Shown one piece after another: positions 1-61,811 of a DNA stretch of 61,811 nt (position 1 is the first letter of the stretch; each line of letters starts with the position of its first letter). The DNA is from Lysobacteraceae bacterium (GTDB lineage: Bacteria > Pseudomonadota > Gammaproteobacteria > Xanthomonadales > Xanthomonadaceae). The position numbers were made by a program, and so were the translations under genes. A model generated the notes under the pieces. The model did not search any database. It was given only the letters and a program-made list of their open reading frames with translations, and was not told the origin of the DNA. The stretch lies in the NCBI GenBank assembly GCA_035759645.1, contig DASTUL010000031.1, positions 1 through 61,811 of the forward strand. The letters run 5' to 3'.

Positions 1-3
1 CCC

Positions 4-531
4 ATGAACGTACGCGCTCCCCGCATCGAGTTCGCCGTCGGCGCCTTCCTCCTGTTGGCGCTCGCCTCGCTGCTGGTGCTGTCCATCGCGTCCACCAACG
101 GCGGCTTCGCCTTCAAGCCCGACAGCTACGACCTGAAGGCGCGGTTCAGCGGCATCGGCCAGTTGCGCGCCCAGGCGCCCGTGAAGATCGGCGGCGTCAC
201 CGTGGGCCGCGTCTCCGAGATCGGCCTGGACCCCGTCCGCTTCGACTCGGTGGTCACCCTGGCCATCGACGAGCAGTACAAGGACCTCCCGGCGGACACC
301 TCGGCGGCCATCCTCACCAGCGGCCTGCTGGGCGAGAGCTACGTCGAGTTGCAGCCGGGCGGCGACCCGATGACCCTGGCCCCGGGGGACGAGATCATCC
401 TCACCCAGTCGGCCGTGGACCTGATGCAGCTGGTCGGCAAGTACATGTTCAGCGGCGGTGGGGACAATGCACAGGCTGAGGAAGCACCGGCGGATCCCTA
501 CGCCGAGCCTGCCTCGCCCCCCACGGAATGA
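4..531 (+). CDS. mlaD: MlaD-family (MCE domain) lipid asymmetry maintenance protein
   Basis: N-terminal TM anchor (FAVGAFLLLALASLLVL) followed by an MCE-like core (VKIGGVTVGRVSEIGLD, LLGESYVELQPG). It is followed by mlaC and mlaB-like genes with 4-nt overlaps. Confidence 0.85.
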   Translation: MNVRAPRIEFAVGAFLLLALASLLVLSIASTNGGFAFKPDSYDLKARFSGIGQLRAQAPVKIGGVTVGRVSEIGLDPVRFDSVVTLAIDEQYKDLPADTSAAILTSGLLGESYVELQPGGDPMTLAPGDEIILTQSAVDLMQLVGKYMFSGGGDNAQAEEAPADPYAEPASPPTE

Positions 532-1196
532 ATGCCATGACTATCAGCATGAAACGCTCCACCCTGTCCCTGCTGCTCGGCGCCGCCCTGCTCGCGCCGG
601 TCGTGATGCTGGTTCCGGCCGCGCCGGCCCTGGCCGCCACCACCCAGGGCGCGCCCAGCCAGCTGGTGCTCGACAACAGCACCCGCGTGCTGCGCACCCT
701 CGAGGCGCGCCGCGCCGAGTTCGCCGCCGATCGCAATGCGCTCGACAAGTTCATCTCCGGCGAGTTCAACAAGATGTTCGACCGCGACTACGCGGCGCGC
801 CTGGTGCTCGGCCGCCACGCCCGCGGCGCCGATCCGGCGGACATCAAGCTGTTCGCGGACGCGCTGGCCGACAGCCTGACCTCGCGCTACGGCGCCTCGC
901 TGGTCAGCTTCGACAGCGGCCTGAAGGTCAAGGTGAACTCCGAGACGTCGCTGCGCGGCGGCGCCATCGTCAAGGTGTCCAGCGAGTTCATCCGCAAGAA
1001 CGGCAACACCGTCCCGGTCGACTACCTGATGCACAAGGACGGCGGCAAGTGGAAGGTGTTCGACGTGATGGTCGAGGGCGTGTCGTTCGTGCAGACGTTC
1101 CGCGGCCAGTTCGACCAGCCGCTGTCGCGCAAGGGCATCGCCGCGGTCGCGGCCGACCTGCGCGACGGCAAGATGAGCGCAGACGCCGGGCGATGA
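528..1196 (+). CDS. mlaC: MlaC/Ttg2D-family periplasmic phospholipid-binding protein
   Basis: Signal peptide, size and position after mlaD fit MlaC. Toluene-tolerance-like core (FDRDYAARLVLGRH, KWKVFDVMVEGVS). The start could be a few codons downstream (537 or 549). Confidence 0.8.
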   Translation: MNAMTISMKRSTLSLLLGAALLAPVVMLVPAAPALAATTQGAPSQLVLDNSTRVLRTLEARRAEFAADRNALDKFISGEFNKMFDRDYAARLVLGRHARGADPADIKLFADALADSLTSRYGASLVSFDSGLKVKVNSETSLRGGAIVKVSSEFIRKNGNTVPVDYLMHKDGGKWKVFDVMVEGVSFVQTFRGQFDQPLSRKGIAAVAADLRDGKMSADAGR

Positions 1197-1501
1197 GCCA
1201 CGGCGCGGCGGACGTTGGCGGACAGGCGGCGCGCGTGCGCCGCGATGGCGCGACGCTCGCCTTCGAAGGCCCGCTGGAGCGCGCGGCGGTGCCCGCGTTG
1301 TGGGCCGCCGCGTTGCCATTGCTAGATGGTGCCCAGGCGATCGATCTGGGCGCGGTCTCGCACGTGGACAGCGCCGGCCTCGCGCTGCTGGCCGAACTGC
1401 AGGCGCGCGCAGGCGGCCGCCTGGCCCTGAATGGCGAACCCAATGGCCTGCCGGGACTGCGCGCTGCGTATCGATTGGGTGACACGCTGCAAACGGCCTG
1501 A
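1193..1501 (+). CDS. mlaB: STAS-domain protein, MlaB-like
   Basis: 102 aa with an ATGA overlap onto the mlaC stop. STAS-like segment (IDLGAVSHVDSAGLALLAELQ). Located in the tail of track ORF 458..1501. Confidence 0.6.
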   Translation: MSHGAADVGGQAARVRRDGATLAFEGPLERAAVPALWAAALPLLDGAQAIDLGAVSHVDSAGLALLAELQARAGGRLALNGEPNGLPGLRAAYRLGDTLQTA

Positions 1502-1522
1502 CGCCGCCTGTAAAATTCCACG

Positions 1523-2614
1523 ATGCGCCTGACTTCCCCCGTCCTCGCACGCCCGTCCATCGCGTGCGTGCTGTTGCTGCTCGCCGGTTGCGCATCGCGC
1601 CCGGCCGAGGACATGCCGCCCGCCGAACCGGCGGCAATGACCGCATCCGCAACCGGCACCTACGCCGTCGACGAATCGGCCGTCATTCCCGCGACCCCCG
1701 TCATTCCCGCGACCCCCGTCATTCCCGCGACCCCCGTCATTCCCGCGCAGGCGGGAATCCAGGCGGCCGATGAAGCGATTCCCGCCTCCGCGGGAATGAC
1801 AGACGAAGCGGCACCCGCCCCCACCCAGGAAGAGCTCGACTACGCCGCCCTCTACGGCGGCGAGGTCTACAACCCCGTCGCCGATCCGACCCTGCCGTCA
1901 CCGGCGGAACTCCCCGAGTCCTACGACCCGTGGGAGCCGTTCAACCGCCGGATGCACGCGATCAACACCGTGATCGACACGCGCGTCGCGCGCCCACTGG
2001 CCAACGCCTACATGGAAGTCGTGCCCCGCCCGATCCGCCTGGGCATCGGCAACTTCTTCCGCAACCTGGGCCAGCCGGTCAGCGCGCTCAACGCGCTGCT
2101 GCAAGGCAAGCCGAAACAGGCCGGGCAAGGCCTCGCGCGCTTCCTGCTCAACACCACCGTCGGCCTGGCCGGCGTGTTCGATCCGGCGACCGAAGTCGGC
2201 CTGCCGCTGCGCAACGAGGACTTCGGCCAGACGCTCGGCGTGTGGGGCTGGGACACCTCGCGCTACGTGGAACTGCCGCTATTCGGCCCGAGGACCGTGC
2301 GCGACGTGGTCGGCCTGTTCGGCGACGCGCCGCTGTCGCCGCTGCGCCAGGTGGAAGAGGACAAGGTCCGCGTGTTCCTGCAGGGCCTGCAGCTGGTGGA
2401 CGTGCGCGTCCAGCTGCTCGCGCTGGACAGCCTGCTCGAGGGCGCGCCCGACGAGTACGCCTTGCTGCGCGATGCCTGGCTGCAGCGCCGCAACTACCAG
2501 ATCCACGGCGACAAGGCCGCGGACGAAGACGAGTCGCTGCCGGACTACCTGCGCGAAGAACAGCTCCCGACCGTCCCCGTCGACGCGATGCCCGTCCTGC
2601 CCCAAGGCGGCTAG
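1523..2614 (+). CDS. mlaA: MlaA/VacJ-family outer-membrane lipoprotein carrying a REP-derived VIPATP repeat insert
   Basis: Lipobox LLLAGC. Conserved VacJ core (DPWEPFNRRMHAINTVID, NFFRNLGQP, NTTVGLAGVFD, EDFGQTLGVWG). Confidence 0.85.
   Translation: MRLTSPVLARPSIACVLLLLAGCASRPAEDMPPAEPAAMTASATGTYAVDESAVIPATPVIPATPVIPATPVIPAQAGIQAADEAIPASAGMTDEAAPAPTQEELDYAALYGGEVYNPVADPTLPSPAELPESYDPWEPFNRRMHAINTVIDTRVARPLANAYMEVVPRPIRLGIGNFFRNLGQPVSALNALLQGKPKQAGQGLARFLLNTTVGLAGVFDPATEVGLPLRNEDFGQTLGVWGWDTSRYVELPLFGPRTVRDVVGLFGDAPLSPLRQVEEDKVRVFLQGLQLVDVRVQLLALDSLLEGAPDEYALLRDAWLQRRNYQIHGDKAADEDESLPDYLREEQLPTVPVDAMPVLPQGG
1682..1800 (+). repeat. 18-bp tandem repeat (x3) plus a REP family A inverted pair, all inside the mlaA CDS
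   Basis: The unit gtcattcccgcgaccccc occurs at 1682, 1700 and 1718. It is followed by gtcattcccgcgcaggcgggaatcc (1736-1760) and the inverted partner attcccgcctccgcgggaatgac (1778-1800). Confidence 0.9.
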
Positions 2615-2628
2615 CGCAGCCGCACTTT

Positions 2629-2680
2629 TGTGGGAGCCGCCAAGGCGGCGAAGCTCTTCGCCGGCATGCCGGCTCCTACA
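2629..2680. repeat. REP family B palindromic element (tgtgggagc...gctcctaca) between convergent mlaA and rmuC
   Basis: Sequence tgtgggagccgccaaggcggcgaagctcttcgccggcatgccggctcctaca. It overlaps the rmuC stop codon (2676-2678) and is a likely bidirectional terminator hairpin. Confidence 0.8.
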
Positions 2681-3944
2681 GATCCTCTTCCTCGGTATCG
2701 ATGCCGAGCAACCCCTGGCTCTCCGCCACAGGCAACGCCTCAACATCCCGCAACTTCCGGCTCAACACCCGGCTGCGGCGGCTCGTCTCTTCGATCTTGT
2801 TGCTCGCTTCCTGCAGCTTCTTCTGCACCGAATCGAGCACACCGCCGAACTTGCCGAATTCGGTCTTGACTGCGCCCAGCGTGCGCCACACCTCGCTGCT
2901 CCGCTCCTGGATGGCCAGCGTGCGGAAGCCCATCTGGAAACTGGTCATCAACGCCAGCAGCGTGGTCGGTCCGGCGATTGCGATCTTGCACTCGCGCTGG
3001 ATGCCGTCCACCAGCCCGGGCCGGCGCAGCACCTCGGCGTACAGGCCCTCGGTGGGCAGGAACAGGATCGCGAACTCGGTGGTGTAAGGCGCGCCGACGT
3101 ACTTGTCGCAGATGCGCTTCGCCTCGACGCGCACCTGGCGTTCAAGGGAATCCCCCGCCGATCGCGCGGCTTCGGGATCGCCACGTTCCTGCGCGTCCAG
3201 CAGGCGCTCGTAATCCTCGCGCGGGAACTTCGAGTCGATCGGCAGCCACACCGGCGCCTCGCCGGACGAACCCGGGAACCGCACCGCGAACTCGACGCGA
3301 TCATTGCTGCCCGGAATCGTCGCCACGTTCTTCGCGAACTGGTCAGGCGCCAGCACCTGCTCCAGCAGGCCCGCCAGCTGCACCTCCCCGAACACGCCGC
3401 GCGACTTCACGTTGCTCAGCACGCGCTGCAGGCCGCCGACGTCGGTCGCCAGCTTGTTCATCTCGCCCAGGCCCTGGTCCACGCGCGCCAGCATCGTCGC
3501 CACGTTCCCGAAGCTCTCGGTCAGGCGCGTCTCCAGCGTGGCGTGCAACTTCTCGTCGACGGTGGCGCGCATTTGCTCGAGCTTCTGGGCGTTGTCGGCC
3601 TGCAACGACTTGAGCTGGCGCTCGAGCGTCTCGGCGAGCAGTCGTTGCTGCTCGGCGGTTTCGGCGCGGCTACGGCGTTGCTCGTCGCCCAGTTGGGTCC
3701 GCAGATCCTCCAGGCGTTTGCCGAACCCCTCGATCCGACGCTCCTGGTGGGTGGAGAAGCTGTCGAGGTGCTGCCGGAGTTCGGACCGGCCGGCCTGTTG
3801 TTCTTCGCGAAGCGCACGCTCGATGGCCTCGCGGAACCCGGCCAGGGCAGCATCGGGACGGCGGCGGAGCAGGACGACCAGCAGGGCGGCAACGCCCACC
3901 AGCGAGAGGACGATGACGATGAGCAGCAGGGAGACGAAATCCAT
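2676..3944 (-). CDS. rmuC: DNA recombination protein RmuC
   Basis: N-terminal TM segment, a long coiled coil, and a conserved RmuC C-terminal region (VEFAVRFPG, DSKFPREDYERL, TTEFAILFLPTEGLYAE). Confidence 0.9.
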   Translation of the reverse strand: MDFVSLLLIVIVLSLVGVAALLVVLLRRRPDAALAGFREAIERALREEQQAGRSELRQHLDSFSTHQERRIEGFGKRLEDLRTQLGDEQRRSRAETAEQQRLLAETLERQLKSLQADNAQKLEQMRATVDEKLHATLETRLTESFGNVATMLARVDQGLGEMNKLATDVGGLQRVLSNVKSRGVFGEVQLAGLLEQVLAPDQFAKNVATIPGSNDRVEFAVRFPGSSGEAPVWLPIDSKFPREDYERLLDAQERGDPEAARSAGDSLERQVRVEAKRICDKYVGAPYTTEFAILFLPTEGLYAEVLRRPGLVDGIQRECKIAIAGPTTLLALMTSFQMGFRTLAIQERSSEVWRTLGAVKTEFGKFGGVLDSVQKKLQEASNKIEETSRRSRVLSRKLRDVEALPVAESQGLLGIDTEEEDL

Positions 3945-4014
3945 CGATCCAGTCTAGCGGGCGCCGTCTCATGGCCGGCGATCGAGCGGACGCGCGAGTG
4001 GATCAACCTGTTAG

Positions 4015-4052
4015 TTGACTTTTAATAAATCAATCAGTACGTTGAAAACGTA
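4015..4052 (+). promoter_or_regulatory. Candidate hipB-1 promoter with an overlapping operator palindrome
   Basis: TTGACT (4015-4020), a 17-nt spacer, then TACGTT (4038-4043). The inverted repeat TACGTTgaaAACGTA spans 4038-4052. This is the only AT-rich patch in the rmuC/hipB divergent spacer. Confidence 0.4.
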
Positions 4053-4068
4053 ATTATCACCCTATGGG

Positions 4069-4314
4069 TTGAACATGCTCACCCCCATCCGAATTCCCGA
4101 CCAACTGGGCCCGCTGCTGCGCGCTACCCGCCTCCAGCTGGGATGGACTCAAGCCGACGTCGCCCAGCGCATGGGCGTGACCGTGCAGGCCATTTCCAAA
4201 CTCGAGGCCAATGCCAGCCGCGCATCGTTCGAGCGGATCCATCGCCTGTGCCTGGTCCTGGGCCTGGAGCTGGGCCTGCAACCACGAACCGCCGTCGCCG
4301 ACGCGGAGTGGTGA
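4069..4314 (+). CDS. hipB: XRE-family HTH antitoxin, HipB-like (module 1)
   Basis: HTH segment LGWTQADVAQRMGVTVQAISKLE. TTG start at 4069 or ATG at 4075. The stop lies 1 nt before the hipA GTG. Confidence 0.7.
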   Translation: MNMLTPIRIPDQLGPLLRATRLQLGWTQADVAQRMGVTVQAISKLEANASRASFERIHRLCLVLGLELGLQPRTAVADAEW

Positions 4315-4315
4315 C

Positions 4316-5671
4316 GTGCCCACGCTCGACATCTGGATGAACGGCTCGCTCGTCGGCCATTGGACCCGGCACGCCGGGATCGATCGGCTGACGTATCGCC
4401 GCGAGTGGATGGACTCGCCGCAAGGCAGGCCCATCTCGCTGTCCCTGCCGTATGCGCGGGCCGCTGGCGGCCCTGTCTCCATCCGGTCCCCCGCAGTCGG
4501 TGCCTTCTTCGACAACCTGCTCCCGGACAACGACCGGATCCTCCAGCGGATCCGCGACCGCCATCGGCTGCGAAGCACGCACGCATTCGACCTGCTCGCC
4601 GCCGTCGGCCGCGATTGCGCGGGCGCGTTGCAACTCGTGCCCGAAGGCGCCGAGCCGGGGAACCCACAACTCATCGAAGGCCGCGAGCTGGACGACGCGG
4701 GCGTCGCCGCCGTGCTGCGCGCCGCAACCCTCGACAGACTGCCCACGCAAGCGGACCCGGATGCGTTCCGAATCTCGATCGCGGGCGCGCAGGAAAAGAC
4801 CGCGCTGCTGCGACACGAAGGGAAATGGCAGATTCCCCACGGTGCAACGCCGAGCACGCACATCCTCAAGTTGCCGCTGGGGCTGGTCGGCAACATGCGC
4901 GCCGACCTGTCGTCATCGGTGGAACTCGAATGGCTGTGCCTGGAAATCGCACGCGCGTTCGGGCTGCCGGTGGCCAAGGCGGAAATCGGCTGGTTCGAGG
5001 ACCAGAAGGCGCTCGTCGTCGAACGCTTCGACCGACGGCTCGCGAGCGACGGATCCTGGTACATCCGGATTCCCCAGGAGGACATGTGCCAGGCGCACGG
5101 CGTGCGCGCCGACAACCGGTACGAAGCCGATGGCGGTCCCGGCATCCGGGAGATCATGGCGTTGCTGCGCGGGTCGACCGAAGCAACCGCCGACCGCGTG
5201 ACCTTCTTCCGCGCACAGGTCCTCTACTGGCTGATGGCGGCGACGGACGGACACGCCAAGAACTTCAGCCTGGTCCTGATGCCCGGCGGCACGTACCGCC
5301 TGGCGCCGCTGTACGACATCCTGTCGACGTATCCCATCCAGGGGCGCGGCCCGGGGCAACTGGATCCACGCCGCGCGAGACTGGCCATGGCGGTCTGCGG
5401 AAAGAATCGGCATTACCTAGTTGCCGATATCCACCACCGTCATTGGGTCGCGATGGCGGAGCAACTCGGCTTGGAGACGGGGGCGCGCGAGTTGATCGCC
5501 GGCCTCAGCGGCGAAGTCGAAGTGGTGCTCGACCAGATCGGCAACCGCCTGCCGCCGGCGTTCCCTTCCATGGTTTACGACATGGTGCGGGACGGGATGA
5601 TGGCTGCGGCGTGGAAGCTGGATGTCGAAGCAGGTTGCGGGGCAACGCGTCGGGTTAGCGGCCCTCACTGA
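4316..5671 (+). CDS. hipA: HipA-family serine/threonine kinase toxin (module 1)
   Basis: HipA N-terminal pattern (LDIWMNGSLVGHW), GAQEKTAL, STHILK, and catalytic motif TDGHAKNFSL. GTG 4316 was chosen as the start; ATG 4337 is the alternative. Confidence 0.85.
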   Translation: MPTLDIWMNGSLVGHWTRHAGIDRLTYRREWMDSPQGRPISLSLPYARAAGGPVSIRSPAVGAFFDNLLPDNDRILQRIRDRHRLRSTHAFDLLAAVGRDCAGALQLVPEGAEPGNPQLIEGRELDDAGVAAVLRAATLDRLPTQADPDAFRISIAGAQEKTALLRHEGKWQIPHGATPSTHILKLPLGLVGNMRADLSSSVELEWLCLEIARAFGLPVAKAEIGWFEDQKALVVERFDRRLASDGSWYIRIPQEDMCQAHGVRADNRYEADGGPGIREIMALLRGSTEATADRVTFFRAQVLYWLMAATDGHAKNFSLVLMPGGTYRLAPLYDILSTYPIQGRGPGQLDPRRARLAMAVCGKNRHYLVADIHHRHWVAMAEQLGLETGARELIAGLSGEVEVVLDQIGNRLPPAFPSMVYDMVRDGMMAAAWKLDVEAGCGATRRVSGPH

Positions 5672-5768
5672 TCACCTTGAATCAGGACGATCCTGTGGGC
5701 GTGGTCCCCATCGTCGACGGCGGACTAGGCTATCGAGCAGGAAACTTACAAGGCAACCAACATGGCGC

Positions 5769-7763
5769 CTAAGCAATAACAGGCACGCCAAGAGACTTGA
5801 GATACTCGAAGGTCGGATCGTAGTACGCAGCCGAGCGTGTCGGATCGAAAGGATCACCATTCGGCACAACAATTACTAGTCCTTGGCGGGCGCGTGTCAT
5901 CAAGACCCGGTACGCATTCGTCTGATATCTCTGTCGATCTTCAGATTTGATTCGCTGCCACCGGGTACCCCTAAATTCATTGTGTGACCAGCCATCTGGT
6001 GAGAAACGAAGGTCTCCGTCCCACACGAGGCACGCCCAATCGACCTCCAGCCCTTGAACCTGGAACTCGGTCGCAACATCCTCCAAGTAGTAGCTCGAAC
6101 GAACATCGCTTTTCCCGCCAAGAAACCAATGAACTGGGTCAACAGGCACCCGGACATCGATCGCGTGTGGCTTGAGGCGATAAGCCTGGGACGAGACAAC
6201 GACTCCGTAGCGTTCCGTCCCACGCGCTTGAGTACGAACCCATTCCCTTCCGGCTTCTGGGCAGCGTGTAAGAGCAATGGGGTAATCAGCCAACAGCTGC
6301 TTCAAGAGATCCCGCGCACCGTCTGTTTCCAGGTCCAGGACCATACGGACGAAGTCACTCAGTGATTCCGCGCGAAATGACCGCATCGAAACGGCCAGAT
6401 GTAGCGTCTCATCGAGGTGCAATGACCCACGCACGCTTGCATCGTCCAGGTGTTGCTGTGCGCCGTACTGTGGCGCCCGCAATTGCGGTGAGACGTGTAT
6501 GTCCCAATGCGGAAAATGACCGGCTACGGCTTCTAGCCATTCCGCAATGCCGCCCTCTCCTGTGTTGATCTCCTGGCCACTTCCTACCAAGCAAACAATG
6601 ACTGCCCAGTCTTCGTGGCGATCCATGCACGAAATCAAAAAAGCCGGCTCAGACATCGGGAAATTTTCCCTTCCCTTTTTCCTCTTCATGAAGGATCGCG
6701 TCTGTTGCAAATTCCAAGCGCGTTGCGCTTCGTCAAACAGCGCTACGTGATCACTTGGAGCGCCTTGGTCGCTTAAGTACTCGTCGCGAAAATGGTGGAC
6801 GTTCTGAATGAATGCGCTGACCTGTCGCTTCAGTTCCTTCTTTGTCACCCGCTCGCCCTGGGACCTCCTAACTTGTAGCTCATTTCGAGCCAAAGCTTCT
6901 TGCAATACGGCAACAAGCGGACCATTTCCGGACAGATACACGCTGTAAAGTTCGCTGCTCGGATCCATGTGGCGGTGAGCTACATCCAGCCCTACCAACG
7001 TTTTTCCAGCGCCCGGAACTCCCGTAACAAAGCAGATGGCTTTTCTGCTCCGGTTCCGAGCATCGTGAATCACGGAGTCGACCGCACGGGCGGTCATGGA
7101 GAGGTTGATGGCGCCTGCGTCGCTGCGCGAAATTTGATCTACGGAGTGGCCCGCATAGAGGGCAACTGCAGCCTCGACAATTGTTGGTGTTGGTGAGTAG
7201 CGGCCGGACGCCCAGTCTTCCCCGAGTGCCGCACCTGACAAGGTGACGAGCGCCTTTCGCAATACTTCGCACGCCTGCCCTTTGCCGACGTTGATTGGTT
7301 TCAGAACGTCGTCTTCTCGCATACTCAAACCGAACTCGACCCGTACAGGCGCAGCGTTCGACGCAATCAGGAGTGGCACCAAGCAAGCTTGGTGGCTCGT
7401 TTGATGGAAGTACTTGAGGTCAAGCGCGTAGTCCCACACCTGATCACGCGCAGCGGCGGTGAACTGGGTTTCACCAACCTTGAACTCGATAACAAAAATG
7501 AGGTGCCGAATTGCTACAACGGCATCAATACGTTTACCAAGGCGCGGGACCGCAAACTCGAAGTAGATGTGTCCAGTTTCGTCAAGCTGAGCCAGTGCCT
7601 CTTGCAGGATCTCGACTTGAGCCACCCACGCACGGGTTTGCTCAATATCGACAGAAAATTTGGAATTCCGGACAAGGTGGCCGACAACGAAATCCGCCTC
7701 CCGTCCCAGGAAACTGGAGATGGTGTCTCCGTAGTACCAACGCCCCTCAAGCGGAACGGCCAT
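5769..7763 (-). CDS. DUF2075-type P-loop NTPase / SF1-like helicase with an N-terminal PD-(D/E)xK-like nuclease module
   Basis: Nuclease-like motif D80...E93-x-K95 (RIDAVVAIRHLIFVIEFKVG). Walker A VTGVPGAGKT (aa 246-255). Walker B ALFDEAQRAW. C-terminal helicase motif-VI-like YRVLMTRARQGLVIVV. The gene is clearly AT-richer than all of its neighbours. Confidence 0.75.
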   Translation of the reverse strand: MAVPLEGRWYYGDTISSFLGREADFVVGHLVRNSKFSVDIEQTRAWVAQVEILQEALAQLDETGHIYFEFAVPRLGKRIDAVVAIRHLIFVIEFKVGETQFTAAARDQVWDYALDLKYFHQTSHQACLVPLLIASNAAPVRVEFGLSMREDDVLKPINVGKGQACEVLRKALVTLSGAALGEDWASGRYSPTPTIVEAAVALYAGHSVDQISRSDAGAINLSMTARAVDSVIHDARNRSRKAICFVTGVPGAGKTLVGLDVAHRHMDPSSELYSVYLSGNGPLVAVLQEALARNELQVRRSQGERVTKKELKRQVSAFIQNVHHFRDEYLSDQGAPSDHVALFDEAQRAWNLQQTRSFMKRKKGRENFPMSEPAFLISCMDRHEDWAVIVCLVGSGQEINTGEGGIAEWLEAVAGHFPHWDIHVSPQLRAPQYGAQQHLDDASVRGSLHLDETLHLAVSMRSFRAESLSDFVRMVLDLETDGARDLLKQLLADYPIALTRCPEAGREWVRTQARGTERYGVVVSSQAYRLKPHAIDVRVPVDPVHWFLGGKSDVRSSYYLEDVATEFQVQGLEVDWACLVWDGDLRFSPDGWSHNEFRGTRWQRIKSEDRQRYQTNAYRVLMTRARQGLVIVVPNGDPFDPTRSAAYYDPTFEYLKSLGVPVIA

Positions 7764-7769
7764 CCCTAA

Positions 7770-9260
7770 TCATTCCCGGAACCCCTTCTGCCCAGGATAG
7801 GCGAGATTCTCGGCTTCCTCTATGCGCGCCCCAGCATCCGCCACCGGCGCCGGCACCTGCGCCGGCACCTCCGACGGGATCGCGATCGCATCCGGACCCA
7901 CCGGCAGCATCGTCGCCTCTCGCCACCTTCCCCACTTGTAGTACGCCAGCGACGCCACCATCGCCACGAACGCGCTGACCGGGAAGCTCCACCAGATCGC
8001 ATCCACCCCCAGCTCCGGCTGCAGCCAGTTGGCGAACGGGATGCGCACACCCCACAGCGCCACGCCCAGGATCACCAGCGGCGGGATTACCGCGCCGGTC
8101 GAGCGCACCACGCCGGCTACCACGAACGTCACGCCGAAGAACAGGAACGACCACACCGCGATGCGGTTGAGGTGACGGGCGATCTCCAGCGCCTCGCTGC
8201 CGGCCGGCATGAACCACGACAGCGTGAACTGGTCGAGCAGGATCAGCGGCGCGATCAGCGCGCCGGTCAGCAGGAAGTTGAAGGCGATGCCCGTGCGGGC
8301 GGTCGCGTTCACGCGGTCCCACTTCAGCGCGCCCACATTTTGCGCAGCCATCGAGGAACACGCGGCGCCGATCGCCATCGCCGGCATCTGCACATAGGTC
8401 CACAACTGCATCGCGGCGCCGTAGGCCGCGGTGGTGTCGGTGCCGTACTGGTTGACCATCACGATCATCGCGATCAGCGCCAGCGAAATCACCACCATCT
8501 GCAGGCCCATCGGCACGCCCTTGACCACCATCGTGCGCACGATGGTCCAGTCGGGGAGGTACAGTCGGTTCTCGTCGCGGCTGATCCACAGCGGATGCCG
8601 CTTGTGCCGCAGCCACAGGACCATCGCAGGCAGGGCGATCAGGTTGGCCACCAACGTCGCCATCGCGCTGCCGGCCATGCCCATTTCGGGCAGGGGCCCG
8701 ACGCCGAACATCAGCAACGGCACCAGCCCGATGTCCAGCGCCACCGCCAGCAGCAGGAACAGGAACGGTGTGCGGGTGTCGCCCGCGCCGCGCAGGATCG
8801 CCGACAGGAACGCGAACGCGTACAGCAGCGGCAGCGCCAGGAAGATGACGCGGATGTAGGCAACGGCCAGCGGCATCGCGTCGGCAGGGGTGGCCATCCA
8901 ACCCAGCACGCGCTCGGCCAGCACCCAGCCGATCGCGGCCAGCACCACCGACAACAACAGGAAGAACGTCGCCGCGCTGCCGATCACCTTGCGCGCGCCC
9001 GCCAGGTCCTTCCGCCCCATCGCCTGCCCGACCAGGATCGTCGAGGCCATGCCGAAGCCGAAGATCCCGCCCAGCAGGAAGAACATGATGTTGTTGGCGT
9101 TGGCGATCGCCACCAGCGCCTCTTCGCCCAGGAAGCGCCCGACCCAGATCGCATTGACCGAGCCGTTGAGGGACTGCAGGACGTTGGCGCCGAGGATCGG
9201 CAGGGCGAAAGCGAAGAGGGTGGGCCCGATGGGGCCGGTGGTGAGGTCGCGACGCTGCAT
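7770..9260 (-). CDS. MATE family efflux transporter
   Basis: MQRRDLTTGPIGPTLFAFALPILGANVLQSLNGSVNAIWVGRF is a typical MATE N-terminus, and the protein is polytopic. The track ORF 7770..9587 was trimmed to ATG 9260. Confidence 0.85.
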   Translation of the reverse strand: MQRRDLTTGPIGPTLFAFALPILGANVLQSLNGSVNAIWVGRFLGEEALVAIANANNIMFFLLGGIFGFGMASTILVGQAMGRKDLAGARKVIGSAATFFLLLSVVLAAIGWVLAERVLGWMATPADAMPLAVAYIRVIFLALPLLYAFAFLSAILRGAGDTRTPFLFLLLAVALDIGLVPLLMFGVGPLPEMGMAGSAMATLVANLIALPAMVLWLRHKRHPLWISRDENRLYLPDWTIVRTMVVKGVPMGLQMVVISLALIAMIVMVNQYGTDTTAAYGAAMQLWTYVQMPAMAIGAACSSMAAQNVGALKWDRVNATARTGIAFNFLLTGALIAPLILLDQFTLSWFMPAGSEALEIARHLNRIAVWSFLFFGVTFVVAGVVRSTGAVIPPLVILGVALWGVRIPFANWLQPELGVDAIWWSFPVSAFVAMVASLAYYKWGRWREATMLPVGPDAIAIPSEVPAQVPAPVADAGARIEEAENLAYPGQKGFRE

Positions 9261-9316
9261 TGCGGCAGGGTAGCGACCGGGGGTGCAGCCGGCGCGAAAT
9301 CGGGCATCCTCGACGC

Positions 9317-9913
9317 ATGGCGGACAAGACCTTCTCGCCGGCGTGCGAGCGCAATCGCGAGCCGATCCTGGCGGTGCTGCAAAGGCATTTCTCCGGGCGC
9401 CATCGCGTGCTCGAAATCGGCAGCGGCACCGGGCAGCACGCGGTGCACTTTGCCGCGGCGATGCCATCCCTAACGTGGCAGTGTTCGGACGTCGCCGCAC
9501 ACCTGCCGGACATCGAGGCCTGGCTCGCGGACGCGGCGCTACCCAACACGCCGCCGCCCATCGAACTCGACGTCTCGCGCGGGCCATGGCCCCGGAACCG
9601 TTTCGACGCGGTCTTCAGCGCCAACACGTTGCACATCATGGGCTGGCCGAAAGTCGAGGCCTTTTTCGCCGGACTGCCGACGGTGCTGGAAGGCAAGGCG
9701 ACCGTCGTGGTCTACGGCCCCTTCAACTACGGCGGCGACTACACCAGCAGCAGCAACCGGGAGTTCGACGACTGGCTGAAGGCACGCGACTCCCGGTCCG
9801 GCATCCGCGACTTCGAATCGGTCGATGCCCTGGCCCGCGCCATCGGGCTGGAGCTCGTCGAGGACGTGGCGATGCCGGCCAACAATCGGTGCCTCGCCTG
9901 GCACCGCGGGTGA
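9317..9913 (+). CDS. DUF938-type class I SAM-dependent methyltransferase-like protein
   Basis: FSPACERNREPILAVL, the SAM-binding loop VLEIGSGTGQHAVHFA, and LTWQCSD. Divergent from the MATE gene. Confidence 0.7.
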   Translation: MADKTFSPACERNREPILAVLQRHFSGRHRVLEIGSGTGQHAVHFAAAMPSLTWQCSDVAAHLPDIEAWLADAALPNTPPPIELDVSRGPWPRNRFDAVFSANTLHIMGWPKVEAFFAGLPTVLEGKATVVVYGPFNYGGDYTSSSNREFDDWLKARDSRSGIRDFESVDALARAIGLELVEDVAMPANNRCLAWHRG

Positions 9914-10007
9914 GCCTGTCCGGTCCGCCCCCGGACCTCCGTATCCTCCGCCAACCGCGCCATCCGGCACGGGCGGCCGGAACCGGCCAGACACCAGGGG
10001 ACACACC

Positions 10008-10583
10008 ATGCGGAACCGTTTCGTTTCGACCTGCCTCGCACTCCTCGTCGCCATGCCTGCGGCCGTCCTGGCCGCCGACGTCACCCCCGGCACCTACATG
10101 CTCGAGGGCGGCAGCTACATGATCGAGGTCGCGCCCACCAGCGACGGCCTGGTGGTCCACGAGCCCAACAAGGATTCGCCGTACACCCGTGTCAACGACA
10201 CCGACTTCCACTTCTGGAACGACAACACGCAGACCACCTACGGCATCCGCTACCTCGACGAGCGCACCATCGAGGCGTTCAAGCCCGACGTGCCGGGCAA
10301 CGTGGGCTCGCGTCTGGTGCTGGTTGGCGGCAGCGGTGCTGACGCGGTGGTCGAGAACGACGACAGCGCGCATTGGGAAGCGCTGGCGCAGCAGTACGCC
10401 ACGCGGATCGAGAACGAGCCGGAGAACGTCCAGGCGTGGGCCGCTTGCGCCGGTGTGGCGATGAAGCGTTCCATCTCCACCCAAGCCGATGCCGATGCGT
10501 ATGCGGGCGAGATGGCGGCGATGCTGCAGTTGATGATGCCGGCGGGTGCGGGATCGCCGTGCCCGGAAGTGTTTACGTTCTGA
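10008..10583 (+). CDS. Secreted hypothetical protein
   Basis: Signal peptide MRNRFVSTCLALLVAMPAAVLAA and high third-position GC. No domain recognised. Confidence 0.5.
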   Translation: MRNRFVSTCLALLVAMPAAVLAADVTPGTYMLEGGSYMIEVAPTSDGLVVHEPNKDSPYTRVNDTDFHFWNDNTQTTYGIRYLDERTIEAFKPDVPGNVGSRLVLVGGSGADAVVENDDSAHWEALAQQYATRIENEPENVQAWAACAGVAMKRSISTQADADAYAGEMAAMLQLMMPAGAGSPCPEVFTF

Positions 10584-10590
10584 AGGCTTG

Positions 10591-10730
10591 ACCCGGATTC
10601 CGCTGCGCTGCATCCGGGCTACGCGCAAGTCGTAGCCCGGATGAAGGCCGAAGGCCGTAATCCGGGTCCGGGACGACGTAGCCCGGATGAAGGCCGAAGG
10701 CCGCAATCCGGGTCGCGCGCGGCATCCGGG
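10591..10730. repeat. REP family C cluster (a doublet plus an extra arm) upstream of hipBA-2
   Basis: Sequence cccggattccgctgcgctgcatccgggctacg / cgtagcccggatgaaggccgaaggccgtaatccggg, followed by a second copy of the right arm (10677-10712). Confidence 0.85.
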
Positions 10731-10733
10731 TGA

Positions 10734-10753
10734 TTATTCCCGCTCGGGAATAA
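10734..10753 (+). promoter_or_regulatory. Operator-like palindrome O1 (TTATTCCCG-ct-CGGGAATAA)
   Basis: Perfect 9+9 inverted repeat immediately upstream of the -35 element of the hipB-2 promoter. Confidence 0.5.
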
Positions 10754-10758
10754 ATGGG

Positions 10759-10787
10759 TTGACATTCCGTTGTGCGCGGCAGATATT
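10759..10787 (+). promoter_or_regulatory. Sigma70-like promoter of hipBA-2
   Basis: TTGACA (10759-10764), an exact 17-nt spacer, then GATATT (10782-10787). Confidence 0.55.
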
Positions 10788-10802
10788 CCCGATCAGGAAT
10801 AT
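10783..10802 (+). promoter_or_regulatory. Operator-like palindrome O2 (ATATTCC-cgatca-GGAATAT) overlapping the -10
   Basis: Inverted repeat that shares the TTCC...GGAA core with O1 and O3. Confidence 0.5.
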
Positions 10803-10820
10803 CAACCGCGACTCGTTAGA

Positions 10821-11060
10821 ATGCAACCCAAGAATTCCCGATCGGGAACATCGTCGCTCCACCCGGACCTCGAAGCCATCGCCACCGAGGTCCGGCAGGC
10901 GCGTCATCGCCATGGCCTGACCCAAGCCGAATTGGCGGGCCTGGCGGGAACCGGCATCCGGTTCGTGGGAGACCTCGAGCGCGCCAAGCCGCGCTTGTCA
11001 CTGGACAAGGTCCTAGCCGTGTTGGCGGCGCTCGGCCTGCGGTTGCAAGTCGCACCATGA
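10821..11060 (+). CDS. hipB: XRE-family HTH antitoxin, HipB-like (module 2)
   Basis: HTH segment HGLTQAELAGLAGTGIRFVGDLE. 4-nt overlap with the downstream hipA. The start is uncertain (ATG 10821 or TTG 10770). Confidence 0.65.
   Translation: MQPKNSRSGTSSLHPDLEAIATEVRQARHRHGLTQAELAGLAGTGIRFVGDLERAKPRLSLDKVLAVLAALGLRLQVAP
10835..10848 (+). promoter_or_regulatory. Operator-like palindrome O3 (TTCCCG-at-CGGGAA)
   Basis: Perfect palindrome just inside the 5' end of the hipB-2 reading frame. Confidence 0.45.
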
Positions 11061-12352
11061 CGATCGGCCCCGACCGGCTGGTCGTCCGGCTGTTCGGGGA
11101 GCCGGCGGGCAAGCTGGAAATCGACGGTCCGCTGCACAGTCCGGAAGACTGGCGCTTCCGATACTACGAGGCCTACCTGGCCCGAGCGGAAAGCTGCCCG
11201 CTCTCGACCACGCTGCCATTGCGCCCGCAACCTTTCGAAGGTGCGGTCGTGCGCAACTGGTTCTGCAACCTGTTGCCGGAAGGCTTGGTGCGCGAGGCGA
11301 TCGAGCAGCGGCTGCGCATTCCCCCGCGGGACGACTTCGCGATGCTGGCCGCAATCGGCGGCGAGTGCGCTGGTGCAGTCAGCATCGGACCGCGCGGAAG
11401 CGCGGCGCCCGATGACATGCCATCCGATGCGGCCGACCTCGCAACGACGCTCCAGGTGCATGACGGCGACGAAGCCGGCGAGGGCGCCTGGGCCGCAATC
11501 GCCGCGCCGAACCGCCTTACGCTCGCGGGCGCGCAAGACAAGATCGCGGTCGTGGTCGAACCCGGCGGCCAGCTGCGCCTGCCGCGGCTCGGCGAGCCGA
11601 GCACCCACATCCTCAAGCCCGAAAGCAGGGTGCTGCCTGGGTTGCGGGACCTGGAGCTGCTGGGGCTGACTCTTGCCCGGGCCGTTGGCCTGCAGGCCGT
11701 CGCGGCCAGTCCTGTCGACATTGCCGGTCGGAAGGCGTTGCTGGTGGAACGCTACGACCGGGCACTCGACCGCGACGACAACCGCGTCCGGCTGCACCAG
11801 GAAGACTTCTGCCAGGCGCTGGGCATGCCGGGGGAGTTGAAGTACCAGGCCCAGGGCGGGCCGTCGCTCGCGCGCTGCGCCGGATTGCTTCGCACGACGT
11901 TGCGCCTCGGGCCGCCCGCGCTGCAGGGCTTCCTGGACTGGATCATCTACAACGTGCTCATCGGGAATGCCGATGCGCATGCCAAGAACCTGGCGCTCCT
12001 CCGGGACGCAGCCGGGACCCTCGCACTGGCGCCGTTCTACGACATGGTCCCGACGATCGTGTATCCCGAATCCATGGTGGAGCGCACGCCGGCGCTCGAC
12101 ATTGGCGGCGCACCGCGGATCGACGCGGTCGAGCGCCGCCATTGGGAACGGCTGGCGACCGAAACGGGTTACGCGCGTGGCTTCGTCATGCGCCGGGTGT
12201 CGGAACTCGCCGGCGCGGTGGTCGAAGCGATGCCCAATGCAGTCGCAGTACTGGTCGAAGGGACGGCTGACGCCACGCGCGTCGAACGCGCAGCGTCGGT
12301 GATCGTCGCCAACGCAACGGCAACGAAACAGCGCGCTCTCCTGGCTGGGTGA
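11057..12352 (+). CDS. hipA: HipA-family serine/threonine kinase toxin (module 2)
   Basis: Motifs LAGAQDKIAVV, STHILKP, LLVERYDR, and the catalytic segment GNADAHAKNLALL. Confidence 0.85.
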   Translation: MTIGPDRLVVRLFGEPAGKLEIDGPLHSPEDWRFRYYEAYLARAESCPLSTTLPLRPQPFEGAVVRNWFCNLLPEGLVREAIEQRLRIPPRDDFAMLAAIGGECAGAVSIGPRGSAAPDDMPSDAADLATTLQVHDGDEAGEGAWAAIAAPNRLTLAGAQDKIAVVVEPGGQLRLPRLGEPSTHILKPESRVLPGLRDLELLGLTLARAVGLQAVAASPVDIAGRKALLVERYDRALDRDDNRVRLHQEDFCQALGMPGELKYQAQGGPSLARCAGLLRTTLRLGPPALQGFLDWIIYNVLIGNADAHAKNLALLRDAAGTLALAPFYDMVPTIVYPESMVERTPALDIGGAPRIDAVERRHWERLATETGYARGFVMRRVSELAGAVVEAMPNAVAVLVEGTADATRVERAASVIVANATATKQRALLAG

Positions 12353-12434
12353 CCCGGATTTCGCTGCGCTGCATCCGGGCTACGGGGATCGGCAGGATCG
12401 GTAGCCCGGATGGAGGCCGCAGGCCGCAATCCGG
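12353..12434. repeat. REP family C doublet downstream of hipBA-2
   Basis: Sequence cccggatttcgctgcgctgcatccgggctacg ... gtagcccggatggaggccgcaggccgcaatccgggg. It has the same orientation as the 10591 cluster. Confidence 0.85.
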
Positions 12435-12538
12435 GGCCGTTGTCCGGCCCGCCCACCCGTGACCCCGGCCCCGTTCCTCGGTGCACGCGTGGGGTAGGCT
12501 TGGGGCTCGCCGTAGTGCGTGTCCAAGGGAGCGATGGA

Positions 12539-13750
12539 ATGGCCCTGTCGGCTTTGCGCGTGATGGTGGTGGAGGACCACGGCTTCCAGCGACGCATGGC
12601 GCTGCGGCTGCTGGCGGAACTGGGGATCGAGGACGTGCGCGAGGCCGGCGACGGCGCGGGCGCGCTCGAGACATTGCGCGGGCTCGTGCGCGATGCCCCC
12701 GGCGCTTCGCCCGAGGTCGTCCTGGTCGACCTCGACATGCCCGGCATGGACGGGGTGGAGTTCATCGAGCACGTGGCGCGCGAGCACCTGGCCCCCGCGG
12801 TGGTGCTGGTGAGCGCACTCGACCCGGCGTTGCTCAACACCGTGCAGGCGATGACCCGCGCCTACGGGTTGCGCGTGTTCGGCTGCGTCGAGAAGCCGCT
12901 GACGCTGGCGAAACTGCAGGACGTCCTGTCGCGCTCGGACGACGAACTGCATCCGGCCGCCGTGGCCGAGCCGCCGGACGTGCCCGTCGAGTCGCTGCGG
13001 CACGCGCTGGCGCAAGGCAACGTGCTGCCGTGGTTCCAGCTGCAGGTGGAGATCGCCAACGGCAAGCCGGTGGCCGTCGAGGCACTGGCCCGCTGGGAGC
13101 GACCGGACGGCGGCGTGATCCTGCCGCGCCACTTCGTGCCCGTGCTTGAACGCGAGGGCCTGGCGGGCGCGCTCACCGAGGCGATGCTCGACCAGGGCTG
13201 CCGCTGGGTGAAGCGCTGGGAGCAACAGGGCCTGTGCCTGGGCCTGTCGGTCAACGTGTCGCCCGCGACGCTCACGAACCCGGACAGTGCCGACCACTAC
13301 CAGCGCATCGTGAAGTCGCACGGCGTGGACCCGGCCGACGTGGTGCTGGAGATCACGGAGGGCTCGGTGATGACCGACGCGGCCACCACGCTCGGCGTGC
13401 TCGCGCGGTTGCGACTGAAGGGCTTCGGCCTGTCGGTAGACGATTTCGGCACGGGTTATTCCTCGCTGTCGCAGTTGTCGCAGGTGCCCTTCACCGAACT
13501 GAAGATCGATCAGGTCTTCGTGTCCGGCGCCAATACACAGCCGCGGCAGCGGGCGATGATCGAGGCGAGCCTGGACCTGGCGCGCAAGCTCGGCTTGACC
13601 GTGGTGGCCGAGGGCGTGGAAACCGTCGAGGAATGGCGCCTGCTCGCGGAGCTGGGCTGCGGCATGGCCCAGGGCCATCTAGTGGCGCGTCCGGTGCCGG
13701 GCGAGGAACTTCCCGAGGCGCTCGGGAAGTGGCGCCGCCCGGAATGCTGA
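12539..13750 (+). CDS. Response regulator with REC + EAL (c-di-GMP phosphodiesterase) domains, RocR-like
   Basis: REC domain (RVMVVEDHGFQR, VLVDLDMPGMDG). EAL domain (AVEALARWERPDG, VNVSP, EITEG, DDFGTGYSSL, LKIDQ). Confidence 0.85.
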   Translation: MALSALRVMVVEDHGFQRRMALRLLAELGIEDVREAGDGAGALETLRGLVRDAPGASPEVVLVDLDMPGMDGVEFIEHVAREHLAPAVVLVSALDPALLNTVQAMTRAYGLRVFGCVEKPLTLAKLQDVLSRSDDELHPAAVAEPPDVPVESLRHALAQGNVLPWFQLQVEIANGKPVAVEALARWERPDGGVILPRHFVPVLEREGLAGALTEAMLDQGCRWVKRWEQQGLCLGLSVNVSPATLTNPDSADHYQRIVKSHGVDPADVVLEITEGSVMTDAATTLGVLARLRLKGFGLSVDDFGTGYSSLSQLSQVPFTELKIDQVFVSGANTQPRQRAMIEASLDLARKLGLTVVAEGVETVEEWRLLAELGCGMAQGHLVARPVPGEELPEALGKWRRPEC

Positions 13751-13760
13751 GCCGCCGCGG

Positions 13761-15965
13761 ATGAAGCGACGGCTGGTCGCCTGGTTTTCCCGGCGCGTCC
13801 TGCGCAACCTTTACGCCCGCGCCCGCGCCGAGGTGGCGGAGGCCGAGGCGAGGCTGACCGAACAGCTCGCACGCAACGAAGCGGTGCGCGCCGAGCTCGC
13901 GCGCCGCGAACTGTTCCTGCGTTCGCTGCTGGATGCGGCACAGGTCGCGATCATGGCCATCGACCACGAGGGCCGCTGGAGCGTGTTCAATCCCGCCGCG
14001 GAACGCCTGCTCGGCTGGCGCGCGGACGAGGTGATCGGCCGGCGCGTGCGTTACGGCGATGCCGCGCCGGACGACGCGCCGCTCCTCGTGACGCCCGGGC
14101 AGGTCGAGGACACCGCGGCCTGGTTGCGCCAGAAGCTCGGCCGGCACGTCCCGGACGACTGGCGCGCGCTGTATGCGCTGGCCGACCTGCGTCAGCCGCC
14201 GGCCGAGTCGCGGATGCTGCATCGCGACGGCCGGGAGGTGCCGGTGCTGCTCGCGCTGTCCGCGTTCGACGACGCGCAGGGCCAGCGCGCGGGGATGATC
14301 GCGGTGGCCGCCGACCTCACGCAGATCAAGCGGCTGGAAGCCGACCTGCGCGACAGCGAAGCGCGCGCGCACGCCGCCAGCCAGGCCAAGAGCGCGTTCC
14401 TGGCGACGATGAGCCACGAGATCCGCACGCCGATGATCGGCGTCACCGGCATGCTCGAAGTGCTGGCGCATTCCAAGCTGGAGGGCGACCAGCGGCATGC
14501 GCTCAACGTAATCCAGCAGTCGGCGCAGTCGCTGCTGCAGGTGGTCGGCGACATCCTGGATTTCTCGAAGATCGAAGCGGGTCGGCTGGACCTGGTGGCG
14601 GTGCCGACGGACCTTGGACGGTTGCTGCGCGGCACCGTCGCGAACTTCACTGGCGCGGCGTCGAGCAAGGGACTGCGGTTGTCGGCGACGGTCGACGAGC
14701 GCGTTGCCGCGGCGCACCTCGCGGACCCGATGCGGTTGCGCCAGGTGCTCGCCAACTGCCTGTCGAACGCGATCAAGTTCACGCCGTCGGGCAGCGTGGA
14801 AGCCGCGCTGGAACACGAAGGCACCGACGACGATGGCGTGGCGGAACGGTTGTGCTTCCGCGTCACCGACACCGGCATCGGCATCGACCCGACGCGCCAG
14901 GAGCTGCTCTTCCAACCGTTCGCACAGGCAGAGGGCGATACCAGCCGGCACTACGGCGGCACCGGCCTGGGCCTGGCGATCAGCCGGCACCTCGCCGGGC
15001 TGATGGGCGGCGAACTCGTGCTCGACAGCGCGCCCGGCACCGGGACGACCTTGCGCCTGCGCGTGGCGCTGCCGCGCGCGGATCCCGCCGACGTGGTGGC
15101 GGACCAGGCGCTGGCCGGCAGCAAGGGCGGCGCCATCCATGCGCGCCCGTTGCCGACGACTGCACAGGCGCGCGCGGACGGGACGCTGGTGTTGCTGGTC
15201 GACGACCACCCGACCAATCGCCTGGTGATCGCGCGCCAACTCGCACTGGCCGGCTTCGCCAGCGAGGCCGCGAACGAGGGCAGTGAAGGCCTGGAACGTT
15301 GGCGCGCCGGCAATTACGGGCTGGTGCTGTCCGACGTGCACATGCCCGGCCTGGACGGCTACGCGCTGGCGCGTGCGATCCGCAGGGAGGAAGCCGAAAC
15401 CGGGCGCCTCCGCACGCCTATCGTCGCGCTGACCGCCGCCGCGTTGAAGGGGGAGGCCGAGCGGTGCCTGGCGGCGGGCATGGACGATTACCTGGCCAAG
15501 CCGGTGCCCGTCGCGACGCTGGCCGCTTGCCTGCAGCGTTGGCTGCCGCAGGCGGCGCCCGGGGATGTCGCCGCCGGCAACGAATCGGCGACGCCGTTGC
15601 CGCAGCTCGGCCAGCCAGCCGCGCTCGATCCCGCCGTGCTTGCGTCGCTCACCGGGCGCGATGACGCGACGAGCCGGCAGTTGCTCGAGGACTTCATGGA
15701 CACGACCGCCGACGACCTCGCCGCGCTCGACGCCGCGCGCGGTGCCGGCGACGCGCCCGCGATCGCCAGCCAGGCGCACCGCATCAAGGGCGCCGCGCGG
15801 CTGGTTGGCGCGCTGGAACTGGCTGCGTGCGCGGACCTGCTGGAAGCCGCCGCGGGCGACGACGACTGGGACGCATTGCTCCCGCTGGCGGCCGACCTCC
15901 CCACCGCCGTGCAGCGGCTGCGCCTGGTCATCGACGCCTGCGCGCGCGATACGATGCCGCCGTGA
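13761..15965 (+). CDS. Soluble hybrid sensor histidine kinase (coiled coil-PAS-HisKA-HATPase-REC-Hpt)
   Basis: No TM segment. PAS region (AIDHEGRWSVFNPAAERLLGW). H-box MSHEIRTPM. G-box GGTGLGLAISR. REC (LLVDDHPTNR, SDVHMPGLDG). Hpt (SQAHRIKGAARLVGA). Confidence 0.85.
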   Translation: MKRRLVAWFSRRVLRNLYARARAEVAEAEARLTEQLARNEAVRAELARRELFLRSLLDAAQVAIMAIDHEGRWSVFNPAAERLLGWRADEVIGRRVRYGDAAPDDAPLLVTPGQVEDTAAWLRQKLGRHVPDDWRALYALADLRQPPAESRMLHRDGREVPVLLALSAFDDAQGQRAGMIAVAADLTQIKRLEADLRDSEARAHAASQAKSAFLATMSHEIRTPMIGVTGMLEVLAHSKLEGDQRHALNVIQQSAQSLLQVVGDILDFSKIEAGRLDLVAVPTDLGRLLRGTVANFTGAASSKGLRLSATVDERVAAAHLADPMRLRQVLANCLSNAIKFTPSGSVEAALEHEGTDDDGVAERLCFRVTDTGIGIDPTRQELLFQPFAQAEGDTSRHYGGTGLGLAISRHLAGLMGGELVLDSAPGTGTTLRLRVALPRADPADVVADQALAGSKGGAIHARPLPTTAQARADGTLVLLVDDHPTNRLVIARQLALAGFASEAANEGSEGLERWRAGNYGLVLSDVHMPGLDGYALARAIRREEAETGRLRTPIVALTAAALKGEAERCLAAGMDDYLAKPVPVATLAACLQRWLPQAAPGDVAAGNESATPLPQLGQPAALDPAVLASLTGRDDATSRQLLEDFMDTTADDLAALDAARGAGDAPAIASQAHRIKGAARLVGALELAACADLLEAAAGDDDWDALLPLAADLPTAVQRLRLVIDACARDTMPP

Positions 15966-16645
15966 TCAACAACGCCCTCGACCTGGCGCCGTATCGTCGC
16001 GACCTGCAGGCGCGCGGCCGCGTGCAGGTCCGCGATTTCCTGCAGCCCGACGCAGCCGACAGGCTGCAGGCGTGCCTGCGCGACGAAGTGCCGTGGATCG
16101 TCGGCGAGCGCAACCTGCCCGACCGGCCGGCCCCTGCATTCGGCGAATCCGACCCGGCCTTGCAGGACGCATACGCGCGCGCGGCCGATGGATTCCATTT
16201 TGCGTACGACCGTTACCTGATGGTCGAGGCGCTGAAAGCCGGGCGTGACCCGAGGCTGGTGCTGCATGCGGTGCTGGAGTTCTTCAACAGCCCGCAATTC
16301 CTCGAGTTCATCCGCTGGTTCGGCAACGACCCGGCGATCAACATGGTCGGCGCGCAGGCCACCCGTTACCGGCCCGGCCAGTTCCTGCGCCTGCACGACG
16401 ACCGCCACGAGGAAGAAGGTCGGCGGTATGCCTACGTGCTCAACCTGTCGCGCGAGTGGGAGGCCGACTGGGGCGGCCTGCTGCAGTTCGTGGACGCGCG
16501 CGGCAACGTGATCGAAACCTTCGTCCCGCGCTTCAACTCCCTGAGCCTGTTCAAGGTCCCGGCGGGCCACCTCGTCACCCTGGTGGCGCCCTGGGCCCGA
16601 CAACCACGCCTGGCGATCACCGGCTGGTGGCACGCCAAGGCCTGA
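15962..16645 (+). CDS. 2OG-Fe(II) oxygenase, Ofd1/Tpa1-type prolyl-hydroxylase-like
   Basis: The GTG start overlaps the kinase stop (GTGA). HxD in YRPGQFLRLHDD, RRYAYVLNLSREWEADWGGLLQF, a distal His in PAGHLVT, and RLAITGWW. Confidence 0.7.
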   Translation: MINNALDLAPYRRDLQARGRVQVRDFLQPDAADRLQACLRDEVPWIVGERNLPDRPAPAFGESDPALQDAYARAADGFHFAYDRYLMVEALKAGRDPRLVLHAVLEFFNSPQFLEFIRWFGNDPAINMVGAQATRYRPGQFLRLHDDRHEEEGRRYAYVLNLSREWEADWGGLLQFVDARGNVIETFVPRFNSLSLFKVPAGHLVTLVAPWARQPRLAITGWWHAKA

Positions 16646-16648
16646 GGC

Positions 16649-17326
16649 TCAGGTCATCTTGAACCAGGCGTTGAATGCGACGGTGATGCGTTCGCCGTCG
16701 CCGTGGAACGGCCGGACCTCGTGCAGCAACCAGGACGGGAACAGGACCAGTTGCCCCGGCTCGAGCTGGAACCGCTGCGCCGCCGTCGAATACGGGCGTT
16801 GCATGTTGAGCGTCGACCCGTCCTTGAACATCTGGCTGGTGGCATGCGGGTTGACGAACACCAGCGCACCGCTGTCGGCATGCCCCGGCGCCTCGCCGCC
16901 CGCGCTCACGCAGTAGACGCCCGACCAGGTCGCCATCGGGTGGTTGTGGAGGCCGAAGTAGCCACCGCGCCGGGTGACGTGGAACCAGGTCGAGTCGGCG
17001 ATGTGCAGCCGCTGGAGCGCGGGCACGTCGTACCCGTTGACCTCGCCGATGGCGCGATAGAGGTGGCCCCAGCAGAACGTCTTCAGCTCCTGCACGCAGG
17101 CGTCCGGCCATCCGAACAGGTCGAACCGGCTTTCGAACAGGTGTTCGTTGCGCTCGACCCGCGGCGTCGGGTGCGCGTACTTGTCGCCCTCGGCCTCGCG
17201 CGCCAGGAACAACTCGCGCAGGCGCCGGTTCAGGTCGGCCTGCGCCGGATGGCGCGCCAGCGAGAACGGGACGGCGAACATCGGGTTGACCAGGGCCACT
17301 ACGAATCCCCTCCGCGGGAAAGGCAC
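16649..17326 (-). CDS. TIGR02466 / 2OG-FeII_Oxy_5-like putative oxygenase
   Basis: GLHNHP (iron ligand) and GQLVLFPSWLLHEVRPFHGDGERITVAFN, the typical C-terminal signature. Convergent with the previous gene, with a 3-nt gap. The start may be 17281. Confidence 0.65.
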   Translation of the reverse strand: MPFPRRGFVVALVNPMFAVPFSLARHPAQADLNRRLRELFLAREAEGDKYAHPTPRVERNEHLFESRFDLFGWPDACVQELKTFCWGHLYRAIGEVNGYDVPALQRLHIADSTWFHVTRRGGYFGLHNHPMATWSGVYCVSAGGEAPGHADSGALVFVNPHATSQMFKDGSTLNMQRPYSTAAQRFQLEPGQLVLFPSWLLHEVRPFHGDGERITVAFNAWFKMT

Positions 17327-17418
17327 TACAGGATGATAGGGCCAGGCCCCCGATCCGCTTGCCCCGGTGAATGCGCTAGGCTCCGGGCAGCGGGCATCCG
17401 CTGCATCCGGAGTCGTGC

Positions 17419-18048
17419 ATGAAGACGGTGCTGGTGGCCAGTTCCAAGGGCGGGGTCGGCAAGACCACCGTCGTGACCCACCTGGCCGCGCACGCGGCCC
17501 TCGCAGGCCGGCGCACCGTGCTGGTCGACGCCGATCCCCAGGGATCCTCCACCCGCTGGTGCCAACGACGAGCCTTGATGGACAGCGCCGTGCTCCCGGT
17601 CGACGGGACCGGCCGGAAGGCCTGGGACCGGCACGTACCGGACGGATCGCAAGCCGTCTTCATCGACGGGGCGGCCGGCGCGATGGCCGCGGACCTCGGG
17701 TCCTTCCTCGATGCCGCCGACGCGGTGGTCGTCCCGGTGCTGCCCTCGACGCTGGACATCGAGGCCACCATCCACTTCCTGGACTCGCTGGCCAGGCACC
17801 CGCGCGTGAAGCGCGGCAAGTTGCCGATCGGGCTGGTGGTCAACAAGTACCGGCCCTGGACCAACGCCTCGCGCAACGCGCTGGACGTGCTGCGGACCTG
17901 GCCGGTGCCGGTCGTGGCGCAGCTCCGGGACAGCCAGGCCTATTCGGTGCTGGTCGGGCTGGGCAAGAGCCTGTTCGACTACCACTCCGCCCAGGTCCGC
18001 GATCACCAGGCCGACTGGCAGCCGCTGCTACGCTGGTTGAAGCACTGA
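17419..18048 (+). CDS. Orphan ParA/MinD-like ATPase
   Basis: Deviant Walker A SSKGGVGKTT and LVDADPQGS. No parB-like gene is adjacent. Confidence 0.8.
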   Translation: MKTVLVASSKGGVGKTTVVTHLAAHAALAGRRTVLVDADPQGSSTRWCQRRALMDSAVLPVDGTGRKAWDRHVPDGSQAVFIDGAAGAMAADLGSFLDAADAVVVPVLPSTLDIEATIHFLDSLARHPRVKRGKLPIGLVVNKYRPWTNASRNALDVLRTWPVPVVAQLRDSQAYSVLVGLGKSLFDYHSAQVRDHQADWQPLLRWLKH

Positions 18049-18079
18049 CCACGGCGGTCGCGGACCGCGAAGGCCCCCC

Positions 18080-18559
18080 ATGAAGGAACTGATCCTGCTC
18101 CGCCACGCGCATGCCGAGCCGACGCTGCCCGACGGCGTCGACCTGGACCGGCCGCTGTCGCCCGAAGGACTGGCCGAAGCCGAATCCGCCGGGCGCTGGC
18201 TGAAGGAGCAGGCGCTGGTGCCCGACCGGGTGCTGTCGTCGCCGGCACGGCGCACGCGCGAAACGGTGGAGGCGGTGCTCGGCGTGATCGGGTACGTCGA
18301 CCAGCGGCTCGAGGACGGCATCTACGACGCCACGCCCGGCACGCTCATCGGCTTGGCCGATGCGCATCGCGAGTGCGACCGCGTGTTGCTGGTCGGCCAC
18401 AACCCCGGGCTGGAACGGCTGGCGGCGCTGCTGCACAGCGGGCAGTCGGGCGAATACCGCGGCATGCCGCCCGGCTCGGTGGCGGTCCTGGCATTCAACG
18501 ACGACGACGCGCCGCTGGAACCCGGCAGCGCCAGGCTGGCCGCGTTCTGGTGGCCGTAG
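18080..18559 (+). CDS. sixA: Phosphohistidine phosphatase SixA
   Basis: RHA catalytic motif (LILLRHAHAE), SPARRTRET and LLVGHNPG. Size about 160 aa. Confidence 0.8.
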   Translation: MKELILLRHAHAEPTLPDGVDLDRPLSPEGLAEAESAGRWLKEQALVPDRVLSSPARRTRETVEAVLGVIGYVDQRLEDGIYDATPGTLIGLADAHRECDRVLLVGHNPGLERLAALLHSGQSGEYRGMPPGSVAVLAFNDDDAPLEPGSARLAAFWWP

Positions 18560-18562
18560 GCC

Positions 18563-19201
18563 ATGCGGCGGTCGGTGTCGCCATGGTGGCTGTCCGTGCC
18601 GGCAGCAGTGCTGGCCGCACTTGTGGGAGCCGGCATGCCGGCGAAGAGCTTCGCCGCCTTGGCGGCTCCCACATCAGACGTGGGCACTTCGCCCCAGGTC
18701 CTGCCATTCGACACCACGCATAGCCGCGTCGGTTTCCGGCTGCACACGCGCTGGGGCCAGCACCTGCGCGGCGAGTTCCCTGCGTACGAAGGCGAAGTGC
18801 GCGTGTATCCCGACGGGCGCCGCGACGTGCGCATGCGCCTGGACAGCACGCGGATGCACATCGTCGGCCATGGTCGCTACTCCCGCTGGGCGAAAGGGCC
18901 GGACTTCTTCGACGTCGCCGATTTCCCGGTCATCCGGTTCGTGTCGGAAACCTACGATGCGACGCTGTTGCGCGAAGGCGGCGCGCTGCACGGCACGCTG
19001 ACCATGCGCGACATCTCGCGGCCGGTGCGCTTCATCCTGGAACCGGCCACCTGCGAGCAGCCGGGCATCGCGTGCGACGTCGTCGCCAGCGGCGAGGTCG
19101 ACCGCACCGACTTCGGCATGGACGACTGGCAAGTGGCGGTGGGCGACACCGTCCGCTTCGAGTTGCGCGTGCGCACTGCCGAAGCGGCGGTGACGCCATG
19201 A
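18563..19201 (+). CDS. YceI-family periplasmic protein
   Basis: YceI core (SRVGFRLHT, GEFPAYEGEV, DVADFPVIRF, LHGTLTMRDISRPV, DRTDFGM). The N-terminal region contains a REP family B element. Confidence 0.8.
   Translation: MRRSVSPWWLSVPAAVLAALVGAGMPAKSFAALAAPTSDVGTSPQVLPFDTTHSRVGFRLHTRWGQHLRGEFPAYEGEVRVYPDGRRDVRMRLDSTRMHIVGHGRYSRWAKGPDFFDVADFPVIRFVSETYDATLLREGGALHGTLTMRDISRPVRFILEPATCEQPGIACDVVASGEVDRTDFGMDDWQVAVGDTVRFELRVRTAEAAVTP
18622..18673. repeat. REP family B element inside the 5' end of yceI
   Basis: Sequence tgtgggagccggcatgccggcgaagagcttcgccgccttggcggctcccaca, read in frame as VGAGMPAKSFAALAAPT. Confidence 0.85.
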
Positions 19202-21132
19202 CCGGGTTCCTGATGAACGTGTTCCTGCGCGCGGCGGTCCTGGTGCTCGCGCTCGCCGGCAGCGCGTGCGCGACGCTGTCGCCCGCCGAGCGCGACCGCG
19301 CGCAGTCGATCGCATTGGCCGCGCGCAGCGGCGAAGTGGCCTGCAGCGAACCCGACGCCTGCGCCGACACGTCGCCGGTGCGGGACATGGGCGGCCGCGC
19401 CTTCGCGGCGTCCACGCCCGAGGATCCGCGCCACTACGTCGTCATCCTCGACTCGGGCCAGGACGCGTTGCTCGCGCGCCTGGACCTGATCCGCAGCGCC
19501 ACCAGCAGCATCGACGTGCAGACCTACATCTTCGACCAGGACGACGCCGGCCACCTGTTCCTGGAGGAGCTGCTGGCGGCCGCGCGCCGCGGCGTGCGCG
19601 TGCGCGTGCTGATCGACCAGCTGTCCGCGCTGGAGGAGATCGAGACGCTGGCGGCGCTGGCGGGCGCGCACGAGAACTTCGCGCTGCGCATCTACAACCC
19701 GACGTTCGGCCGCGCGCAACCCAATTATTTCCACTACGCGATGAGCGTGCTGTGCTGCTTCCGCGAGTTCAACCAGCGCATGCACAGCAAGCTGCTGCTG
19801 GTCGACGGCGCCGTGGGCATCACCGGCGGGCGCAACTACCAGAACGGCTATTACGACTGGGATCCGCACTACGATTTCCGCGACCGCGACTTGCTGGTGG
19901 CCGGTCCCGAAACCCGCGACATGCGCGCCAACTTCGAGGCGTTCTGGACCGACCGGCGCAGCGTGCCGGCCGCGCGCCTGACCGACGTCGGCGGCTACCT
20001 GCTCCAGCACGGCGTACCCGCGCTCGACCTGGGTCCGTATGTCCGGCCCGGGCGCGTGGCCGAGGCCCGGGCAGCCGCCGAGGATGCAGCGCTGCTGCAC
20101 GAGCGGCTGGTCGTGCCTGCGTTGGAAGTCGGCGCCGTGCACTTCATCGCCGACCTGCCCGACAAGCACGACCCCGAGGCCGAGGGCATCGCCGATGGCG
20201 ATCGTGCGTCGGTGGTGCTGCGCCGGTTGATCGAGTCGGCGCAGGACGAAGTGTTGCTGCAGACGCCCTACCTGATCCTGTCGGAGGCCGCGCAGGACGT
20301 CTTCTCCGACCTGCACGACCGTCCCGACGCGCCGCGTGTCACGGTGTCGACCAACAGCCTGGCGGCGACCGATGCGTTCATGGTTTACGCGCTGTCGCAC
20401 AAGTACAAGCGCACGTACCTGCGCGACTACGGGTTCGACATCTACGAGTACAAGCCCTTCCCGGGCGATGCGCCCATCGACTTCGCGTCGACCGGCGCCA
20501 CTTTGCCGGCGCCCCCGATGCCGGGCGAGACGGTGGTCGAAACCGGGCGGGTGGAACGCGGTAGTGCGCTGCGCCGGCGGCTGCGACTGCGGACCGAGAC
20601 GCGGCCGTCGTTCCTGTCGCTCGGGCCGGTCACGGAACCGGTGCGCCTGGAGCGCGCGGGCCTGCGCATCGGCTTGCACGCCAAGTCGCTGGTGGTGGAC
20701 GAGCGCGTCGGCGTGGTCGGCACCCACAACTTCGACCCGCGGTCGGACAACTACAACACCGAGAGCGCGGTGGTGGTGCCGGACCCGGCGTTCGCCCAGG
20801 CACTGGCCGCGAGCATCCGCCATGACATCGCGCCGGAGAATTCCTGGCTGATCGCGCGGCGCCCCAAGCCGCCGGTGCTGTCGGGACTGGAGTACTCGCT
20901 GGGCAAGGTGTTCGAGCAGCTGCCGCTGTTCGACCTGTGGCCGATCCGCTACGCCACCAGCTACGAGTTCCAGCCTGGGCCCGAATGCCCGGTGCCGGTC
21001 CGCCGCGACCACCCCGACTTCGAGCAGTGCTACGAGCCGGTCGGGGACTTCCCGGAGGTCGCGGTGGGGCCGAAATGGCTGTACACGCGGATCCTGATGG
21101 CCTTCGGGGCCGGCCTGGCCCCGGTTTTGTAG
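19198..21132 (+). CDS. Phospholipase D-family lipoprotein (two HKD motifs)
   Basis: Lipobox LALAGSAC. HKD-1 is HSKLLLVDGAVGITGGRN and HKD-2 is HAKSLVVDERVGVVGTHNFDPRS. ATGA overlap with the yceI stop. Confidence 0.8.
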   Translation: MTGFLMNVFLRAAVLVLALAGSACATLSPAERDRAQSIALAARSGEVACSEPDACADTSPVRDMGGRAFAASTPEDPRHYVVILDSGQDALLARLDLIRSATSSIDVQTYIFDQDDAGHLFLEELLAAARRGVRVRVLIDQLSALEEIETLAALAGAHENFALRIYNPTFGRAQPNYFHYAMSVLCCFREFNQRMHSKLLLVDGAVGITGGRNYQNGYYDWDPHYDFRDRDLLVAGPETRDMRANFEAFWTDRRSVPAARLTDVGGYLLQHGVPALDLGPYVRPGRVAEARAAAEDAALLHERLVVPALEVGAVHFIADLPDKHDPEAEGIADGDRASVVLRRLIESAQDEVLLQTPYLILSEAAQDVFSDLHDRPDAPRVTVSTNSLAATDAFMVYALSHKYKRTYLRDYGFDIYEYKPFPGDAPIDFASTGATLPAPPMPGETVVETGRVERGSALRRRLRLRTETRPSFLSLGPVTEPVRLERAGLRIGLHAKSLVVDERVGVVGTHNFDPRSDNYNTESAVVVPDPAFAQALAASIRHDIAPENSWLIARRPKPPVLSGLEYSLGKVFEQLPLFDLWPIRYATSYEFQPGPECPVPVRRDHPDFEQCYEPVGDFPEVAVGPKWLYTRILMAFGAGLAPVL

Positions 21133-21175
21133 GGGTGCCGACGGCTGGGTGACTTCCGGCCCATGCGGATTGGTC

Positions 21176-21203
21176 TTGGTGTTGTAGTCTACCAATACAC
21201 CAA
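21176..21203 (+). promoter_or_regulatory. AT-richer inverted repeat TTGGTGT-N14-ACACCAA upstream of the small ORF
   Basis: Sequence ttggtgttgtagtctaccaatacaccaa, an isolated low-GC patch in an otherwise GC-rich spacer. Function unknown. Confidence 0.3.
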
Positions 21204-21242
21204 TTCACGCCGGGTCCCCCGGCACCACCGCAGAGGCCAGCC

Positions 21243-21443
21243 ATGAACACCGTCGTCCGTCCGTTCCCGTCCCCCTCCCAGCCGCGCAACGTCGCCGTGG
21301 AGCGGCGCGGGGCGGCAGTCGCCAGGACCGCCCGCCGCAGCGAGCGCGAGTTCGGCGTCGGCTACGGCAAGAGCAGCGGCTACGCCAGCCCCGACCGGCG
21401 CTATGCCCCCGACTGGCGCCAGCCCGCCTTCCGTTGCGCGTAA
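21243..21443 (+). CDS. Small hypothetical protein (66 aa) ending in a GYGKSSGYAS tail
   Basis: High GC3 throughout. It has its own downstream intrinsic terminator. The C-terminal ~33 aa is paralogous to the tail of the next gene. Confidence 0.45.
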   Translation: MNTVVRPFPSPSQPRNVAVERRGAAVARTARRSEREFGVGYGKSSGYASPDRRYAPDWRQPAFRCA

Positions 21444-21473
21444 CAGCGCATCACCGATCGCTTCTCTCCCCAC

Positions 21474-21528
21474 CGCGTTCCCGGGCCGCGAACTCCCCGT
21501 CGCGAGCCCGGCGAACGCGGACTTTTTT
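21474..21528 (+). terminator. Rho-independent terminator after the small ORF
   Basis: Stem cgcgttc-ccgggc ... gcccgg-c-gaacgcg with the inner stem cgcga/tcgcg, followed by gacTTTTTT. Confidence 0.6.
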
Positions 21529-21569
21529 GGTAGGCTGCCGCGTTCCACACCCGCGCATACGGAACCGCC

Positions 21570-22187
21570 ATGTCGATCTCGCTGACCCTTGAACTCAACG
21601 ACCGCGACCTGGCGCATTTCCAGGACGCCATGGAGGCGGCGCAGAAGGCCGCGACCGGCAAGGGTGAGGCGGAAATCGTGGAATGCGCGTCGAAGCTGCT
21701 GATCGAGGCGCGCGGCGAACAGGTGCCGGATTTCATCCTGGAACGCCTCCTGCGCCTTGACGACCTGATCGCCATGGTCCGCGACGAGGGCTGGGCGATG
21801 GGCGGCGAAGACCGCCAGCGCGTGCTGTCGGCGCTGACCTACTTCTGCGAGCCGGCCGATGTCATCCCGGACCACGTCAAGGTGCTCGGCTACCTCGACG
21901 ACGCAGTGATGATCGAGCTGTGCGTGCGCGACCTGCAGCACGAGATCGATGCGTACGACGAGTTCTGCGATTACCGCCAGCGCGAGGCGCAGCGCCGCTC
22001 CATGGAACCGGCCAAGGTCGGCCGCGCCGACTGGCTGGGGACCCGCCGCGACGAGCTGGTCGAGCGCATGCATCGCCGCCGGGAGCGCGACGCCGGCGCC
22101 GGCTACGGCAAGAGCAGTGGCTACGCCTCCGGCAAGCGCACCTACGCCGATCGCGGCTGGCGCCCCGGGTTGTTCAGCGCCCGCTGA
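21570..22187 (+). CDS. DUF1232 (YkvA-family) domain protein with a GYGKSSGYAS C-terminal tail
   Basis: DUF1232 signature ADVIPDHVKVLGYLDDAVMIE. Tail is RRRERDAGAGYGKSSGYASGKRTYADRGWRPGLF. Confidence 0.6.
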   Translation: MSISLTLELNDRDLAHFQDAMEAAQKAATGKGEAEIVECASKLLIEARGEQVPDFILERLLRLDDLIAMVRDEGWAMGGEDRQRVLSALTYFCEPADVIPDHVKVLGYLDDAVMIELCVRDLQHEIDAYDEFCDYRQREAQRRSMEPAKVGRADWLGTRRDELVERMHRRRERDAGAGYGKSSGYASGKRTYADRGWRPGLFSAR

Positions 22188-22204
22188 CCCGCGACACCGC
22201 GCCC

Positions 22205-22627
22205 GTGCCGTTCCTGCGCCGGCCTACACCGGCCGAACTCGACGCGCTGTCGGCAGGCACCGCCATCGAGCGGCTGGGCATCGTGTTCACCGAACTGGGC
22301 GACGACTTCCTGCGCGCGACCATGCCCGTTGACGCGCGCACGGTGCAGCCGTACGGCCTGCTGCACGGCGGCGCCTCGGTGCTGCTGGCCGAAACCCTGG
22401 GCAGCTCCGCCGGCAACCTGTGCGTGCCCGACGGTCAGCGCGTGGTCGGCATCGAGATCAACGCCAACCACCTGCAGGCCGTTACCGGCGGATTGGTGAC
22501 CGGCACCGCGCGCCCTTTGCACGTCGGCCGGCGCACGCACGTCTGGGAGATCCGGATCGAGGACGCGCAGGGACGGCTGGCCTGCGTGTCGCGCCTCACC
22601 CTGGCGGTGGTCGGCGCACCGGCCTGA
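22205..22627 (+). CDS. Hotdog-fold PaaI/YbdB/YdiI-type acyl-CoA thioesterase
   Basis: FLRATMPVDARTVQPYGLLHGGASVLLAETLGS is the classic PaaI-type motif. GTG start inferred by alignment logic. Confidence 0.75.
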   Translation: MPFLRRPTPAELDALSAGTAIERLGIVFTELGDDFLRATMPVDARTVQPYGLLHGGASVLLAETLGSSAGNLCVPDGQRVVGIEINANHLQAVTGGLVTGTARPLHVGRRTHVWEIRIEDAQGRLACVSRLTLAVVGAPA

Positions 22628-22651
22628 CACGCGCTCCGGTATCGTTGCGCG

Positions 22652-23410
22652 ATGATCCGCGTGCTGCGCTACCTCGTGCGCATTCCCCTGTTGCTCGTGC
22701 ACCTGCTGGTGCTGCTGCCCGTCGCCATGGTCGTCGTGAACCTGCCCTGGGCGGAGCGCGGTGAGCACGGGCACCATGTGGACAATCGCGTCGTCCGCTG
22801 GTGGTCCGCGGGGCTGGTGCGCGTGTTCGGCTTCCGGCTGCGGCGCGTCGGCGAACCGCTGCCCGGCGGGGTGCTGTTCGTCGCCAACCATGTGAGCTGG
22901 ATCGACATCGTGGTGCTGCACAGCCAGCGGATGATGGGCTTCGTCGCCAAGCGCGAGATCGAAAGGTGGCCGCTGGTCGGCTGGATGGCGGGGCGCGCGG
23001 AGACGATCTTCCACCAGCGCGGCAACAGCGAATCGCTGGGTGGCGTGCTGCACGAAATGCTGGCGCGCCTGCGCACCGGGCGCTCGGTCGGCGTGTTCCC
23101 CGAGGGCCGCACCCGCGACGGGCGCGAAGTCGGGCCGTTCCACGCGCGGATCTTCCTGGCCGCGGTCGAGACCGGCGCGCGCGTGCAGCCGGTGGCCTTG
23201 CGGTATGGCGAACGCGGTGACGCGCAGGCGACCGTTGCGTTCCAGCCCGGCGAGAACTTCCTGTCCAACTTCCTGAGGCTGCTCGGCGAACCCGCGCGCG
23301 TGGCCGAGGTGCATTTCCTGGCGCCGATCGGCACCGCGGACACCATTGGTCGGCGGCGTATCGCCGAACTGGCGCGCGAACGCATCGTCGCGGCGATGCA
23401 GGCACCCTGA
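22652..23410 (+). CDS. Lysophospholipid (1-acyl-sn-glycerol-3-phosphate) acyltransferase family protein
   Basis: N-terminal TM segment, HX4D motif in FVANHVSWID, and FPEGRT. Confidence 0.8.
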   Translation: MIRVLRYLVRIPLLLVHLLVLLPVAMVVVNLPWAERGEHGHHVDNRVVRWWSAGLVRVFGFRLRRVGEPLPGGVLFVANHVSWIDIVVLHSQRMMGFVAKREIERWPLVGWMAGRAETIFHQRGNSESLGGVLHEMLARLRTGRSVGVFPEGRTRDGREVGPFHARIFLAAVETGARVQPVALRYGERGDAQATVAFQPGENFLSNFLRLLGEPARVAEVHFLAPIGTADTIGRRRIAELARERIVAAMQAP

Positions 23411-23418
23411 GCGCTCCA

Positions 23419-24414
23419 GTGAAGCGCGCGCCGTCGGCCTATCGCGCGCCACGCTGGCTGCACAACCCGCACGTGCAGAGCCTGCTCGGCACCAGCCCGA
23501 TGCGCCGCCGGATGGCCGCGCGCGCGTTGGCGGCGACCGGCGCGGCCACGTCCACGCACGTTGTCGACGGCGGCAACGGCGTGCGCCTGCAGGGCCTGCA
23601 CAGCACCGTCCCGGGCCGCGAGCCACTGGGCCTGGCGCTGCTGCTGCACGGTTGGGAAGGCAGCGCCGAATCCACCTATATGCGGCTGTCCGCGGCCCGG
23701 TTGCTGGCGCGCGGCCTGGATGTCTTCCGCCTCAACTTCCGCGACCACGGCGGCACCCACCACCTCAACGAGGGCATCTTCCATTCCTGCCTGATCGACG
23801 AGGTGGTGCATGCGGCCGGCGACATCGCGCGCCGGTTCCAGGCCGATCCCGCCGCACCGTTGCGGGTCGGCGGGCATTCGCTGGGTGGCAACTTCGCGTT
23901 GCGGCTCGGCCTGCGGGCGCCGGCCGCGGGGCTGGCGGTGTCACGCATCGCGGCGGTCTGCCCGGTGCTGGATCCCGCCGAGACGATGACCGCGATGGAG
24001 CGCGGCTTCCCGCTGTATGCGTGGTATTTCCGGCACAAGTGGACGCGGTCGCTGCGGCGCAAGCAGGCGTTGTTCCCGCAGCTGCTGGCACTCGACGACC
24101 AGACCCTGGGGCTGGACCTGCGCCCGCTCACGGGCTGGCTGGTGGAACGCCACACCGACTTCGGGCACATCGACCGCTACTTCGACGGGTACTCGATCGC
24201 CGGTGATCGCCTAGCCGGGTTGCAGGTGCCGGCCCACATCCTGACCAGCGCCGACGACCCGGTGATCCCCGTCGCCGGCTTCGAGGCGCTGCAGTTGCCG
24301 CCGACCGCGCGCCTGGAGGTCGCCGAGCACGGCGGCCACTGCGGGTTCCTGCTGGACGCGCACCTGCGCGGGTTCGCCGAGCACTGGATCGCCGAACGGC
24401 TCGCCCAACCCTAG
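23419..24414 (+). CDS. Alpha/beta hydrolase, YheT-like
   Basis: NPHVQSLLG, LLLHGWEGS, and the nucleophile elbow GHSLGGN. GTG start. Confidence 0.75.
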   Translation: MKRAPSAYRAPRWLHNPHVQSLLGTSPMRRRMAARALAATGAATSTHVVDGGNGVRLQGLHSTVPGREPLGLALLLHGWEGSAESTYMRLSAARLLARGLDVFRLNFRDHGGTHHLNEGIFHSCLIDEVVHAAGDIARRFQADPAAPLRVGGHSLGGNFALRLGLRAPAAGLAVSRIAAVCPVLDPAETMTAMERGFPLYAWYFRHKWTRSLRRKQALFPQLLALDDQTLGLDLRPLTGWLVERHTDFGHIDRYFDGYSIAGDRLAGLQVPAHILTSADDPVIPVAGFEALQLPPTARLEVAEHGGHCGFLLDAHLRGFAEHWIAERLAQP

Positions 24415-24448
24415 CCGGTACAATGGCCGGCTTCCCGCCAGGCCCCCA

Positions 24449-26524
24449 TTGCCGATGCACGACGCCATCCTCGAAGCCCTGCGCCGCGGCGCCACCGCCG
24501 AAGCCCTGGCGCTCGCCCGCGACTGGGTGGCCGAAGCCCCGGAAGACGCGCAGGCGCATCGCTGGCTGGCGGTCACCCAGACCCAGGCCGGCGACCACGA
24601 AGGCGCGCTGGAAAGCATCGACCGCGCGATCGCGCTGGCCCCCGACGAGGCCGAATTGCACCTGGTGCGGGGCAGCGTGTTGCTGGGCGTTCGCAGGATG
24701 GACGATGCGCAGGTTGCGCTGGCCAAGGCGACCGGCCTGGACCCGAACCAGCTCGGCGCCTATTTCCTCCAGGCGCAGATGGCGCTGGCCCGCGGCGATG
24801 TCGACGAGGCCGAACGCATCGCCACGCTCGCCGCGCGCATCGCACCCGACCATCCCCAGTTGGCCGCGATCCGCGGGATGGTCGCCCTGCGCCGCGGCGA
24901 CGCCGCAGGCGCGGTGACGCTGCTCAACGCCGCCGTCGCCGAGGGTGGCGAGGAGCCGCAGGTCTACTACGCGCTCGGCTTCGCCTACCTGGCGCAGGGC
25001 CACCGCGCCTTTGCGGAACAGGCCTTCGCCAAGGTGCTGGAACTGCTGCCGTCCGCGAACGGCCTGCGCGGGATCATCGCCGACTTGATGGCCACCCAGG
25101 GGCGCCCGGCCGAAGCGCTGGACATGCTGCGCCCGTTGCTCGAGCGCCCCGATCCCGGTTTCCTGTTGCAGCGCCTGGCGGGCGAGCTCGAGATGGCCGC
25201 CGGTCGCCCGGGGCGCGCGCTGCCGTGGCTGCGCGCCGCGTTCGAGGCGCGACCACGCGATCCGCAGGTCCTCACCACGCTGGTCGAAGCGTGGAAGGCG
25301 ATCGGCCAGGCGCCGCCCGCGCGCGAAGCGCTGGACGCGGCGCTGGCCGTCCATCCGGACGAGCCGCGCTTGTGGGAAGCGCGGCTGGTCTTCACCCGCC
25401 AGGAGGACGCGCGCGAAGTCGTCGACCGCTGGCTGGCGGCGATGCCCGACCATCCGGCCGCGCTCGAGGTGCTGGCCACGCTGCAGGACCTGGCTGGCGA
25501 CGATGCGGCCATCGAGACGACCCGCCGCGTGGTCGAGCTCGAGCCCGGCCGGCTCGTCTCCGAGTTGCGCCTGGCATGGCTGGAGCAACGCGAGGACCCG
25601 CCCGCGGCGATCGCACGGCTGCAGCGCCTGGTCGACCACCATGAGGCACCGGGGGTCCGCGCCCAGCTGCGTGCGCAACTGGGGCTCGCGCAAGACAAGG
25701 CAGGGCGTTTCGAGGACGCGATCGCGACCTGGACCGCGCTGCATGCCGACCGGCTGCCGCAGTCCCTGGCACGGCCGACGTTCGTGCCGGCACCGGCCGA
25801 ATGGCCGCCGCTGGGCGAGGTCGCTGACGCGGAAGCGCCTGCCATCGCCCTGCTCTGGGGTCCGCCCGGCTCGGCAGTGGACCAGCTGGTCGAACAGGCC
25901 ACGCGCGCCGGATTGCCGATCCTGCGCGACCGCTTCGGCGAAAACCCGCCCCGCGATCCGCTGCAGCGCGCCGATACCGGCGCGCGCCTTGCTGGCGGCG
26001 AACTCACCCCTGAGGCCGTGGTCGACCGGTGGCGCGAGGCGTTGCCGGGCCGCGGCCATGCCGGGGGCCCGCTGATCGACAGGTTGCCGTGGTGGGACAA
26101 CGCCCTGTTGCTGGCGCTGCGTCCCCGGTTGCCCGGCGCGTTGTTGCTGCTGGCGCTGCGCGACCCGCGCGACATGTTGCTCGACTGGCTGGCGTTCGGC
26201 GGCACGGTGCCGCTCGCGCTGGAGTCGCCGCAGGCAGGCGCCCACTGGCTGGCCGGCATGCTCGACCAGGTGGCGACGCTGCGCGAACAGGACCTCTATC
26301 CGCACCGGCTGGTGCGACTGGACGACGCCATCGAGAACCCGGCGGCGCTCACCGATGCCTTGAACGTGGCGCTCGACATCGACCTGCCGCCCCCGCCGCC
26401 GTCGTTGCCGTCCACGCTGCAGCGCCTGCCCGCGGGCCACTGGCGCAAGTACGACGGCGTCCTTGGCGAGGCGTTCGCGGTGCTCGCGCCGGTCGCCGAA
26501 CGCCTGGGTTACCCTCGGGCCTAA
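24449..26524 (+). CDS. TPR-repeat protein with a C-terminal sulfotransferase-like domain
   Basis: Multiple TPR-like helices in the N-terminal ~430 aa. The C-terminal region has LWGPPGS (a degenerate PAPS loop) and LRDPRDMLLDW. Confidence 0.6.
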   Translation: MPMHDAILEALRRGATAEALALARDWVAEAPEDAQAHRWLAVTQTQAGDHEGALESIDRAIALAPDEAELHLVRGSVLLGVRRMDDAQVALAKATGLDPNQLGAYFLQAQMALARGDVDEAERIATLAARIAPDHPQLAAIRGMVALRRGDAAGAVTLLNAAVAEGGEEPQVYYALGFAYLAQGHRAFAEQAFAKVLELLPSANGLRGIIADLMATQGRPAEALDMLRPLLERPDPGFLLQRLAGELEMAAGRPGRALPWLRAAFEARPRDPQVLTTLVEAWKAIGQAPPAREALDAALAVHPDEPRLWEARLVFTRQEDAREVVDRWLAAMPDHPAALEVLATLQDLAGDDAAIETTRRVVELEPGRLVSELRLAWLEQREDPPAAIARLQRLVDHHEAPGVRAQLRAQLGLAQDKAGRFEDAIATWTALHADRLPQSLARPTFVPAPAEWPPLGEVADAEAPAIALLWGPPGSAVDQLVEQATRAGLPILRDRFGENPPRDPLQRADTGARLAGGELTPEAVVDRWREALPGRGHAGGPLIDRLPWWDNALLLALRPRLPGALLLLALRDPRDMLLDWLAFGGTVPLALESPQAGAHWLAGMLDQVATLREQDLYPHRLVRLDDAIENPAALTDALNVALDIDLPPPPPSLPSTLQRLPAGHWRKYDGVLGEAFAVLAPVAERLGYPRA

Positions 26525-26539
26525 AACGCCGGAGGCAGC

Positions 26540-27142
26540 ATGCGCATCCGCAGCGACAGCTTCACCCATGGCGAACCCTTGCCGGCGGAGTTTGCGCTCG
26601 GCGCGCCCGATGGTTTCGGCGGCAATCGAAATCCGCACCTGGCGTGGGACGACGTGCCCGAAGGCACCCGCTCGTTTGCGCTGATGTGCATCGACACCGA
26701 TGCACCGACCGATCCCGCGCTCGTGGCCGGCGACGTGCCGATCCCGGTCGACCATCCGCGCGGCGGGTTCGTGCATTGGGTCGTCGCCGACCTGCCTGCC
26801 GGCACGCGTTCGATCGCCGCCGGCGCCGCCAGCGACGGCGTGACGAAACAAGGCAAGCCCGCGGGTGGCATCGACGGTATCGGCGGCCGCCAGGGCCTCA
26901 ACGACTACACCGGCTGGTTCGCTGGTGACGCGGACATGGGCGGCGACTACCACGGCTATGACGGCCCGTATCCGCCCGGCCACGACCTGCGCGTGCACCG
27001 CTACTTCTTCCGCGTGTTCGCGCTCGACGTCGACTCGCTCGACCTGCCCGCGAAGTTCACCGCCGCCGACGTGTTCCGCGCGATGCATGGGCACGTGCTC
27101 GGCGAAGCCGCCGAACATGGCACGTACACGTTGAATCGCTGA
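26540..27142 (+). CDS. YbhB/YbcL-family PEBP (Raf kinase inhibitor-like) protein
   Basis: NPHLAWDDVPEGTRSFALMCIDTDAP and HRYFFRVFALD. Confidence 0.8.
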   Translation: MRIRSDSFTHGEPLPAEFALGAPDGFGGNRNPHLAWDDVPEGTRSFALMCIDTDAPTDPALVAGDVPIPVDHPRGGFVHWVVADLPAGTRSIAAGAASDGVTKQGKPAGGIDGIGGRQGLNDYTGWFAGDADMGGDYHGYDGPYPPGHDLRVHRYFFRVFALDVDSLDLPAKFTAADVFRAMHGHVLGEAAEHGTYTLNR

Positions 27143-27150
27143 CGGTCGGC

Positions 27151-27987
27151 TCAGATCCCGGTAGGCAACCAGAGCAGCAGCGCAGCGCCCAGCACCGCGC
27201 GGTAGACCGCGAATGCGGTGAAGCGGTGGCTCTGGATGTAGTGCAGCAGCCACTTCACCGCGACGAACGCGGTGATGGCCGAGGCGGTGAACGCGACCGC
27301 GAGCATCCCCCAATCCTCGTTCGCCGCTTCGCCAGCCTGGATGACGTCGATCAATTCGTATCCGGTTGCGGCGAACATCGTCGGGATGCCGACCAGGAAT
27401 GCGAACTCGGTGGCGGCGGCGCGGTTGGTGGTCCCCGCCAGCAGCGCCACGAAGATCGTTGCGCCCGAGCGCGAAGTGCCGGGGAACACGCCGGCCACGA
27501 CCTGCGCGACGCCGACCAGGATCGCGGTCGTCCATGAGATGGCACTGCGCTCGCCCAGTTTCTCGGCGCGCCTGGCCGCCAGCTGCTCGGCGAGGATCAT
27601 CCACACGCCGCCGAGGATCAGCGCCCAGGCGATCGGGGTGATTTCCGTGGGCAATTCCCAGCCCAGCGCCTTGACCAGCAGGCCGAGGACGGCCGTGACG
27701 CCGAACGACACGAGCAGCTTCCACGCGTAGTCGCGCGGCGGCTGCCCGTGGACGGCCTCGGGCGCCGCACCGGGACGCAGGAACGCCATGGCGAGTTGCA
27801 CCAGCCGCTCGCGATAGATCAGCACCACCGCGAGGATGGCGCCGGCCTGGATGGCGATGTTGAAAAGGTCGCTGCGATGGCCCAGCCAGTGCTCGGCGAT
27901 CAGCAGGTGGCCGGTGCTGGAAATCGGCAGGAATTCGGTGATGCCCTCGATGATGCCGAGCAGCAGGGCGGCCAGGAAATCGGTCAT
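27151..27987 (-). CDS. uppP: Undecaprenyl-diphosphate phosphatase
   Basis: LLGIIEGITEFLPISSTGHL and PGTSRSGATI, the BacA/UppP signatures. Confidence 0.9.
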   Translation of the reverse strand: MTDFLAALLLGIIEGITEFLPISSTGHLLIAEHWLGHRSDLFNIAIQAGAILAVVLIYRERLVQLAMAFLRPGAAPEAVHGQPPRDYAWKLLVSFGVTAVLGLLVKALGWELPTEITPIAWALILGGVWMILAEQLAARRAEKLGERSAISWTTAILVGVAQVVAGVFPGTSRSGATIFVALLAGTTNRAAATEFAFLVGIPTMFAATGYELIDVIQAGEAANEDWGMLAVAFTASAITAFVAVKWLLHYIQSHRFTAFAVYRAVLGAALLLWLPTGI

Positions 27988-27999
27988 CGGAAAAGCTTA

Positions 28000-28021
28000 C
28001 CTGCAATCGTATGCATGCAGG
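28000..28021 (+). promoter_or_regulatory. Inverted repeat CCTGCA-N10-TGCAGG in the uppP/zwf divergent spacer
   Basis: Sequence cctgcaatcgtatgcatgcagg contains the internal TGCATGCA palindrome. Candidate operator of the ED operon. Confidence 0.3.
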
Positions 28022-28053
28022 TTCGTGAACACCGGCGGTTTACGCTTCGCCGG

Positions 28054-29516
<1,463 letters not shown>

Positions 29517-29520
<4 letters not shown>

Positions 29521-30275
29521 CGACACCCCGTCATTCCTCGCGACCCCACCGTCATTCCCGCGAAGGCGGGAATCCATTGCACTGGATCGAACACCCCAGT
29601 GCCGACGCCATGGCCCACGCCCTCGCGAACACATTGCACGACGCCTGCGCCCGCGCCATCGCCGAACGCGGCCAGGCCTGGCTCGCGCTCGCCGGCGGCA
29701 AGACGCCGTTCCCCGCCTACCGCGAGTTCGCCAGGACAAACCTGCCTTGGCCGCAGGTGCAGGTCGTCCCGACGGATGAGCGTTGTGTCCCGAACGACCA
29801 TCCGGCTTCCAATCACCGCGCAATGCTGACGGCGTTCCTCGGCGCGCCCGGCATCGTGCTGCATCCGCTCGCGGAAGCCGGAGACGACTGCAATGCGTCG
29901 CTCGACCAAGCGCACAAGCGGTTGGCCCGCCACCCGGAATCGTTCGACGCGGTGCTGCTCGGCATGGGCGCGGACGCGCACTTCGCGTCGCTCTTCCCGG
30001 GTGCGCCAGGGCTCGCCGCGGCGTTGGACCCCGCCGGAACGCCGGACGTGGTGCGGATCGATCCCGAACCGTTGCCTCCGGAAGCGCCGTTCCCGCGCAT
30101 CAGCCTCACCCTGTCGCGGTTGCTGCACGCGAGGGAGATTCACCTCGTGGTGACCGGCGCGGGCAAGCGCGCAGTGCTGGAAGAGGCCGCGGCTTCCGGC
30201 GATCCATTGCGCCATCCGGTCGCCGCGCTCCTCCACGCGAACACCGCACCGCTCTCCCTACACTGGGCCGCCTGA
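29517..30275 (+). CDS. pgl: 6-phosphogluconolactonase
   Basis: LALAGGKTP and [20 protein letters not shown] overlap with the zwf stop. The first ~20 codons are REP-encoded, so the true start may be TTG 29577. Confidence 0.8.
29530..29575. repeat. REP family A (a degenerate arm plus a full hairpin) at the zwf/pgl junction
   Basis: Sequence gtcattcctcgcgaccccacc gtcattcccgcgaaggcgggaatcc. Confidence 0.85.
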
Positions 30276-32167
30276 TGGCCATGCATCCGACCATCGACCG
30301 GGTCACGACGCGCATCGCGGAACGCAGCCGCGGCCTGCGCGACGACTATCTCGCGCGCATGGACGCCGCCCGCCTCGACGGGCCGGCCCGCGGCGTGCTG
30401 GGCTGCGGCAACCTGGCGCATGGCTTCGCCGCCGCGGGCGCCGACAAGCTGATGCTCCGCGCGGGCGCCGGCGGCAACGTCGGCATCGTTACCGCGTACA
30501 ACGACATGCTCTCGGCGCACCAGCCGTTCGAGCCGTATCCGTCGCTGATCCGCGCCGCGGCGCGCAACGCCGGCGGCAGCGCGCAGGTCGCGGGCGGCGT
30601 GCCCGCGATGTGCGACGGCGTTACCCAGGGCCGGGCTGGCATGGAGCTGTCGCTGTTTTCGCGCGACACCATCGCGCTGGCCACGGCGGTCGCGTTGTCG
30701 CACGACATGTTCGACGCGGTGCTGTGCCTGGGCGTGTGCGACAAGATCGTGCCGGGACTGCTGATCGGCGCGCTGTCGTACGGCCACTTGCCGGTCGTGT
30801 TCGTCCCCGCCGGGCCGATGCCCTCGGGACTGCCCAATCGCGAGAAGGCCGCGGTGCGCCAGCACTTCGCCGAGGGCACGGCGACCCGCGAGGACCTGCT
30901 CGATGCCGAGGCCGCCAGCTACCACGCGCCCGGCACCTGCACCTTCTACGGCACCGCCAACTCCAACCAGATGCTGATGGAAGTGATGGGCCTGCACGTA
31001 CCGGGCACCGCGTTCGTCAATCCGGGCACGCCGTTGCGCGACGCGCTGACCGTGGCCGCGACCGAAATGGCACTGGGCATCACCGCGCTCGGCAAGGACT
31101 ACCGACCGATGGCGCGCACCGTCGACGAGAAGGCGATCGTCAACGCGATGGTGGCGCTGGCGGCGACCGGCGGGTCGACCAACCACGCGATCCACCTGGT
31201 CGCCATCGCGCGCGCAGCAGGCCTGTCGATCGACTGGGACGACCTGGACGAGGTCTCGAAGGCGACGCCGCTGCTGGCGCGCGTGTATCCGAACGGCAGT
31301 GCCGACGTGAACGGCTTCCAGGGCGCGGGCGGCACCGGCTTCGTGATCCGCGAGCTGCTCGACGCGGGGCTGTTGCACCAGGACATCGCCTGCGTGCACG
31401 GCGGCGACCTGCGCCAGCAGGCGATGGAGCCATACCTCGACGACCTGGTGTTGCGCTGGCGCGAGCCGGTGCCGGTCACCCGTGATCCGACGATCCTGCG
31501 CCCCGCGGCCGACCCGTTCGATGCGGAAGGCGGCCTGCGCCGGCTGCATGGCAACCTGGGGCGCGCGGTCGTCAAGGTGTCGGCGGTCGCGCCGGAGTTC
31601 CGAACGATCCAGGCGCCCGCGCGGGTGTTCGATTCGCAGGAAGGCCTGCTGGATGCGTTCCGGGCCGATATGCTGCAGGGCGACTTCATCGCCGTGGTGC
31701 GCAGCCAGGGACCGAAGGCCAACGGCATGCCGGAACTGCACAAGCTGACGCCGACCTTGTCGCTCCTGCAGGACCGCGGGCAGCGCGTGGCGTTGCTGAC
31801 CGACGGACGCATGTCCGGCGCGTCGGGCAAGGTGCTGGCGGCGATCCACGTGGTGCCCGAAGCCGTCGACCGCGGACCGATCGGCCAGTTGCGCGATGGC
31901 GACGTGGTGCGCATCGATTCGGAAGCCGGCACGCTCGACGCACTGGTCGATGCCGACGAGTGGCATGCACGCGCGCCGGAACATGGCCCGCTGGCGCCGA
32001 ACCGCACCGGCCTCGGTCGCGAACTGTTCGGCCTGATGCGCCTGCATGCCGGCACCGCCGAACAGGGCGCGTGTTCCCTGTTCGTTCCGGAAGGTCATTC
32101 CCGCGAAGGCGGGAATCCATCGCCGGTGGTACTGGGTCCCCGCCTTCGCGGGGATGACAGCCGATGA
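30275..32167 (+). CDS. edd: Phosphogluconate dehydratase
   Basis: IlvD/Edd family motifs ([30 protein letters not shown]). The start overlaps the pgl stop. The last ~25 aa are REP-encoded. Confidence 0.9.
32094..32158. repeat. REP family A inverted pair at the edd/glk junction
   Basis: Arm gtcattcccgcgaaggcgggaatcc (32094-32118) and arm gggtccccgccttcgcggggatgac (32134-32158). Confidence 0.9.
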
Positions 32168-33201
32168 CGACCGACCTTGCGCTGATCGCCGACATCGGCG
32201 GGACCAATGCGCGGTTCGCGCTGGTCGACCTCGCCGCGCCGCGGGCGGAGATCCGGCAGCCGCAGTCGCTGTGCAACGCGGACTTCGCCAGCCTGCAGCA
32301 CGCGGCGAACCATTACCTGCAATCGGTCGGTGCGAAGCCGAAGCGTGCCGCGATCGCGGTGGCGTCCCCTGTCGCCGGCGACGAGATCCGCCTGACCAAC
32401 CGCGCGTGGTCGTTCGGCCGCGAGGAGCTGCGCAACGCGCTGGGCCTCGACGAACTGCGTTTGCTCAATGACTTCGGCGCCATCGGCTGGGCGGTCCAGG
32501 CGTTGCAACCGGACGAACGGATTGCGTTGTACGGCCAGGTCGCAGAACCCATGGTCGGCCCGATCACCGTGCTCGGTCCCGGCACCGGCCTGGGCGTGGG
32601 CCTGCTGGTGGGATCGCAGGCGGACGGCTGGCATGTCGTGGAAACAGAAGGCGGCCACGTCAGCTTCGCGCCGCAGGGCGACGAGGAACACCTGGTCGCG
32701 CGCTGGTTCACCGCACGCCACGGGCGGGTGTCGAACGAGCGCGTGCTGTGCGGCAAGGGCCTGTCGCAGGTCGACGCCATCCTGCGCGGCGCGGCCATCG
32801 GCCAGGAACCCCAGTTGCGCGAACCGGCCGATATCGTCGAAGCCGCGCTCGCGGCGACCGACGTCTCCGCGCGACGCGCACTCGCGCGGTTCTGCGCGGT
32901 GCTCGGCAGCGTGGCCGGCGACTGCGCGCTGGTGCATGGCGCGCGCACCGTGGTGATCGCCGGCGGCATGGTGCCGCGCTTCGTCCCGTTCCTGCGCAGC
33001 AGTGCGTTCCGCGAACGGTTCCTGGCCAAGGGCCGGTTCGCCGCCTGGCTCGAGTCGGTCGCCATCCACGTGATCACCCATCCACACCCGGGCCTGCTCG
33101 GCGCGGCGGTCGCTTTGCGCAATGTGGGAGCCGCTACGGCGGCGAGCTCTTCGCCAGGAGCTCGCCGCCATGGCGGCTCCCACAGGGACGACTCGCCATG
33201 A
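32164..33201 (+). CDS. glk: Glucokinase
   Basis: [22 protein letters not shown] and EGGH. ATGA overlap with edd. The last ~25 aa are REP-encoded. Confidence 0.9.
33123..33184. repeat. REP family B palindrome at the glk/eda junction
   Basis: Sequence tgtgggagccgctacggcggcgagctcttcgccaggagctcgccgccatggcggctcccaca. Confidence 0.9.
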
Positions 33202-33851
33202 CCGACCTTGGCCCGGAACAGCGCGCCGCGGCGCTCGATGCGATCCTGCGTCGCGCGCCGGTGCTGCCGGTACTCACCATCGAGCGGCTCGACGATGCGG
33301 TGCCGCTCGCGCGTAGGCTGGTCGAGGCCGGCCTGCCGGTGCTGGAGGTGACGCTACGCACGAGCGTCGCGCTCGAGGCGATCGCGCGCATCGCGGTGGA
33401 GGTGCCGGACGCGATCGTCGGCGCCGGCACCGTGTTGCGTCCGCTCGACCTGGAGCAGGTGGCGGACGCTGGTGCTCATTTCGCCATCGCCCCCGGCGCG
33501 ACCGACGCGCTCTACGCCGCGGCGCGCACCACTGCGATCCCGTTCCTGCCCGGCATCGCGACGGCGAGCGAGCTGATGCGCGGCCTGGAACACGGCCACC
33601 GCCGCTTCAAGTTCTTCCCGGCAGCCGCAATGGGTGGCCCGACCGCGCTGAAAGCGTTCGCCGGGCCGTTCCCGCAGGTCCGCTTCTGCCCCACCGGCGG
33701 CATCGATGCCGACAGTGCGCCAAGCTACCTGGCGCTATCCAACGTCCTCACCGTCGGCGGCGCCTGGATGGTGCCGCCCGATGCGCTGGAGGCCGGCGAT
33801 TGGGACCGAATCTCCCAGCTGGCCCGCAAGGCCGCCAAGCTCGACGTGTAG
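33198..33851 (+). CDS. eda: KDPG / 4-hydroxy-2-oxoglutarate aldolase
   Basis: PVLEVTLRT, GAGTVL, FKFFPA (Schiff-base Lys) and FCPTGGI. Confidence 0.9.
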   Translation: MTDLGPEQRAAALDAILRRAPVLPVLTIERLDDAVPLARRLVEAGLPVLEVTLRTSVALEAIARIAVEVPDAIVGAGTVLRPLDLEQVADAGAHFAIAPGATDALYAAARTTAIPFLPGIATASELMRGLEHGHRRFKFFPAAAMGGPTALKAFAGPFPQVRFCPTGGIDADSAPSYLALSNVLTVGGAWMVPPDALEAGDWDRISQLARKAAKLDV

Positions 33852-33911
33852 GAGCGGCGTAAGCCGCGATGCTTTTTCGCGAAAGGCTTTCGCGGCTCAC
33901 GCCGCTCCTAC
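33848..33911. repeat. REP family B variant palindrome between convergent eda and the SSF transporter
   Basis: Sequence gtaggagcggcgtaagccgcgatgctttttcgcgaaaggctttcgcggctcacgccgctcctac. It overlaps both stop regions and is a likely bidirectional terminator. Confidence 0.85.
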
Positions 33912-35318
33912 GTGGGCGGGGCGGGAACGGTCGCCGAGCACCTTGTCCAGCAACCACGTCACACCGATCGTCGCCACCAGGGTGATGAACATCAAGTGGA
34001 TGTAGTGCAGCGGCGTCCACGCGAAGGTGAACACCGCATACAGCGCCGCGCCGAACACCAGGCCGCCCCGCACCGCGCGCGAGTCCACCCGCGCGAACAG
34101 CACCGCGACGATGAAGGCCGCCAGCACCGGCATCGAATACAAGCCGTTGAGCTGCTGCAACGTCGCGATGATGCTCTCCGCGTGCTGGTACAGCGGCACC
34201 ATCGCCAGCGACACCAGGGTGAACACGACCGACACCCGTTGCCCGATGCGCTTCACGTCGGCATTCGGGTTCACCTTCACCACGTGGATGTCGCAGGTGT
34301 AGAGCGCCGCCGCCGAGTTCAGGCATGAGTTGTAGCTCGACAGCACCGCGCCGGTGATCACCGCCGCGAACGCGCCCGACATCCACGCAGGCAACACGTC
34401 GCCGACCAGCTGTCCGTATGCCACGTCGCCCACGTCGCCATACAGCTTGAACGCGATGATGCCGGGGAACACCACCACGAACGGCGTGAGCATCTTGAAC
34501 GCCGCCGCCGCGTAGATGCCCTTCTGCGCCTCGCGCACCGAGCCGGCCGCGAGCGCGCGCTGGGCGATCACCATGTTGGTGCCCCAGTAGAAGATGTGGA
34601 TGAACACCATGCCGGTGAGCAGCGTGTGCCACGGGATGTCCGAGTCGTTGTCGCCGATGAGCGTCCAGCGCTCCGCCGGGATGCCCGACAGGTCCCAGCC
34701 AATTGCATTCAGCGCAGCCACCGTCACGATCAATCCAAGCACCAACAGCCCGAGCCCGTTGTAAGTGTCTGAGATCGCGATCGCGCGCAGTCCGCCGAAC
34801 GCCGCGTACGCGAGGCCGCCGGCCGCGAACAAGGCGGAGATCACCAGGATCGGCAAGTCCAGCCCGAACATCGACCGCATGAACACCGCGCCGGTGTACA
34901 GCACCACCGGCAGCAGGATGAACATGTAGCCGAGCATGAAGAGCACCGACACCGTGCGCCGCAGCGCGGGATCGCCGAGACGATGTTCCAGCAGCTCGGT
35001 CGTCGTCGTGCACTTGTAGCGGTAATACATCGGCACCAGCACGTGCGCCAGCACCAGCAGGCCGGCCGCGGCGCCGAACTCCCACCAGGCCACCAGCATC
35101 ATCTGCGCGCCGTTCATGCCGACGATCTGCTCGGCGCTGATGTTGGTCAGCAGCAGCGAGCCGGCGATGAACGGCCAGGCCAGCGTGCCGCCCGCCAGGA
35201 AGTAATCGCGCGCCGCATCGGTGCTGCGCTGTTCGCGGCGGCTGCGCCACCAGGTCGCCACCGCCACCAGCGCGGTGAGTGCCAGGAACACGCCGACCTG
35301 CAGGACATCGTCATTCAT
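33897..35318 (-). CDS. Sodium:solute symporter (SSF/SGLT-type sugar transporter)
   Basis: DYFLAGGTLAWPFIAGSLLLTNISAEQIVGMNG is the typical SSF N-terminus. Polytopic. Confidence 0.85.
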   Translation of the reverse strand: MNDDVLQVGVFLALTALVAVATWWRSRREQRSTDAARDYFLAGGTLAWPFIAGSLLLTNISAEQIVGMNGAQMMLVAWWEFGAAAGLLVLAHVLVPMYYRYKCTTTTELLEHRLGDPALRRTVSVLFMLGYMFILLPVVLYTGAVFMRSMFGLDLPILVISALFAAGGLAYAAFGGLRAIAISDTYNGLGLLVLGLIVTVAALNAIGWDLSGIPAERWTLIGDNDSDIPWHTLLTGMVFIHIFYWGTNMVIAQRALAAGSVREAQKGIYAAAAFKMLTPFVVVFPGIIAFKLYGDVGDVAYGQLVGDVLPAWMSGAFAAVITGAVLSSYNSCLNSAAALYTCDIHVVKVNPNADVKRIGQRVSVVFTLVSLAMVPLYQHAESIIATLQQLNGLYSMPVLAAFIVAVLFARVDSRAVRGGLVFGAALYAVFTFAWTPLHYIHLMFITLVATIGVTWLLDKVLGDRSRPAHVGAA

Positions 35319-35330
35319 GGTGCTGCTCCC

Positions 35331-35365
35331 AAAAAAAAGCCCCGCCGATTGGGAACCGGCGGGGC
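35331..35365 (-). terminator. Strong intrinsic terminator between the TonB-dependent receptor and the SSF transporter
   Basis: On the minus strand the sequence reads GCCCCGCCG-gttcccaat-CGGCGGGGC-TTTTTTTT. The T-tract ends 12 nt before the SSF ATG and abuts its GGGAG Shine-Dalgarno. Confidence 0.75.
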
Positions 35366-35401
35366 AGGGGGTATCGCGAGATTCGTCCGGTCAGGGCCGG
35401 A

Positions 35402-38155
35402 TCAGAACTTGTAGTTGACGCCGAACAGGTAGGTGCGACCGTACTCGAAGTAGTCGCGCGGCTGGTCGTCGGACCCGTAGGTCGAGCGGAACGGCTCGTT
35501 CTCCAGGTTGTTGACCTGCAGCAGCAGCGACAGGCCGTCGAGCATGCCGCCTTCCGGGAAGCTGTAGCCGAGTTGCACGTCGGTGACCGTCTCGCCCTGG
35601 AACACGCGCTTGGTGCGGTCGCCGCCGAAGCCCTGGATTTCGCCCAGGAAGTCGGAGCGATGCCGCTGGCTGGCGCGCACCGAGAACCCGAAGCGCTCGT
35701 AGTACGCGGTGATGTTGGACACGTACTTCGACAGGCCCGGCAGCGGCTCGGTGGTTCCCGGGCCCAGCGGCTGGATGGTGCTCGCCGTGTCGGAGTAGTT
35801 GGCGACGAAACCGAAGCCTTCCATCTGCGGCCAGATGATGCCCAGCGGGACCGACAACGCGATCTCGTGGCCCCAGATCGCACCGCCCTCGCCATTCGCC
35901 GGTTGCGAGAACTGGCCGATCGGATTGGCCGGGATGTCGTCCGGGTCCACGCTGTCGGGGAGCGGCAACTGGCTGAAATCGAACGACGTGGTCTGGTTGA
36001 AGATGTAGGTGCTCAAGTCCTTGTGGAAGTACGCGACGCTGAAATAGCCCGCGCCGTCGCCGAAGTACTTCTCGTACGACAGGTCGTAAGCGTTGGCCAG
36101 CCACGGCTCGAGCTCCGGGTTGCCGCCGCCGCCGGTCCAGCAGGGGGGCGGCGTGCTGCTGCCGCAGACCGACGTGCGGTTGATGCCGTAGCCGGCATTC
36201 GCGCGCAGGTCGTCCATGCGCGGCCGCGCCATCTGCCGCGCCGCGCCGAGGCGCAGCACCTGGTCGGCCGGGAATTCGAACGCCAGGTTCAGGCTGGGCA
36301 GCACGTCGGTGTGCTTGGCACCGCGCCGGGACGGCTCGTCGAGCGCGACGCCCTCGAACGTGGCCACGCCGGTCGAGCTCTGGTCGGCCTGCACCACCTG
36401 CACGCCGAAGTTGCCGCGCACCGGGACGCTGCCCCACATCGTGTCGAGGTTGGCCTGCATGTAGGCCGTGGTCACCGTCTCGTCGATCTCCCAGTTCTTG
36501 TTGGAGATGTCCGGGTGGTTCTTCGGCAGCAGGAAGTAGAACTCGTCGACCATGCGCAGCGGATCGAGCGTGATCAGCGACGGCAGCCCGCCGAAGCCGA
36601 ACTCGGTGCTGCCGCCGACGAACGCCGACGGGATCGCCACCGGGGTGTTGTCCGTGCATCCGGCGGTCGTGCACAGGGTATTTTCCGTGGACGCGCGACT
36701 CTTGGTGCGGTCGGTGACGTTGGCGCCGAACTCCAGGCCGACGAACGGGCCGGCCAGGAACGAGCGCTCGAAGTCCAGGCGCAGCGAGGTCAGCTCGTCC
36801 TCGATCTCGAAGTCCTTGAGGTAACCGGCCTGCGCGCGGTCGCCGCCCCAGCCACCCGGATCCATGAGCACCAGGTTCGCCGGGTCGCCGTAATCCAGTC
36901 CGAAGTCGAAGTCGAAGTAGCCGTCCGGGTTGAACGTCGCGGTGACGGTGTCGCCGGGCGCCGACGGATCAAGCGTGGCGTAGGTCTCGAGGATCCGCTC
37001 GTCGCGCTTGGCGCCGGAGTGGCCCACGTCCACGCGCATCGTCCAGTCTTCGCTGAACGTGAACTCGTGGTTCCAGCCGATGGAGAACAGGTCGTCGTAG
37101 GTGGCGTTGAAGTCGTTGCGCACGATCGGGCGCACGCCGACGAACGTGGCCTCGACGGCGGTGCCGTTGTCATTGTCGACGCGGCTGACCGGCGGGCCGG
37201 AGGCGCCCCACTCGAAGCCGAACTCCATGCCGCGCTTGCTCTCCTCGCGCTCGAACTGCGAATAGAACAGGTCCAGCGTCATGCGGTAGAAGTCGCTGGG
37301 CTTGTACTCCAGCACGCCCATCAGGCCTTCGCGGACGTTGTCGTTCTCGAAGTCGTAGAGCTGTCCGCCACCGATCGCGCCGCCGGGGTAGCCCCAGGAC
37401 TCGAACTTGTAGCCCTGCCCCGGGGTGTCCATGCGCGCGTAGCCCAGCGCCAGGCCGATGGTGTCATCCGCGAACTGGTCGATGTACGACAGCGAGAAAC
37501 GATTGCCGTACTCCTTCTCGTCGTCGATCCGGTTCTGGTCGCCGCGCAGGTTGATGGCAACCGCCTGCTCGCCGTATTCCAGGGGGCGGACCGTTCGCAG
37601 GTCGACGGTGCCCGACAGGCCCTGGCCGACCAGCGAGGCATCCGGGGTCTTGTAGACCACCACCTGGTGGATCAGCTCGGAAGGGTACTGGTCGAACTCG
37701 ACGCCGCGGTTGTTGCCCAGGCTGACCTGCTCGCGCCCGTTGAGGGTCGTGGTCGAGAAGTCGCCGGCGAAGCCGCGGATGTTGATTTCCTGCGGGCGGC
37801 CGCCGAAGCGCTGCGCGGTCAGGCCGGGCAGGCGCGCGATCGAGTCGGCGATCGAGGCGTCGGGCAACTTGCCGAGGTCCTCGGCGGAGATGGCTTCCAC
37901 GATCGACGTCGACTCGCGCTTGGTGTCGATCGATTCCTCGATCGCCGCGCGGATGCCGGTGACGACGACCCGGTCGAGGTCGGTGGCCTCGCGTTCGCCT
38001 TCACCCTCTTCCTCGTCCGCGTCGGTCGCCTCGACCTGGTCCGCCTCCTGGGCGGCGTCCTGGGCGTGCGCCTGCGCAGCAAGCATGATGGTTGCGGACG
38101 CGAGCGCCGCGCTCAGCAGGTTGCGTTTGAATGTCACCGTCTTCCCCCAATGCAC
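35402..38155 (-). CDS. TonB-dependent receptor (carbohydrate/maltodextrin type)
   Basis: Signal peptide, plug domain (DRVVVTG, IVEAISAEDLGKLPD, ARLPGL, INIRGF), and the C-terminal beta-barrel ending FGVNYKF. Confidence 0.9.
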   Translation of the reverse strand: MHWGKTVTFKRNLLSAALASATIMLAAQAHAQDAAQEADQVEATDADEEEGEGEREATDLDRVVVTGIRAAIEESIDTKRESTSIVEAISAEDLGKLPDASIADSIARLPGLTAQRFGGRPQEINIRGFAGDFSTTTLNGREQVSLGNNRGVEFDQYPSELIHQVVVYKTPDASLVGQGLSGTVDLRTVRPLEYGEQAVAINLRGDQNRIDDEKEYGNRFSLSYIDQFADDTIGLALGYARMDTPGQGYKFESWGYPGGAIGGGQLYDFENDNVREGLMGVLEYKPSDFYRMTLDLFYSQFEREESKRGMEFGFEWGASGPPVSRVDNDNGTAVEATFVGVRPIVRNDFNATYDDLFSIGWNHEFTFSEDWTMRVDVGHSGAKRDERILETYATLDPSAPGDTVTATFNPDGYFDFDFGLDYGDPANLVLMDPGGWGGDRAQAGYLKDFEIEDELTSLRLDFERSFLAGPFVGLEFGANVTDRTKSRASTENTLCTTAGCTDNTPVAIPSAFVGGSTEFGFGGLPSLITLDPLRMVDEFYFLLPKNHPDISNKNWEIDETVTTAYMQANLDTMWGSVPVRGNFGVQVVQADQSSTGVATFEGVALDEPSRRGAKHTDVLPSLNLAFEFPADQVLRLGAARQMARPRMDDLRANAGYGINRTSVCGSSTPPPCWTGGGGNPELEPWLANAYDLSYEKYFGDGAGYFSVAYFHKDLSTYIFNQTTSFDFSQLPLPDSVDPDDIPANPIGQFSQPANGEGGAIWGHEIALSVPLGIIWPQMEGFGFVANYSDTASTIQPLGPGTTEPLPGLSKYVSNITAYYERFGFSVRASQRHRSDFLGEIQGFGGDRTKRVFQGETVTDVQLGYSFPEGGMLDGLSLLLQVNNLENEPFRSTYGSDDQPRDYFEYGRTYLFGVNYKF

Positions 38156-38265
38156 TTCGAAGATTCATGCCCGCGGCAAATGGCCGGCGCGGCGCCCCTG
38201 TGCGCCGGCAGCTGGAGGCCGGGCGCGGGGCCATGGTAGTCCGGGGGTGCGCCGCAAAACCGCGC

Positions 38266-38279
38266 TGAAAACGTATTCA
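38266..38279 (+). promoter_or_regulatory. LacI-type operator copy 1 (TGAAAACGTATTCA)
   Basis: 14-bp near-palindrome with a central CG, in the TBDR/GH13 divergent spacer. Same motif as at 51469 and 54867. Confidence 0.6.
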
Positions 38280-38353
38280 TGGCGGGCCGGCGGCGATCGC
38301 CGCCTACGGTGCAACGGGGGCCTGGTAGCGACCGGGCGACGGCAGGCGAGGGG

Positions 38354-41044
38354 ATGCAGGCGATGGCGAAAGCAGGTGCGCTGGGGTGGATCGCGGGGAT
38401 GGCGTTGGGTTGTACGTGCGCGGTCGCGCTTGCCGGCGATACCGCTCCGGACGCCGAAGCAGGCCCGTTGCACGTGCCTTCGCCCGACTGGCGCGACCAG
38501 GTCGTCTATTTCGCGATGATCGACCGGTTCGCCGACGGCGAGCCCGCCAACAACGACCAGGGCGTGGATGAATACGACCCGGCGGACCCGCGCAAGTACA
38601 GCGGTGGCGACCTGCGCGGACTGGCGCACCAGCTGGACTACATACAAGGACTGGGCGCCACGGCGCTGTGGATCACGCCGCACTTCGCCAACCAGTGGTG
38701 GAACCCGGGCGGCACCTACGGCGGGTACCACGGCTACTGGGCCAGCGACTTCAAGGCAGTGGACGCGCACTACGGCACGCTCGCCGACTTGCGCGCGCTG
38801 TCGCGGGGGCTGCACGGGCGCGGGATGTTCCTGGTGCAGGACGTGGTGGTGAACCACGTGGCCGATTACCTGCAGTGCGAGGCGGGCGATGCGCCGGCGG
38901 CCGAACGGTGCACGGTGCGGGCGGACGCGCGGGGGCGGACTGCGCCCGTGGGCGTGCCGTTCCAGTTGAACGATGCGAGGAACGAGGCGCACGCGGCGGC
39001 GGGGGTCTATCACTGGACGCCGTCGATCGGCGATTTCACCGACCGGACGCAGGAACTGGACTTCGCGCTCGCGGGGCTGGACGACCTCGATACGGAGAAT
39101 GCCGTGGTGCGTCGCGCGCTGCGCGATGCCTACGGGTACTGGATCCGCGAGGCGGGGGTGGATGCGTTTCGGGTGGACACGGCGTACCACGTGCCGGCGG
39201 GGTTCTTTCAGGACTTCCTGCACGCGGCCGATGTCGAAGCGCCTGGTGTGACGCAGGTGGCTGCGGAAACGGGCCGCAACGGCTTCCTTGCGTTCGGCGA
39301 GGGGTTCGGCGCCGACCGCGCGTACGAGGACGAGCACGCGCGCAAGCTCGACGCGTACATGCAGGTGGACGGTGGCTTGCCGTCGATGATCGACTTCCCG
39401 CTGTACGGAACCATGGGCGACGTGTTCGCGCGCGGGCGGCCGAGCGCCGAACTGGCGCATCGCATCGAGAACCGGATGCAGCTGCACGACGACCCGTGGC
39501 GCATGCCGACCTTCATCGACAACCACGACGTCGACCGGTTCCTGGCCGGCGGCAGCGAAGCGGGACTTAAGCAGGCGTTGCTTGCGTTGATGACACTGCC
39601 CGGCATCCCCGTCATCTATTACGGCACCGAGCAGGGCTTCACCGAACGACGCGCGTCGATGTTCGCCGGCGGCCACGGCAGCGGTGGCGAGGACCACTTC
39701 GACACGACAGCGCCGATGTACCGCTACCTCCAGCGCGCCATCGCCCTGCGCCGCGACAACAAGGTCTTCTCACGCGGCACGCCGACCGTCCTGGCGACCA
39801 ATGCCGCCGCCCCCGGCGCCATCGCCTGGCGCATGGACCCCGTCGAGCAGTACGACGACGAGGGCGCCTCGGCGCTGGTCGTGTTCAACACGGCCGATCA
39901 CGTTGCATTGCTCGACAACCTGGACACCGGCCTCGCCCCCGGCGTCGTCCTGGAACCATTGTTCGCAATCGAAGGCGAGCAGGGACGCCTGGTCACAGGC
40001 GAAGACAGCCACATCACTCTCGTCCTGCCGCCCCGCAGCGGCGCCGTCTGGCTAACCTCCGATGCCATCCCCAGCCCCGATCCCGCCCCGTCATTCCCGC
40101 GAAGGCGGGAATCCATCTCCATCAGCACGCGGACATCCACCTCGAACCAGATCCACATGACGGGTACTGCCCAAGGCAACCACACGATCCAGCTTGTCAT
40201 CGACGGCAAGCTCGAGGCCGCCCCATCCATCCCGGTAGCCGACGACGGCACCTGGACCGCAACCATCCGAACCGACTCGATGACCGATCCCACGGTCACC
40301 CACCGGGCCGTCGCCTACGACCCCACTACCAACACCACGTCTGCCCCGGTCGAGTTCAAGGTCGACCTCGACTGGCAACCAGCCGCCGACCACGACGACC
40401 CCACCGGCGACGACACCGGTCCCACCGGCACCTACACCTACCCGACCGACCCCGGCTACGCCACGCACCCCGCCGACATCGAGCGCGTCCGCGCCTGGAC
40501 CGCCGGCGGCGCCTTGCGCATCGAACTGACCATGCGCAGCATCAGCACCGCCTGGAACCCGCCCAACGGATTCGACCATGTCGCGTTCACGATCTTCCTG
40601 CAGTTGCCCGAACGAAGCGCGGGCGTGAATGTCATGCCGCTGCAGAACGGAACGCTGCCCGATGCGATGCATTGGCAGTACCGGCTGCGGGTGCACGGCT
40701 GGTCGAACGCGTTGTTCTCGTTTGCTGGCGCAGGCGCTTCGGACGAGGGAATGCCGACTTCCCCGGGCGCTGCCATCGATGTCGATCACGACGCGCGAAC
40801 CGTGACATTCACGATCCCGGCAAACGCGATCGGTCACCCGGGATCACTGGAAGGCGCGCGCCTGCACATCACTACGTGGGACCAGGATGCCGAGTACCGC
40901 CGCCTCTCCGTCGTTGCTGGCGACATGCAGTTCGGCGGTGGGCAGCCGGACGCTCCCCTGGTCATGGACCAGGCGACAGCTGTCCTCTCTCCAAGCCATC
41001 GCCAGGGGTTGGTCTTCACCCACCTTCGGGGGAAAAGCCCATGA
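38354..41044 (+). CDS. Secreted GH13 alpha-amylase/cyclomaltodextrin glucanotransferase-like enzyme with a C-terminal glucodextranase-type module
   Basis: GH13 regions DVVVNHV, GVDAFRVDTAYHV, FGEGF and FIDNHD. The C-terminal ~300 aa is a separate module joined through a REP-encoded linker. An alternative start is ATG 38279. Confidence 0.8.
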   Translation: MQAMAKAGALGWIAGMALGCTCAVALAGDTAPDAEAGPLHVPSPDWRDQVVYFAMIDRFADGEPANNDQGVDEYDPADPRKYSGGDLRGLAHQLDYIQGLGATALWITPHFANQWWNPGGTYGGYHGYWASDFKAVDAHYGTLADLRALSRGLHGRGMFLVQDVVVNHVADYLQCEAGDAPAAERCTVRADARGRTAPVGVPFQLNDARNEAHAAAGVYHWTPSIGDFTDRTQELDFALAGLDDLDTENAVVRRALRDAYGYWIREAGVDAFRVDTAYHVPAGFFQDFLHAADVEAPGVTQVAAETGRNGFLAFGEGFGADRAYEDEHARKLDAYMQVDGGLPSMIDFPLYGTMGDVFARGRPSAELAHRIENRMQLHDDPWRMPTFIDNHDVDRFLAGGSEAGLKQALLALMTLPGIPVIYYGTEQGFTERRASMFAGGHGSGGEDHFDTTAPMYRYLQRAIALRRDNKVFSRGTPTVLATNAAAPGAIAWRMDPVEQYDDEGASALVVFNTADHVALLDNLDTGLAPGVVLEPLFAIEGEQGRLVTGEDSHITLVLPPRSGAVWLTSDAIPSPDPAPSFPRRRESISISTRTSTSNQIHMTGTAQGNHTIQLVIDGKLEAAPSIPVADDGTWTATIRTDSMTDPTVTHRAVAYDPTTNTTSAPVEFKVDLDWQPAADHDDPTGDDTGPTGTYTYPTDPGYATHPADIERVRAWTAGGALRIELTMRSISTAWNPPNGFDHVAFTIFLQLPERSAGVNVMPLQNGTLPDAMHWQYRLRVHGWSNALFSFAGAGASDEGMPTSPGAAIDVDHDARTVTFTIPANAIGHPGSLEGARLHITTWDQDAEYRRLSVVAGDMQFGGGQPDAPLVMDQATAVLSPSHRQGLVFTHLRGKSP
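40090..40114. repeat. REP family A hairpin inside the GH13 CDS
   Basis: Sequence gtcattcccgcgaaggcgggaatcc, read in frame as SFPRRRESI. Confidence 0.9.
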
Positions 41045-41226
41045 AGAAACTCCTTCCTTTCGCGTTTCTCCTTGGCGTCCTCGGTCCCACGTCCGTGGCG
41101 GGCCAGGAAAATCTCACGGACCGGTACGAAAGCCTGCGCCAGACGACCGACGCAATCGATCGTTTGAGTCAGGCCGAAGAACCTTCACCGGCTGCCGCGG
41201 AGTTTCGCTCGAGTACGACGACATGA
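41041..41226 (+). CDS. Small putative secreted peptide (61 aa)
   Basis: Signal-peptide-like MKKLLPFAFLLGVLGPTSVAG and an ATGA overlap with the GH13 stop. Weak support and lower GC. Confidence 0.25.
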   Translation: MKKLLPFAFLLGVLGPTSVAGQENLTDRYESLRQTTDAIDRLSQAEEPSPAAAEFRSSTTT

Positions 41227-41302
41227 GCGAGGCGCAAAGGCGGACGTACGATGCCATTCCGGGAGTCCGCGATGCATGCGCAAACGCTCCCGATCGCCAC
41301 TC

Positions 41303-41701
41303 ATGAATCTCAACCAGGTCATCCTGCCAGTCACTGACTTCGACGCAGCCGTCGGGTTCTACCGCGCGATGGGCTTCGAACTCATCGTTCACTCGCCGCC
41401 GCGTTACGCGCGCTTCGGATGCCCGGAAGGCGATTCCACGTTCTCGCTGCACACCGCCGACCGCTCGTCCGCGGGCACCGGCGTGATCGTCTACTTCGAG
41501 TGTGCCGACCTGGATGCGCAAGTCGAACAACTCCGCGAAGCGGGCATCGAGTTCACCCAGCTGCCCACCGACCAGCCGTGGCAGTGGCGGGAGGCGCGCC
41601 TGCTCGATCCGTCCGGCAACGAGCTGTGCCTGTTCTGGGGCGGCGAGATCCGCAAGAATCCGCCGTGGCGGGTCAAACCCGAAGACGCCACGCCCTCATG
41701 A
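41303..41701 (+). CDS. VOC/glyoxalase-bleomycin resistance family protein
   Basis: MNLNQVILPVTDFDAAVGFYRAMGF and RLLDPSGNELCLF. Confidence 0.75.
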   Translation: MNLNQVILPVTDFDAAVGFYRAMGFELIVHSPPRYARFGCPEGDSTFSLHTADRSSAGTGVIVYFECADLDAQVEQLREAGIEFTQLPTDQPWQWREARLLDPSGNELCLFWGGEIRKNPPWRVKPEDATPS

Positions 41702-41704
41702 GGG

Positions 41705-42226
41705 ATGCCCATGAAATGCATTACAACCGTAGGCTTGTTCCTGGCGCTGCTGGGGGCACCTGAAGTGGCGAACGCCCAAGCCGCCTGCGAGAACCCCGAT
41801 CGCGGCCAGTTCGACTTTTGGCTGGGCACTTGGGATGTATTCAAGCCGGATGGAACGCTCGCGGGCACGAACCGCATCGAGAAGGAACAGGACGGTTGCG
41901 TCGTGCACGAGCACTACCGCACCGCGATCGGCTACGACGGGCAGAGCCTCAACATCTACGACGCGGCGCGGCAGGTCTGGCACCAGACGTGGGTCGACAA
42001 CGGTGGAACCTTGCTGCTGCTGGAGGGCGGCCTGGTCGAGGGGAAGATGGTGCTCGAAGGCGCAACCACCGGGCAGGACGGCGTGGTCACCCAACACAGG
42101 ATCACCTGGACGCCGAATGCGGACGGGACGGTGCAGCAGTTCTGGGAATCGACGAATCCTGCAGGCGAGTGGAGCGTGGCGTTCGACGGAACGTACCGGC
42201 GTACGGAAACGCGCATCGATGATTGA
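41705..42226 (+). CDS. Secreted hypothetical protein
   Basis: Signal peptide and the motif QFDFWLGTWDV. No confident family assignment. Confidence 0.55.
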   Translation: MPMKCITTVGLFLALLGAPEVANAQAACENPDRGQFDFWLGTWDVFKPDGTLAGTNRIEKEQDGCVVHEHYRTAIGYDGQSLNIYDAARQVWHQTWVDNGGTLLLLEGGLVEGKMVLEGATTGQDGVVTQHRITWTPNADGTVQQFWESTNPAGEWSVAFDGTYRRTETRIDD

Positions 42227-42617
42227 GGGCTTGGCCCTCGTCGTCGTCGTGATGGCCGGGCTGTACTTCATCGCGCTGGCGACCGTGTCGCTTTGCCTGC
42301 CGAGTCGAGCCAGTCGCTTCCTGCTGGGTTTCGCCGATTCGGGGACAAAGCATTACGCAGAGTTGCTCTTGCGGTGCGTGGTCGGTGCCGCGCTGGTCCT
42401 CCATGCGCCACGGATGCTTTTTTCAAGCGGCTTCGCGATGTTCGGCTGGCTGCTGCTGCTCACGACCGCAGCCCTGTTGCTCGTTCCCTGGCGGTGGCAC
42501 GAACGATTTGCGAAACAAGCCGTGCCTCGGGCGCTCGAGTACCTCACGCTGATCGGCATCGCTTCGTTCGGGATGGGCGCGCTCATCCTGGCGGCTGTCA
42601 TGGTCGGGAGCGTCTGA
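42219..42617 (+). CDS. Hypothetical integral membrane protein (132 aa)
   Basis: Four hydrophobic segments. 8-nt overlap with the upstream gene. Confidence 0.5.
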   Translation: MIEGLALVVVVMAGLYFIALATVSLCLPSRASRFLLGFADSGTKHYAELLLRCVVGAALVLHAPRMLFSSGFAMFGWLLLLTTAALLLVPWRWHERFAKQAVPRALEYLTLIGIASFGMGALILAAVMVGSV

Positions 42618-42684
42618 CGAGCGGTTCCAGCGACGCCTCACCCGGGCGTATATTTCGCGGCGGTACCATCACACGGAGACAGCC

Positions 42685-42957
42685 ATGCCCAAGTACGTGA
42701 TCGAGCGGGAGATCCCTGGCGCCGGCCAGTTGTCTTCCCAGGAGCTGAAGGGGATCTCCCAGAAGTCGTGCGGCGTGCTCAGCAACCTGGGGCCGCAGAT
42801 CCAGTGGGTCGAGAGTTTCGTCACCGGCGACAAGGTCTATTGCGTGTACATCGCGCCGAACGAAGACATGGTCCGCGAGCACGCGCGGCAGGGTGGCTTC
42901 CCGGCCAATCGCGTGTCCGAAGTCATGACGATGATCGATCCGACGACAGCGGAATGA
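42685..42957 (+). CDS. DUF4242 domain protein
   Basis: MPKYVIEREIPGAGQLSSQELKGISQKSCGVL...VYCVYIAPNEDMVREHARQGGFPAN matches my memory of the DUF4242 family. Confidence 0.7.
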   Translation: MPKYVIEREIPGAGQLSSQELKGISQKSCGVLSNLGPQIQWVESFVTGDKVYCVYIAPNEDMVREHARQGGFPANRVSEVMTMIDPTTAE

Positions 42958-44003
42958 CGACACGGGCCTACGGCGCGCTTGCCGCCGACAAGCCGCTCGA
43001 ACCGCTCGACATCGAGCGGCGCTCACCCGGGCCGTCCGACGTCCAGGTCGCCATCGCCTATTGCGGCGTCTGCCATTCGGACCTGCACACCGTGCGCTCG
43101 GAATGGAGCGGCACGCGTTTTCCGTGCGTGCCGGGACACGAGATCGTAGGGAAGGTCACGGCGGTCGGCGGCGACGTCACCCGGTTCAAGGTCGGCGACA
43201 CCGTCGGCGTCGGCTGCATGGTCGACAGCTGCCAGCGCTGCGCGTCATGCGCCGAGGGGTTGGAGCAGTACTGCGAGAACGGGTTCGTCGGTACGTACAA
43301 CGGCGCGACGAAGGACCCGCCGGGACACACGCTTGGCGGCTATTCGCAAAGCATCGTGGTGTCCGAAAAGTTCGTGTTGAAGATTCGTCATCCGGAAGCA
43401 CAACTTCCGGCCGTGGCCCCGCTGTTGTGCGCGGGCATTACCACGTACTCGCCGCTGCGCCACTGGAACACCGGTCCCGGCAAGAAGGTGGGGATCGTCG
43501 GCATCGGCGGCCTGGGACACATGGGTGTGAAGCTTGCGCACGCGATGGGCGCGCACGTGGTCGCGTTCACCACGTCCGAGGGCAAGCGCAAGGACGCGTT
43601 GGCGTTGGGTGCGGACGAGGTGGTGGTGTCGCGCAACGCCGACGAGATGCGCAAGCACGCGCGCAGCTTCGACCTGATCCTCGACACGGTAGCCGGCAGC
43701 CATTCGCTGGACGCGTACACGAGCCTGCTGAAACTCGACGGCTCGCTGGTCCTGGTCGGCGTGCCGGAGCATCCGCATCCGAGCCCGACCATCGGCGTGC
43801 TGATCTTCGGCCGCCGGTCGATCGCGGGCTCGTTGATCGGTGGCATCGCCGAGACCCAGGAGATGCTCGACTTCTGTTCAGAGCACGGGATCGTCGCGGA
43901 CATCGAGATGATCCAGGCGCAGGGAATCGACGAGGCCTACGAACGCATGTTGCGCAGCGACGTGAAGTACCGGTTCGTCATCGACATCGCGTCGCTCGGC
44001 TGA
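42954..44003 (+). CDS. Zn-dependent NAD(P)-dependent alcohol dehydrogenase (YahK-like)
   Basis: CGVCHSDLH, GHEIVG, and GIGGLGHMGVKLA (Rossmann fold). Confidence 0.85.
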   Translation: MTTRAYGALAADKPLEPLDIERRSPGPSDVQVAIAYCGVCHSDLHTVRSEWSGTRFPCVPGHEIVGKVTAVGGDVTRFKVGDTVGVGCMVDSCQRCASCAEGLEQYCENGFVGTYNGATKDPPGHTLGGYSQSIVVSEKFVLKIRHPEAQLPAVAPLLCAGITTYSPLRHWNTGPGKKVGIVGIGGLGHMGVKLAHAMGAHVVAFTTSEGKRKDALALGADEVVVSRNADEMRKHARSFDLILDTVAGSHSLDAYTSLLKLDGSLVLVGVPEHPHPSPTIGVLIFGRRSIAGSLIGGIAETQEMLDFCSEHGIVADIEMIQAQGIDEAYERMLRSDVKYRFVIDIASLG

Positions 44004-44006
44004 GCG

Positions 44007-45785
44007 TCACTTCTCGAGCAGGAATTCCAGGACCTCGGGCAGGCGCGCGCGCCAGGCGGCTTCGTTGTGCTCGGCGCCTTCGTACACGCGCGTGATCCAG
44101 TTGTCGCCTTCGACGTAACCGGCTGCGCGCAGCACGTCGTCCATGCGTTGCTGGTGGGGACCGTACTCCGCGTCGAGCGTGGCGGTGCCGTGGTCGAACC
44201 AGAGGCGGTGCGTGGCGGGGTCTGGCAGGTGGTGTGCCAGCCAGTCGATGACGATGCCGTCGCCCGCGGGCCAATGCGTGGACACGGCGCCGACGCCGCC
44301 GAACGTCTCCGGGTACCGCGCCGCCGCATAGAGCGAAATGAGCGCGCCCATGCTCGATCCGACGACGAAGGTGTCGTCGCGGCCCGGCCGCGTGCGGAAC
44401 TCCCGGTCGATGGCCGGCTTCAGCTCCTCGACCAGGAAGCGCAGGTACGCATCGGACGCGAGCTGTTCCGGCGCCAGCATCGTCGGGGAGCCCGCGGCAG
44501 CCTGTTCGGCGATCGGGGCCTGCGGCATGTATTCCTGGAACCGGCGCGGCGTGTTCCAGACGCCGACGACGATGGCCTCGCGGATGGTGCCGTTAGCGGC
44601 GAGCGTGGTGATCGCTTCGTCCACGCCCCAGTCGACGCCGGTGTACGACAGCGCCGGGTCGAACAGGTTCTGTCCGTCGTGCATGTACACGACCGGGTAG
44701 CGGCGGTCCGGATCGGTGCCGTAGGACGGAGGCAGCCAGATGTCGACACCGCGCGCGGGGACGTGTGCGGAAGGGACGTCCTGCCAGCTGACGGTCGTTC
44801 CCGTCGCGGTGATGGCCGGCGCCGTGGTGCCGTAGGCCCAGTCGAGGAAGACCGGGAGCATCCGCGCCCAGGTGGGCTGGTCGTGCCGGCCGCCTTCCAT
44901 GACATGCAGGGCAACCGGCGCGCGGGTCTGGCGCGTTGCGTGATCGAGGTTGGCGCCGTAGCCGAGTTGCGCGAGGCCTTTCGCCCGCGGGTCGTCCGCG
45001 GTGCCGTACCCGGTGATGAGGTCGCGGGTGTCGTCCAGCGCATCGTTGATGCCGTCGTCATCGCGGTCATCGGTGTCCTCGTCGGTCCCGACGGCGAAGA
45101 ACAGCTCGAGCCCGCCACGCGGCTCGCTGCTGTCGACCATGCGCTGGGCCAGGCGCGTGCGCTGGACCGAGTCGACGTCGCTGCGGTCGGCGGACAACCA
45201 GAACGACGGCGAGAACGCACCGACCTTCGCGAACAGTTCCGGGTACTGCCAGCCGAGGTTGAACGCATTCAACGCGCCCAGCGACCACCCAAGGATCGCG
45301 CGTGCGTCGGGGGTCGTGCGGGTATGGAAGCGCGCATCGATCGCCGGGACCAACGTGTGCGCGACCCATTCGGAATAGGCGTGCGCGCGCTGTCCAACGG
45401 GACCGTACTTCGTCTGCGCGACGATCGGGTTGCCGGCCGCGCGATCGGACAGGCCGTAGGCGCCCATGCGGTCGGGCGGCATGTGGATGGCGACGGCGAT
45501 CAGCGGCCGTGTCGTGCCCGCCGCGATCATGTCGTCCAGCGTTCGCGCCAGCGCGACTTCATCCGCGTCCTGGCCGTCGTTGAGGTACAGCACCGGATAG
45601 CCGATCCCCGCATCCTGGTCGTAGCCCGTCGGCAGGTGCACATCCACCCGGATCGGCTCGGGCGAGACGCCCGGCGCATCGAGGTGCAGCGTTTCGACGG
45701 AGCCGGCGAACGCGGAGGCGGCCGGCAACAGCAGGACGAGCAGGAGCGACAGGCGACGTGCCATGGAGAAGGTGTCCGGGGTCAT
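44007..45785 (-). CDS. Secreted tandem-domain putative esterase (two PF00756-like esterase modules)
   Basis: Signal peptide. Two copies of the pattern YPV(L/V)Y(L/M)xDGQ ... G(W/S)S(L/M)GAL, separated by an acidic Ca-binding-like linker (DEDTDDRDDDGINDALDD). ATGA overlap with the upstream gene (ATG 45785; the alternative is 45764). Confidence 0.7.
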   Translation of the reverse strand: MTPDTFSMARRLSLLLVLLLPAASAFAGSVETLHLDAPGVSPEPIRVDVHLPTGYDQDAGIGYPVLYLNDGQDADEVALARTLDDMIAAGTTRPLIAVAIHMPPDRMGAYGLSDRAAGNPIVAQTKYGPVGQRAHAYSEWVAHTLVPAIDARFHTRTTPDARAILGWSLGALNAFNLGWQYPELFAKVGAFSPSFWLSADRSDVDSVQRTRLAQRMVDSSEPRGGLELFFAVGTDEDTDDRDDDGINDALDDTRDLITGYGTADDPRAKGLAQLGYGANLDHATRQTRAPVALHVMEGGRHDQPTWARMLPVFLDWAYGTTAPAITATGTTVSWQDVPSAHVPARGVDIWLPPSYGTDPDRRYPVVYMHDGQNLFDPALSYTGVDWGVDEAITTLAANGTIREAIVVGVWNTPRRFQEYMPQAPIAEQAAAGSPTMLAPEQLASDAYLRFLVEELKPAIDREFRTRPGRDDTFVVGSSMGALISLYAAARYPETFGGVGAVSTHWPAGDGIVIDWLAHHLPDPATHRLWFDHGTATLDAEYGPHQQRMDDVLRAAGYVEGDNWITRVYEGAEHNEAAWRARLPEVLEFLLEK

Positions 45786-46495
45786 TGGGTGGTTAGCGCG
45801 CGGCGGCAGGCGAAGAATCCGTTCCAGGTCAGGCGGCCGCGGCGCGGGTCGGGGTCGAGGCGTTCGGGCGCGGTGATCGCGCCACTGTGGAACACGGTGC
45901 CGCTGTAGAACAACAGCCGGTTGTAACGGGGCGGCACGGTCAGGACGCGGTCGAACCAGGCGTTGGAGTCGGTCATGTAGCCCGGGGCCAAGCCATGCCG
46001 CGCGCTGAACTCGTCGGCCGACATGCGTGCCGAGTCGTCGATCAGACGGGCGATCTCCGGTAGCGGACGCTTCGGCCGGAAGAAGCTGGTGCCGCCCAGC
46101 GCCGGGCCGGCAAACAGGTAGAGCACCGACGCCACCTGGCACTGGTCCGGTGCGACGTCCAGCCGGTCGACGTGGCACAGCCACTGCCGCGGCTGCAGGT
46201 CCGCCGGCGCGCGCGTGGTCATCGCCAGGCGGCTGTACATGCGCAACGTGCGGCGTGCGCCCAGCGCTCGGCGCAGGTGACGGACGAAGAAGGCGTCGAG
46301 TTGTGCCGACACCGCATCGGCCATCCGCAGTTCCGGCCCGGGGTAGGCGTTGTCGGGCGACTCGGCGAACTCGCCTGCATGCGCCACGGCGTACTCGACC
46401 CAGCGGTCCGGATCGACCAGCGCGTCGTCGATCACGTAGCACGCCTGCCGCGGGGTGATCGGCAGGACCTGGATCCTGGGTTCGGGATTGAACAT
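45782..46495 (-). CDS. Hypothetical protein, DUF6445-like (possible cupin/2OG-oxygenase fold)
   Basis: 237 aa with high GC3. Motifs GGTSFF and LLFYSGTVFHSG. Family name is from memory only. Confidence 0.5.
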   Translation of the reverse strand: MFNPEPRIQVLPITPRQACYVIDDALVDPDRWVEYAVAHAGEFAESPDNAYPGPELRMADAVSAQLDAFFVRHLRRALGARRTLRMYSRLAMTTRAPADLQPRQWLCHVDRLDVAPDQCQVASVLYLFAGPALGGTSFFRPKRPLPEIARLIDDSARMSADEFSARHGLAPGYMTDSNAWFDRVLTVPPRYNRLLFYSGTVFHSGAITAPERLDPDPRRGRLTWNGFFACRRALTTQ

Positions 46496-46511
46496 CGTGC
46501 GTGCGGCGACC

Positions 46512-48545
46512 CTAGCGTTCTGCGTTCCCCATCGGCACGAACCGGATCGCCTGGCCGCCACCGGCGGCGAGGCGCAGTTCGAGCGTGTCCGCGCTGGTCA
46601 CGGTGCGGGTCTCGCGCTCGAAGGCGAAGGGTGCGTCGCGGAAGTGCGCTTCGCGGCCGTCGCGGTAGACCTGCGCCTCGTACGTCTGGCCGGGTTCGAG
46701 GAAGGCGAGTGGAACCTCCAGCAGCCGGCCGTTCTCGTCGGTGACCGCGCCCAGGTACCAGTCGGCGCTGTCGCGATCCTGGCGGGCGATGGCCACGTAG
46801 TCGCCGATCGCGCCGGCGACGACTTCGGTGCGCGCCCAGTCGGCGGGCACGTCCTCGATGAACTCGAAGGCCTCCATGTGCTCGGCGTAGTGCTCGGGCA
46901 GGTCCGCCGCCATCTGCACCGGGCTGTAGACCACCACGTACAGCGCGAGCTGCCGCGCGAGCGTGGACTGCAGCGGCTGGCCGCGGCCCTGCAGGCTGAA
47001 GATGCCGGGGGTGTAGTCCATCGGGCCGGACAACATGCGGGTGAACACCAGCTCGGGCACGTGCTCGGGCGGGTTCGGCGGCTGGCCCCACGCGTTGTAT
47101 TCCATGCCGCGCGCGCCTTCGCGCGAGACCCAGTTCGGATACGTGCGGCGCAGGCCGGTGTCTTTCACCGGTTCGTGCGCGTTGATCGCGACGTGGTGTT
47201 TCGCCGCGGCTTCCAGCACGCGCAGGTGGTGGTTCACGTTCCACTGCCCGTCATGCCATTCGCGCACGATGATGCCGTCGTCCAGTCGCCGCTCGATCTG
47301 TCCGGCATCGCACACGTAGCCGGTCTTGACCACGTCGATGCCCAGCCGCTCGTTGAGTGCGAACGCCTCTTCCATCTGGCCTTCGTAGTGGGTGACCGCG
47401 CAGCCGGTCTCGTGGTGGCCGATCAGGTGCACGCCCTTCGACTGCGCGTAGGCCGCCAATGCCTCCAGGTCGAAGTCGCCGGTGGCGCGCGTGAAATCGA
47501 AGTCGTAGCCATTGCCGAACCACTGGCCGTCCCAGCCCGGGTTCCAACCCTCGACCAGCACGCCGCGGAAGCCGTGCTTCGCGGCGAAGTCGATGTAGCG
47601 CTTCGTGTTGGCGGTGGTCGCGCCGTGCTTCTCGCCGGTGGCCCAGCTTTCCTCTTCCAGGTGCAGCGACCACCAGATCCCGACGTACTTGCCCGGCTCG
47701 AACCAGGACACGTCGCCCAGTTTGTTGGGTTCGTTGAGATTGAGGACCAGGTCGGACGATTCGTAGAGGGCCGGCGCGCTGTCGGCGACCTGGATCGTGC
47801 GCCACGGCGTGTGGAACGGCAGGGCGCGGCGCACCTTCCAGCCTTCGGACGCCGGCGAGAGTTGCGCACGGAAGCGGCTGCCCTCGGTGCGGCGCAGCCA
47901 CATCGCCGAATAATCGACCAGCGCGGCTTCGTGGAAGGCCAGGTGCAGGCCATCGGCGGTGCGCACGGTCATCGGGGTGTGAGCCGCGGTGACCTCGCGC
48001 ACGGGCGTCTCGTCGTACAGGTACTCGTAGCGGTTCCATTCGCCGGCGGGGATCCACCAGGCGGTGGCGTCCGGCGCGGCGATCGCGAACTCGGTCAGCT
48101 CGTCCTCGATGACGGCCTCGCGCATCGCGGGCTGTTCCGGGAACACGTAGCGGAAGCCGAGGCCGTCGTCGTAGACGCGGAACACGACGTCGAACGTCCG
48201 GTGCGGCGCGATGGTCTCGCGGATGGTCGCGGTGAGTTCGTTGTAATGGTTGCGGACGAACCGATCCTCGCCCCAGGGCTGCTCCCATGTGTCGTCGAAC
48301 GTGCCAGTGGCCTGCGACGCGAGTTGCAGGTTGCGCTCGAGTGTCCCGGTGCCCCGCAAGCGGAACCCGAGCCGTGAGTCCGCGATGACCGGCTCGCCGA
48401 AGCGCTCCACCCGGTAGGCCAGGCGGCCGTCGGTGATGTCGAGCTCGACGGTGAGCACGTCGTCGGGCGACGACACCGAGGCGACGGTCTCGGCATGGAG
48501 CGAGGGCGCAAACAGGGCGACAAAGGCGAGCAGATAACAACGCAT
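46512..48545 (-). CDS. GH97 alpha-glucosidase (SusB-like)
   Basis: Signal peptide and GH97-like blocks (YIDFAAKHGFRGVLVEGWNPGW, VKTGYV, INAHEPVKDTGLRRTYPN). Trimmed to ATG 48545, excluding REP-encoded codons. Confidence 0.85.
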   Translation of the reverse strand: MRCYLLAFVALFAPSLHAETVASVSSPDDVLTVELDITDGRLAYRVERFGEPVIADSRLGFRLRGTGTLERNLQLASQATGTFDDTWEQPWGEDRFVRNHYNELTATIRETIAPHRTFDVVFRVYDDGLGFRYVFPEQPAMREAVIEDELTEFAIAAPDATAWWIPAGEWNRYEYLYDETPVREVTAAHTPMTVRTADGLHLAFHEAALVDYSAMWLRRTEGSRFRAQLSPASEGWKVRRALPFHTPWRTIQVADSAPALYESSDLVLNLNEPNKLGDVSWFEPGKYVGIWWSLHLEEESWATGEKHGATTANTKRYIDFAAKHGFRGVLVEGWNPGWDGQWFGNGYDFDFTRATGDFDLEALAAYAQSKGVHLIGHHETGCAVTHYEGQMEEAFALNERLGIDVVKTGYVCDAGQIERRLDDGIIVREWHDGQWNVNHHLRVLEAAAKHHVAINAHEPVKDTGLRRTYPNWVSREGARGMEYNAWGQPPNPPEHVPELVFTRMLSGPMDYTPGIFSLQGRGQPLQSTLARQLALYVVVYSPVQMAADLPEHYAEHMEAFEFIEDVPADWARTEVVAGAIGDYVAIARQDRDSADWYLGAVTDENGRLLEVPLAFLEPGQTYEAQVYRDGREAHFRDAPFAFERETRTVTSADTLELRLAAGGGQAIRFVPMGNAER

Positions 48546-48607
48546 CGGGACTCCTGGCAGCCCGTCATCCCCGCGAAGGCGGGGATCCAGGCGAGTGGAA
48601 GGCGACG

Positions 48608-51468
<2,861 letters not shown>

Positions 51469-51469
<1 letters not shown>

Positions 51470-51482
51470 GAATACGTTTGCA
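51469..51482 (-). promoter_or_regulatory. LacI-type operator copy 2 (TGCAAACGTATTCA on the minus strand)
   Basis: It directly abuts and overlaps the pullulanase ATG (attcATG). Located in the pullulanase/halogenase divergent spacer. Confidence 0.6.
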
Positions 51483-51581
51483 AAGCCCCCGAAACGCGTC
51501 TTCACGCGGTGCTGAACAGGCACGCTCGCCGACCGTTTTCGCGGACCGGCGGCATACTCTCCGCGGGAGATTCGATCAGGC

Positions 51582-53120
51582 ATGGGGTTCACCGGCATGG
51601 CAGGGGAAATCAGGGACATCGTGATCGTGGGCGGCGGCACCGCCGGCTGGATGGCCGCGGCCGCGCTGTCGAAGGTGCTCTCGCGCGAGTTCCGGATCAC
51701 GCTGGTCGAATCCGAGGAGATCGGCACCGTCGGCGTCGGCGAAGGCACGATCCCGATGATCAAGCTGTTCAACCAGGCGCTCGACCTGGACGAGGGCGAG
51801 TTCGTCGCGCGCACCAAGGGCACCTTCAAGCTGGGCGTGCACTTCGTCGACTGGCATCGCGAGGGCGAGGACTACATCCACGGCTTCGGCAGGATCGGCC
51901 AGGACCTCGGGCTGGTCCAGTTCCACCACTACTGGCTGAAGATGCGGCAGGCCGGCAAGGCGCGGCCGCTGGACGAGTACTCGATCAATACCTGGGCGGC
52001 GCGCCACCACAAGTTCATGCCTGCCCGCACCGACCGGAAGAACTCGCCGCTGGCCGACATCGCCTACGCGTACCACTTCGACGCCGGCCTGTACGCGCGC
52101 TTCCTGCGCGAGTACGCCGAGGCGCGCGGGGTCACGCGGATCGAGGGCAAGGTCGTCGACTACGCGTTGCGCGCCGAGGACGGCTTCGTCGAGTCGATCA
52201 CCATGGCCGACGGGCGCGTCATTCCCGGCCAGCTGTTCGTCGACTGCTCCGGCTTCCGCGGCCTGCTGATCGAGCAGGCGCTCAAGACCGGGTTCGAGGA
52301 CTGGAGCCACTGGCTGCCCTGCGATCGCGCCGCCGCGGTGCCGTGCGCAAGCCCGGAGGGCCCGATCACGCCGTACACGCGCTCCACCGCGCGTCCCGCG
52401 GGCTGGCAGTGGCGCATCCCGCTGCAGCACAGGCTCGGCAATGGCCACGTCTTCAGCAGTGCGTACATGAGCGAGGACGAGGCGGTCTCGATCCTCATGG
52501 CCAACCTGGACGGCGAGGCACTGGCCGATCCGAAGGTGCTGCGCTTCGCCACCGGCAAGCGCAAGAAGGTCTGGAACCGGAACGTGGTCGCGCTGGGCCT
52601 GGCGAGCGGGTTCGTGGAGCCGTTGGAGTCGACCAGCATCCACATGGTGCAGTCGAGCATCGCGCGCCTGTGCGCGTTCTTCCCGCACACCGGCTTCAAC
52701 CAGGTCGAGATCGACGAGTTCAACGAGCACGCCGACTTCGAGGCCGACCGCATCCGCGACTTCCTGATCCTGCATTACAACGCCACCGCGCGCGGCGACA
52801 CGCCGTTCTGGGACTACTGCCGCAACATGCCCGTCCCGGACACGCTGCAGCGCAAGCTCGACGTGTTCAACGCCAACGGCCGCGTGTTCCGCGACAACAT
52901 GGAACTGTTCGCCGAGACCAGCTGGGTGCAGGTGATGCACGGCCAGGGGCTCCAGCCGCGTGGCTACCACGGACTGGTCGACGTGTACCCGGAACAGAAG
53001 ATCCACGAGTACCTGGAAAGCGTGCGCGGGGTGATCGCCAATTGCGTGCAGACGATGCCGACGCACGGCGACTTCATCGCGCGGGCCATCGCGCCATCGA
53101 TGGCGCGCGCCGCGGCTTGA
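51582..53120 (+). CDS. Tryptophan-halogenase-family FAD-dependent protein
   Basis: VIVGGGTAGWMAA, GVGEGTIP, and the WxWxIP motif GWQWRIPLQ. Confidence 0.85.
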   Translation: MGFTGMAGEIRDIVIVGGGTAGWMAAAALSKVLSREFRITLVESEEIGTVGVGEGTIPMIKLFNQALDLDEGEFVARTKGTFKLGVHFVDWHREGEDYIHGFGRIGQDLGLVQFHHYWLKMRQAGKARPLDEYSINTWAARHHKFMPARTDRKNSPLADIAYAYHFDAGLYARFLREYAEARGVTRIEGKVVDYALRAEDGFVESITMADGRVIPGQLFVDCSGFRGLLIEQALKTGFEDWSHWLPCDRAAAVPCASPEGPITPYTRSTARPAGWQWRIPLQHRLGNGHVFSSAYMSEDEAVSILMANLDGEALADPKVLRFATGKRKKVWNRNVVALGLASGFVEPLESTSIHMVQSSIARLCAFFPHTGFNQVEIDEFNEHADFEADRIRDFLILHYNATARGDTPFWDYCRNMPVPDTLQRKLDVFNANGRVFRDNMELFAETSWVQVMHGQGLQPRGYHGLVDVYPEQKIHEYLESVRGVIANCVQTMPTHGDFIARAIAPSMARAAA

Positions 53121-53130
53121 GGGTGGGGAC

Positions 53131-54786
53131 TCACGCCAGCGTTCCGTAGAACACGCCGCGCGGCGGCAGCGACAAGCGACTGCCGTCCAGCGTTCCCGGC
53201 GTGACGCCCGGCGCATCGACCGGTGTGGCACGCATGCCGCCCGGCAACGTCCATTCAACCGCTTCGGCCGACAAGTTGAACGCCACCAGCATCGCGCCCC
53301 CTGTGGGAGCCGCCACGGCGGCGAGCTCTTCCCCACGCAAGAACGCCAGCACCGGCTCAGCCGCCTCCAACATCCGGATATCCCCCGCCACCAGCGCCGG
53401 ATGCCCCGCACGCCACCGCAGGAACGCACGCACCGCGTGCAGCACGGAACCGGGATCGCGCTCCTGCGCCGCGACATTGCGCGCAAGGTGCGCTTCTGGA
53501 ATCGGGAGCCATGCCGTGGCCGCCTGGGTAAACCCGGCCTGGACGCCGTCGTCCCAAGGCATCGGCGTGCGGCATCCGTCGCGCCCCTTGAAGCTCGGCC
53601 AGAACGCCTTGCCGTAGGGATCCTGCAAGGCTTCGTAGGGCACGTCCGCTTCCGGCAGGCCCAGCTCCTCGCCCTGGTACAGGCAGACCGAGCCGCGCAG
53701 CGAGCAGACCAGCGCGACGAGCTGCGCCGCCATCGTCTCGTCGACCTCCGCGCCGCCCCAACGGGTCAACGCGCGCGCGACATCGTGGTTCGAGATCGCC
53801 CAGCACGGCCAGCCGTCCGGCATCCGCGCCTCGAGCGTCTCGACCGTCTGGCGGATGTAGCCCGCGCTGCCGTCCTCGGTGAGCAGCTCGAAGCTGTAGC
53901 CCATGTGCAGGCGCCCGGGCGCGACGTACTCGGCCATCGTCCCGAGGGAGTCCTCCGAGGAGATCTCGCCCAGCGTCACCGCGCCCGGGTACTCGTCGAC
54001 CAGCGCGCGCAACCGTTCCAGGAACGGCAGCATCTCCGGCTGCGTGTTGTTGTAGTGGTGGTACTGGAACGCGTACGGATTGTCCGGGCTGAAGCCTCGG
54101 CCGATGCGCAGGTGCGGGGGCTTGGGCGGGTTGTCGCGCAACAGCTGGTCGTTGAAGCAGAAGTTGATCGAGTCCAGGCGAAAGCCGTCGACGCCGCGGT
54201 CCAGCCAGAAGCGCACGTTGTCCAGCGTCGCGGCCTGCACGTCCGGGTTGTGGAAGTTCAGGTCCGGCTGCGAGGACAGGAAGTTGTGCAGGAAGTACTG
54301 GCCGCGCCGTGGCTCCCACTTCCACGCGACGCCGCCGAACAGCGACAGCCAGTTGTTGGGCGGGCTGCCGTCGGGCTTCGCGTCGGCCCAGACGTACCAG
54401 TCCGCCTTCGGGTTGTCGCGATTCTCGCGGCTCTCGCGAAACCACGCGTGATCGACCGAGGTATGGCCGAACACCTGGTCGATCATCACCTTCAGGCCCA
54501 GCGCGTGCGCGCGCTCGAGCAGGCGGTCGAAGTCGTCGAGCGTGCCGAACAGCGGGTCGACGTCGCGGCCGTCCGCGATGTCGTAACCGAAGTCGGCCAT
54601 CGGCGAGCGGAAGAACGGCGACACCCAGATCGCCTCGACGCCCAGGCTCGCGACATGGTCGAGCCTGGCCACGATGCCCGGCAGGTCGCCCACCCCGTCG
54701 CCGTTGGTGTCGAGGAAGCTGCGCGGGTAGATCTGGTAGATCACCGCGCCCCGCCACCACTGCGTTGTCGTGTCCGCTGCCGCCAC
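53131..54786 (-). CDS. GH13 alpha-glucosidase / oligo-1,6-glucosidase
   Basis: WWRGAVIYQIYPRSF, DGVGDL, MIDQVFGHTS, GVDGFRLDSINF, LGEISS and ISNHD. GTG start at 54786. Confidence 0.85.
   Translation of the reverse strand: MAAADTTTQWWRGAVIYQIYPRSFLDTNGDGVGDLPGIVARLDHVASLGVEAIWVSPFFRSPMADFGYDIADGRDVDPLFGTLDDFDRLLERAHALGLKVMIDQVFGHTSVDHAWFRESRENRDNPKADWYVWADAKPDGSPPNNWLSLFGGVAWKWEPRRGQYFLHNFLSSQPDLNFHNPDVQAATLDNVRFWLDRGVDGFRLDSINFCFNDQLLRDNPPKPPHLRIGRGFSPDNPYAFQYHHYNNTQPEMLPFLERLRALVDEYPGAVTLGEISSEDSLGTMAEYVAPGRLHMGYSFELLTEDGSAGYIRQTVETLEARMPDGWPCWAISNHDVARALTRWGGAEVDETMAAQLVALVCSLRGSVCLYQGEELGLPEADVPYEALQDPYGKAFWPSFKGRDGCRTPMPWDDGVQAGFTQAATAWLPIPEAHLARNVAAQERDPGSVLHAVRAFLRWRAGHPALVAGDIRMLEAAEPVLAFLRGEELAAVAAPTGGAMLVAFNLSAEAVEWTLPGGMRATPVDAPGVTPGTLDGSRLSLPPRGVFYGTLA
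53302..53331. repeat. Half REP family B element inside the alpha-glucosidase CDS
   Basis: Sequence tgtgggagccgccacggcggcgagctcttc, read on the minus strand as [10 protein letters not shown]. Confidence 0.8.
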
Positions 54787-54866
54787 CGAGATTCCCGCGT
54801 TGTCCCCTGGCCTCACTATTCCATGCGCCCCGCGCGCCTGCCCCCGCCGGTCGGCACGGGTGGGGA

Positions 54867-54880
54867 TGAATACGTTTGCA
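54867..54880 (-). promoter_or_regulatory. LacI-type operator copy 3 (TGCAAACGTATTCA on the minus strand)
   Basis: Identical 14-mer to copy 2, in the alpha-glucosidase/MFS divergent spacer. Confidence 0.6.
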
Positions 54881-54885
54881 GGTCC

Positions 54886-54990
54886 GTCATTCCCGCGAAG
54901 GCGGGGTCTCTTGGCAGACGCATGTCTGCCCATCCAGCAGCGTTGCGCCGTACCATCGGACGCCACTGGGTCCCCGTCTTCGCGGGGACG
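54886..54990. repeat. REP family A inverted pair (widely spaced) in the alpha-glucosidase/MFS spacer
   Basis: Arm gtcattcccgcgaaggcggggtc (54886-54908) and arm gggtccccgtcttcgcggggacgat (from about 54968). Confidence 0.75.
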
Positions 54991-55011
54991 ATCGCGCGCT
55001 CCGGGGAAAAC

Positions 55012-56508
55012 ATGCAGGCCAAGCCGCAACTGTCGTTCTGGCAGATCTGGAACATGTGCTTCGGGTTCCTGGGCATCCAGTTCGGGTTCGCGTTGCAGAA
55101 CGCGAACGTCAGCCGGATCTTCCAGACGCTCGGCGCGGAGATGGATGCCATCCCGATGCTGTGGATCGCCGCGCCGCTGACGGGGCTGCTGGTGCAGCCG
55201 GTCGTCGGGTACCTGTCGGACCGGACCTGGACCGGCCTGGGCCGGCGCCGCCCGTACTTCCTCGCGGGCGCGGTGCTGGCGAGCCTGGCGCTGTTCGCGA
55301 TGCCGTTGTCGCCCGTGCTGTGGGTGGCGGCGGGCCTGCTGTGGGTGCTGGACGCGTCGATCAACGTGTCGATGGAGCCGTTCCGCGCCTTCGTCGGCGA
55401 CCAGCTGCCGGTGCGCCAACGCCCGACCGGTTACGCGATGCAGGGCTTCTTCATCGGCGTCGGCTCGGTGATCGCCAGCCTGCTTCCGTTTTTGCTGGCG
55501 CGCATGGGCGTGGACAACACCGGTGCGCCGGGCGAGGTGCCTGACACGGTGCGCTACGCGTTCTGGTTCGGCGGCGCGGTGTTGCTGGGCGCCATCGGCT
55601 GGACCGTGTTGCGCACCCGCGAGTACCCGCCCGAAACACTGGCGGCGTGGGACGAGGCGCCGCCGTTGGCGCGCCGCCCGGCCGACCCGGCACGCGCGCG
55701 GCGGCATGGTTCGGCCTGGCTCGTCGCCGGCGTGGCCCTGGCGGCCTTGGTGGCGGTGTTCGCGCTGGACCGGCAGCTGTACATCCTGGCCGGCTTGCTG
55801 GCGGCGTACGGCATCGCCCAGCTGGCGTCCGGCGTCGTGCGCGAAGGCGGTGCGTTCGCGACGATCATGGCCGACCTGCGCGACATGCCGCCGACCATGC
55901 GCCGGCTGGCGGTGGTGCAGTTCTTCTCCTGGTTCGCCCTGTTCGCGATGTGGATCTACACGACCGCAGCGGTCACGGCGGTGCATTTCGGCAGCGACGA
56001 CCCGACGACGGCGGCGTACAACGAGGGCGCGAACTGGGTCGGCGTGCTGTTCGCCGCGTACAACGGGTTCGCCGCGCTGGCCGCGGTCGCGATCCCGTGG
56101 ATGGTGCGGGCGATGGGCCTGCGCTGGTCGCACCTGGTGAACGCGATGCTGGGCGGACTCGGGTTGCTGTCGTTCCTGTGGATCGACGATCCGCGCTGGT
56201 TGCTGCTGTCGATGGTCGGCGTGGGCTTCGCCTGGGCCTCGATCCTGTCGCTGCCGTACGCGCTGCTGTCGGACTGCGTGCCCGCCGCGAAGATGGGCGT
56301 GTACATGGGCATCTTCAATTTCTTCATCGTGATTCCGCAGCTGGTCGCGGCGAGCCTGCTGGGTTTCATGCTCGACGGCTTCCTGGGTGGGGAGCCGATC
56401 AATGCGCTGGCTGTCGGCGGTGTGAGCCTGATGATCGCGGGGCTTGCCGTGCTGCGGGTGAAGGAGCCGGGTGCCGCCGTCATCCCCGCGAAGGCGGGGA
56501 TCCAGTGA
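55012..56508 (+). CDS. MFS/GPH-type sugar (maltose/sucrose-like) transporter
   Basis: 12-TM-like profile and GYLSDRTWTGLGRRRPY, the typical GPH/SLC45 loop. The last 9 aa (VIPAKAGIQ) are REP-encoded. Confidence 0.8.
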   Translation: MQAKPQLSFWQIWNMCFGFLGIQFGFALQNANVSRIFQTLGAEMDAIPMLWIAAPLTGLLVQPVVGYLSDRTWTGLGRRRPYFLAGAVLASLALFAMPLSPVLWVAAGLLWVLDASINVSMEPFRAFVGDQLPVRQRPTGYAMQGFFIGVGSVIASLLPFLLARMGVDNTGAPGEVPDTVRYAFWFGGAVLLGAIGWTVLRTREYPPETLAAWDEAPPLARRPADPARARRHGSAWLVAGVALAALVAVFALDRQLYILAGLLAAYGIAQLASGVVREGGAFATIMADLRDMPPTMRRLAVVQFFSWFALFAMWIYTTAAVTAVHFGSDDPTTAAYNEGANWVGVLFAAYNGFAALAAVAIPWMVRAMGLRWSHLVNAMLGGLGLLSFLWIDDPRWLLLSMVGVGFAWASILSLPYALLSDCVPAAKMGVYMGIFNFFIVIPQLVAASLLGFMLDGFLGGEPINALAVGGVSLMIAGLAVLRVKEPGAAVIPAKAGIQ

Positions 56509-56548
56509 GCGCGGCGATGCGGTGGATCCCCGCCTTCGCGGGAATGAC
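56479..56548. repeat. REP family A inverted pair spanning the MFS stop and the amylase start
   Basis: Arm gtcatccccgcgaaggcggggatcc (56479-56503) and arm ggatccccgccttcgcgggaatgac (56524-56548). Confidence 0.9.
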
Positions 56549-58199
56549 GGCAGCAGCGCTGCTGGCGGGTTGTGTCCACCAGCCATTCGCCGCGCCCGAG
56601 TACGTCGGCACCACCGAGCCGTTCGCGGAGCATGCGGTGTACTTCGTGCTGACGGACCGGTTCGCCAACGGGGACACGTCGAACGACCACCGCAACCAGG
56701 GCGGTCCGCACCGCACGTTCGACATCCCGGTCGCAGGCGGCCCGCCGGGGCGCAGCGCCAACATCGGCTACCTCGGCGGCGACTTCCGCGGACTGCTCGA
56801 CAACGCCGGTTACATCGCGGACATGGGTTTCGGCGCGGTGTGGCTCACGCCCATCGTCGACAACCCGGACCAGGCGTTCACCGGTGGCGAGCCGATCACC
56901 TGGGGCGCCTCGCTCAAGGACCACGGCAAGACCGGCTACCACGGCTACTGGGGCGTCAACTTCTATCGCCTGGACGAACACCTGCCGAGCGAGGGCCTGG
57001 ACTTCGCGGGCCTGACCGCGGGATTGCGCGAACACGGGTTGCTGACCGTGCTCGACATCGTCGGCAACCATGGGTCGCCTTCCTGGACGATGCCGGTCGA
57101 CCAACCGAAGTTCGGCGAGCTGTACGACCAGAACGGCGTCCTGGTCGCCGACCACATGAACCTGCCGCCAGGCGAGCTGGATCCGGCGAACGAGCCGTTG
57201 CATCGCTTCTTCCACACCGAGCCGGACCTGGTGCAGTTGTCGAACCTGGACGACACCAACCCGGAGGTGCTCGATTACCTGGCAGGCGCGTACCTGCAGT
57301 GGATCGACCAGGGCGCCGCGGCGTTCCGCGTCGACACCATCCGCCACGTGCCGTATCCGTTCTGGAAGGCGTTCACCGATCGCATCCGCGCCGAGCACCC
57401 GGGCTTCTTCCTGTTCGGCGAGGCGTTCGACCACGACGCCGCGAACATCGCACCGCATACATGGGCGGAGAACGGTGGCGTGAGCGTGCTCGACTTCCCG
57501 CTCAAGGCGGCACTGCAAGACGTGTTCGGCGCGAAGGACGCCGGTTTCGAGCGGTTGGCCGACGCGCTGTTCCTGGTCGACGGTCCCTACGCGAACCCGT
57601 ACGAGTTGATGACCTTCTACGACAACCACGACATGCCGCGCATGGACGCGACCGACGCCGGCTTCATCGACGCGCACCACTGGCTGTTCACCGCGCGCGG
57701 CATCCCGGTCATCTACTACGGGTCGGAAACCGGCTTCGAGCGCGGGCACGCCGAGCACGCCGGCAACCGCAACTTCTTCGGGCAGGAGCGCATCGACGCC
57801 GCCCCCGGCCATCCGATCCATGCCGCGCTCACGCGCATCGCGAAGCTGCGCGCCGGCACCCCGGCGCTGCAGCGCGGCCTGCAGGTGAACCTGTTGCTGG
57901 ACGGCGACCGCGCGGCCTTCTACCGCGTGCTGCAGCACGACGGCACCGCGCAGCAGGCGCTGGTGCTGCTGAACAAGGGCGACACCGCGGCGACGTTCGA
58001 CCTCGACGAATTGCAGCCGGGCTCCTGGGATGCTGCCTTGGGCGGTGATGCCCTGGGCGTCGGCCGCGATGGCTTGGCGACGCGCACCGTGCCCGCCCAC
58101 GACGTTGCGGTGTTCGTGCTGGACGCGCCGGTGCGCAACGCCGGTTTGCGCGAAAGCCTCGACAAGGCGATGGCCGGGAGGCAAGGTGGCCCGCCATGA
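56517..58199 (+). CDS. GH13 alpha-amylase-family lipoprotein
   Basis: Lipobox LLAGC and GH13 regions LDIVGNHG, AAFRVDTIRHV, FGEAFD and FYDNHD. The first 11 codons lie in a REP arm. Confidence 0.8.
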   Translation: MRWIPAFAGMTAAALLAGCVHQPFAAPEYVGTTEPFAEHAVYFVLTDRFANGDTSNDHRNQGGPHRTFDIPVAGGPPGRSANIGYLGGDFRGLLDNAGYIADMGFGAVWLTPIVDNPDQAFTGGEPITWGASLKDHGKTGYHGYWGVNFYRLDEHLPSEGLDFAGLTAGLREHGLLTVLDIVGNHGSPSWTMPVDQPKFGELYDQNGVLVADHMNLPPGELDPANEPLHRFFHTEPDLVQLSNLDDTNPEVLDYLAGAYLQWIDQGAAAFRVDTIRHVPYPFWKAFTDRIRAEHPGFFLFGEAFDHDAANIAPHTWAENGGVSVLDFPLKAALQDVFGAKDAGFERLADALFLVDGPYANPYELMTFYDNHDMPRMDATDAGFIDAHHWLFTARGIPVIYYGSETGFERGHAEHAGNRNFFGQERIDAAPGHPIHAALTRIAKLRAGTPALQRGLQVNLLLDGDRAAFYRVLQHDGTAQQALVLLNKGDTAATFDLDELQPGSWDAALGGDALGVGRDGLATRTVPAHDVAVFVLDAPVRNAGLRESLDKAMAGRQGGPP

Positions 58200-58537
58200 G
58201 CGAACTGACCGGCCTGCTGCGTGACCTCCGCATCGCCCTGCGCCGGGCGGTGCCGGGCTTCGAGCACCAGCCGTTGTCGCGCCGGCTGGATGCCGCCATC
58301 GAAGCGTCGGAGGCGCCGCCGCCCCCGGCCGCCAAGGTCGAACCCCACGACATCCACGCCCCCGGCAAGGTGATCCTGCAGATGGTCGCCGCCGGCCGCC
58401 GGGAGTTCACGCCGGAGCAGCGCGACTGGTGCCTGGGCGAGGCCATGGTGCTGACCGGCTTCAAGGAGGACCCGACCGCGTTGCTGGCGCGCGGCGACCA
58501 GGCATTGGCGACGCTCGTGATGAGCGGGCAGGGATAG
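58196..58537 (+). CDS. Hypothetical protein (113 aa), translationally coupled to the amylase
   Basis: ATGA overlap and high GC3. No recognisable domain. Confidence 0.45.
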   Translation: MSELTGLLRDLRIALRRAVPGFEHQPLSRRLDAAIEASEAPPPPAAKVEPHDIHAPGKVILQMVAAGRREFTPEQRDWCLGEAMVLTGFKEDPTALLARGDQALATLVMSGQG

Positions 58538-58552
58538 ACCCGCGGCGCCTAA

Positions 58553-59464
<912 letters not shown>

Positions 59465-59574
59465 ATGCGAGAACGGTGCCGAACGGCTCTGAATGCGTCC
59501 TGAATTCGGCCGGGTCCACCGTGGGAGCCTTCACGAAACGTCCATGTTCGAAATGCTCACATAGCCCCCGACGG

Positions 59575-59694
59575 ATGCAAGGTCCGTCGCTGATCTCTCC
59601 CCTCCCCTGGAGTGATCTGGAGCAGGACACCCCTCCCCAGGGTCCTGTTCCCCGGCCCCGCCGACCTCCCCCTAGGTCCGCGGGGCTTTTTATT
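59575..59694 (+). ncRNA. Candidate sX13-like small RNA (three stem-loops with C-rich loops plus an intrinsic terminator)
   Basis: SL1 spans 59592-59617 (loop cctcccct). SL2 spans 59623-59647 (loop acccctccccagg). SL3 spans 59655-59686 (12-bp stem, loop ccccct), followed by tttttatt. The 5' end is not defined. Confidence 0.45.
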
Positions 59695-59703
59695 GCCCCT
59701 CGT

Positions 59704-59735
59704 CGTAGCCCGGATGCAGCGAAGCGCAATCCGGG
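59704..59735. repeat. Single REP family C arm downstream of polA
   Basis: Sequence cgtagcccggatgcagcgaagcgcaatccggg. Confidence 0.8.
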
Positions 59736-59740
59736 ATCCG

Positions 59741-61811
59741 TCAGTGCGCCTCGTCCCAGTTATCGCCCGTGCCGCTGTCCACGACCAGCGGCACCCGCAG
59801 CTCGGCCGCGCCCGCCATCCGCCGCTCGACCTCGGCCAGCAGCGTGTCCACGAACCCGGCCTCGGCCTCGAACACCAGTTCGTCGTGCACCTGCAGGATC
59901 ATCAGGGCCTGCTGGCCGTGCGGCGCCAGCCAGGCATCGATTTCGATCATCGCGCGCTTGATGATGTCGGCCGCCGTCCCCTGCATCGGCGCATTGATGG
60001 CGGCGCGCTCGGCGCCGGCGCGCAGTCCCTGGTTCCGCGCGGCGATGTGCTCGAGGTACAGGCGCCGGCCGAAGACCGTCTCCACGTAGCCCTGGTCGCG
60101 CGCCTGCTGCCGGGTGCGCTCCATGAACTCGCGCACGCCCGGATAGCGGCTGAAGTACAGCGCGATGTAGTCCTGCGCCTCGCCGCGGCCGACGCCGAGC
60201 TGCTTGGCCAGGCCGAATGCGCCCATGCCGTACATCAGCCCGAAGTTGATCGCCTTCGCGGCCCGCCGTTCGTCCGGCGCCACCTGGTCGATCGCCTTGC
60301 CGAACACCTCGGCCGCCGTGGCGCGGTGGATGTCCTCGCCTGACGAGAACGCGCGCAGCAGGGCCGGGTCTTCCGACAAGTGCGCCATGATCCGCAACTC
60401 GATCTGCGAGTAGTCGCAGGCGACGATGCGCCGGCCCGGCGGGGCGACGAATGCGCGCCGGATGCGCCGTCCGTCCTCGGTCCGGATCGGGATGTTCTGC
60501 AGGTTGGGATCGCTGGAGGCGAGTCGCCCCGTCGCCGCGCCGGCCTGGTGGTAACTGGTATGCAGGCGGCCGGTGCGCGCGTTGACCATGCCCGGGAGCT
60601 TGTCGGTGTAGGTGCCGCGCAGCTTGGCCAGCCCGCGGTATTCGAGGATCACGCGCGGCAGCTCATGCTGGTCGGCGATCGCCTCCAGCGCCTCCTCGTT
60701 CGCGGACGGCTGGCCCTTCGGCGTCTTCACCAGCGCCGGCAGCTTCAGCTCCTCGAACAGCAGCTCGCACACCTGCTTGGGGGAGTCGAGATTGAACGGG
60801 CGGCCCGCCAGCCCGGTCGCGCGTTCCTGCGCGTCCAGCATGCGCTTGGCGAGGTCTGTCGACTGGCGGCGCAGCTCGGCGACGTCCACCAGCACGCCGT
60901 TCGCCTCGATGCGCTCGAGCACCGGCACGAGCGGCACCTCGATGGCGCGGTACACCTGCTGCAGCGCCGGCTCGGCCGCCACCCGCGGCGACAGCACGCG
61001 GTGCAGGCGCAATGTCACGTCCGCATCCTCGGCGGCGTAGCGCGTGGCGTCGTCCAGCGCGACCTGCGAGAACGAAATCTGCTTGACGCCCTTGCCGGCC
61101 ACGTCGGAGAACTTCACCGTCTCGTAGCCCAGGTAGCGCGAGGCCAGCGAGTCCATGTCGTGCCGCGTCGCGGTCGCGTTGAGCACGAAGCTCTCGAGCA
61201 TCGTGTCGTCCGCGTAGCCGCGCACTTCCAGCCCGTGGCAGCGCAGCACGTGCAGGTCGTACTTGCCGTGCTGGCCGATCTTGCGCTTGGCGGGATCGGT
61301 GAGCGCGGGCCGCAGCGCGTCGAGGACTTCGGCTATCGGCAACTGCTGCGGCACGCCCGGCGCGTCATGCCCGACCGGGATGTAACAGGCTTCGGCGACG
61401 GTGGTGCACAGGCTGATGCCGACCAGGTTCGCGCACAGTGCGTCGAGCGAATCGGTCTCGGTGTCGAAGGCGAACTCGTCGGCGGCCGCGAGCTTCGCGA
61501 CCCAGGCATCGAGCTGCTCGCGCGTCAATACGGTCTCGTAACGACCCGGCGCTGCCAGCGCGGGATCAACGGCCGGGGCCGGGCCCACGGCGGCGCGGGC
61601 ATAGCCGGCGGCCGTGTTGCGCATCCCCGCGGAAGCGGCCGCATCGCCGCCGCCGTCCTCCAGGTCGCGTAGCGCCTGGCGGAAGCCGTAGCGCGCGTAC
61701 AGCGTGCGCAGCGCGTCGACGTCGCGTTCCCGCAGGCGCAGGCAGTCGTGCGCGTGCTGCAGGTCCAGGTCGATCCGGATGGTCGCCAGGTCGCGGTTGA
61801 GCGGCAGCCGG
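59741..61811 (-). CDS. polA: DNA polymerase I (3'-5' exo and polymerase domains; 5' end runs off the window)
   Basis: FAFDTETDSL (Exo I), GHDAPG, DYSQIELRIMAHLS (motif A), RRAAKAINFGLMYG (motif B), and QVHDELVFE (motif C). The frame stays open upstream of the track Met to the window edge. Confidence 0.9.
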   Translation of the reverse strand, partial: RLPLNRDLATIRIDLDLQHAHDCLRLRERDVDALRTLYARYGFRQALRDLEDGGGDAAASAGMRNTAAGYARAAVGPAPAVDPALAAPGRYETVLTREQLDAWVAKLAAADEFAFDTETDSLDALCANLVGISLCTTVAEACYIPVGHDAPGVPQQLPIAEVLDALRPALTDPAKRKIGQHGKYDLHVLRCHGLEVRGYADDTMLESFVLNATATRHDMDSLASRYLGYETVKFSDVAGKGVKQISFSQVALDDATRYAAEDADVTLRLHRVLSPRVAAEPALQQVYRAIEVPLVPVLERIEANGVLVDVAELRRQSTDLAKRMLDAQERATGLAGRPFNLDSPKQVCELLFEELKLPALVKTPKGQPSANEEALEAIADQHELPRVILEYRGLAKLRGTYTDKLPGMVNARTGRLHTSYHQAGAATGRLASSDPNLQNIPIRTEDGRRIRRAFVAPPGRRIVACDYSQIELRIMAHLSEDPALLRAFSSGEDIHRATAAEVFGKAIDQVAPDERRAAKAINFGLMYGMGAFGLAKQLGVGRGEAQDYIALYFSRYPGVREFMERTRQQARDQGYVETVFGRRLYLEHIAARNQGLRAGAERAAINAPMQGTAADIIKRAMIEIDAWLAPHGQQALMILQVHDELVFEAEAGFVDTLLAEVERRMAGAAELRVPLVVDSGTGDNWDEAH

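Follow-up and report, generated by a model that had tools for sequence, protein, structure and literature searches.

A probable Nhi-like nuclease-helicase defence gene, horizontally acquired at the 3' end of a core MATE efflux gene in a Lysobacteraceae bacterium

We analysed a stretch of 61,811 nucleotides from a Lysobacteraceae bacterium (contig DASTUL010000031.1; hereafter the window), in which a single AT-richer segment carries a gene of the Nhi-like family. This gene likely encodes a stand-alone Nhi-like defence enzyme that was horizontally acquired by a Luteimonas/Lysobacter-like ancestor and became joined to the 3' terminus of a core MATE efflux gene. The locus comprises the following features (coordinates, strand, description and basis):

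4069-5671, plus strand: hipB (4069-4314) and the hipA ORF (4211-5671); Pfam HTH_3, Couple_hipA and HipA_C.
5672-5768, no strand: 3' spacer separating the hipA and Nhi-like stop codons, the two genes being convergent; G+C 0.577.
5769-7763, minus strand: nuclease-helicase gene of the Nhi-like family (PADLOC PDC-S41), 664 aa, start ATG, stop TAG; ORF listing, translation and HMM matches.
5862-7043, minus strand: predicted SLFN-group-3 / DUF2075 SF1 helicase-like NTPase domain, aa 241-634; Pfam PF09848, E = 5.8e-75.
5868-5906, minus strand: helicase motif VI-like VLMTRARQGLVIV, aa 620-632; T623, R624, A625, R626, Q627 and G628 invariant in 51 homologues.
6723-6740, minus strand: Walker B / motif II LFDEAQ, aa 342-347; F343, D344, E345, A346 and Q347 invariant in 51 homologues.
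6999-7022, minus strand: Walker A GVPGAGKT, aa 248-255; seven of eight positions invariant in 51 homologues, A252 nearly so.
7224-7763, minus strand: predicted N-terminal PD-(D/E)xK nuclease domain, aa 1 to ~180, with an alpha-beta-beta-beta-alpha-beta core; AlphaFold2 and Foldseek.
7479-7526, minus strand: catalytic motif D80 ... E93-x-K95 (RIDAVV ... VIEFKVG); invariant in 51 homologues.
7764-7822, minus strand: insert-derived 5' leader, which also encodes the last 17 residues (IEEAENLAYPGQKGFRE) and the stop of the MATE ORF; homology break and G+C.
7792-7799, minus strand: conserved 8-mer TATCCTGG, 28 nt before the ATG, a candidate -10 (TAnnnT) or regulatory element; shared upstream of homologues.
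7770-9587, minus strand: host MATE efflux gene (upstream flank), 605-aa ORF; Pfam MatE and TIGR00797.

The 664-aa protein matches the PADLOC model PDC-S41 (PDLC05014) with an E-value of 1.8e-272, aa 8-662 covering profile positions 3-652 of 657. The experimentally verified anti-phage gene Nhi-like is represented by SG141 from Bacillus cereus FSL H8-0482, described as an N-terminal nuclease plus DUF2075 (Millman et al. 2022); BLASTP against its sequence, taken from the supplement of that paper, gives a collinear alignment (aa 42-415 with SG141 41-382) at 27% identity and E = 7e-44, the first 399 of the 611 SG141 residues being compared and the C-terminal 212 lying outside the comparison. A B. 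cereus plasmid protein (WP_242785657.1) that is 89% identical to SG141 matches PDC-S41 as well (1.4e-114). Judged by these profile and sequence matches, the PADLOC candidate PDC-S41 and the verified Nhi-like protein are one family, and the window gene is a member of it. The likeness to nuclease-helicase immunity proteins noticed in the original prediction was thus well founded, but its remark that DUF2075 is largely uncharacterised is out of date for a family that has a PADLOC model and an experimentally verified member. A full-text literature search for "PDC-S41" returned no paper, and we found no published experiment on the window protein or on any proteobacterial member. Searches with the window protein assigned no NCBIfam family, found no match by sequence in the PDB, and gave only a weak P-loop match to Zot in PHROGs.

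The window protein and SG141 have the same organization, a single polypeptide with an N-terminal PD-(D/E)xK domain, a conserved linker of the form GxYxP(T/S)P...EAA and a DUF2075 SF1 helicase domain; both are encoded by stand-alone genes, and both are linked to the same PDC-S41 HMM (the window protein end to end, SG141 via its 89%-identical relative). They are distant, however: the window protein is ~55 aa longer and comes from a high-GC gammaproteobacterium, whereas SG141 comes from a Bacillus megaplasmid. Because identity is 27% and the comparison covered 399 of 611 SG141 residues, specificity may differ from that of the verified protein. The staphylococcal Nhi (SERP2475 of Staphylococcus epidermidis; Bari et al. 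2022) also joins a PD-(D/E)xK nuclease and a DUF2075 helicase in one polypeptide and provides single-gene anti-phage nucleic-acid immunity, a function that the window protein would share by analogy. Its similarity to the window protein is, however, limited to the P-loop (PADLOC Nhi model PDLC02372, E = 1.2e-4, aa 239-265), so the window protein is not a member of the Nhi profile; no sequence identity was reported between Nhi and Nhi-like (Millman et al. 2022). Any transfer of mechanism from Nhi therefore rests on shared architecture and not on close homology.

The domain organization is well resolved at the N-terminal end. The AlphaFold2 model of the N-terminal domain (pLDDT 91.2, pTM 0.89) is predicted to have the PD-(D/E)xK fold that the motif had suggested, with D80 in strand 77-85 and E93 and K95 in strand 88-95, and E69, Q108 and D111 are likewise invariant in the alignment of 51 homologues. 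Its better Foldseek matches in the PDB (approximately the first 16) are nearly all PD-(D/E)xK nucleases, among them Cdn1, McrC, VC1899, Dna2, Can2, R.BspD6I, the Cas4-like ACE1 and DdmD. The C-terminal part is predicted to be a Schlafen/Upf1-type SF1 helicase core: the DUF2075 match spans profile positions 1-353 of 354, and the full model, whose helicase part is of moderate confidence (pLDDT 40-85), finds SLFN11 as its best Foldseek match (7zel, E = 3.7e-6), together with SLFN14, Upf1, RecD and Dna2. All four motifs named in the original prediction (nuclease, Walker A, Walker B and motif VI-like) are conserved across the aligned homologues.

Two known systems share parts of this architecture. 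Human SLFN11 and SLFN14 (Schlafen group III) have the same PF09848 helicase domain, after which that Pfam family is named, and, like the Nhi-like family, an antiviral role, but where they carry an N-terminal tRNA/rRNA endoribonuclease core, the window protein has a restriction-endonuclease-like domain, and a Pfam scan of it found no Schlafen/AlbA_2 match. The type IV system McrBC likewise combines an NTP-driven motor and a PD-(D/E)xK nuclease, and the window N-domain resembles McrC (6hz4_M, probability 0.99); in addition, published work hints at methylated phage DNA as the target of the Nhi-like homologue. The window motor, however, is an SF1 helicase rather than an AAA+ GTPase and is part of a single polypeptide, in which Pfam recognised no modification-reading domain. 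The resemblance to SLFN11, SLFN14 and Upf1, the top full-length structural matches, together with a published account that PD-(D/E)xK enzymes can cleave RNA, would suit an RNA target, as for an abortive-infection RNase-helicase. We regard this as improbable, since the Schlafen RNase domain, which the window protein lacks, has a different fold, the N-domain finds DNA nucleases for nearly all of its better matches, Nhi degrades DNA, and a DNA target is also what the DNA methylase route of escape from Nhi-like suggests.

The segment that carries the Nhi-like gene is a real insertion. Between 5672 and 7769 the G+C content is 55.4%, compared with 69.3 ± 1.9% in all 2098-nt windows elsewhere (z = -7.5), and a sliding-window scan found it to be the sole minimum of such depth across the 61.8 kb. 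The three 60-nt counts on which an abrupt shift in composition had been claimed were recomputed and are exact (33/60, 26/60 and 40/60). The Nhi-like ORF, with G+C of 0.553, has a GC3 of 0.59, whereas the other likely genes range from 0.78 to 0.96 (hipA 0.83, hipB 0.81, MATE 0.86). We compared the MATE orthologues of 80 related Lysobacteraceae species and found an Nhi-like gene within 10 kb of none of them; only two near-identical metagenomic lineages carry it at the same MATE junction. One of these is L003, which keeps the layout MATE / gene / hipA / hipB; the other is L174/L175, in which a 93% identical protein is encoded at the same junction and an ADH-like gene, instead of hipA, lies downstream. 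In the closest species, L049 (MATE 91% identical at the nucleotide level), an HNH endonuclease occupies that spot. Horizontal acquisition is supported by the composition, the codon usage and the absence in these 80 species together. Synteny beyond the closest relatives is uninformative, rmuC being near MATE only in L049 and L003.

The family as a whole behaves in a similar way. PDC-S41/Nhi-like proteins form 4791 clusters at 50% identity in many phyla, and their genes average 5.4 GC points below their flanks (more than 3 points lower in 51 of 71 loci). The 101 ORFs adjoining homologues include eight HNH_2 nucleases, three C5-methylases, two HpaII, two NERD and two further DUF2075 proteins. An obligatory HNH_2 partner was considered and rejected: an HNH_2 gene is adjacent in eight of 56 loci, at varying positions and strands, and is absent from the window. 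We give little weight to the reading that the gene is a housekeeping repair or recombination nuclease-helicase (Dna2/RecB/AddAB-like) of odd composition. Dna2 and RecD are indeed among the structural matches, the gene is close to rmuC where the chromosome carries core genes, and in many family members the surroundings are housekeeping genes, with defence genes absent (e.g. L084); against this, the gene is missing at this locus from the 80 related species, its distribution is patchy across phyla at 58-61% identity, it has a consistently lower G+C content than its hosts, homologues show an enrichment of restriction-type genes around them, and one homologue is a verified anti-phage gene.

The boundaries of the insert differ somewhat from those first proposed. 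That an AT-richer insert exists held, but its upstream edge is not at the MATE stop (7770): both composition and homology break at ~7822, ~50 nt inside the MATE ORF (G+C is 0.559 in 7764-7822 vs 0.769 in 7823-7900), and the last 17 MATE codons (7773-7822) are insert-derived. At its C-terminus MATE is homologous to seven relatives only as far as ...PVADAGAR, and the tail that follows is common only to L003 and L174. The other edge falls somewhere inside 5672-5768; a terminator scan found a weak hairpin (5765-5786) overlapping the stop codon of the Nhi-like gene, and L003 lacks 73 nt of this spacer. As first noted, the segment holds one ORF, which begins 6 nt past the MATE stop; the two ORFs share a reading frame (TGA at 7772-7770, then TTAGGG, then ATG at 7763). 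No integrase, tRNA, IS element or direct repeat had been seen, and our scans agree: there is no tRNA, and domain scans returned no integrase or transposase (among likely genes and, elsewhere in the window, among the 25 commonest families listed). A search of the flanks for direct repeats, inverted repeats or a structure resembling attC gave short chance matches only; a candidate attC at GTTGGTT after the stop misfits the attC R' consensus. The marks of a genomic island, an integron cassette or IS cargo (recombinase, tRNA target, repeats, attC) were thus not found in these scans.

The insert-derived leader bears on how the gene is expressed. The same TATCCTGG is found 20-32 nt upstream of the ATG, within unrelated flanks, in L170 (75% identical protein), L172 (64%) and L155 (56%), while by our estimate ~0.08 occurrences would be expected by chance in some 80 upstream regions. 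From this sharing, TATCCTGG is a candidate -10-like or regulatory element that moves together with the gene. The claim that the gene has no room for its own promoter is therefore unsafe, as 7764-7822 is insert-derived and holds an element conserved across independent insertions; co-transcription with MATE is possible but not forced. Transcription probably starts from the TATCCTGG that arrived with the gene, and read-through from MATE may add to it. A sigma-70 promoter scan of 5500-8200 found no consensus match. This result, a weak Shine-Dalgarno sequence and the lack of other mobile-element genes (in window scans, among the 25 commonest families listed) could fit a decaying or silent mobile-element remnant with no current function, which we consider quite unlikely: the ORF is full length with all catalytic residues intact, the upstream TATCCTGG is retained, and the window gene and that of L003 share 84% DNA and 91% protein identity with no frameshift, which indicates purifying selection.

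The neighbouring genes do not belong to the Nhi-like system. Pfam and NCBIfam confirmed hipA, hipB and MATE as such. The upstream MATE flank is core in the bacterial family; its 605-aa ORF is probably over-extended at the 5' end, the true start lying near 9280. A DUF938 gene (9260-9913, plus strand) overlaps this 5' extension. HipBA, a toxin-antitoxin pair absent in L049, is an incidental and separately variable neighbour: L004 has hipA directly after MATE and no Nhi-like gene, while L174 has no hipA downstream, so that proximity to hipBA drops out of the story as originally told. We also discarded the idea of hipBA and the gene as one island relative to L049, given GC3 values of 0.81-0.83 vs 0.59 and the differing combinations in L004, L174 and L003. 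None of the MATE, hipBA and rmuC neighbours is conserved with the family, as befits a stand-alone single-gene system. A three-gene defence or toxin-antitoxin module with hipBA, or an operon partnership with the MATE pump, would account for a gene that adjoins both, starts in frame 6 nt past the MATE stop and keeps its layout in L003, but is highly improbable in view of the arrangements in L174/L175 and L004, the host-like GC3 of hipBA, the convergent orientation of hipA, and the finding that no HipA or MATE cluster formed among the 101 ORFs next to homologues.

Docking close behind an upstream gene is recurrent in the family, not a defining rule: same-strand gaps of at most 13 nt occur in about 10-14 of 84 loci, and in one betaproteobacterial homologue the thiC stop overlaps the ATG. 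One unlikely reading is that the Nhi-like gene moves as a minimal cassette of leader and ORF with its own TATCCTGG, entering host genes of no common kind at their 3' ends or just within them, as where it would have replaced the last MATE codons here, with no recombinase, repeat or tRNA. If so, single defence genes would have an insertion route not recognised before, possibly together with a methylation-dependent, type IV-like action shared with the often-adjacent HNH_2 nucleases.

For the stand-alone defence enzyme that we favour, function is suggested by the verified homologues and by a full-length ORF with intact nuclease and ATPase motifs. Nhi requires both its nuclease and its helicase activities and blocks phage DNA accumulation (Bari et al. 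2022). By analogy, the C-terminal motor of the window protein would bind invading DNA and translocate on or unwind it with ATP, the N-terminal Mg-dependent nuclease would then cut it, and phage DNA would fail to accumulate; we infer that the protein gives phage resistance. Escape maps to the phage SSB for Nhi and to a phage methylase for Nhi-like, whose escaper phages carry loss-of-function mutations in the methylase. More speculatively, since phages that escape the Bacillus homologue do so through inactivation of their own DNA methylase, target choice may hinge on whether the DNA is modified, as happens in type IV restriction; the methylase-dependent sensitivity of phages is documented for the Bacillus protein only.

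The window gene adds a real, if ordinary, copy to a defence gene already known. It provides a clean, datable insertion of a single defence gene into a core chromosome, with an empty-site comparator and an alternative cargo at the same spot. It is well conserved, looks soluble and has a confident model of its nuclease domain, and as a proteobacterial member it is reasonably suited to the study of how phage and host DNA are discriminated and of a possible methylation cue. For the family, equating PDC-S41 with Nhi-like by sequence upgrades thousands of proteobacterial "DUF2075 domain-containing proteins" from candidate to probable defence genes.

The segment at 5672-7769 is the sole G+C minimum of the 61.8-kb window: its G+C content is 55.4%, against a mean of 69.3 ± 1.9% for all equally long windows elsewhere (z = -7.5). 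The abrupt compositional shift of the original prediction is thereby confirmed, and its three 60-nt counts (33, 26 and 40 G+C of 60) were reproduced exactly. The segment holds a single long ORF, with a G+C content at third codon positions of 0.59 (0.78-0.96 in the window's other likely genes, among them hipA with 0.83, hipB with 0.81 and MATE with 0.86). The genes concerned are:

4069-4314 (+), hipB
4211-5671 (+), hipA ORF
5769-7763 (-), Nhi-like gene (664 aa)
7770-9587 (-), MATE efflux ORF (605 aa)
9260-9913 (+), DUF938 methyltransferase gene
10770-12352 (+), second hipB-like/hipA pair (hipA-2 at 11057-12352, with Pfam Couple_hipA and HipA_C)

The ORF listing and the sequence agree with the predicted single 664-aa ORF and its ATG 6 nt behind the MATE stop: the sequence runs from TGA (7772-7770) through TTAGGG to the ATG at 7763. 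The remainder of the window is housekeeping according to the domain scan (DNA polymerase I, G6PD, glucokinase, Edd, amylases, HemF and others). As predicted, no tRNA was found in the whole window, no direct or inverted repeats above chance level flank the insert, and no integrase or transposase turned up when the window's likely genes were scanned for domains (distant genes were judged among the 25 commonest families listed); the Nhi-like gene has no recognisable mobile element as its carrier.

Judged by sequence, we assign the protein to the Nhi-like family, which is PDC-S41 (a candidate single-gene defence system) in PADLOC. It matches the PDC-S41 model of PADLOC-DB end to end (E = 1.8e-272), and the proposed HMM search assigns aa 241-634 to PF09848 (E = 5.8e-75), formerly DUF2075 and currently 'Schlafen group 3 helicase domain'. 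Millman et al. coined the name Nhi-like for a verified protein with an N-terminal nuclease and DUF2075, system SG141 of their supplement (Bacillus cereus FSL H8-0482, 611 aa, marked verified). BLASTP of its first 399 residues, the part printed in that supplement, gives 27% identity to the window protein (E = 7e-44), collinear with aa 42-415, a stretch that takes in the E..D..ExK motif, both Walker motifs and the conserved linker between. Tblastn with the window protein also found a B. cereus megaplasmid protein that is 89% identical to SG141 and matches PDC-S41 over its full length (1.4e-114), Nhi only at 3.6e-6. By these matches, PDC-S41 and Nhi-like are one homologous family that includes the window protein, so the family is not uncharacterised, contrary to what had been thought. 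Table S17 of Millman et al. records it in many phyla, with entries matching "Lysobacter" among them. Two other assignments were rejected: Schlafen proper, because the N-terminal domain differs, although the full-length model (pLDDT 75.6) has SLFN11 and SLFN14 among its best Foldseek matches (with Upf1, RecD and Dna2, all SF1-type helicases); and staphylococcal Nhi by sequence, because the PADLOC-DB Nhi model, like that of AbiO, matches only the P-loop. The window protein would resemble Nhi in its working, not in sequence membership.

The two catalytic centres are conserved and intact. Across 51 aligned homologues (57-75% identity), E69, D80 and E93-x-K95 are invariant, as are the FDEAQ and TRARQG motifs and seven of the eight Walker A residues (GVPGAGKT; A252 is nearly invariant). 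The proposed structure prediction (AlphaFold2, N-terminal 195 residues; pLDDT 91.2, pTM 0.89) gave an alpha-beta-beta-beta-alpha-beta core of the PD-(D/E)xK type, in which strand two bears D80 and strand three E93 and K95. PD-(D/E)xK nucleases make up nearly all of the better matches that Foldseek gave for this model in the PDB (roughly the top 16), including Cdn1, McrC, VC1899/Card1-like, Dna2, Can2, R.BspD6I, a Cas4-family protein and DdmD; E-values of 4e-4 to 5e-2 and TM-scores of about 0.35-0.41 support the fold, yet indicate no close relative among solved structures. The nuclease-helicase linker (aa 184-221, nt 7101-7214) is unusually conserved across homologues (invariant W184, G187, Y189, P191-T192-P193, I195, E197-A198-A199 ... 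S212-R213 ... N220-L221), and can be made out in the Nhi-like protein of B. cereus as well (GFYEPSPSMLEAARSIL).

Comparison with relatives bears out the insertion. MATE orthologues were collected from 80 species-representative Lysobacteraceae genomes (MATE protein as query), and none of the 80 has an Nhi-like homologue within 10 kb. The closest relative, Luteimonas sp. LC097 (L049; nucleotide identity 91% in MATE, 88.5% on the mla/rmuC side), lacks window 3984-7824 entirely and has instead 1.1 kb encoding an HNH_2 endonuclease (L049 11486-12466 (-); PADLOC "HNH" model, E = 6e-21), an alternative defence-type cargo at the site of hipBA and the Nhi-like gene. In another relative (L004; MATE 85% identical in nucleotides), a convergent hipA follows straight after MATE, with no Nhi-like gene. 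The MATE/Nhi-like junction is shared with two metagenomic lineages: L003 (Nhi-like protein 91% identical, same hipA-hipB-rmuC continuation) and L174/L175 (93% identical), where hipA is replaced by an alcohol-dehydrogenase-like gene whose window homologue lies 36 kb away (42768-44003). The Nhi-like gene therefore became attached to MATE before these lineages split, whereas the neighbouring hipBA varies separately. The MATE 3' flank is a small hotspot with differing defence or toxin-antitoxin cargo among relatives. L049 also lacks the second hipBA pair, in whose place it has a 1247-aa indolepyruvate-oxidoreductase-like gene (POR + DUF6537), so both sides of the MATE region vary; an extra wHTH-HATPase-DUF4325 gene (L049 8841-9893 (-)) lies there between DUF938 and MATE.

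The MATE C-termini of seven relatives align through ...PVADAGAR and diverge beyond; the tail IEEAENLAYPGQKGFRE, up to the stop, is common only to the window, L003 and L174. Together with a G+C drop from 0.769 (7823-7900) to 0.559 (7764-7822), this puts the left edge of the insert at about 7822. The right edge lies within the 97-nt spacer 5672-5768, itself variable (73 nt are missing in L003). Incoming DNA replaced the original MATE end, and the MATE ORF now runs on through the Nhi-like 5' leader to the first stop, which explains the 6-nt docking. The two ORFs share a reading frame (TGA TTA GGG ATG, 7763-7772 (-)), and TGA read-through would fuse the proteins; the arrangement is probably meaningless, although L174 conserves it (TGA TGG GGA ATG). 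At the other end, the DUF938 gene covers roughly the first 300 nt of the MATE ORF, and orthologue alignments begin near residue 100; MATE therefore probably starts near 9280, with a length of about 500 aa, and is divergent from DUF938.

The leader contains the 8-mer TATCCTGG (7792-7799), 28 nt ahead of the Nhi-like ATG. The identical 8-mer lies 20-32 nt ahead of the ATG of three homologues in unrelated contexts (L170, L172 and L155; 75, 64 and 56% identical), whereas we estimate that chance would give about 0.08 occurrences across roughly 80 upstream regions, each 70 nt long. The 8-mer conforms to TAnnnT and is a plausible candidate for a -10 element or operator; no complete sigma-70 promoter emerged from a consensus scan. 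With its own leader and this portable motif, the gene need not ride on the MATE transcript, contrary to the original prediction.

The family comprises 4791 clusters (50% identity, E ≤ 1e-3; 1027 at E ≤ 1e-30), with the full-length architecture retained down to about 35% identity and relatives at 58-61% identity in Beta- and Gammaproteobacteria, Actinobacteria and Planctomycetes. Homologue G+C ranges from 0.30 to 0.66 (84 loci) and averages 5.4 points below the flanks (more than 3 points below in 51 of 71 loci, higher in four). The 101 immediately adjacent ORFs at 56 loci include eight HNH_2 endonucleases, three C5-methylases, two HpaII, two NERD, two HIRAN and two further DUF2075, as expected around a defence gene; some other members stand alone amid housekeeping genes. 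The HNH_2 neighbours (about 200-360 aa, at eight of the 56 loci; metagenome loci L097, L110, L112, L119, L138, L156, L159 and L160) vary in orientation (five upstream and one downstream on the same strand, two convergent), and could be loose functional partners or merely shared island cargo. At about 10-14 of 84 loci, the upstream gene on the same strand ends within 13 nt of the homologue. One betaproteobacterial lineage (L084/L085/L086, around 8001) offers another insertion flush with a core gene's 3' end: the thiC stop overlaps the homologue ATG (TGATG), and G+C falls from 0.62 to 0.52 exactly at the junction. An HTH_3/HTH_31 domain is fused to the N-terminus of one homologue (P0076, 759 aa), and an uncultured 'Bacteriophage sp.' contig from human faeces (MT836127.1) encodes a full-length copy (46% identical).

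Homology and architecture suggest that an ATP-driven SF1 motor acts together with a metal-dependent DNA nuclease, by which invading DNA would be destroyed. Nhi needs both its nuclease and helicase activities, and phage DNA fails to accumulate. Phages that escape Nhi-like carry loss-of-function mutations in a methylase, from which the authors of that work conclude that methylated phage DNA renders a phage sensitive. Of the hypotheses open to test, the most specific is therefore a type IV-like mode that depends on DNA modification, at 27% identity only a lead; it is compatible with the McrC-like fold match of the N-terminal domain and with the HNH_2 neighbours. A 2025 preprint places Nhi-like among PD-(D/E)xK/SF1 nuclease-NTPase systems, but the assembly of Nhi-like could not be modelled there. 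The reading of the gene as an acquired anti-phage nuclease-helicase is right in general. Useful by-products are that PDC-S41 can be equated with Nhi-like, that the insertion is mapped precisely, and that an upstream motif proved portable.
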